From: Octopus vulgaris
Taxonomy: Eukaryota
Direction: 5' to 3'
NCBI GenBank assembly: GCA_951406725.2
Contig: OX597826.1
Location: 48,546,001 to 48,610,000 of the forward strand
Length of the DNA: 64,000 bases
Below are positions 1 through 64,000 of the stretch, piece after piece. Position numbers and translations under genes: made by a program. Numbering within the stretch: the first letter of the stretch is position 1; each line of letters opens with the position of its first letter. Below the pieces are notes generated by a model. That model was not told where the DNA came from, ran no database searches, and worked only from the letters and a program-made list of their open reading frames with translations.

Positions 1-11645: not shown

Positions 11646-12293
11646 GAATTATATGATCACTCATTGTCGATTATATATTAAAACTCCATAGAGTTATTTC
11701 CCCTATTCATTATCAACATACTTTTGCACGTCGATAATTTTATATCTTTATAAGTTCATATTTAATGCCTCACAATTATCATTCACAGGGCTATTTTATA
11801 TTAAGATGATATACGATCGTTCTAAAACAATTTTATTTCTCTTTCATTTCTTTTTCTCATTTTCTTATTTTGTTATTCTTTCATTTTTACATTTATCGTT
11901 TATATAAATTTTCTTTAAATTGGTATATTATATAACGATGTCATCTCATTATCTTTTAATTTATTTTTTGGTAATTTATCTTCTTTTTATTTCAATTTCT
12001 ACTTATATGTACATATTTTTATTTACATAAATCGTTAATAAAGTTTATATTTAAATCAATATATTATATGATCGTTCCAAAACTCTTACATTCTTCTCTT
12101 TTCCTTTTCTTTTTTTTATTTCTTTTTACTTCGCTTTCTTATTAGTTTCCACGTTTTTCAGTTTTACATTTTTTATTGATTATTTTTACCTTTGACATTC
12201 GTAAGCGTACTTCAAACTTTAATTATTTAAGATCCCAACAAATTGCAAATTTATTTGGAAATATTTTGTAATATTCCAGTATCCTGTAAAAGC

Positions 12294-12385
<92 letters not shown>

Positions 12386-12387
<2 letters not shown>

Positions 12388-12580
12388 ACTCTTTTACTTG
12401 TTTCAGTCATTTGACTGCGGCCATGGTGGAGCACCGCCTTTAGTCGAACAAATCGACCCCGGGACTTATTCTTTGTAACCCTAGTACTTATTCTATCGGT
12501 CAATTTTTCCGAACCGCTAAGTTACGGGACGTAAACACACCAACGTCGGTACGGGGACAAACACAGATAACACACACACA
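12386..12580 (-). mobile_element. SINE family A, 3' half
   Basis: Tail tactcttttacttgtttcagtcatttgactgcggcc. Confidence 0.8.
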
Positions 12581-12610
12581 CATATATATATGTGTGTGCA
12601 TACACACACG

Positions 12611-12669
<59 letters not shown>

Positions 12670-13112
12670 TGACTTAACATATTTTAAAAAATCCGAAGGT
12701 TAAAAATTGTGTTACATACAAAATTTAGAGGACTGACCACTAAAAGTGGACAGCCTATATGCTAAACATAGACGTCCAATCGCCATTACCACGAAGAATG
12801 TGTTCTCAAAAGAAATCTCAGCAAAAACCAAAATGTAAAAATAAGCAAGGCAAACGAAAATATACGAAATAGAAAACGATTGCCTATGTACAATTGGTTT
12901 CACTTGTTACTATTTACGTAGCTGGACACGCAAACATTTGCAAGATCATCAGCATAGTCTCTCGTTTACAAAAGCACAATTTCCAGAACTAGTCACAGAA
13001 CGCTCAACTGAAATCCAATTTGCATAAAGTTCTACAAATTATATTTAGATGTATCTTTTCAAATGCTCTCACTTTGGCGCACTGAGATTGGAAACTACTC
13101 TGTAGTTAATGA

Positions 13113-13167
<55 letters not shown>

Positions 13168-14188
13168 GTATGTATGTATATATGTTCTTTGTTGATCTAT
13201 TCTTAATTAAAAGACTGAAAAAGATAATATTCAGAATTGCTATCATGAAATTTCAGTTTCTAGAGTTGGATATTATATTACTTGAAATAGTAATAGTGAG
13301 CACATGACTTCCCTTTTTCATTATGTATTGTTCTTGTATTTTATTTGATTTAGGCACTGAACTGCAGCTATGCTGAAGCACCACCTTTAATAGCCTTAAC
13401 CGATCATAGTGACTCAGGTGCTCATTTCATGATCGAGTATTTGCAATTGCTTAAAAGTGAGTGCAATGCAAAATTGGAAATAAAGAAAGACAAAACAGAT
13501 CTTCAAATTTTTATCAGGTATTTCAATATTTCGGGGTTAACAGCTCTTTGTCTTCCTGGTAGTTTTTCTCACATTTTGGGGAGGAGTGATAAATGCCTGG
13601 CTAGTATTAATTTTCTTATAATAACTAATTTGCTTCATGCAGTTTGAATCTATTGTAAATTGACAGTATCAGTATATGAATGAAGATTGCCTCCTTGATC
13701 CCCAAATTCCCTGTGTTCTATTGCCATAATGATATTTGTTTCTTAAGTGGTACAGTTATCTGCTCATATTCCTTGACGTGCATATGCAGTTTTCGGGTAC
13801 CTATATTGCAGTCTATTTGAGACACTATATAGGCCTTTCAACATATATCCACATGAATGACAGGACAGTTGATCACATTAAACACATCGTCGCTCACTGT
13901 TATATAATTTCCAGACTGGAATTTCCACCATTCCATCTTAACAAAGGTGTTTACATTGCAAAATATTGAAAGATAAATAAACATTTAAACTACTGTTCTG
14001 AGTTTTTGTAAATTCTGCCTTGTTTTCCTTTACTTCCAGTCTGCATTGTACAAGCTTTTACGCATTCTTAACTCTCTCCTTTATTCTTTCTGGTTATGTG
14101 TACGCATGTGTGTGCATAAATATATGCATGTATAAGCATGTATACACACACATATATACATATAGTCATATATATTTAGATATATATG

Positions 14189-14700
14189 TACGATGGTGAG
14201 TCAAAAAGTAATGCCATTTTGTTAAGGACAGGTATAATTAGCAACACAGGAACATGTATCATACATCAAAATGAAGTTGGTCCTCTGTGGATGACATCCC
14301 TACTTCTCAACATAGTCACTGTTTGTTTCAATAGCAATGTTCTACCTTCAAATGAAAGCAAGTATCCCTGTATCAATAGCAATGTTCTACCTTCAAATGA
14401 AAGCAAGTATCCCTGTATCAATAGCAATGTTCTACCTTCAAATGAAAGCAAGTATCCCTGTCCCGTAAAATTCTGTTGACTGGAATAATGTTTGCCTTGT
14501 CACTGGAATAATGTTTGCCTCTCAAACCCTCTTTCATGGGGCTGAAGAGATGATAGTCTGAAGGCGCTAAATTATTCCAGTGACAAGGAAGTGAAATCTG
14601 TAGTGAAGAAGTGGCTCAAAGAACAGAATTTTATGGGGCAGGGATACATGCTCTCTTTCGAAGATGGAACATTGCTATTGAGAGAAACAGTGACTATGTA
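14189..14700. mobile_element. Mariner-derived fold-back remnant
   Basis: TACGATGGTGAGTCAAAAAGT mariner-type TIR; plus-strand DKEVKSVVKKWLKEQ..FYGAGIHALFRRWNIAIERNSDYV (mariner C-terminus); an inverted copy of the same segment at ~14300-14470. Confidence 0.7.
14328..14461. repeat. 45-bp tandem repeat x3 inside the mariner remnant
   Basis: tcaatagcaatgttctaccttcaaatgaaagcaagtatccctgta repeated at 14328, 14373 and 14418. Confidence 0.9.
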
Positions 14701-14862
14701 TATAGTACAAGTACATCTTGTTATTTGTTCATACATATCTGCTTATACCGACTGTATTATATACTGGTAGATATAAGGGTATCACACTTAGTGAGAGTAT
14801 CTATGTTTGCATGTGTACATATGGTCTTGTGCTTTTATGTCACTGTGTGCTTGAAGCTAATA

Positions 14863-15230
14863 GTGTGGCACCTTGGGCAAGTGTCTTCTACTATAGCCTC
14901 GGGCCGATCAAAGCCTTGTGAGTGAATTTGGTAGACAGAGACTGAAAGAAGCCCTTCATATATATATATGTATGTATGTATGTATGGATGGATGGATGGA
15001 TGGCTGGATGGATGTATTTGTGTGTCTGTGTTTGTCCCTCCACCATTGCTTGACAACCAATGTTGTTGCATTTACATCCCCATAACTTAGCCCTTTGGCA
15101 AAAGAGACCGATGGAATAAGCATCAGGATTACAAAGAATAAGTCCAGGTGTCGATTTCTTCAATTAAAAGGCAGTGCTCCAGCATGGCCACAATTAAAAT
15201 GACTGAAACAAGTAAAAGTGTAAAAGTATA
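14863..15230 (+). mobile_element. SINE family A (5'-truncated)
   Basis: gtggcaccttgggcaagtgtc ... atgactgaaacaagtaaaag. Confidence 0.8.
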
Positions 15231-15456
15231 CATATATATATGTTTGTATGAATATAAATAAGTATGTCTGTATGTTTTTCTTAATATGTGATGCATATAT
15301 TTTGTGAGAGCGTTCAATACATGAGTTGATATTTAAATTATATGTGACTGAATATGCATGTATTTATGTGTATATCTATCTAAAAGAGCAAGAAGGGAAA
15401 GCTATACATGTACATTCATATATATATATATATATATATACACATGTGTGTGTGTG

Positions 15457-15493
<37 letters not shown>

Positions 15494-16403
15494 GTGCATG
15501 TATTTATATGTATCTATGTATGTATATACACACACATATATATACATATATATATATACATACATTATATATGTATATATATATATATACATATATGCAT
15601 GCACATGTATACATAGGGAAAGAAAGAGAAGAGGAGAATATACAAAGAAAAAGAAAGCAAGTGAAAGAATGTGCCAGTGTATATATATATATATTATGTG
15701 TGTATATGAAACTATATTTCGCTGTGTGTTTATGAACATGTATCCATTCAAACATGTATGTAAGAGAATACATGAGAACAACACAGCGAATAAATAAATA
15801 AATAAATGCATGCTTTCATACATTAATGCTTGCTCTTCTGTGTGAATGTGTGAGTGAGCACTTGTATGCATGTGTGTGTATGTGTGTGTATGAGTGTGTT
15901 TGTGTGTATGTGTGTGTATGTTTCTGGCAAATTAAATTAAAAGTGATTATAAGAAATTAAGCGATATTCTAATTACATATATAATTACAGTTTACACTGA
16001 TATGGAATAATCAAATTCTGCTCTGAACATTACAAGGTGTCATGTGACAAATTGGCCCACTGCTTGATGGTGAATTTGAGCTGTTGTTGTTCTTCTTCTT
16101 ACAAGTCTTTTTACATGCACACACACACACACGCACACACACACACGTGTTCCTATATGTATGCATGTGTGTTGGTGTACAAGAAAAATACATATAAATA
16201 TATGCTTATATCTGTATGTGTGTGTGTGTATATGAGTATATATGTGTTTGTATGTATGCATTTATGTGTATGTATATATATATATGTGTATATGTATTTA
16301 TGTGTATGTATATATATATACATACACACATTGAGAGAATGAGAGAGAGATAAATAGATACGTAGATATATATATATGTATGTGTATATAAGTATATATG
16401 TGC

Positions 16404-16460
<57 letters not shown>

Positions 16461-16901
16461 CATACATAAATAAATGATTATATACATACATATGTATAGA
16501 TATGTTTATATATATATGCATACATACAAACATACACACACACACATTCACATTCACACACACACATACACATTTACACACACATGCCCACACACACTCA
16601 CACATATATTTATGTCTTTGTCATGCCTGATTAAATTCACTCAGTTCTCTTCAGAAAATTATTGGTAACAGGAAAAACATCCAACCATAAACATAAGGCC
16701 AAACCACACCCAAAACAAGGAAACAAGGGCTGGACTCCCTATGCTACTTCCCAGATGATTGATCTAGGATGGTGGATAATAACTCTAAATAAGGAATGAT
16801 ACAGATCATAAAAGGACACTTCAGTCCTTCTTGCTTGAGACAATAGTATATTTAACTGCCACAGATTTAGTCATAAACGTGCATAGTCTAGTGGTTAGAA
16901 T

Positions 16902-17120
16902 ATTGGTTTCAAATTTTGGCACATGGCTGGCAATTTTGGGGAAGGGTGTTAGTCAATTATATCAATCCTAGTATTCAACTGGTATTTATTTCATCGACCT
17001 TGAAAGGATGAAAGGCAAAGTCGACCTTGGTGGATATTGAACTGAGAACTGAAGGACGGATGAAATGCCGCTAAACATTTTGTCTGGCATGCTAACGATT
17101 CTGCCAGCACCCCGCCTTTT
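16902..17120 (-). mobile_element. SINE family B
   Basis: aaaggatgaaaggcaaagtcgacc...gctaacgattctgccagc. Confidence 0.75.
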
Positions 17121-17329
17121 AACCACAAATAATGGTTTCATATTGTAGTACAAAGGTCAGCAACTGGAGAGGTTAGTCGATTGCATTGACCCTACTGCTC
17201 AACTGGTACCTAATTCATTGACCCTGAAAAAAATGAAAGGCAAAATCTACCTTGCAATCATCAGCTCAATACCCTAACCCCTAAGCCACATGCCTTCACT
17301 GTGTGTGTGTGTATATATGTATGTGTATT

Positions 17330-17740
17330 ACTCTTTACTCTCTCTTTTACTCTTTTACTTGTTTCAGTCATTTGACTGCGGCCATGCTGGAGCACCGCCT
17401 TTAATCGAGCAACTCGACCCGGGACTTATTCTTTTGTAAGCCTAGTACTTATACTATCGGTCTCTTTTGTCGAACCGCTAAGTAACAGGGACATAAACAC
17501 ATCAGCATCGGTTGTCAAGCAATGCTAGGGGGACAAACACAGATACACAAACACACACACATATATATATACATATATACAACGGGCTTCTTTCAGTTTC
17601 CATCTACCAAATCCACTCACAAGTCTTTGGTCGGCCCGAGGCTATAGTAGAAGACACTTGCCCAAAGTGCCACGCAGTGGGACTGAACCCGGAACCATGT
17701 GGTTGGTAAACAAGCTACTTACCACACACCCACTCCTGTG
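17330..17740 (-). mobile_element. SINE family A, full length
   Basis: Complete reverse copy. Confidence 0.85.
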
Positions 17741-17743
17741 CCT

Positions 17744-17785
<42 letters not shown>

Positions 17786-17805
17786 TATATATATGTGGGT
17801 ATATG

Positions 17806-17845
<40 letters not shown>

Positions 17846-18217
17846 CACAGACATGCAGGAAGTAAATAGACACATTTAAACACACAAGTGCTACAGTCGA
17901 CTTATTTGGCTAAACTCTTCAAGGTGGTGCCCCAGCATGGCCATTGCCAAATGACTGAAACAAGCAAAAATGATAAAAAACATCGAAGCAAACCATTGAC
18001 TTTTACAAGTTGAATCCAGAGGAAAACGATAATAATTATCTGAAATTATGGAGGAGATTCACCAAAAGAATTGATCAGCTTCAACTTCATGTTTGAGTAA
18101 TTCTGTAGTGCTTTAACCATTTGGCATTTAAACCGGTCATATCCAGCTCAAATATTCTACTTGTTTCTTGTTCAAACCACCCAGATCCAGCCTCTCACAC
18201 CTAAACTACAATGTCAT

Positions 18218-18600
18218 TGTGGCTGTGTGGTAAGTAGCTTGCTTACCAACCACATGGTTCCGGGTTCAATCCCACTACATGGCTCCTTGGGCAAGTGTCT
18301 TCTACTATAGCCTCAGACCCACCAAAGACTTGTGAGTGGATTTGGTAGATGGAAACTGAAAGAAGCCCGTCGTATATATGTATATATGTATGTATGTGTG
18401 TGTATATGTTTGTGTGTCTGTGTCTGTCACCCCCAACATCGCTTGACAACTGATGCTGGTGTGTTTACATCCCCGTAACTTAGCAGTTCGGTAAAAGAGA
18501 CCAATAGAATAAGTACTAGGCTTCCAAAGAAAAAGTCCTGGGGTCGATTTGCTCGACCAAAGGTGGTGCTCCAGCATGGCTGCACTCAAATGACTGAAAC
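18218..18600 (+). mobile_element. SINE family A
   Basis: Near full-length forward copy. Confidence 0.85.
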
Positions 18601-18672
18601 ATCATTAAAATCTTGAAGCTACAATCATGATTAATACTAAGTGATGGGAATGAAAAATGCTTTGCTTTAGAT

Positions 18673-19346
18673 CAGGGGTTCTCAACCATTTTTTATCTAT
18701 GGACCCCTTTGAAATACTATCTTATTGTGGTGGACCCCCTTGGCCATTCAATGTTTAATAACTAGTTAAAACTACAGTTCTATATTCAAGAGATGAGGAA
18801 TTATGTACATTATTTACATTATTTACATTTGACGGGCATATGGCGTAGTGGTTAAGAGCATGGGCTACTAACCGCAAGATTCCGAGTTCGATTCCAAGCA
18901 GTAACCTGAACACTAACAATAATAATAATAATTATAATAATAACAACATCGAAAAATACCTTAGGAATGAGAACCCAGGTTCGAAATTTCCCCAAGACAC
19001 CTGATGAAGGCTGGAGGGTATATCAGCTGAAATGTTGTGTTAACAACAAACAAGATGAGGACAAATATCTGTCAATTGTAAATAATGTAAATAGTTGAAA
19101 CTAGTTTCAAAATTCCTATTTTGTTTTTTATATGGTTACTTGTGTAGGTTGAACTATGTAAAATGTTAGAGAAAGAAACCTAGCTGTTTCTTGCATTGTA
19201 TACCAAAACATACAACTAAAGCAAATTTTTTTCAGGGGTCCTTAAAATACTATTGTGGATTTCCAATTTACTATTTTGTTATGTAAATCCCCAAAAAACT
19301 TATATGGACTCTCAGGGACCATGTAGACCCCAGTTGGGAACCACTG
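18673..19346. mobile_element. hAT (Charlie-like) MITE
   Basis: CAGGGGTTCTCAAC ... GTTGGGAACCACTG TIRs; 8-bp TSD CTTTAGAT/CATTAGAT. Confidence 0.75.
18775..19091 (+). mobile_element. Short Penelope-like element with tRNA-like head and hammerhead motif (family P)
   Basis: Inverted 3' piece (18775-18833), A box TGGCGTAGTGG (18841), B box GAGTTCGATTCC (18884), hammerhead GACAC-CTGATGA-AGGCTG..CAGCT-GAAA-TG-TT-GTGTT (18996-19041); TSD TAGTT(A/G)AAACTA at 18763 and 19092. Confidence 0.75.
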
Positions 19347-20167
19347 CATTAGATTGAGTAATCTGAATGCTAAAGGATTAAGTTGATTGCCCAAGAATGC
19401 ACCCTAATCTTCCTCCCTGGACTTGAACACTTTTTGCTGACTTTCAAAAGTTGAAAGTCACTGTTGACCTCAACGGGATTTGAACTCAAAATGTAGAAAA
19501 TCGGAACAGATGCTAAGAGTTGTTAAAACATTATTCAATGTTCTAACAACTCTGCCAATTTGTCATTTCAATAAATTATACAATTGTGAAAATTTGTTGA
19601 CTTATCCAACCCATATCAGATGAACATAAAATATAACAAAAATAGAAGGAATATCTATCAAAGAAAGAGAAAGAAAAATGGTATAATTCTCAACAGAATA
19701 TAAGTTGTGCCAATTCCATGTTTCCTACTTATTACTGAATTTGTTGACTCAAGAATTTATGTGGTTTTATTATTTCTTTTTTATTCTCCCAAAAAACCAT
19801 TCCTAAAGAACTTACCAAAGGTTTTGTGTTACAGGAATTCTTCAGTGATTCATTAAGCAAATAAATTATTTCCTTAGTTATAGCAATTGATCTTATCCTT
19901 CTGTGACTATCCCATCAGCAGACTGGGGAAATGTCTGGAATATATGCCGAAATCTGCTGAACCATTAAGAATGGCAGAGACTGTTGACTGAAGACCTGTT
20001 ACCGTGACTGGGAGACTGACGGCGATAATTGTTTCTCACTTTCTTCCTTTTTTTTTTACTTGATTTGTTTTTTTTTAGTGGAATTGGTTATAATAAAGAA
20101 AAAATAAAGGAAAGAAGAAAATTCTCATTTTGTGAAATAAAATACAATAACAAGCCATATGTATATG

Positions 20168-20201
<34 letters not shown>

Positions 20202-20352
20202 ATGTGTACACAGACAAACACACACACACACATGCACAGGCATCTCTGTGCAGTTAAGAAATTCCTTTCCACCTATGAGCCTTCAGGTTCAGTTCCACTG
20301 TGTGGTACCTTGGGCAAATGTCTTCTACTTGTGTGTGTGTGTGTGTGTGTGA

Positions 20353-20540
20353 TTATCATCATTTAACATCACTTCTCCATGCTGGCATGGGTTGGACGGT
20401 TTGACAGGAGGTGGTCAGCTGAGGAGCTGCCCAGGCTACATCTCTGTCTTGGTATGGTTACTATGGCTGGATGCCCTTCCTAATGCCAATCATTTTACAG
20501 AGTATACTGGGGGCTTTTATGCAGCACCAGCATGGGTGCA
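20353..20540 (-). mobile_element. SINE family C
   Basis: catcatcatttaacatc..ccatgctggcatgggttggacgg..ggatgcccttcctaatgccaa. Confidence 0.7.
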
Positions 20541-21121
20541 GTTATGTGGCACAAGTAACTACATGCCTGCAAGATTAAGAATGTAGAGATGGAGAGGCAT
20601 GCAAGAAATGAGCCTGTACCTAGGAGCAATCATGCTTTTACTTAGTTTGACTTACCTTTCCAAGTACAGCAAACTGCCAGGTGTCTCAGTCCCCTGTCAT
20701 CCCCACTGTGAGTCCCAACATCTGTAGATCCTTTCTCACCATATGTGTGTGTGTGTAATTATTAGTGAGAGAATCAGTATTTATACTAAAAGATAATATT
20801 TATTCCCTGCTTAAATGTGGGTGTTGTATTGAACGACAAAATACTGCAATAGTTACAATGAAAGACACTCTCATATTGGCTTTGGGTGCATATAAGCACT
20901 CTTGTTTATATTGCTAGTGGCAAGATAAATCAGCTGCCATCATCAATGCCATGACTGCCAGATCACATGATTTCAACCTTCCTTGACCTTGTCAGTTATA
21001 GACATCCAGGGCAAGAAAAAGCAGCGATATCTCTCCTACTGAAATATGTAAAATCACAGTGACTAAACAGTATGACGAATAGTCAGTGGGCTTATTAAAA
21101 AATTATTATAATTATATATAT

Positions 21122-21553
21122 AGGTGCAGGCGTGGTTGTGTGGCAAGATACTTGCTTTCCAGCCACATGGTTCTGGGTTCAATCCCACTGTGTGGCACCT
21201 TGGGCAAGTGTCTTCTACTGTAGCCTTGGGCCAACTAAAACCTTGCGTTTATTTAGAAGACGGAAACAATGGTTAGGGCAGCAGACTCGCAGTCGTAGGA
21301 TCGTGGTTTCGATTCCCAGACCGGGCGTTGTGTGTGTTTATTGAGCAAAAACACCTTAAAGCTCCATGAGGCTTCGGCAGGGTGTGGTGATCCCTGCTGT
21401 ACTCTTTCACCACTCTTTCTCTCACTCTTTCTTCTGTTGGCCTGCTCACTTAACCAGCGGTGTGGCATCATTCGAAGGCTAAAACAATGCGAATGCATTG
21501 TGACCAGCGATGCGTAACAACATCTGATGGTCTGGTCGGTCACGTGATCACGT

Positions 21554-21590
<37 letters not shown>

Positions 21591-21840
21591 ATGTATGTAT
21601 ATATTTATATGTATATATCTATGTGCATGCGTGTCTTTGTGTCTGTGCTCGTCAACCACCACTAATTGACAACCAATGTTGGTGTTCTTACATACCTGTA
21701 ACTTAGCAGTTTGGTAAAAAGAGTCTGATAGAACAGATACCAAGTGTACTGAGATCGATTCATTCAACTAAAAATTCTTCAAGGTGGTGCCCCAGCATGG
21801 TCGCAGTCTAATGACTGAAACAAGTAAAAGATAAAAGATA
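21122..21840 (+). mobile_element. SINE family A with a SINE D inserted at ~21270-21556
   Basis: Head at 21122 and tail at 21780-21840 flank a second tRNA-head element (ggttagggcagcagactcgc..ttcgattccc). Confidence 0.7.
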
Positions 21841-22146
21841 CTATACATGCACATATATGATAGGATTCTTTCAGATTCCATCCACCAAATTCACTCACAA
21901 GGCTACAGAAGACTTTTGTTAGTGTGGGGTTATAGTAGAAGGCACTAACTCAAACTGCTGTACAGTGGGATTGAACCCAAACACCTGTGGTTGGAAAGCA
22001 AACTTCTTAATCCCTATGCAAAGAAACATATTTCAAATCTGTTTTACTGAAGATTCTATCATGGTGCAGTCTAATACATACATACATAAATACATACATA
22101 CATGCATACATACATACATGCATGCATGCATGCATGCATACATACA

Positions 22147-22179
<33 letters not shown>

Positions 22180-22832
22180 GCGTACATACATACATACATA
22201 CATACATACATACATACATACATACAAACAAACAAAAATACCCTGTTGTTGATGTTGAAATTCCAATGAAGGAGCCTTGGATCTGGGCTAGAAACCAGTT
22301 CTTTCTCTATTGGCAAGAAATCTTGCAATAAACTGAATAATGACATACATACATGCATGCATGCATACATACATACATACATACATACATACATACAGAG
22401 ATACATAAATACATACATACATACATACATAGATACATACATACATACATACATAGATACATACATACATACATACATAATATATAGATGCATACATACA
22501 AACATACATACAAATTTGCATACATATATACACACATATATACATATACACATCATGTAAGGTCCAAGTGTGAATTTGTCTGTGTTATCTACATCCGAAA
22601 GATGGAGCCTTGTATCTTTGTTGGAAACCAGCTCCCTCCTTAGTGGAAGATTTATAATAATTAAAATATAGAAGTGACACATACATATATACGAATATAT
22701 ATGTGTTTATACATACAAATATATATTACTGACATATATACATTTAAAAAATTTTGTATTGGAGGAAAACATTAGAAAACAATAAAAGGTTCCCCTCCAT
22801 ACAATTATATTTACATAAATATGTACACATAA

Positions 22833-22874
<42 letters not shown>

Positions 22875-23114
22875 TCATATATGTATGTATGCATATATAT
22901 TTATATATATATATATACATATATATGAATATGTATATTTATGTATATATACATACATACATGCATGCATGCATACATATAGATATACATATTTACACAT
23001 ATATATATCTATATATCTATCTATACATATATATCTATGTTTACATATATATATATATATATATACACACATGTATGTATATATATATACACACATGTAT
23101 ATATATATATACAC

Positions 23115-23149
<35 letters not shown>

Positions 23150-24539
23150 TATATATAACTCAATACATACTTAATTGGGGGCACATAATTTGGTAAGTCA
23201 TATATGCATAACAATACATAGTTCCATAAATCTCTCTCTCTCTCTCTGTATATATATATATACATGTATATAAAATGATGAATATACATACGTAAATATA
23301 CATGCGTACATACATAAATATAACTATTTGTATATATATGCATATGTATACATATCTATGTATATGTGAGTCTGTATGTATAAATATAAATATACATGCG
23401 TGTGTATGTGTGTTCATGTGTATATAAGTGTGTATGTGTGTTCATGTGTATATAAGTGCGTATGTGTGTATGTATATGCATGATTGTTTTAAAATGTGTG
23501 TGACATTGTTGTCGATGTTGTTGGTACTGTTAGGCGTGTGGTGCTTGTCTTCAACTATTTTAATTCATTAACAATCAAGTGTTCAAATAAAATAATAATT
23601 TTCTGAAGATTTTTTCCAGAGGGCGGGGCAGATAACAAAATGTAACAAAAGAAAAAAATAAGCAAAGAAAATTTAAGAAAGAAAGAACGTAAAAAGAGAG
23701 GAAGAAAGGAAGGAGAAATAGGTTATTTTTTTTTATATATACAGCAATGAATGGCTAATTTAAGTTTGATTTATCTTTAATACAAAACTACAGATCAATA
23801 ACCAATTATGTGAATCAATGAAAACTACTGCATTAAATTGCTCAGTAAAAATGTTTGCAACAGGCAAAATGCATTTTAAAAAGAAAATTTGATGAAGTAT
23901 ACAAATATAAATAGACATAACTTAGTGACAGGCAAATTTCAATCCAAGTATATTCAAACAAAGATATGCTTGGATGGAGGAGAAATATTTTTGCAGCCTA
24001 TTGTTGTTGTTGTTGTTGTTGATTTTAATATTATTGTTGTTGTTCTTGGTCTTCTTGTTATTTTTATTGTCCTGAAATTTGTTTTATTTGCAGTATGCTT
24101 TCATAAGCAGCAGCAGCAGCAGACACATCATATCATCATCATTGTTAATCATTATCATTATTTGTATTAATAATAGTAGTAGTATTTATATTGTTGGGGA
24201 GGGCCGCAGTGGTGATGGTAGTTGTGGTGGTGGTGGTGGTGGCAATGGTAGTGGGAGATGTAGGTGATATTAAAAGCAAGTCAGCAGAATTGTTGATACA
24301 TTGGCCAAAATTCTTAGTGCCGTTTTGGCCATCATCATGTTCTAAGTTCAAATTCTGCTAAGTTTCACTTTGCTTTCCATCCTTTTGTGGTCAATAAGCA
24401 CTGAAGCTGATGTAATTGACTAGCCCACCCGACAAAAATTTCAGCCTTGTGCCTATATGTACAAAGAATTATTATCGTTATTATTATTAATATGATTCAA
24501 CTTGACTCAGGATTGTTCTTATTCCTTGTAGAATTTATG

Positions 24540-26060
24540 TGGGTAATAGGCTACTACCTGTAACTTAAGACATACACAAGATTTCAATAATTATTCAAGT
24601 GCTCAAAAACCTTTTTCTTATAATCTTTCCTCTTACTATGAGGCAAACTTTCTGTAGAAGCTCCTTTAACCATTTATCTGATTCATTACTCACAGTCCCT
24701 AATGCACCAATTATTACAGGTACAACTGTTACAGTTTTCATATTCCAAATTCTTACAATCTCAAATTTTAAGGGATTGTATCTTTTTAATTTTTATCTTG
24801 TGTGTTCCACAGCCTTCAAATCAAACGACATGGTGTATCAATAAGTAAGCAAAATTTGTTTTTCCGTGTCTAGTACTGTTATATCTGGTTTATTATTTTC
24901 TATCTTCTTATCTGTTTGAAATAGGAAAATCCCATAAATTTTTTTTCCGACTCAAGTAAATCAAATTCGATGACTGGCATCCATGCTAGTGGAGCGCTAA
25001 GAGTACCATAGGAGCAACAAGCTGGCCTCTGTGCTGATGGCATGTAAAAAGCACCATTCGAGCGTGATCATTACCTGCATCGCCTTACTGGCACTTGTGC
25101 TGGTGGCGCGTGAAAAACATTCGAGTGAGGTCGTTGCCAGTGCCGCTGGACTGGCTCCTGTGCAGGTGGCACATAAAAATCCCCATTTGAGCATGGCCGC
25201 TGCCAGTACTGCCTGACTGGCCCTTGTGCCGGTGGCTTGTAAAAGCACCCATTACACTCTCGGAGTGGTTGGCATTAGGAAGGGCATCTAGCTGTAGAAA
25301 CTCTGCCAGATCAGATTGGAGTCTGGTGCAGCTTTCTGGTTTGCCAGACCTCAGTCAAATCGTCCAACCCATGCTAGCATGGAAAGCGGACGTTAAACAA
25401 TGATGATAATGATGATGATGATGATTACACTAAGTACTTCTAGCTACAAACACTCATTTCTAACAAGGTTTCCAGTGTAAAAATCTTGCACAATTTTGGT
25501 CTTGCCTCTATTTCTTATATTCCCCCTGAGCCTACATGGAAAATTTTGTAACAATGTGTGCCGTTGTTTCATCCCAAATTCCACATTCTCTACATTTTGC
25601 AGACACTGTCTTCTCATTGTCTTCTCAAGTCGTTTGTTTTTAAAGCTTGAACTTGAGCTGCTACAATAAAGCTCTCTTTTTCCAATTGACCTTTTCTCAA
25701 CCAAACCTCCCGATACATCGTCAGTGGCTCTCCAAAATTGACCTTGCAGAGGTTTCTCTTCAATCGTCTAATGTGCTCTCTCTGAATTTCCTTCTTGTCC
25801 TTTTCTCCAATTCCACCTGCTGATCACCTGTTCCTTATTCACTGTCTTTAGTAATTACTCTGTGCTGTTCTGTAAACATTCTAGTAAGCCTTTTCTTTCC
25901 ATCAGAACACATTCTTCCACACCAATTAAGCCTCTTCCACTCTGGTGTCTTTTCATGAACAACCAGTTAATATCAGCTTTCATATGGTGAGCCCCATACA
26001 TTGTCAACAGCTTGTCTGTCATTTTTGTCCAATCCCTAATCCCAGCTCCATATCTAACAA
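24540..26060 (-). pseudogene. Decayed R4/Dong-type (restriction-like endonuclease) non-LTR retrotransposon, 3' part
   Basis: Minus-strand translation: KLLTMYGAHHMKADINWLFMKR..GRGL; LQGQF; FIVAAQ; CRECG..DETTAHI (zinc knuckle); LWDF..TDKKIENNKPDI; KFEIVRIWNMK.V.VVPVIIGALG; LLQK. Confidence 0.75.
24970..25422 (+). mobile_element. SINE family C with internal ~55-60 bp subrepeats, inserted in the R4 remnant
   Basis: Repeated ggtggc.cgt.aaaagcacc units; tail caacccatgctagcatggaaagcggacgttaaac(aatg/atg)n. Confidence 0.75.
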
Positions 26061-26250
26061 AAGCATCACGGTGTAATACTCATAGCACTTAATTGCATAA
26101 CTTTACATTCTGAGTTCAAATCCTGCATAGGTCAACTTTGCTTTTCATCTTTTTTCTATTAGTCAAGTACTAGTCATGTAATGAAACCAATGGTATCAAT
26201 TGACCATCTCCTTCTTGTAATTGCTTGCCTTCAACTTAAATAAGAAAATA

Positions 26251-26310
<60 letters not shown>

Positions 26311-26515
26311 TTTTATTATTGTTATTATTAAAATGCTTCGTGGCATTTCACCTGACTTCACATTTTACAATCAAAAATTTTGATGAGGCTGACTTTGCCT
26401 TTAATCTTTTCAGGGTCAATAACATGAGTACCTATCAAGTACTGGGGGTGATAAACTCAACTAGTCTCCCGGTATCGGAATTTCTGGCTTATTATCATCA
26501 TTATTATTATTATTA

Positions 26516-26610
<95 letters not shown>

Positions 26611-27245
26611 TTTCTTTATATTCTTTTACTGATACATTTTAAAAGTAGCAGCAGCAGTGCTGGTGGTGGTGGTGGTGGTGGTGGTGGTGGTGGTAGTAGT
26701 AGTAGTAGTAGATAATTACACAAGTTATAGAAAATTAGAAAGGCTATTCACTCTATATGATATTATAGTTCAAAGTCACTTATATTTATTTAAATTCGTT
26801 TATTCATATTTTTTATAATTCATGTATTTTTCCTTGTTTCTCAATTTTTTGTGTCTTGGCTGTTGTTTTTATTGTTCTTGTTGGGTTCTTTTTATTTGTT
26901 GGTGGTGCTGTTTTCTATTGGTCCTCTCACTTTTTCTATCCACTTCCATTTCTCATTAAACTAAATATATGTTGATTATTGTTGTATTTGTATGTGTATA
27001 TATTTAATGTGTGTTTGTGTGTGTATATATATATACACATACATGCATGTTGATATATATATGTATATATATGTATATATATACCCACATATGTATATAT
27101 ATATACACGTTAAATAAACATACATACATATAGATATCCTTCAATCTCTCTATCTCTCAACCTATCTATCTATCTATATCTCACACATACTATATATATG
27201 TATATTCATTATCTATCTATCTGCCTATCTATCTATTTATGCATG

Positions 27246-27314
<69 letters not shown>

Positions 27315-27544
27315 CTCTAAATCTCTCTCTCTCTCTCTCCATATATATATATATATATACACACATGCATACATGGACACACGCATGCACACACACACAC
27401 ATGCATGCACACGCACACGCGTGCATGCACACACACAAACACACACACACATACACACACACACTGATGATAGATGAATTCATGCATCTATTTATTTATT
27501 CATCGCTTTCGATATGAGTGTGTGTGTTTGTATATATATATATC

Positions 27545-28410
27545 TTTTACTTATTTCGGTCAATGGACTATGGCCATGCTGGGGTACTCACCATGTTGAA
27601 AGGGGGTTTTAGTCAAAGGAATTGACTCCAGTACTATTTTTTTCAAAGCTTGGTACTGAACACCTAAGTTACAAGAACATACACAAACCAACACATTATC
27701 AATTGGTGGTGGTGGTGGTGGTGGTGGTGATGGTGGTGATGGTGGTGGTGATGGTGGTGATGGTGGTGGTGAACAAACACATGCACAGTGCGATACACAC
27801 ATAGATATAAATGTTATATAAGGTGCAGGCATGGCTGTGTGGTAAGAAGTTTGCTTCCCAGCTACATACTTCTGGGTTCAGTCCCACTGTGTGGCACCTT
27901 GGGCTAGTATCTTCTACTATAGCTTCGGGCCAACCAAAGCCTTGTGAGTGGGTTTGGTTGACAGAATATATATATATATTTGTGAGTGTGTTTGTCTCTG
28001 TGTTTGGCCCCTGGCCATCACTTGACAACTGATGCTGGTGTGTTTATGCACCCGTAACTTAGCAGTTTGGTAAAAGACACTGATAGAATAAATCCTGGGG
28101 TCAATTTCTTCGACTAAAAGCCCTTTAACCCTTTTCATACCAACCCACTTAAAACTGCCTCTGGCTCTGTAGTACACATGTCGTGTTTTCAAAACTTCTG
28201 AATGAAAATCTTCTAAGAAATCTTAGTCACAATTTATGTTCCTAACACTAGCTTAATGATAACTAAGTTATTTTACTAAATCCTTTGTTATATTTAACAT
28301 TAATTGAAAGAAATATAGAATTTCTCAACAGAAATACAGTAACAAAAGTGTTAAGGCAGTGCTCCAGCATGGCCACAGTCAAATGACTGAAACAAGTAAG
28401 AGGATAAAAG
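27545..28410. mobile_element. Inverted pair of SINE A copies (minus 27545-27800, plus 27821-28410)
   Basis: Both tails and the head are recognisable. Confidence 0.7.
28129..28350. mobile_element. piggyBac-type MITE inserted in SINE A
   Basis: TTAA TSD (28125-28128, 28351-28354); TIRs CCCTTTTCATAC / GTAACAAAAGTG; removal restores the SINE tail ccctttaaggcagtgctcc. Confidence 0.75.
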
Positions 28411-28629
28411 AATAAATGAATAAACAAGGTGTAGTTAAAAAATATCCGACTCTGATTTTTATGCACAAAATAATAATGTGTGAGCAAAATCCACATGGGT
28501 ATTTAGTGGCCGTATCTTTCCTGAGCATGTGCAAAAATTTTGTGTCTGTAGGTTGTGCCATTCACCCGTGGTAATGCATTGAGTACAGATATGAAGAGTG
28601 TGTTGTGTGATTTTTCTTTTTGAGTCAAG

Positions 28630-28945
28630 ATGACCCGAGTGCATTGAGCAAAGACACTGTATTAAATTCTACCAAAAACTTGGTGATATGCAAGCCCAGA
28701 CTATCGAGAATATTCACAAGGCCTTTGGAGATGATGCTTGGGGAAAGACACAAATAAAGGAGTGATACAACTGGTTCAAATGTGGCTGCATCTCCGTAGA
28801 TAGTGAACCACATTGTGGTCAGACAATTAACATAGAATACCACCTGGGGGTTCTTCGTCACCTTTGTGAAGCTGTGCAGCAAAAACGAACCAACCTGTGG
28901 GCAGTAAAGAATTGGCACTCCACCATGACAATACACCCACTCATT
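28630..28945 (+). pseudogene. Mariner transposase remnant (internally deleted)
   Basis: EQRHCIKFYQKLG..TIENIHKAFGDDA..IKE*YNWFKCG..VDSEPHCG (HTH) joined to LRHLCEAVQQKR..HHDNTPTH (HDNA motif). Confidence 0.8.
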
Positions 28946-29309
28946 CTGACCAAGTTGTCCAAGCATTCCTCCTATCCAGGGTTATGGAAAGGAGCCAACC
29001 TTCAAAAAAATCCTGAGTGGAGACCCACAGACGGTTTAGTGTTTGACTTTACACTCTTCTGGCAGCTCCTGCAACCAATGTGTGCAGTCCTTTGGACTAC
29101 ATCAGTAAGGTCGAGAGAGAAATCTTGACGATTGGGCTACCCAGGATTTCCTTACATCTAGCCCCAGGCCTGCGCATGACTGGAGAGGAAACTGGAGAGG
29201 ATATGAAATGTAAAAACCAGACTGGATTAGTTTATGCGCAACTCCATTGTCTCCCGAGACAAAAGGATGCCAACAACAAATATATGTGTGTGTTTATGTA
29301 TAGCTATAT

Positions 29310-29398
<89 letters not shown>

Positions 29399-29409
29399 TA
29401 GATAGATAT

Positions 29410-29452
<43 letters not shown>

Positions 29453-29582
29453 TTTAAATAGATACATAGATAGGTGTGCATGTAGTATATATACACACAG
29501 AGAAATAGGTGCATTTACACACAAACACGGTAAATTACATTATATGGTTATTATATTTAATATATATATACATGTATATATA

Positions 29583-29935
29583 TCATCATCATCATCATCC
29601 TCATTTAACGTCCGTTTTCCATGCTAGCATGGGTTGGACGGTTCAACTGGAGTCTGTGAAGCCAGAAGGCTGCATCAGGCCCAGTCTGATCTGGCAGTGT
29701 TTCTACAGCTGGATGCCCTTCCTAATGCCAACCACTCCGCGAGTGTAGTGGGTGCTTTTTACATGCTACCCGCACAGGAGCCAGACGGAGCTGGCAAACA
29801 GCCATAAACGGATGGTGCTTTTACGTGCCACCGGCATGGGGGCCAGTCGGGGCGGTGCTGGCAACGGCCACGAACGGATGGTGCTTTTTACGTGCCAGCG
29901 GCACGGGGGCCAGGCAAGACTGGCAATGGTCACGA
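29583..29935 (-). mobile_element. SINE family C with subrepeats
   Basis: ttaacgtccgttttccatgctagcatgggttggacg; repeated ggatggtgcttttacgtgcca. Confidence 0.8.
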
Positions 29936-30075
29936 ATGGATGAAAAAAATTTGTTATGCAGTGGGACTGAACACGGAACCATGTGGTTGAGAAGCAAGCT
30001 TCTTACCACACAGCCACACTTGCATATATGTATGTGTGTGTGTATTTATATATATATATATATGCATATATATAT

Positions 30076-30146
<71 letters not shown>

Positions 30147-32059
30147 TATATATATATTAAATATATATATATATATATATATTATATTTGATATATATAT
30201 GCATATATAAAACTCATGTGCACCCAACACTACAAGTAGTTTTCTCACAATTCCAAAAATCTCAATGCTATTTGTAACTATTGGACCAATCCGATTAATT
30301 ATTCTCCACTTGCAATTATGTAAAACTATCATATTCCCACCTCACTCTTCTTCCCTCCTTCCTTCCTTCTCTTCCCCCACCCTTCCTCTCCCTCTCCAGA
30401 ACATGTTAACTATAATTAATGTACATGCAATCGACAGCGTTATACAATTTTCTCCATATTATGTTTATTCACATGCTGACGTTAGTGATGCTGATGATAA
30501 TAATAATAATTACGATGATGATGATGATCATCATCATCGTGATCGTGATCGTGATTCATACATAAGCAAGCTAATGCACAAAAACACACACAAAAACACA
30601 CACATACACACACACACATTCACCATGAACATGCATATATACACATACATATACAAACATACTTGTCTTTGTACATAGACTCATATGTATGTTTGTATTT
30701 ACGAATATTTACCTTTCTGTCCAGGCTTTATAATAAATTCACTTTAACCAGACACTAGTTCTCGTTAAAAATTTTTTATTGTTTTCAAAAATACATATAC
30801 CATTTTGTTAATTTCTTTTATGAGATTAATATTCCTAAAGCCATGCCTTAATTATTTATTAGACTATCACTCCAAACAGGACTTTTCGGAACTGCTCAAG
30901 TTATAAAACCAAATACAACACTCCCTCTATCTCTCTCAAACTCTCACAATACACACACACACACACACACGCACACACACACACATGTATGTATGTATGT
31001 AAGTATGTATGTATGTATGCATGTATGTATATATATAGGCGTATATATGTAATTACACACATACATACACACATATATACATACATGTATGTATGTATGT
31101 ATGTATGTATGTATGTGTGTATGTATGTGTGTATGTATGTATGTTTTATGTATTTGTCATTTCCATTTGCAGTTAGAGCTTTTGAAATATATGTTTAATT
31201 CAATAAATTCTTGAATATTTGACAGATATAATAAAAGGCATATTCAACAGAAATTACATTTATTTAAAATCCATTTTAAATTATTTAATACAAAAATAAA
31301 ATTATTATTATATACACAAAAATATAAAAAAATTATTAAGGTTTGCATTTTAATTGAAGGATTTCAAAACTTCTACAAACTAAACAGTTTCTCTAAATTC
31401 TTAGACAGGACAGATTCATTGAAGGTACCGTTCTAAAGTTAATGTAAATTATAATGTAGCTCACATAATCCTCTATTTATTTTGACAATATTTTCTGCAT
31501 TTTTGTGGGTTTACAAATTGCATTTTATGTAAGAAAATATTCTTGAAATAACGAAATTTAATATTAAATTTATTTGAAAAGAGGTTTTTGAAGATTTCAA
31601 TTTCTCTAGTGGAATTATTTCAATTTTTAAGTTCTGGCAACAACACCAGTATATCGGTGTCTTTGGTATTTTTCTAAAGAAGTGTCAAAGACAGGAAGTG
31701 TTATTTACCATTATTATGTTTAGAACAAAGCTACGTTTTTCTCTAGAGTACAAAACTAAGTGGATATTTTTTTTTTTTAGATATGGAATTTATAATTTAA
31801 TGGAATGAAAAACTATTATCATGAAATTGTATTTTTTCAGACTATTCAGCTCATTTCTAGATATTCAAATTTTTTTTATTCTTTACTGAGTTGCAGATAT
31901 GGCCATATAGCTAAGAAGTTTACTTCACAAGATTTCAGGCTCAATCTTATTATAAACCACTTGATCACATGTCTTTCGCCATAGCCCACGGTTAACAAAT
32001 GCCTTGTAATGAGAGGATGAAACTACAACGAAGCCCATCACATATACATAGACACTCAC

Positions 32060-32326
32060 CAGGGCCAGTTTTAAGCCAATTAGACTCATTTGTTCAAATT
32101 AGGCCCAGGCCAAGATAGGGGCCCATGCACATGCTCAAGAAGAGAATACTATGATGAATTTTTAATTACCATTGTGGCTAATGGTGGAGCCTCAAACCCT
32201 CAATGCTTTTTGGCTGAGACTGGCTTACTACATGAAGCATAAAACACAAATCTTCAGCTTTTCTAAAGCACAGGGCCTCGCTAACAATTCTCTAACTGCG
32301 CTCTGCCCTGCCTAGCACCAGCCCTG
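32060..32326. mobile_element. Possible hAT-like MITE
   Basis: CAGGGCCAG ... CCAGCCCTG termini; TSD not convincing. Confidence 0.35.
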
Positions 32327-32660
32327 CATACACACACACTCACATATATATATTTGTATATTATCATCATCTTTCCATGTATGCATGGATTGGATGGAAT
32401 TTATTGAGGCAGATTTCCAATGGATGGCTGTCCTTCCTGCCACCAAACCTCACATGGTTTCAAGTAAGGTAGCAGCTTTCCTTCACCCAACATGTTTTTA
32501 TGGAGGATTAGAAAGGAAAGACACCACTTGCATGAGAATGACACCTGCTGAAAACTATCACACAATGCCAAGACAAACAGCAAATAGTAACACATACATA
32601 TTTACATATATAGGAGACACACGCAAACATGCACACACATACAGATATACACAAACACAA

Positions 32661-32691
<31 letters not shown>

Positions 32692-32945
32692 CACACACAC
32701 ACACATGCATATGTTTTTTTAAATGGCTCTCAAGGATCAAATAGAGCTATAGATAATAGGATGTAAATATTGGATTGAAAAAAATTTGGAATAGAAAAAT
32801 TCAAAGGCTACCTTCCACTTTTTCTATCCAAAAGGGATTTTAAACCCAGTATTTACATCGTATTATTGATTGTTTTATTTGAGCCGGCAGAGCCAATATT
32901 CATGAATAGAATTATGTCATCTCTCAAAAGGTTATGAACAACAAA

Positions 32946-33003
<58 letters not shown>

Positions 33004-33054
33004 TAAGGGTCATGCTCAACTGGTCATGGTCAAACAACTGACTAATTATTATTA

Positions 33055-33125
<71 letters not shown>

Positions 33126-33337
33126 GTTATTAGCATGGCTGAAAAATGCATAGCAGCATTTCATCCGTCCTTATGTTCTGAGTTCAAATTCTGCTGAGAT
33201 CACCATTACCTTTCATTCTTTCAAAGTCAATAAATTAAGTATCAGTTGAGTACTGGGGTTGATGTGAGCAACTATGTACCACCCCAAAATTTCAGGCCTT
33301 GTGCCTATAGTAGAAAGGATTATTATTAGAAGTAGTG

Positions 33338-33416
<79 letters not shown>

Positions 33417-33773
33417 CAGCAGCAGCAGCAATGGTAGTAGTAGCAAGATTGTTTTAATCATCATCAGAATCATAGATTCTAGAAAATAGCTTACCTTTTC
33501 ATTCATAACCGTATGTTTTGCATGTATATGTGTGCCTGTGTGCATGTATGCATGTGTGTGTGTGTGTGTGTGTGTTGTGAAGATGTGTAAGATGAGTAAC
33601 CAGGGTGGCTGAATGGGATGTCATTCGTGATAAATAAATCCATCTTTAACAATAACTACCCCCACCTGCAACATCCATCTGAATGCCAAGCAATCATCAC
33701 AGATTAATTTAGTCAGTTTAATATATATATGCATACATAAATATACATACATATGTATGTATGTATGGATATG

Positions 33774-33824
<51 letters not shown>

Positions 33825-34246
33825 GTACATACATATATATGTATATACATAAACATATACATGTGTATATTTGTATGTCTAGATGTATGTATATAATACA
33901 ACTGTTTTTCTTACAATTATCTCCGATTAACAGTGTGGTAGAAACTGAGGGTGGTATTTGTGATTTTTTGTTCTAGTTACCATTATTGTTGCTGTTGTTG
34001 TTATTGGTGGTGTTGGTGGTGGTGGTGGTGATGGTGCAATTTTTGTTATTATTATTCTCCTCAGAATCGCTGTAGGACTTCCATTGTTTCAGCTTGACTC
34101 TCTTTTCTGTGTGTCTTGGAATAAATTGAAGTCAATGAATTTTATAATGCTAAAAAAAGAAAAAATTATAAACTAAACCAAAAAATAGAAAGTGGAATAA
34201 GACAAGGATATTTTTACAGTTATTTTATTATTACTATTATTATTAC

Positions 34247-34313
<67 letters not shown>

Positions 34314-34860
34314 TTTGCTTGTCTCATTGTCAATTTGGGAGAGTTGAGGTATTACAATCTATATATATATATTTTTTCTTTACTCCATCACAATGCTCCA
34401 GCGCTTTGTCTGATAGTTGGCATTATTCTTCTTTATCCTTTGTCTGAAGAGTTACAGACCAGTGAAGTTTCTCAAACTGAAGAAAAAAAGAACCCCCAAA
34501 AAATCTGAAAACAATTTTATACATTTCGATTGTAGGTTTTTGTTTAGTTTTCTGTTGTTTTTATTTTGTCTGTGCAATTTTCTTGCCAAATAATATCAAA
34601 AATCTCATACACTTCATAATGATCTTTCATTAAGTATTTTATATTTAAAAGTTCTTTTCGCTATTTAATTTTTATTTATTATTTTATTTAATTTTATGTT
34701 ACTCATTTATTGTTTTTTTTTGTCTATTGTCGTTGATCAAAAAAATATCTTGTGGCAGAAATTCAGGTATTTCGTCTCGCACACATTGTCAATAACATCA
34801 AACGTTTCATAATTCCGTCCTCTGGATAAAGCTGTTAATTTCATCACCATTATTATTACC

Positions 34861-34897
<37 letters not shown>

Positions 34898-35076
34898 ACA
34901 GCAGCAGCAACATGATCACGATAGGATAATATGATCATGATCACTTATTGTACTTATCATCTTTACCATGGTAATCATTGTCATCATCCTCATCATCATC
35001 ATTATCATTGTCGTCATCATTTTCATCATTGGTGTCATCATTGTCAGCACCATCGGTGTCATGGTCATCATTATTA

Positions 35077-35297
35077 TTTCCTTATTTCTTTATTGCCCAC
35101 AAGGGGCTAAACATAGAGGGAACAAACAAAGAGATTAACTTGATTGCATTGACCCAGTGCGTAACTGGTACTTAATTTATCGACCCTAAAAGGATGAAAG
35201 GCAAAGTCGACCTTGGCGGAATTTGAACTCAGAACATAGCGCAGACGAAATACCGTTAAGCATTTCGCCCGGCATGCTAACGTTTCTGCCAGCTCAC
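35077..35297 (-). mobile_element. SINE family B
   Basis: Full reverse copy. Confidence 0.8.
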
Positions 35298-35679
35298 CAT
35301 CATTATTATTCCCATTGTCGCTGTCATCACCATCATTATCATTAACATCATTTTAATCCTTGGTGTCATCAGTGTTATGTTCATTATCTTCCTCATCCTC
35401 AACCCCCTCCTCCTCTTTATCATCATTATCTTCCTCAATACTATTATCGTTATAATTATTGCTAATGTCTTCATTATTCAGCTCCATAATGACCATTCTA
35501 CACCTCCCACCCCTTGAACCTCACCTTCCTCCCCTTCTTTATCATCATCAACACAACATCCCTATTATCTTTATCATCACCACCGTCTTCATTATTTTTT
35601 TTTTACGTTTGTATACAAAGCATATGTCCCTTCTTTTGCAGTGTACTCCGTGTATACTTTATTGCTTTTAATTTATTAT

Positions 35680-36098
35680 TACTCTCTTTTACTCTTTTAC
35701 TTGTTTCAGTCATTTGACTGCGGCCATGCTGAGCACTGCCTTTAGTCAAGCAAATCGACCCCAGGACTTATTATTTGTAAGCCCAGTACTTATTCTATCA
35801 GTCTCTTTTGCCGAACCGCTAAGTGATGGGGACGTAAACACACCAGCATCGGTTGTCAAGCAATGCTAGGGGGACAAACACAGACACACAAACACATACA
35901 CACACACATACATATATATATATATACATATATACGACAGGCTTCTTTCAGATTCCTTCTACCAAATCCACTCACAAGGCATTGGTCGGCCCAGGGCTAT
36001 AGCAGAAGACACTTGCCCAAGGTGCCACGCAGTGGGACTGAACCCGGAACCATGTGGTTGTTTAGCAAGCTACTTACCACACAGCCACTCCTGCGCCT
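35680..36098 (-). mobile_element. SINE family A, full length
   Basis: Complete reverse copy. Confidence 0.85.
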
Positions 36099-36204
36099 AT
36101 TGTTTCATTATTTTATGTAAACCCTAACACTTTATGTCTGTCTCTGTATTGTGCCCCTCATCCTTTGCCCTTGTGGCAAATAAATGAAATTTTATTTTAT
36201 TTTT

Positions 36205-36531
36205 TATTTTTGTCTTTATCTAGTTTCTGCTCACAAGCTGTGGCCATGCTGGGGCACCGCCATTTGGTGTTGCTACATGATTTTACTTCACGAATGCTTT
36301 TTAGCAATTGCCATTTGATGCATGAGAGAGTTCGATGCAGCTGCCCTCATCTGCACCTCCTGCCGTGAAGTTGGTTCATCTGGGACACCTGACAAGAAGA
36401 GATCCAGTTTTATTTTAAAGACATCTGCATCTACCCCATGAAGGTCTCTTAGGTTCTTCGGGAGGATATTGAAGAGCTGTGGGCCTCAGGAAGCCCGGGC
36501 TATCACAGTATCTTGTCCTACATCTTGATGG
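36205..36531 (-). mobile_element. 5'-truncated CR1/L2-group LINE (same family as 9469-9751)
   Basis: Reverse complement of the GPQLFNILP..VPDEP..SNSL region and 3' UTR. Confidence 0.8.
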
Positions 36532-36534
36532 CAA

Positions 36535-36980
36535 AAGGGGCTAAACATAGAGGGGACAAACAAGGACAGACAAAGGGATTAAGTCGATTACATCGACCCC
36601 AGTGTGTAACTGGTACTTATTTAATTGACCCCAAATGGATGAAAGGCTAAGTCGACCTCAGTGGAATTTGAACTCAGAATGTAGTGGCAGACGAAATACC
36701 ACTAAGCATTTCGCCCAGCATGCTAACGCTTCTGCCAGCTCACTACCTTAGGGATTGCATAATATTCTTTTCTACTCTAGCACAAAGCCTGAAATTTTGG
36801 GGGAAGGGGTCCCAGTTGATTAGACTGGCTCCAGTTGCATACTGGTACTTAATTTATCGACTCCGAAAGAATGAAAGAAAAAGTCGACTCCGGCAGAATT
36901 TGAACTCAGAACATAAAGACTGACAAAATACCACTAAGCTTTTCTCCCTGCATGCTAACACTTCTGCCAGCTCACCATCT
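36535..36980 (-). mobile_element. Two tandem SINE B copies
   Basis: Two successive gaatttgaactcagaa...tgctaac.cttctgccagctc units. Confidence 0.8.
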
Positions 36981-37251
36981 CGGCTGATGTATGCTTTTGT
37001 GCAGCATAAGTACTAAGCATTGGTTAAGAGAAAGGGCACTCTTCTGCAACAAGACAGCACAAGACCTCATACTGCTTGAATGACCTGGAAAAAAAACAAA
37101 AAAAAACTCAAGGGATACAAGAGAATAAAATTAATACCACACCCAGCATCTGGGCCATACCTAGCTCCCTCAGAATGTTACCTGTTCCAATCCTTGGCTC
37201 CCTTCCTGTACTCGTGGCACATCATCAACTAAAAGAAAATAGAAGCTTTAA

Positions 37252-37465
37252 CCCTTTAGTATTCAGATTATTCTGTAAAATGTAAAGCTTATGTATTCAT
37301 AATATGTAAAGTTAATCTTGCATCATTTCATGGCTTTGAGATTTCAATGATGTGATTGTTTATTTTTAAAATGACACAATAAGGTAGCTATGAATGACCA
37401 TATCTGACTAGTTTGAACATAAAACAGGTAGAATATTTTGGCCGGATATGGCCGGTTTAAAAGGG
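37252..37465. mobile_element. piggyBac-type MITE
   Basis: TTAA|CCCTTT ... AAAGGG|TTAA. Confidence 0.75.
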
Positions 37466-37519
37466 TTAATGAAGGAATTCTTTGTCTTGAAGGACAAGAA
37501 CTGGGACCAGCAGGAGATC

Positions 37520-37576
<57 letters not shown>

Positions 37577-37897
37577 CTCTATGTGTATAAATACAAATAC
37601 TGTTCATTGATTCCTCCTAAACTAGAAACAACTCTGCTGGTTTCTGCCATGCGTTTTCCCTTCCCTCCATAATTTACATTCTTATCTCTTACATTGTTAT
37701 ATTATTGTTCCATTATTATTTTATGGTTACATTATTAACTATCATTATTTAGAGGTTTCTGTTGTGGTTTTTACTTGTGTTATTGATTTTAGATTGCTTC
37801 TTAGTGCTACAAATACGATCGTATGTGTGTGGGTATTTGTATATGTGTGTATCGAGTGTTTGAAGTAATGTACAAATATATATGTGTGTGTGTATAC

Positions 37898-37928
<31 letters not shown>

Positions 37929-37987
37929 TATATATATGTGTGTGTGGTGGAGTATAGAGTGTTTGAAGTGATATACAAATATATGTG

Positions 37988-38026
<39 letters not shown>

Positions 38027-38232
38027 ATATAAAATGTGCGTGTGTGTATAAAATGTGTGTGTGTGTGTGTATAAAATGTGTGTGTGTGTTTGTATACGTG
38101 TGTGTAGTTATAGATCTACAAATATAGATAGTTACGTATATGCAAAATTTTGTGCTTGCATACACATACACATGTTATTATATCTATACAGATATACATA
38201 TGTATGCATACATTTATATTTATAGACACACA

Positions 38233-38269
<37 letters not shown>

Positions 38270-38391
38270 TACGTATATATGTGTGTGTATTTATATATGT
38301 ATGTGTATGTATGTATGTATATATGTATATATACATGTATGTATGGATACAATTATGTATATACATCTATCTCTCTCTGTCCATCTACCCT

Positions 38392-38425
<34 letters not shown>

Positions 38426-40253
38426 CAGATGTGTGCATGTGTATGTGTGTGTATGTGTGTATGCATGTGTGTATGCATGTATGTGTGTATGCATGTGTGT
38501 GTGCACGTATGCGTTTGTGGTGTGTGTGTCTGTGTGTCTGTGTGTGCCGTCCACTATACTTGACAAATGAAGGTTAATGGTTCCTAGTTATTCTACTTCT
38601 GAAAGGCTGGATGATGATGGTGGAAGGGGTTGGTGGGAGGTAAGGTAACAATAGCAAAAGTGTGGTAGAGGCGTAGGTGTGATCGTGTACATGTGTGTGC
38701 ACACGTCTGTGTGTGAGTGTATGCGTGTGTGCATGCGTGTGAGTGTGTGTGTATGACAGGGAAAGGGGCAAATAGGGAAGGGGGACCAGGGTGTAAAAAA
38801 AATCAAATAAAAACTACAAACAAGAATTTTACTTGGATTTTATTGCTTCATTAAGCAGAAATAATACTCCACCCACCAATGTGTTTGATAGGGTAGTGTG
38901 GGGTATCGGTGGTAGGAATGGTGGTGGATGGATGGGTGGATGGTGTATGATGTTGGTGCTGATTGTGGCTGTGGTGGTAGTAGCAGTGGTTTTCATATCA
39001 GGGGTGAGATGGCAAATGATAAATTTAAAACCTTCTATGTTTGTATGTATTCTGTATAATATTTACGATGGTATTAGTAGTGGTTCTGCTAATAGTGGAG
39101 ATGGTAGTGGTAGTGATGGTGGTGGTTGATAGTTGTGTTTGTGGTAGTGGCTAAGGTGGTTGTGGCAGTGTTAGTAGTAGTGGTGTTAGTGCTGATGATG
39201 GAGTGTGGGGGTGATGATGGTGGTGATGGTAGCTGTGTTGGTGGTGACAGAGTGAGATTGCCGGTAGTGGTAGTGATGGTGTGGTGGTGATGGTGGTGGT
39301 GGTGGTGGTGGTGGTGGTGGTTGTATGGGTGGTAGTTGCGTTGATAGTGGTGTAGTGGTGTTGGCGATGGTAGTAATGGAGAGATCAGTTGACTGTCAAT
39401 GGCGATATTAGCAGTGGTTGTGGTGATGTTGATGGTGGTGGTGGTGGTGCTGGTGGTGCTGGTGGTGCTGGTGCTGGTGCTGGTGGTGACTGTGGTAATG
39501 ATGGCAAGATCACTTGACTGTCAATCATGTCGAAAGTAAAGGTCTGCTTTGCTTTATATATTCCATCTTTTTTTTTTTCCATTTCTCCCTCTCTTCTCCC
39601 TAAGCATTTTTTTTTATTTGTTTCCTTTTTTTCTTTTTGGCTTCCATTGATCTTTTAATTAACTTATTTGCTGCTTTATTAGAGGCAATGTCATTAGGTT
39701 AAACATTATGTTTAATTTCCATCATCTCCCTTTTTTTCCCTCCCCCAACCCTCACTTCTGCTGTACAACACGACTCATTCTAGTCCAGTCCAGTCCAGTC
39801 ACACTGTAGCACCAACATCTTAGTGGCGATGACCAGTATATTTCAGCCTTCACCATTTTATAGATTTTTCACAGATGGTTGACTTAATAAGGTGTTAGCT
39901 GTGACAACGTACTTGTCAAAAGGTGACAGTAGTTAATTTTCCATTGCCTGCACAGTAGCAATGGAATATGAATAAGCTGTCCACATCTGATTTCTGTTTT
40001 CTTCTCTGGTAAAGGGAAGACTTACTTCCAAAACAGGTAATCTTTACTTCACCTCATTGTGCACCATCTCACCAAAACACATCTGTTTCGCTTTGATTTC
40101 CTATCATAATTGATTCTTACAAAATATCGACATTAGCACTAAACTATTAACTCATAAACGAGATGACGAAAGAGTTGCAAGAAATAACAACCAACTCTAC
40201 CTCAAACCACTTGTGGGCGGATTTGGTTGATAGAAACTGAAGAAAGCTCGATA

Positions 40254-40435
40254 GATGGGTAGCCACTACGCATTCTTTATTTTCTCTCCTTGTTTCTTTC
40301 TGTGTTCCTTTCTGTGAAAGAGCATAGGCTCGAAACGTTAAAGACTTTTTCACTTCCTGAGCGTTATACTAATACATCTGTTTGTTTTCTACACCACCTA
40401 TCTTCGTCTTTTGTTTTTTTCATGAATTCTCCCCC
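40254..40435 (+). mobile_element. Penelope-like pseudo-LTR fragment with degenerate hammerhead motif
   Basis: CTTT-CTGTGAA-AGAGC ATAG GCTC-GAAA-CG-TT-AAAG; a related reverse fragment lies at ~56445-56530. Confidence 0.5.
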
Positions 40436-40477
40436 TATATATATATGCATATGTATGTGTATATATATAAATATAAA

Positions 40478-40680
<203 letters not shown>

Positions 40681-40887
40681 TATATGCATGTATATTTATA
40701 TTATTTTCTGTTGAGGGCTTATCTGCCCCAATATTTGACTATTTTCTTTGGCCAATACATGGTGATCAGTTATAAGCTTTAAGCTTATAAAATATTATTA
40801 TTTACAGAATTGTCATTCATCACTGCTTCTTCATTTAATGCAAAACACACACACACACATATATATATATCTATATATGCATATGTG

Positions 40888-40932
<45 letters not shown>

Positions 40933-40963
40933 GCATATGTATATATGTATGTATATATATACG

Positions 40964-40995
<32 letters not shown>

Positions 40996-41032
40996 TACAT
41001 GCATACATACACACACACACATATATATATGT

Positions 41033-41537
41033 GGAGGTGCAATGGCCCAGTGGTTAGGGTAGTGGACTCACAGTCATAGGATCGTGGTTTCAATTCCCAG
41101 ACCAGGCATTGTGAGTGTCTATTGAGCGAAAACACCTAATGCTCCACCTGGCTCCGGCAGGGCGGGGGTGAACCCTGCTGTACTCTTTCACCACAACTTT
41201 CTCTCACTCTTTCTTCCTGTTTCTGTTGTACCTGTATTTCAAAGGGCCAGCCTTGTCATACTCTGCGTCACACTGAATCTCTCCAAGAACTACATTAAGG
41301 GTACATGTGTCTGTGAAATGCTCAGCCACTTGCATATTAATAAATGAGCTGCGACGTCACTGGTGCCAAGCTGTATCGGCCTTTGCCTTTCCCTTGGATA
41401 ACATCGGTGGCGTGGAGAGGGGAGGGTGGTATGCGTGGGTGACTGCTGGTCTTCCATAAACAACCTTGCCCAGACTTGTACCTCGGAGGGTAATTTTCTA
41501 GGTGCAATCCCATGGTCATTCATGACCGAAGGGTTCA
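41033..41537 (+). mobile_element. SINE family D (composite)
   Basis: tggcccagtggttaggg..ggtttcaattccc head; 3' part shared with 60615-60950. Confidence 0.7.
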
Positions 41538-41979
41538 CAACACATATCTGTATATATACATATATTATACATATCTGTGTGTGTATGTGCTCACATGTAT
41601 GTATATGTCTTTGTGCCTGAGTTTGTCCCTCACCCTGCTTGACATCCCTTGGTTGCTTTACATCCCTGTAACTTAACAGTTCAGCAAAATAAACCAATAA
41701 AATAAGGACCAGGCTAATGAAAAACCAGAGGTAGGATTGATTTCTTTCAGCTTAAACCCTTCAAGCTAGCACCCCAGTCTAGTTACTGAAACAAACAGAA
41801 GTCAAACCATAAAAGATATGTATGTACAGAGACCCTCCCTGACTCATCAAACAAAATATCAGTTTAGTTCAGACCCAAATTTTCTATTAATTAAGAGTAG
41901 AATAAACAATTAATATTTAACTTAACGAAGGCAACAAGCTGACAGAATCATTAGCATGCTGGGCAAAAAGCTTTCTTAT

Positions 41980-42610
41980 ATTCTTTTACTTGTTTCAGTC
42001 ATTTGACTGCTGCCATGCTGGAGCACCACCTTGAAGGGTTTTAGTCGAACAACTTGACACCAGGATTTATATTTTTAAAGCTTTGTGCTTATTCTATCAG
42101 TCTTTTTTGCTGAACCTCTAAGTTACAGGGATGTAAACACACCAACAATCGGTCGTCAAGTGATGGTGGTGGTGGTGGTGGTGGTGGTGGTGGTGGTGGT
42201 GGTGGTGGTGGGGTGGATAAACACAGACGTGAAGACATACACACACACACACACATATATGTGACAGGCTTCTTTCAGTTTCCATCTACCAAATCCACTC
42301 ACAAGGCTTTGGTCAGCCTGGAGTTATAGTAGAAGACACTTACCCTAGGTTTCATGCAGTGGAACTGAACCCAAAACCATGTGGTTGGGAAGCAAGCCAC
42401 ATGGTTCTGGGTTCAGTCCCACTTCATGGTACCTAGGGCAAGTGTCTTCTACTATAACCTTGGGTCAACCAAGGCCTTGTGAGTAAATTTGATAGATGGA
42501 AACTGAAAGAAGCCCATCAAATATATATATATATATATGTATGTGTGTATGTATGTATGTATGTATGTATGTATATTTATGTATGTGTGTCTGAAACAAG
42601 TAAGAGGATA
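41980..42610. mobile_element. Head-to-head inverted SINE A pair
   Basis: Minus copy ends ...ccatgtggttgggaagcaag and abuts ccacatggttctgggttc of the plus copy at ~42397. Confidence 0.75.
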
Positions 42611-43612
42611 AAAGAATATATAAACATATATATATATATGTTAGCGCGTTCAGCTGTTTACCGAAAAGTTGGTGGTTCATGCCCTCACTGGGATGATTTA
42701 TTTTGTTGGTACAACCCATGCCAGCATGGTCAATGAAAGTGAAAGGATGATGATGATGATTATAATGATATATATATACGTGTGTGTATGTGTTTGTGTC
42801 TGCATACGTCCTCCACTGCTACTTAGTTCTAGGCAGTTTTAGTACTGGGGCTCTTGGTTTTCATTCTGGTTCTCTATGTTCTGAGTTCAAACCCTCCCAT
42901 GGTCTACTTGGGTGGTAGATTTATAATTTGTCGAGTTTAACAACACTACCTGGTTCTTGTGTACCTTTAGCAAAGCTGACTCTGTGGCAAGCATCTAGGC
43001 CAAGTACCCACTTTGAAGGTACCTTACTCACAACTAACCCCAAACAGGAGCATGAGGGTTGATGGTGAGAAGGCCCTGTAAAGAAAGGGTCATATGCACT
43101 GCCTTCTCTCCTGTGTAAAAGACAAAAATATCTTTCATTTTTCACTTGTTTTAGTCATTAGACTCTGGCCATGCTGGGGCATTGCCTTGAAGAATTTTCA
43201 GTCAAACAAGTCGTCCCCAGTACATTTTTTTGCTTTGATAAATTTGGTATTTATTCTATCAGTTGCTTTTCCCAAACCGCAAAGTTATAGGGACATAAAC
43301 AAACCAATGCAGTGGTGGAGGCTAAATACAGACACAAATGCACACACACACACACACACATATATGAATATATATAGGCTAGAAGCATTCCGTCTGTTAC
43401 AACAATGAGGGTCCCAGCTTATACGATCAATGGAACAGCTTGCTCAAGAAATTAATGTGCAAGTGGTTGAGCATTCCATGGACATGTGTACCCTTAACGT
43501 AGTTCTCAGGGAGATTCAGCATGATTCAGAGTGCGACAAGGCTGGCCCTTTGAAATACAGGTACTACTCATTTTCTCCAGCTGTGTGGCAAATATACATG
43601 AATATATATGAA

Positions 43613-43777
43613 TAGGCGTGGGAGTAGTTGTGTGGTAAGTAGCTTGCTTACCAACCACATGGTTCCAGGTTCAGTCCCACTGCATGGCACCTTGGGCAAG
43701 TGTCTTCTACTATAGCCTTGGGCTGACCAAAGCCTTGTGAGTGGATTTGGTAGACAGAAATTAAAAGAAGCCCATCG

Positions 43778-43841
<64 letters not shown>

Positions 43842-44045
43842 TGTGTTTGTCCCCCCAACTTCTCCTTACAACCGATGCTGGCATGTTTGCATCCCCGTAA
43901 CTTAGCGGTTTGGCTAAAGAGACCAATAGAATAAGTACTAGGCTTACAAAGAATAAGTACTGGGGTCAATTTGCTCGACTAAAGGCAGTGCTCCAGCATG
44001 GCCACAGTCAAATGACTGAAACAAGTAAAAAGAGTAAAAGAGTAC
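43613..44045 (+). mobile_element. SINE family A, full length (followed by an inverted partial copy 44050-44200)
   Basis: Complete forward copy. Confidence 0.85.
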
Positions 44046-44728
44046 ATAGAATGGGTTTCTTTCAGTTTCCATCTACCAAATCTACTTACAAGGCTTTGGT
44101 CATCTCAAGGCTAAAAAAAGACATTTACACAATGTGTCATGCAGTGGAACTGAACCCAGAATCATGTAGCTGAGAAGCAAATCTCTTACCACATGACCAC
44201 ATATAGATGAAAAAAAAAAATGATTTCATTTGCTTAATCCTGAAATCAATACGAAACTATGATCAGAAATATTGACTTCTAGTTTCTGGTTTAAATACAA
44301 ACTTATTGAACTAGCTTATGATTAAAACCAATAGATAAGATGATCAATGGGCTCAGTACTAAAACTGCTGAAAACTGATTAAGGTTTATGATAGTGTTTT
44401 ATATTAAGCTGAGATAGTCTTAGTATTGGATCCTTAAAGGTCTATTATCATTATAAGAGTAAATATCGAAAATGGTAGAATAACATCTAATCTAATCTGC
44501 TAAAAGTGTGATGTCTAAATATCATAAATCACTGAAAAGAATAACAAGCTTTTGTGTTACCATTTTTATATTCTACTGCGCTATCATGTTAATAGCATTG
44601 AATTTAATGACATTAAATCAAATTGATTTAATGGTTCTTTCTATGGTACCAATAGATTTGCATTTTAGTATTATCTAAGTGTACTGCTATGTTCTGAGTT
44701 CAAATTCCGCCGAGATTGACTTTGCCTT

Positions 44729-44872
44729 ATTTACATTATTTACATTCGACAGATATTTGTCCTCATCTTGTTTGTTGTTAACATAATGTTTCAGCTGATA
44801 TACCCTCCAGCCTTCTTCAAGTGTCTTGGGGAAATTTCAAACCTGGGTTCTCATTCCTAAGGTATTTTTCGA

Positions 44873-44909
<37 letters not shown>

Positions 44910-45079
44910 GTTATTGTTAGTGTTCATGTTCGAAATTTCCCCAAGACACCTGAAGAAGGCTGGAGGGTATATCAGCCAAAACATTGCGTTAACAACAAAC
45001 AAGATGAGGACAAATATCCGTTGAATGTAAATAATGTAAATAATGTACATAATTCCTCATCTCTTAAATATAGAACTGT
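44729..45079. mobile_element. Family P Penelope-like element, inverted double copy, inserted in SINE B
   Basis: Minus arm 44729-~44925 and plus arm ~44928-45079, each with a hammerhead-like motif; 14-bp TSD ATTGACTTT(G/A)CCTT at 44715 and 45080. Confidence 0.8.
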
Positions 45080-46285
45080 ATTGACTTTACCTTTCATCCT
45101 TTCGAGGTCGATAAATTAAGTACCAGCTGTATACTGGCATCAATCTAATTGACTGGCCCCCTCACCCAAAATTTCATGCCTTGTGTGTAGAAAAGAATAG
45201 ATTTACATTTTAGTATTATCTAAGTGTGCTGCTATGTTCTGAGTTCAAATCCCACCAAGGTCGACTTTGTCTTTCATCCTTTCAGGGTCAATAAATTAAG
45301 TATCAGTGAAACACTCATGACAGTAAGATTGTAGTTTCGATTCTTGGATTGGGTGATGTGTTCTGTTCTAGAGTAAAACACTTCATTTTACTCTGCTGAT
45401 GAAAATTAATACTCCTGTGATGAACTGGCTTCCTGTCCGGGGGGAATATATACATCGTAGAATCCAGAAAACCAGCGTTAAGAAATTACGACTCAGGAAG
45501 GACTGTTGGCCCCATTTTTTGGTTGTTTATCTAAATCTAATTATTTAGATTTTGTATGTGGTTTGCAAGATTCTTTATGTGAATTCGTGTATTGAAGCAT
45601 ATTTTATTGTGTCTGGGGAGAGTCATTCTCCTTTAGTGCCGTATTAATTTAACACCCTCACTAGATTGATTCCCACTCATTTACTTATTTACACAATAAT
45701 CTAAATCTAAGTCACAGGTAAATATTTGCCAAATTTGGATTCTGCTCTTTTCCATACCTTACATGCTTTACTCTATTACAGTGTTATTTTTCTATAACTC
45801 CATTACTCTGTTTCAGTTGTTTGATTGTGGCCATACTGGATGATCTTAGGGAAAGAATTTAGCCATTCATATAAATTCTAAGATTGTCTTTTTTTTAAAA
45901 AAACTAGTCTGGTACTTAATTTTAGCAACTTTAATTATTATTAGTAAGGCAGCAAGTTGTCAAAATTGCTGATACATCAGGCAAAATGCTTTTTTTCTTG
46001 CCAGTCTTTATGTTTTGAGTTCAAATTCTGCCATGGTCAAGTTTAACTTTTTATCCTTTCAGGGTTGATAAAATAAGAAGCAATGAAGTCCTGGGATCAA
46101 CTAATTCAATTCCACTAAAATTGCTGGCCTTTTGCCAAAGTTTGAAACAATTATTATGACAAGTTATAGTTAAGGTGGTGAACTGACCAGATCAGTGGCC
46201 TGCCAGACAAAATGCCTCGCAGCATTTTATCTGTCTTTATGTCCTGAGTTGAAATCACACTGAAGTCAACTTTACCTTTAAGGGT

Positions 46286-47310
46286 CAATAAAATAAGTAC
46301 CAGATAAAATAAGTACCAGATAAAATAAGTACCAAGTGCCAGATAATTACTAATAAGTACCAATAAAATAAGTATCAGATAAAATAAGTACCTGAACTTG
46401 CTAGCCTGGTGCCAAAATGAGTACCAGATAAGAACCAATAAGTACCAATAAAATAAGTACCAGATAAAATAAGTACCTGAAATTGCTAGCCTGGTGCCAA
46501 AATAAGTACCAGATTAGTACCAATAAGTACCAGATAAAATAAGTACCTGAAATTGCTAGCCTGGTGACAAAATGAGTACCAGATAAAATAAGTATCAGAT
46601 AAAATAAGTACCTGAACTTGCTAGCCTGGTGCCAAAATGAGTACCAGATAAGAACCAATAAGTACCAATAAAATAAGTACCAGATAAAATAAGTACCTGA
46701 AATTGCTAGCCTGGTGCCAAAATAAATACCAGATAAAATAAGTACCAGATTAGTACCAATAAGTACCAGATAAAATAAGTACCAAGTGCCAGATAATTAC
46801 TAATAAGTACTAATAAAATAAGTATCAGATAAAATAAGTACCTGAACTTGCTAGCCTGGTGCCAAAATGAGTACCAGATAAGTGCCAAGTACCAGATAAG
46901 TACCAATAAAATAAGTACCAGATAAGTGCCAAGTACCAGATAAGTGCCAAGTACCAGATAAGTACCAATAAGTACCAATAAAATAAGTACCATATAAAAT
47001 AAGTACATGAAACTGCTAGCCTGGTGCCAAAATAAGTACCAGATAAGTACCAACAAGTACCAATAAAATAAGTACCTTAAACTGCTAGCCTGGTGCCAAA
47101 ATAAGTACCAGATAAATTAAGTACCTGAAATTACTAGCCTGGTGCCAAAATGAGTACCAGATAAGTACCAATAAAATAAGTACCAGATAAAATAAGTATC
47201 TGAAATTGCTAGCCTGGTGCCAAAATAAGTACCAGATAAGTACCAATAAGTACCAATAAAATAAGTACCAGATAAATTAAGTACCTGAAATTGCTAGCCT
47301 GGAGCCAAAA
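46286..47310 (+). repeat. Modular minisatellite expanded inside a SINE B copy
   Basis: Shuffled modules CAGATAAAATAAGTAC, CAATAAGTAC, CAGATAAGTAC and CTGAAATTGCTAGCCTGGTGCCAAAATAAGTAC between a SINE B 5' part (~46170-46285) and 3' tail (~47290-47325). Confidence 0.9.
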
Positions 47311-47561
47311 TTTTTAACCATTATTAGCCGTTGTTAAGATAGCAAGCTTGCAGAATTGTTAGCATGTTGGACAAATTGTTTTGTGGCATTTCTCCCACCT
47401 CTTTACATTCAAGTTCAAAATCTGTCAAGGTAAATTTTGCCTTACAGCCTTTTGCAGGGGTGGGGTCAGATAAAATAAGTACCAATCAAAAACTAAGGTC
47501 AATGTAATCAATTCACACCTTCTAAAAAAAATTGCTGTCCTTTTTCCCAAAATGCAAAACA

Positions 47562-47602
<41 letters not shown>

Positions 47603-47897
47603 CATTGTTGCTGCTGCTGCTGCCACCATTGTTGTTATTGTTGTTGTTGTTGTTTTCCAGGATGATAAATTACAGAATCAGAAGAGCGCTGGATGAAATA
47701 TCATGAGATATTTAGTTACAAACCTTTTATGCTCCAAATTTAAAACACCAACCCACCACCTGATCTGTGTTTTAGCTTTCATCCTTCTGGAGTTGATAAA
47801 ATAATTACCACTGAAATACTTGGAGGGGTTTAGCTAAACCATCTACCCCACTTTCTTCTAAATTTATGGCTCTCTATTTGCTGCTTTCAGTTTAGAA

Positions 47898-47949
<52 letters not shown>

Positions 47950-48249
47950 GTTATTATTATTATTGTCGTTGCTGTAATTATTTTTGCCATGTCATCATCA
48001 AAACACATAAACAAAGAGAAGCTATAACTGCAATATTTCAAAATTATACGTATTATGTTACAAACAAATTAATGAAGGAAAAAACAAACATATACACATA
48101 TGCACACACACAAAAAAAAATTAATAATAATAATCATAATAGTAATAATAATAATAATATAGAAATGATAGAATATTTTAATTATATATCATTATTCTTG
48201 TAAAGTCACCTCATTCATCTGTTGCCCTGGTGGCAAGTAAAACAATTAA

Positions 48250-48269
48250 TAATAAGGATGATGATGATG

Positions 48270-48321
<52 letters not shown>

Positions 48322-48370
48322 TATTAATATTAATAATAATAATAACAACAACAACAACAACAACAACAAC

Positions 48371-48411
<41 letters not shown>

Positions 48412-48775
48412 TGATGATGATGATGATGATAATAATCGTGGTGGTAGTGGTGATGGTGGTATGGTGAACAACATTGAGGATAATGAGGATTTCTTGTATT
48501 TGCCACAGGGGTGCCAAATAGTAACAATAATAACAATAATAATCTCATCTCCATCATTATCAACATCATCATCATCATCGTTGTCGTCGTCGTCATTGTT
48601 GTCGTCATCATCATCATCACTACCACCACCACCACCACCACCGTCGTCGTCGTCATCATTGCCAGCCTCAGCACCATCATCATCATCATCAATGCCACTG
48701 TTGTTGCCATAATCATCATCATCATCATTATCATTGTTGTTGTTGTTGTTGTTGTTGTCATCATTATTATTACTT
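48250..48775. repeat. Compound trinucleotide microsatellite block (AAT/AAC/GAT/CAT/GTC/CAC/GTT)
   Basis: Direct reading. Confidence 0.9.
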
Positions 48776-49694
48776 TTATGAACGTTGTTGTTTATATTAT
48801 TGCTATATTTGAGATATTAACTTGCCATTTATTGGAGCCTTTCGTAATCCAAAGAAGTACCCTTACCCCCACCCACTCCTCTCAACCCTCCCCCCCGGTA
48901 ACTCGATTTGGTAGTGGAAAATTATTAAGAGAGATTTGAAGTAATTTAAGACCAAAGTATTCCAATGGGAATTGGCGAGTGTTGCGAAAATAAAAATCAT
49001 TGAAAAATGTTGCTTTATAAGAGATGTTGGAAGAAACAACACTGTAGGGGTCTAGTGGTGGGGAGATGGGGTGAGAAACGGTTTCTAATGGCACAACATA
49101 TCAATCTAAGTTGAGCTGTTAAGGAACCTGAGAGTTTTGAGAAAATAGTTGTTAGCCTTTGAGATTAAGGGTCGGTGTCGGAGACAGACGAAAGTGATGT
49201 GGTAACAAAACATTGGACCTTTAGGCCTCTCTCTCTATACATCTCAGTCTGGTCTTTATGTTTTTGTTTCCACTTTTGTTTCATAGTGAGGGCGTGTGGT
49301 TTAGTGGTTAGGATGTTGGACTTGCAATTGTTATGATGTTGGTTCAATTCTCAGATAAGGTAGCATGTTGCTTCTTTTAACAAAGCATTTCTTTTTGCAT
49401 TGTTTCTGAACATCAGTTAAAATTAAGTAACAGTAACACCTGGGTGACATCTATGACAGACTGGCATCCTATTTAGAGTGAAGTCCCGTGGCTTCAGCCT
49501 CAAAAACCTTAAAAATCCAAATTAACTCCATGTGCCTTGCAGGCTTAATATAGGTTTAAGTCCCACTCAGAGCAAGCCCAGGTTAGGCTCAAGGTGGGCT
49601 CAAGAAAGGCTTTCTTTGTGGCAGGTAAAACAGAAGTATGAGAATCTAGTGAAGGAGAACAGAACAGTGAGAGAAAAGAACAAGAGGTTAAGGG

Positions 49695-50115
49695 ATTCTA
49701 TATTTAAGAGATGAGGAATTATGTACATTATTTACATTATTTACATTCGACGAATATTTGTCCTCATCTTGTTTTTTGTTAACACAATGTTTCGGCTGGT
49801 GTACCCTCCAGCCTTCTTCAGGTGTCTTGGGGAAATTTCGAACCTGGGTTTTCATTCCTAAAGTTTTCTTCGATGTTATTGTTGTTGTTGCTGTTCAGGT
49901 CACTGTTTTGAATCGAACTCGGAATCTTGGGGTTAGTAACACGTAATAATAATAATAATAGTAATAATAATAATAATAACAACATCGAAGAATACTTTAT
50001 GAATGAGAACTCAAGTTCGAAATTTCCTCCAAGACACCTGAAGAAGGCTGGAGGGTATATCAACAAACAACCACAAGATGGGGACAAATATCCGTCGAAT
50101 GTAAATAATGTAAAT
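49695..50115. mobile_element. Family P Penelope-like element, inverted double copy
   Basis: Minus arm with intact core GACAC-CTGAAGA-AGGCTG..CAGCC-GAAA-CA-TT-GTGTT (49781-49826); 13-bp TSD AAGAGGTTAAGGG at 49682 and 50116. Confidence 0.8.
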
Positions 50116-50788
50116 AAGAGGTTAAGGGCTTGATAAATGTGTGAGGCCTAGTATAGAATTTGAAATCATTATTAGCTGGCAGAATTGTGTGTGTGTGTGT
50201 ACTTAAATGTATGTTTGTTTGAGTGAGATCTTATTTCTCCTCGCCTTTACGTGTGCAATGATAGCAAACAAAAGGCTCATTTAATTGGTATTGTTTGGTT
50301 CCCTATTTCTGTGTAACCAGACCCAGAATGCTCATTACGCTATAACCTGGAGGATTATAACTTTGTTTAGAAACAAGTGAGGGTTAACGCCAGGAAGGGC
50401 ATCCATCTGTAGAAATCTATGCCCTGATGCAGCTGCTTGTGACCCATGGAAAAGTAAACTTTAAAACATTGACATATGTGTGTGTGTGTGAATTTACATA
50501 CACACGCATGCACATGCAAACACACACACTCACACATACATACACACACGCTGTTTACACGCACACGTGCACACAAAGTCTTCAGGAGAGCAGAAGTATA
50601 CAGAATAATTTACGTAAATAAATTAATAAAATATCAGAGTCAGAAAAACGGAAACTGTTTATTAATAAAAAAAAATCATAGTCAATAAAACTGAAATAAT
50701 TTGAAATAGAATAAGTTAAAATAGAACATATTTATAGCTTGAATTTAGCGCTTTCATCTGCCTATAGACTTCTGCAGATTTAAAATTT

Positions 50789-51380
50789 TAAGGCGGTGAG
50801 CTGGCAGAAACGTTAGCAGGCCGGGCAAAATACTTAGTGGTATTTCGTCTGCCGTTATGTTCTGAGTTCGAATTCCGCCGAGGTCGACTTTGCCTTTCAT
50901 CCTTTTGGGGTCGATTAAATAAGTACCAGTTACGCACCTGCTTGTCTGTTCTTGTTTGTCTCCTCTGAGCTTAGCCCCTTGTGGGTAGTAAAGAAATAGG
51001 TATTTCGTCTGCTGCTACGTTCTGAGTTCAAATTCCGCCGAGGTCGACATTGCTTTTCATCCTTTCGGGGTCGATAAATTAAGTACCAGTTACGCACTGA
51101 GGTCGATGTAATCGACTTAATCCCTTTGTCTGTCCTTGTTTTTCTCCTCTATGTTTAACCCCTTGTGGGCAATAAAGAAATAAGAAACGTCAGCACGCCG
51201 GGCGAAATGCTTAGTGGTGATTCATTTGTCTTTATGTTCTGAGTTCAAATTCCGCCGAGGTCGAATTTGCCTTTCATCCTTTCGAGGTCAATAAATTAAG
51301 TACCAGTTGCGTACTGGAGTCGATGTAATCGACTGGCTCCTCCCCCAAAATTTCGGGCCTTGTGCCTAGAGTAGAAAAGA
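50789..51380 (+). mobile_element. Head-to-tail array of three SINE B units
   Basis: Three successive gttctgagttc.aattccgccgaggtcg...aagtaccagtt units. Confidence 0.85.
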
Positions 51381-51904
51381 AAAGTGTGTAATTTTTATTG
51401 TGTGATATGTTTATTTAAATATCTTTATGTAGTAGAACTATAATGCAGTTTATTTCAGAGAAATCATTTTTTTCTCCATTCTTCTGGTATTGGGAATCTT
51501 CCCTTGAGTCTCTACAAAAAAAAAGAAATGAAAAAAGAAAAATAGATGTAGCCTACAAATTTCTCAATGTTTACTTCGTGGAATTTCCCGTAGCTCTGGC
51601 TGTATATTTGTTGTGGCTGTATCCTGACCTGTTCCTATTAAAAGTTTTTAAAACTTGACGAGCTCAAACACGGATGAAAGTGCTACATTCAAGCGACTGT
51701 AGTCTATTTGTATATATTTTATTTTAATTTTACTGACCATGATCTCTTATAAATATAGTATTTCATTTTTTCTTACTGTAATTTTTTTATTAGACTATTT
51801 ATATATCAATTCGTAGACTGTCAAAGACGTTTATGCTTAAATAAGTGTATGTATATGTTGCATGTGCTGCGCTTTCTCAACTAAGTATGTGTGTGTGTAT
51901 TTGC

Positions 51905-51995
<91 letters not shown>

Positions 51996-52289
51996 ATATA
52001 CATATATATATATATAGATAGATATAGATATACATATATAATTGTTTGTGTGTGTATATATATAATTGTATGTATGCATATATATAGATATGTACGCATG
52101 TATGTATTTATGCATGCATGTATGTGTGAAGAGAGAGAGAGAGAGAGAAACATGTATATATGGATTTTTGTATGTATGTTGTGCGGGTGTATGTGCACAT
52201 GTATATGTATGTATGTGTGTTTAGCTGTGTATGTGTGTGTGTGTGTGTGCATGTATGCATGCGTGTGTGTGTGTGTGTGTGTGTATGTA

Positions 52290-52321
<32 letters not shown>

Positions 52322-52761
52322 TTGGTGTAACATTAGAACTTACTTCCAGATTATTGAACCTTCTTAAAATATATCTGAAATACCAAGTTAGCCTAAAAAT
52401 ACCAAAGTTTACAAGATATATCTAAGATTTTTATCATGATCCTATCAGATTCTTTAAAACAGGACAAGAATTTGCTAGAACAATCTTTTGCTGATGGAAG
52501 ATAAGGAACTACTCTGGTAGGAGGATCTTAGAAATAGTCTATGTTCTCATGTAAGTTATTGTATTGGTAAAGTGAACTTGAAAACATCCCGAGTGTGAGG
52601 CCTTCTTCACTTTGTAACAATAGCAGAAGAATCGACAAGACGATGGTGGCGGTGACAGTGGTGGTGGTGGCTGCGGCGGCGGCGGCAGCGACGACGACTG
52701 CGATAACAAAGACAATGTAAGCCATAAACAATGACGATGATCACGAAATAACATCAACAAC

Positions 52762-53143
52762 AGGCACAAGAGTGGCTGTGTGGTAAGTAGCTTGTTTCCC
52801 AACCACATGGTTCCGGGTTCAGTCCCACTGCGTGGCACCTTGGGCAAGTGTCTTCTACTATAGCCTCGGGCCGACCAAAGACATGTGAGTGGATTTGGTA
52901 GACGAAAACTGAAAGAGGCCCGTCGTGTGTTTGTGTGTGTGTGTGTGTGTGTGTTTGGCCCCCCAACTTCGCTTGACAACCGATGCTGGTGTGTTTACGT
53001 CCCCGTAACTTAGCGGTTCGGCAAAAAGAGACAAGTACTATGCTTACAAAGAATTAAGTCCTGGGGTCGATTTGCTCGACTAAAGGCGGTGCTCCAGCAT
53101 GGCCGCAGTCAAATGACTGAAACAAATGAAAGAGTAAAAGAGT
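52762..53143 (+). mobile_element. SINE family A, full length, CpG-rich (young)
   Basis: Complete forward copy. Confidence 0.85.
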
Positions 53144-54487
53144 GACAGCAATGGCATCAACTACATCGATGACAACGACGGTAACAACAGTGACATCATC
53201 AACAACAGCAACAATATTAACAATATATATGCTAAAAACGTCAACAATAAAACTGGTTTGCTGTGCTTTATCTTGCTTATTTAATTTTGTCTGCTAAAAC
53301 GGCCTTCGTAACCACGCGGTAATGTCGGTGTATGAAAAAAAAATACGAAGTAGTCCTAATGGAAATCCTTTCATCATAGGTTTACTAAATCAGGACTGAC
53401 GTGGCGTTAAACAATACCATCAACTCCATATCGGTTTCACATTTTGGCACAAGGCCAGCAATTTGGGGAAGGAGTAAGTGGGTTACATCGACCTCCGTTG
53501 CTCAACTGGTACTTATTTTATCAACCCACAAAGGACGAACGACGAAGTTGACGTCGGCAAAATTTGAACACAGGGACGAAATGCTGGTAAGTATTTTACC
53601 CGATGTACTGACCTTTGTGACAGCGCACTGACTTGGAATTATTCATCATTTTTATCTGAAGATAAAAAAAACACCAGTGTTTCAGATTGAGTCACAACAA
53701 TCCATCACACTGAACAAGATAGATTTTTGTAATCTCTTAACCTGTCTTCTATTTATTTGGACAATTTGTCTCTGACCAAAAGGAATAAAAAAGAAAATGC
53801 CTTAAGCCCTGTTACAAACAAACAAGGCCCTTTGCTCACTATGCATCTGTGTTTGTTTTGAGGATCTTGCTTTGGAAGAAGAGGAAACTAATGACCTTTG
53901 AAATATTTCGAACACTTTCATGTTGGTTACTGATTTAGTAAGAGTCATGCTAAACAATAAACTGTGCTTTTTTTCTGTTCCAATTCTTTTTTGCACACAT
54001 GCACTCTCAAAGCATGTGCACCTAAACACATGTACACATACATGGATGCACATACACATTTACAAACACGCATTTACATGATTTTATCTGTTTATGCGTA
54101 CGTAGTGGCTTCATGCACGCATAGCGTGGTTTCGATCACTGATCGCCAAATTTCACTTAACAGTTCAACAGCACTTTTCTCATGGTAAAACAATAGTTTT
54201 TCTGTGAGTGACAGCAGATACATTTGCAAGATGCCTTCGCTAAGCAGAATAATGTCTTTACCACTTGACTCTTCTAACCCCTTCCAGGCCACCAAAAGCT
54301 AGAATAAAGATAACAGACCACCAACGAAATCTGTTGTTCTCAACAATATGTTTATCTTTCTGGCTGGTGTTGGATAGTTATAAAAGCAAGAACTCCGTAA
54401 GCCAAAGTCAGTTAGTGAGAATCGAGTCTGACTGACCGGCTGAACAAAATGCCATCTCTAAAGGAAAAGGCACAAAGGGATAACTAT

Positions 54488-54804
54488 TGTAACTCACCAA
54501 CAAAGCAGTTGTTTCGTCCCACCACTCTCACTCTCACAAACTCACTCTATTTCCTCTGTAACGTTGCCATATCTCTCTCTATACTACTGTGAGATCGTGT
54601 ACACACGTACTGACCGAAATTAACTCTTTTTACCTCTCATGTTTTTCCATTTACTAATTATACATACTAACTCATCGTAATTTTGGATATATACAAAGTA
54701 ATAGTAAATAAATATTGCTTTACAGCTTCAATCACTGTTCTTCCATCTCGCATACTGGCAACCAACACCTTAACAACAACCGTTACAAATTGGTGACCCT
54801 TGAC
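54488..54804 (+). mobile_element. LTR retrotransposon LTR end with primer-binding site (Gypsy-like; 5' boundary uncertain)
   Basis: TGTAAC ... GTTACA (54787) termini, AATAAA near 54706, then TGGTGACCCTTGAC (54791), similar to the complement of the tRNA-Trp 3' end; no gag follows. Confidence 0.55.
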
Positions 54805-56362
54805 TGCAACGAAAAGCTAACTGTTACACAAACACCAATATTGAGGTAAATATATTCTAGTCTCATAATGAACGATACTGAGGTAAATATATTCTAGTTT
54901 CCGAATCACTCTGCTGTGATGATTCTAAAATACAAAACGTAAAACACCTAACGGTATATCTTTTTTCTACCCTTCTGAAAAGATTTTGTTTAATAAAATG
55001 ATTTTAATTATTGCTATTTAATCTTTTAAGCTTCATTGTAACAGCTGTAAGGAACTATGTTTGATTTTTGCAGATAATAATTTTTTTATTAAATGCTATA
55101 TCTCCATTTTCTTACTTTCTTTTGAATGATTATAAACCATGATTTATATTTAAAACTATTGTTTTATGAATATTATTATTCCCAACAAATATTTTAGAAG
55201 TTCAGCAGAATTCTTTAAAAGCTCAAATATATCCAGATAAGCAAGTAGAAAATGTTCATGTACATTTTAAAATGAATTCTTATGACTGTAGAATGTTGTT
55301 TTCAGTACAACTTCCCATCAATGCAGCGTGTCTTGTACATGGGCTTGTTGCTAATCTGTACTTTGGCATTGTATTCTAAGCAATTTTCATCAAAGAGACA
55401 GTTACTGAGATATATACAAATACATGTAGAGGATGAACACATTTATGACACCAGAGATTTTTGGCAGTAGAAGAGACAAAGCTTCTTGCAACAAAACAGC
55501 TACTTTCATTGTACTTAACATAAAGACCTTTTTATGCTTATGTTTCCCGTGAAGTGGCATGAGACTAAATTGAGAAGATTCCTAGGTAAGTTAGTCTTTC
55601 CATTAAGGCTAAAGGTTGGATTAAACCACAACATTTTTACGTTTCAAGTTCTATTGCTATTTTTTGGTTTTCATCTTAAATAAACTCACTGTTTTGAATA
55701 GACTCATTGTAGTATGATGTGACAGTGTTAAAGATGGCTTCATCCATTGCTAAAGAAAACATTCGCTTACATATATTCGAAAAAATCTAAAGTAAATTCT
55801 CAGAGTTGTTATCAATGTGAAATAATTCCGTGTAGCCTTCCATAAGGAATTATTCTGCAAGACTCCAAATCTTAAACAACACTTAGAAAATATATTGTAT
55901 TAAGGTCTGTGTCCGGTGTAATTTTTGCAGCCATTCCACAGAAGAACTAAATTAAATATTTCCTATATTTATTCATCATGAACTACATTCAATTACTCTG
56001 AAAAAAGACTTAGACATTCAATAAATAGAGATCAATAAAATGATTACCAGACAGACAATGTACTAGAGCTGACATCAAGTAAAAAGCAAGAGCTGTGCTC
56101 TAGCAGGGTCAAAGGCCAGAGGCTGAAACTAGTAAATGAATGAAAGAATACACGTACAGAGACACACACACATACATGTGTGAGTGTGTGTGTATTTATA
56201 TATAATGCATATTTATAGACACACGTGTGTGAGTAAAATGCGCTTTTACACATACACACACGCGCACACAATATATATATATATATAGATTAAATATATC
56301 AAATACACATACATATATATGTATGTAGTTTGTACGTATGTATGTGTGGATACATATATATG

Positions 56363-56441
<79 letters not shown>

Positions 56442-56675
56442 CAAATTCACAGAAAACAAAAGACGAAGACAGTTGTAGGAACAAGCGGGTGTATTAGTTT
56501 AACACTCGGGAAGAATTGAAGTCTTTTACATATATATACATACATACATACATATATATGTATATGCATATGCAAAGATGTATATATGTATATGCATATA
56601 TGTATATATATAACATAAAAATATAATGCATATCTGTAGGCATATGTGTTCGGGCGCACGCGCATGTGTGGTGTA

Positions 56676-56912
56676 CACATGTGACTCAGTGGTTAGGGTG
56701 TTGCACTCAAGATCATAAGAATGTGCCTTCGATTCCTGGATCGGGTGATGTATTGTATTCTTGAGCAAAACACTTCATTACTCGTTACTGCATGCCATTC
56801 AGCTTGCAAAATTGAGTAATCCTGCGAGGTACCAGCATCACGTTCAGAGAGTGGGGTGTATACGCCACAGAATCTGGAAAACCAGCTTTATGACCCAGGA
56901 GGGACCTTTGAA
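56676..56912 (+). mobile_element. SINE family D
   Basis: tgactcagtggttaggg..ttcgattcc..ttgagcaaaacacttca. Confidence 0.7.
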
Positions 56913-56926
56913 CTTTTTCTCTCTCA

Positions 56927-56973
<47 letters not shown>

Positions 56974-57027
56974 CCAACACTAGACACTAGACACGTAGAA
57001 TAATGGAATAGATTGCCACACGCTTTC

Positions 57028-57067
<40 letters not shown>

Positions 57068-57396
57068 TATGGTATATATTTTCAGTATCAATTATTTATA
57101 CAAATGAATAGTTTATATTTTTAGCACATAACCAGACACTTACAATTATCAATATCCAAATTTTTCATTCCATGTATGCTTTAGACTAGTTACATATATT
57201 TAAATCTAAATTTATGGCCATGTATGTGTGGTTTTAAACTATTAATTTATAACGTCTACACACAGTCATATAAACATACGCACACTGGAATATATTTAGA
57301 TGTATAAACAAGTATTTGTGTATATAGCTGTCTCTACTCAAAAATACACTCACAGACACACACTAACACACACACACACATACACACACATATACG

Positions 57397-57428
<32 letters not shown>

Positions 57429-57568
57429 TGTATGTATGAAAACATGTTGATATACATATATAATGGCATGGTTAAGAAGGTCGCTTTGCAATCTCGGGAA
57501 TTTGGGTTCACAGCACATTGGGCAGATATCTGGTATGACTGATATCTTGTGATATCACAAGATATGTT

Positions 57569-57712
57569 CATTATTTACATTATTTACATTCGACGGATGT
57601 TTGTCTTCATCTTGTTTGTTGTTAACACAACATTTTGGCTGATATACCCTCCAGCCTTCTTCAGGTGTCTTGGGGAAATTTTTCGATGTTATTATTATTA
57701 CTACTATTATTA

Positions 57713-57761
<49 letters not shown>

Positions 57762-58173
57762 CATTATAGTTAGTGTTCAGGTCACTGCTTGCAATCGAAC
57801 TCGTAATCTTGGGGTTAGTAGCCTGCGCTCTTAACCACTAAGCAGACCGAGTGCAGATATGAGCAGCATATGGGAAACGGTATTAAGGATGTATAGAAAA
57901 ATATTAGATTTATAAGCCCTAAAATTCACTCTATAATTTCCCACGGGCATATGGCATATGGCGTGGGCTACTAACCCCAAGATTCCGAGTTCAATTCCAA
58001 GCAGTAACCTGAACACTAACAATAATAATAATGGTAATAATAACATCGAAAAATTTTCCCAAGACACCTGAAGAAGGCTGGAGGGTATATCAACTGAAAC
58101 ATTGTTTTAACAACAAACAAGATGAGGACAAATATCTGTCAATTGTAAATAATGTAAATAATGTTTACATAAT
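57569..58173. mobile_element. Family P Penelope-like element, head-to-head inverted pair with tRNA-like heads
   Basis: Minus arm 57569-57840 and plus arm ~57910-58173, both with hammerhead-like motifs; no clear TSD. Confidence 0.75.
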
Positions 58174-58370
58174 AACCAATAATTTCATGGAAATAAATTC
58201 AGTTATTCAACTGTAGTTTGAATGGTAGAGGCAAATGTACCATTTTGTGAGATGAATGTACAATACATGATTCCAGAAGATCACAGTTGATACGAAATAT
58301 AGGGGCTGGAAAATGAAGGTAAGTAATCATTCAGCGACTATGACATTGATTGCTTCCTTTCTATTGCATA

Positions 58371-58527
58371 TTCACCATAACCGAGAACTCTCTTGCGTTG
58401 ACAGAGTTAATTCGTAAATGTGCAATTAAATAATTAACAAAGGATGTATCAAACAAGTCTTCGTACTGAAATTGCCTTAGAGCTCAGTCGGGAGATTTGA
58501 TATGTCGGTACCTTCGTATGGCTTATA
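58371..58527 (+). repeat. 157-bp segment directly duplicated at 58908-59064
   Basis: ttcaccataac...ccttcgtatggcttata occurs twice with ~3 substitutions. Confidence 0.9.
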
Positions 58528-58907
58528 TCTTTATATATAAAAGAGAGGTTGTGTGCTGTCTGTCTCCTACGATTTAGATTCCTAACTACTCCCACATTTT
58601 GCGGTGCAGTTTAACCAAAACCGGGTATCTTATAGTCGGGATTCATATCGAGCCCTTCTGGGTATTAGCACGCGTCTACGATGAGTCTACGATTTAAAAA
58701 AAAATTTACCATCATTTTTTTCCATTTTAATGCATTTTTTCCGCTATTATATAAGGGAAGTAACTCTCTAAAAATGTCTACGATGAGTCAACGATTTAAA
58801 AAAAAAATTACCATCATTTTTTTGCTATTTTTTGGCTATAACTCTCTAAAAATGCTTATATAGTTATTTCCCTTACAAACCCGAGCAATGCCGGGCGATA
58901 CTGCTAG
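58528..58907 (+). mobile_element. Non-autonomous Helitron
   Basis: A|TCTTTATATATAAAAG ... cccgagcaatgccggg hairpin ... CTAG|T. Confidence 0.85.
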
Positions 58908-59064
58908 TTCACCATAACTGAGAACTCTCTTGCGTTGACAGAGTTAATTCGTAAATGTGCAATTAAATAATTAACAAAGGATATACCAAACAAGTCTTCG
59001 TACTGAAATTGCCTTAGAGCTCAGTCGGGAGATTTGATATGTCGGTACCTTCGTATGGCTTATA

Positions 59065-59570
59065 TCTATATATATAAAACTGTAGTTGTGTGAGTGTCTG
59101 TCCCCTTCGATTTAGATTCCTAACTCCTCCCACATTTTGCGGTGCAGTTTAACCAAATTCGGGTATCTTATAGTCGTGATTCATATCGAGCCCGTCTGAC
59201 TATTAGCGCGCGTCAACGATGAGTCTACGATTTTAAAAATAATTTAACATCATTTTTTATTCCATTTTAATGCATAAAATGCATCGTATGTCGATGGCGG
59301 CGGAGTTGGCGTCCACGCTCACAGCTGCACCTGTTTGCTTCTCCCCCTTCCCTCCCTCGTGAAGCTGTGGGGAAGGGAGTGTAAAGAAATCAACGTCGTA
59401 ATGCGTTGTGAAGGAAACCAGCGTTCTTTTAGAACAACGACTTCATGGCTTGAAGACACCAAAACAAAAATGGCTAAGAAAGCCCGAATTTATAAGGGAA
59501 GTAACTCTCTAAAAATGCTTATATAGTTATTTCCCTTACAAACCCGAGCAACGCCGGGCGATACTGCTAG
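59065..59570 (+). mobile_element. Non-autonomous Helitron (different subfamily, extra GC-rich internal segment ~59280-59490)
   Basis: A|TCTATATATATAAAAC ... cccgagcaacgccggg ... CTAG|T. Confidence 0.85.
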
Positions 59571-59776
59571 TTTAAAATAAAAATAATTACTCTCCATTCA
59601 AATATATCGAGTTCTTTTATTATATGACTGACCTCCTTAGTCTTTGGTTTAAAATTCTCTTACATACGAACACATAATTAATCGTATCTGCATATATGTG
59701 AGCATATACGAATCTGTATGTATGTATGTATGTATGTATGTATGTATGTATGTTAGTATGTATGTATGTATGTATG

Positions 59777-59862
<86 letters not shown>

Positions 59863-59872
59863 CATGCATACA

Positions 59873-60280
59873 CAGGAGTGGCTGTGTTGTAAGTAGCTTG
59901 CTAACCAACCACATGGTTCCGGGTTCAGTCCCACTGCGTGGCATCTTGGGCAAGTGTCATCTGCTATAGCCCCGGGCCGACTAATGCCTTGTGAGTGGAT
60001 TTGGTAGACAGAAACTGAAAGAAGCCTGTCGTATATATGTATATATATATAAGTGTGTGTGTATATGTTTGTGTGTCTGTGTTTGTCCCCCTAGCATTGC
60101 TTGACAACCAATGCTAGTGTGTTTACGTCCCCGTCACTTAGCAGTTCAGCAAAAGAGACCGATAGAATAAGTACTGGGCTTACAAAGAATAAGTCCCGGG
60201 GTCGATTTGCTCGACTAAAGGCGGTACTCCAGCATGGCCGCAGTCAAATGACTGAAACAAGTAAAAGAGTAAAAGAGAGT
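59873..60280 (+). mobile_element. SINE family A, full length
   Basis: Complete forward copy. Confidence 0.85.
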
Positions 60281-60614
60281 ATACACATATAAAGGCATGT
60301 TTGGATTATGCATGTGTGCTACTTAAGACATTTTATGTAGATGTTAGTGATTTTAAGCTACTTAAGCAATGCCAATGACTTATTTAAAGAATTAACTAAG
60401 TGTTAGAAATAGTTTTAACATGAAAGTTTATACTTTGTAAGCCTACACAAGTAAGTATTTATATGGTAGTTCAGTTAGATATATGTATGTATGTATGTAT
60501 TTATATATATATATATATATATATATACATACATACACATATGCACATAAAAATATAAAATATAGAGAGTGATATATATACACATATACTATACATACAT
60601 GTGTGTGTGTGTAG

Positions 60615-60950
60615 ATGCACATGACTCAGTGGTTAGAGCACCGGGCTCACAATCACGAGGTAGCGAGTTCGATTCCAGCTGTTGTGTTCTTGAGCAAGAC
60701 ACTTAATTTCACATTGCTCCAGTCCACTCAGCTGTAGAAATGAGTTGCAACGTCACTGGTGCCAAGATGTATTGGCCTTTGCCTTTCCCTTGGACAACAT
60801 CAGTGGCGTGGAGAGGAGAGGCTGGTATGCATTGGTGACTGCTGGTCTTCTGTAAACAATCTTACCCACAGTCGTGCCTTGGAGGGAAACTTTCTAGCTG
60901 CAATAATACCATGGTCATTCATGACCGAAGAAGATCTTTACCCTTACCCT
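60615..60950 (+). mobile_element. SINE family D
   Basis: tgactcagtggttagagc..gagttcgattcc..ttgagcaagacact. Confidence 0.75.
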
Positions 60951-61077
60951 TTGATGTATGAGTGCGTGTGTGTGTGTGTGTGTGTTTAGAAATGAAGAAA
61001 AGGTACTCATCAAATGAAGTAGAGTATGTATATTCTATTGGAAGCTGAAGGCATTTGAATCATTATTTTGTGTTTCT

Positions 61078-61290
61078 AAGGTGGCGAGCTGGTAGAATCA
61101 TTAGCATACTAGGCGAAATGCTTTGCGGTACTTTGCCTGCCACTATGTTCTGAGTTCAAATCCCGCCAGGGTTGATTTTGCCTTTCATCCTTTCGGGCTC
61201 GATAAATTAAGTACCAGTTGTATACTAGGGTCGATCTAATTGACTGGCCTCAACCTCCAAATTTCAGGCCTTGTGCCTATAGTTGAAAGG
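61078..61290 (+). mobile_element. SINE family B with 16-bp TSD
   Basis: TSD ATTATTTTGTGTTTCT at 61062-61077 and 61291-61306. Confidence 0.85.
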
Positions 61291-61477
61291 ATTATTTTGT
61301 GTTTCTTGCAGTCGATTATTTAAACGACTGCAGGAGAAAATGCAGCGCGACGATTTATAAGCAAAGATATATGCAATCAACAAAATATTAGTCATTCCTT
61401 AATAACTTAAGAAACTGAGCAGTTCACAAAAATGAGTTTGATAGAATAAATATAAGGCTTAAAATGTTTCCTTGGGT

Positions 61478-61600
61478 CATAAAATCAATGGAACAAGGGT
61501 ATCCAAACAGATGGGACTTGCATATGGTGGCGGACTATTGCTGGAATTTCGCTCATAATCTTCCTGAGATTCAGCTCTAAAGAAAATTATTCATACACAA
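61478..61600 (+). pseudogene. Chapaev3-like (CMC superfamily) transposase C-terminal remnant
   Basis: IKSMEQGYPNRWDLHMVADYCWNFAHNLPE resembles the ME.RYQGRW...MMADYCW motif; family assignment from memory. Confidence 0.45.
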
Positions 61601-62132
61601 ATTCGTGGGAAATCAGACATTGGGAAACAATGATGTAATTTGTCTGTAGAGATTTAAAGCTTTTTACTAGTTTTTCAGTAGAATTTTAAGTAAACATTCT
61701 GGGTTTGAAGAAAAATTAATTTCTATGTATGTGTTTATGTTATGCCTCGTTACTTATAAGCTGTTTTATTGAAAAACAAAATGAAATTCAATGAATCCAG
61801 TATCTTAAAATCTTGAAGGAGTGGTAATAAATGGATGTTGTTTTCTGATTCTGTGTCAAAAACAAAAAAAAAACGTAGTTTAGTACACAATTTTTTTTTT
61901 TTTATATTTGAATACAATCCCTCAAATTTGTGTAATTCCAGTTAGTGTGAGTATCATACAAAAGATCTTATGGCATTTTTCTTATCTATACATTCTGTGT
62001 TCAAATCCTAGTGAATTCTGCTTTGATTTTTCATCTATTCAGATCTCAACAAAATAAAGTACAAGTGAGCCTATAGAAGCAGCAAACCTGGTGGAATCAA
62101 TAGCATGTTGGACAAATTACTTCTGAAGAATC

Positions 62133-62640
62133 TGTGATCAAGTATTTAACGTGGAACGATTGCAGCCAACAGTGAAACATGGCGGCTATCCTGTGATGGT
62201 CTGAGGAGAAATTTGGAGTAATGGTAGATCTGAGCTGGTGGATTGTGAGGGAAACATAAACTCAGATAAATATGTGTCAATATTGCAGAAAGGACTCGTT
62301 CCAATCTTCTCCAGTGGTGAAATGATTAAAGAAGACTCTTTATCTATGGGAGATGTGGCTCTTTGTCACACAGCTAAAATGACCCAAAATTTGTTGGATG
62401 AGAATAGCATTTAAAAGCTTCCATGGCCAAGTCAGTCACCAGATATGAACCTTATTGAACACCTCTGGGACATAATGGACAGGACATAAAAAGAACAGGA
62501 AAGCATCCTCAAAGCCAGATCTTTTCAGAGCTGAAACTTGGCAAGAAATTCTTCAAGAGAATATTCATCATCTGATCAATAGCATGCCTAATAGGGTCCT
62601 TGCATTGATAAATGCAAAGGGCACTGCTACTAAATATCAG
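62133..62640 (+). pseudogene. Tc1-family transposase catalytic-domain remnant
   Basis: LQPTVKHGG..VMV*G..EGNINSDKYVSIL..CHTAK..LPWPSQSPDMNLIEHLWD..LINSMPNRVLALINAKG.ATKY, with stops. Confidence 0.85.
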
Positions 62641-63025
62641 ATATTCACATTATAATAACTAATAATGTATAATTCAGATTTAAATAAATTTTAACAATTA
62701 TAAGTGTGTCTATTTACTTCTGTTATGTGTGCGTGCATGAATGTGTGTGTGTATCTTAACATATACATGTTTATATATTTATACACAAGCAAATATTATG
62801 CATGAATGTATATATATGCATGTATGTATTTATGTATGTATGGATGTATGCATGTATGTATGTATATATGTATTGAAACTGCATTGTGACCCTCATTCAG
62901 CAGCTGATGAAAAAGTATGGTGACATTGTTTATATCTTGTCCTCTATATCTTTATCATGGTTCACAATGTTTCTTTGACAAACATAGATACATGCATACA
63001 CACACATACACACACACATTGTATG

Positions 63026-63079
<54 letters not shown>

Positions 63080-63651
63080 TATATATATATATACATGTCA
63101 TTATTGTTGTTTCATTCATTAACGATTTTATTTTATTTTTATATTATTATTTCTTCTTGTTTTCTTTTGTGTTCTCTTTTATGTGTTTATGTATTTATTT
63201 ATTCATTTGCTTTTGGTTTCTAGCCTTTCTCCTTCAACTGTTGCCGAACTTAATTGCTAAACACTGAGATTAAGAATGGAAGGAAGAGTAAAACAAGAGT
63301 AATAAATGGGGGGAGAGAGAGGGAGACTGGAATGGGGTCTCAAAACTGAGGTATTAAGGATGGGGAAGAAATAAAATTGGTAAGATTTATTCTTGTATGT
63401 CTTGTAGATTTTCTGGTAATGTTTCTGTGTAATTTGACCAGCTGCTGAGACCTAAAGTTCTTTCTTTAATTCTAATCCCTATTTTTGACAACCTCAACAA
63501 TAATTCCATCGACTTGTTTACTTGAAAGGCACTCCGCATTTTATATGTATGTGTGTGTGTCTGAGTGTGTGTGTGTGTATTTATGTATGTATGTACGTAT
63601 GCATGAATATCTGTTTGTGTGTGCACACACATACATATATATTTATACATA

Positions 63652-63705
<54 letters not shown>

Positions 63706-63775
63706 AATACATATATAAATGTGCATATATATATCTTTGTATACATATGTGTATGTGTGTATATATATATATACA

Positions 63776-63827
<52 letters not shown>

Positions 63828-63968
63828 ATATATACATACACATAAATATATGTGCGTCCGTGCATGTGAGTGTGTATGCATGTGTGTGTAAGTGTCTGTT
63901 GGGTGTGCACATGTGTGTTTGTGTGTATTTGTGAGTGTTTGTGTGTGTGTATGTTGAGTATAGTTAAT

Positions 63969-64000
63969 CAGTTCTATATTTAAGAGATGAGGAATTATGT
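63969..64000 (-). mobile_element. Start of another family P element (runs off the window)
   Basis: cagttctatatttaagagatgaggaattatgt matches the termini at 18775, 45050-45079 (reverse) and 49695. Confidence 0.7.

Follow-up and report, generated by a model that had tools for sequence, protein, structure and literature searches.

In the Poseidon element of Anolis carolinensis, as described in the available portions of PMC11167929 and PMC8557442, a single ORF encodes an RT with a C-terminal endonuclease, the pseudo-LTR overlaps the start of this ORF, and the hammerhead cut lies downstream of the start codon. Its insertions have two 3' end sites, a tail on one side and an inverted arm, and uncleaved RNA is the template. 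In the accessible part of PMC11167929, this signature is put down to internal initiation at two sites; both strands of the target are cut and extended, and the main template is RNA that has not been cleaved. The octopus element described here resembles anole Poseidon in its ORF, pseudo-LTR, hammerhead position, end sites, tail, inverted arm and probably template. With Sm-alpha and Sj-alpha, the SINE-like retrozymes of Schistosoma, it shares the association, within a repeat a few hundred bases long, of tRNA-derived Pol III sequence with a type I hammerhead; the Schistosoma repeats are, according to the sections available of PMC6765202 and PMC4918200, non-coding tandem repeats freed by ribozyme cleavage. 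Like the minimal hammerheads of metazoan PLEs (PMC4209133, available in part), the octopus motif has a 5-bp helix I, an extra base before helix II, G10.1-C11.1 and a palindromic 15.2-16.2, and occurs mostly as a solo motif. The octopus SINEs tRNA-Core and tRNA-Deu, in the text accessible in PMC8967140, are also comparable in their tRNA-like head, many copies and similar size.

The window analyzed here, a stretch of 64 kb, holds five insertions of one repeat family, namely the stretch 18773–19093 and four relatives. A preliminary description had reported the same ~300-bp unit at five places; all five do belong to one family, but they are not one unit, and both boxes are present only at 18775. 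In this insertion, a TSD of 10 bp with one mismatch (left copy 18763–18772, right copy 19092–19101, both on the plus strand) was read by eye, the TSD script having chosen another 8-mer at this palindromic site. Enclosed by the TSD are an inverted arm on the minus strand (18773–18835), corresponding to the pseudo-LTR 3' end with the Penelope 'tail', and a plus-strand arm. The latter includes a tRNA-derived head with a degenerate cloverleaf (18834–18908; A box 18841–18851, B box 18884–18895), an (AAT/AAC)n linker (18909–18946), and the first codons of the RT-endonuclease ORF (18967–19091; first in-frame ATG at 18967), truncated at the inner 3' end. A minimal type I hammerhead motif (18996–19041, plus strand) has a predicted cut after 19036 and two CpG-decay changes in this copy. 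The A box, the B box and the AAT-type linker recognized earlier in the 18775 copy were all confirmed, the linker being (AAY)n. The regions 18773–18835 and 63969, which had been taken for the start of the unit, both correspond instead to the 3' tail of the element, lying on the minus strand.

Three of the five insertions are two-armed palindromes. The insertion at 44727–45080 is nested in another repeat, lacks the head and has its tail on the plus arm, while that at 49696–50117 has a 13-bp TSD and a minus arm with the tail and only the B box. At 57563–58173 neither arm has a tail, each arm has a damaged head, and no TSD was found. The fifth insertion begins with its tail at 63969–64000 (minus strand) and runs past the window edge; in the corresponding locus (L092, 1–791) the linker holds a fragment of another retroelement. 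A fragment of another abundant retroelement recurs inside the (AAT)n linker (L092, 115–715; L235, 1656–2180; L164, 786–1279), which suggests microsatellite targeting. A different tRNA-headed repeat, 75% like the unit's head and with another body, is located at 60617–60678 (plus strand).

The stretch 57838–57944 (plus strand) is the end of the autonomous element's ORF, comprising the last 25 codons, the stop and a short 3' UTR, and joins the head at 57945. These ~100 extra bases 5' of the head, used as a query, led to loci extending upstream into the endonuclease C-terminus, and, starting from a second odd copy (L083), we reached loci in which the tail passes into the N-terminus of the RT frame. 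RT-centred searches of the genome revealed many copies, which are decayed. The 3' end of the ORF runs into the head in 52 of 56 distinct ends, a count that excludes the 30 loci found using that very stretch, and two of the four misses retain part of the head; the tRNA-derived head is hence integral to the unit, as had been supposed, and not a chance insertion. The tail leads on into the ORF in L144–L162, and core, tail, ORF, head and core follow one another within single arms in L369 and L387. The sequence order is ORF end, a UTR of ~35 nt, head, linker, ATG, hammerhead, two 3' end sites and the rest of the ORF. The RT frame begins at an ATG ten codons upstream of the hammerhead, and its first codons span the motif; when translated, the hammerhead region of the window matches the N-terminus of an 847-aa homologue, P0003 (38% over 48 aa; E value 7e-5). 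The unit can no longer be called non-coding, as the beginning of the RT reading frame occupies it from 18967 on. As to the check proposed earlier, whether autonomous PLE pseudo-LTRs share the 3' ~150 nt, the unit is the element's own pseudo-LTR and its tail continues into the RT ORF.

The majority columns give a frame of 829 codons. No intact copy was found among the 150 scored, the longest natural frame being 569 aa, and the copies are ~6% away from the column majority; because of this divergence and the length of the longest frame, the family looks inactive. The RVT_1 match is above the cut-off in L182 and below it in L181. The ORF's C-terminus contains the motif Y-S-I-P-C-S-C-G..Y-K-G-E-T with histidines further on; the element itself is unmatched by Pfam GIY-YIG, for which precomputed matches exist in the homologues P0069, P0073 and P0096. 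As is characteristic of Penelope/Poseidon, the element has one ORF, which comprises an RT and, C-terminally, a GIY-YIG endonuclease. The Zn-finger-like linker motif, a mark of Neptune/Nematis in the accessible text of PMC8557442, is absent from L181 and present in a 781-aa family, and by the criterion given there the lack of a Neptune-type linker places the element with the Penelope/Poseidon type. To judge from its sequence, the repeat unit is the pseudo-LTR of a Poseidon-type Penelope element, the class being set by the linker criterion rather than by an RT tree. The 781-aa family is a young Neptune-like Penelope family (L061–L072, e.g., G000:C17:42762500-42767500) with many intact 781-aa frames, 95–99% identical, together with a long frame upstream and a hammerhead-like motif of the U3-A8 core variant. 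It was rejected as a partner of the unit, to which it has no similarity, and its hammerhead variant differs.

Unlike anole Poseidon, as far as the latter is described in the sources available, the octopus element has a tRNA-derived head with A and B boxes at the 5' end of its pseudo-LTR, and the 5' ends of copies are piled up there. The boxes, which are those of a tRNA-derived SINE, are conserved in 117 heads save for CpG decay. Comparison of the head with host tRNAs gave local similarity z values of 5.4–7.8 for 7 of 11; the best was Arg-TCT (z 7.8), with others close, and the parent isotype is ambiguous. The 5' end played no part in the choice of 37 arms, of which 23 end at −10 to +3 of the head's first G, 2 at −20 to −11, 9 inside the head, and 3 further upstream. 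Three head-reaching arms from a second random sample end at −41, +7 and +8, none of them in the peak; when the 40 head-reaching arms are pooled, 23 end within 10 bases of the head start and 4 extend more than 20 bases upstream. A short palindrome at the head start inflates the −7 class, and joins could be favoured by this palindrome itself. We infer that a start site at the head, blurred by the palindrome, would best explain the pile-up. It is highly improbable that the sharp boundary instead arose in a long read-through RNA, whether through an RNase P-like cut in the tRNA-like fold or through template switching concentrated at the palindromic start of the head. Such a process would fit the use of the palindrome at many junctions and the scatter of ends from −10 to +3; however, the cloverleaf has been lost though the boxes are intact, palindrome-free joins to the head start exist (L223, L226, L229, L234), and copying is not stopped by stronger downstream hairpins. 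In sequencing-run contigs, whose RNA status is unproven, words are shared with the element under five organism labels, and the element is covered in four runs under three labels; this bears on neither start sites nor expression.

A tRNA-type head between ORF and hammerhead was found in none of 80 related metagenome loci, 27 of which have a hammerhead. In the preliminary description, the combination of Pol III transcription, ribozyme processing and Penelope mobilization was not known to have been described in cephalopods. The pairing of a tRNA with a hammerhead is known in Schistosoma (PMC6765202 and PMC4918200, each available in part); neither a tRNA-headed pseudo-LTR nor a Pol III-transcribed PLE was found in the literature searched, which was mainly open-access; a Dfam or Repbase entry may exist. 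The accessible portions of PMC7229834 and PMC8967140 add nothing on the octopus pseudo-LTR family.

A Pol III start at the head would lead one to expect few T4 runs downstream. On the sense strand of the 2.8-kb unit, T4 sites recur in at most 3 of the 19 covering copies (34 rows); the lack of a shared run is a further difference from anole Poseidon as the available text presents it. The 2800 majority columns contain no T4, with A4 normal at 32. In 25 long copies (47,433 nt, non-independent), 24 T4 runs were observed versus 104 expected, T5 is absent, and 11 copies have no T4. The two longest natural frames alone give 3 versus 3.1 and 1 versus 2.9 (P 0.13), which is not significant. Related elements at 46 loci have T4 in excess (357 vs 236), a single locus being without T4 in the matched part, and over a wider span T4 is present in 38 of 38 relatives; these relatives are 29–45% identical and mutually non-independent, and the T4 result is that of one lineage. 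A fit on 44 of 80 related loci gave a P(0) of 0.0004–0.0009, and two Neptune ORFs from the same genome have 9 T4 each. Of 30 host tRNA genes, 23 show a T4+ run within 40 nt, and in 9 the first run is exactly T4. The corresponding P(0) for the element is 0.024 with a synonymous shuffle under its own codon usage, 0.008 when Phe-adjusted, and 0.005 with a base shuffle; the Phe content of homologues, taken as a proxy for T avoidance, gave an uninformative 0.029 versus 0.034. T3 is also depleted in the element (330 vs 451).

The P(0) of only 0.024 under the element's own codon usage and the low T3 count are what one could adduce for a reading with the same pseudo-LTR in which any Pol III products are short or abortive, Pol II read-through supplies the ORF mRNA, and T4 is absent by chance or composition. 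This is unlikely, given that none of the 38 relatives lacks T4, that between the head and the ORF end there is no T4 to stop Pol III, and that one arm (L394) starts at the head and extends 850 nt into the ORF. As for transcription by Pol III, the missing T4 runs give about an even chance that it also reads the ORF. The element might in that case be an autonomous coding retrotransposon that Pol III transcribes end to end, starting at a tRNA promoter it has captured, with a 2.5-kb ORF cleared of T4 and translated uncapped: a LINE and a SINE in one, shedding tens of thousands of SINE-like solo ends. For this complete reading we would put the chances somewhat below even, and the translation of an uncapped Pol III RNA is its unexplained point.

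The insertions also bear the mark of Penelope/Poseidon, i.e., a pseudo-LTR from partial tandems, an inverted arm, and a one-sided tail of 30–40 nt. Of 57 two-armed insertions, 55 have the tail at one end and not at the other, and 48 have a TSD of at least 7 bp; in the control, TSDs were found in 30 of 36 insertions versus 3.7% of 1260 mismatched pairs. The 3' ends form two groups ~35–45 nt apart. The one-sided tail, the inverted arms and the TSDs bear out the earlier proposal of a Penelope-type mobilization with an inverted end piece. On this comparison of sequences, we consider it probable that a protein-coding Poseidon-type Penelope with a tRNA-derived head has this unit as its pseudo-LTR, and that the short copies, being solo pseudo-LTRs, were likely made from Pol III RNAs begun at the head. 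In the proposed pathway, the RNA would start at the head, pass the tail and enter the ORF. The RT-endonuclease would cut both target strands, and reverse transcription would begin internally, at one site per strand; double-strand cutting and internal initiation have been demonstrated in vitro for anole Poseidon (PMC11167929, in its accessible part). The result would be two head-to-head arms within one TSD, one tailed and one tail-less. Initiation in the first pseudo-LTR of the RNA would give a solo copy ending at the head, initiation in the second, tandem pseudo-LTR would give the ORF-bearing copies, and the usual template would be uncleaved RNA. In L398 (2028) and L145 (1346), ORF sequence is fused straight to the head start, as if the RT had run off the 5' end of one RNA onto another.

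The hammerhead layout given earlier was confirmed, with stem I at 18996–19000/19037–19041, the core at 19001–19007, an extra A, stem II, GAAA at 19029–19032, NN and TT. The inferred ancestral CG after GAAA also holds, since in 205 distinct arms the first position is C in 161 and T in 34, and the second G in 141 and A in 39; CG is the majority, TG and CA are decay products, and the commonest context (76 of the 205 arms) is the intact GAAACGTTG. Six full hammerheads of the window were aligned, and all of them have lost CG. Two subfamilies are split at the core position N7, which is free (T 107, A 92). Both sides change in 6 of 12 pairs in an alignment of 6 window rows and 6 metagenome rows from related elements of other organisms, and 86% of cells are paired versus 14–49% when the alignment is slid, the structure having been drawn from the same sequences. 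The octopus helix II has 5–6 bp rather than the 7–8 bp of metazoan PLE hammerheads in the available text of PMC4209133, from which the motif is otherwise no different. Neither the hammerhead nor the head was matched by ARAGORN or by Rfam, for which one scan covered the best 150 of 336 matches; in cofolding, the lowest-energy state was not the hammerhead dimer. The presence of a minimal dimer-type hammerhead in the pseudo-LTR, as a motif recognized by sequence, is upheld. No purifying selection on the hammerhead after insertion was seen (non-majority 4.4% vs 5.1%), and only 4 of 287 arms, taken from all loci collected and not an unbiased sample, end at the predicted cut. The copies do not support the claim that the unit is processed by a ribozyme. 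Since cleavage would sever the start codon from the ORF, we speculate that the hammerhead is more likely to limit translation than to free monomers.

The unit is present genome-wide at ~43,000 loci (95% interval 22,000–74,000), as estimated from 12 loci in 79 random 10-kb stretches, the stretch adjoining the window being left out; a genome search gave 40 scored matches with 85–100% identity. Nine of the 12 random loci are solo, i.e., without ORF sequence. This predominance would suit a SINE or retrozyme that is independent, with short masters of its own, hammerhead-processed and mobilized in trans by Penelope proteins, as originally proposed, and so would the Pol III plus hammerhead repeats of Schistosoma (PMC6765202, available in part) and certain short head-less tandems with a shared junction, by which non-autonomous masters can arise. 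These tandem units of ~280 nt (core, tail and ~119 nt of ORF) are few and are found at L150:1580, L155:1596 and L157 (minus strand, 1580 and 1856), with one junction common to the three loci and occurring twice in L157; they are possibly a non-autonomous, retrozyme-like derivative, or a microhomology hotspot. The same two haplotypes, however, are found in ORF-linked arms (14 and 12 of 42) and in solo headed arms (34 and 12 of 75), so that the solo copies need no master of their own. Moreover, the head is integral to ORF-bearing copies, the ends fall at the cut in 4 of 287 arms, the loci read show no head-to-tail arrays of headed units, and the anole RNA must reach beyond the tail (PMC11167929, accessible part), into sequence that solo copies do not encode. 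An independent SINE is in our view very unlikely, and the proposal of a non-coding SINE/retrozyme gives way to the pseudo-LTR of an autonomous element. A non-coding lineage separate from its partner, as in tRNA-derived SINEs, was not found, given the shared haplotypes, the integral head and the coding hammerhead region. Neither were head-to-tail arrays with monomer ends set by cleavage, as in non-LTR retrozymes and Sm-alpha, the insertions being inverted pairs. Unlike Sm-alpha and Sj-alpha, the octopus unit belongs to a coding element, inserts as inverted arms, and has ends that ignore the cut site. Unlike tRNA-Core and tRNA-Deu, as described in the available text of PMC8967140, it is without a LINE-type 3' tail, has the Penelope insertion signature, and is continuous with its own ORF. 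Automatic annotation may file the family as a SINE, and part of the 'SINE' annotation in such genomes may be Penelope ends.

With its tRNA-derived head, the pseudo-LTR would mark the 5' end of a Penelope element, and the promoters of this class have barely been studied. Internal initiation in the first pseudo-LTR would offer a simple account of why most Penelope hammerheads are solo. If Pol III reads the whole ORF, the element would be a natural source of a 2.8-kb Pol III messenger, with a bearing on uncapped-RNA translation and on how SINE-like repeats may arise without a separate master.

Other features of the window include a U6 snRNA match at 3422–3526 (plus strand; 87 bits) without the 3' U run, likely a pseudogene, and a near-perfect inverted repeat at 1195–1355, within which 1235–1314 has a sub-threshold match to mir-31 (36.6 bits; gathering 51). 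A degenerate tandem repeat of ~1 kb occupies 46273–47311.
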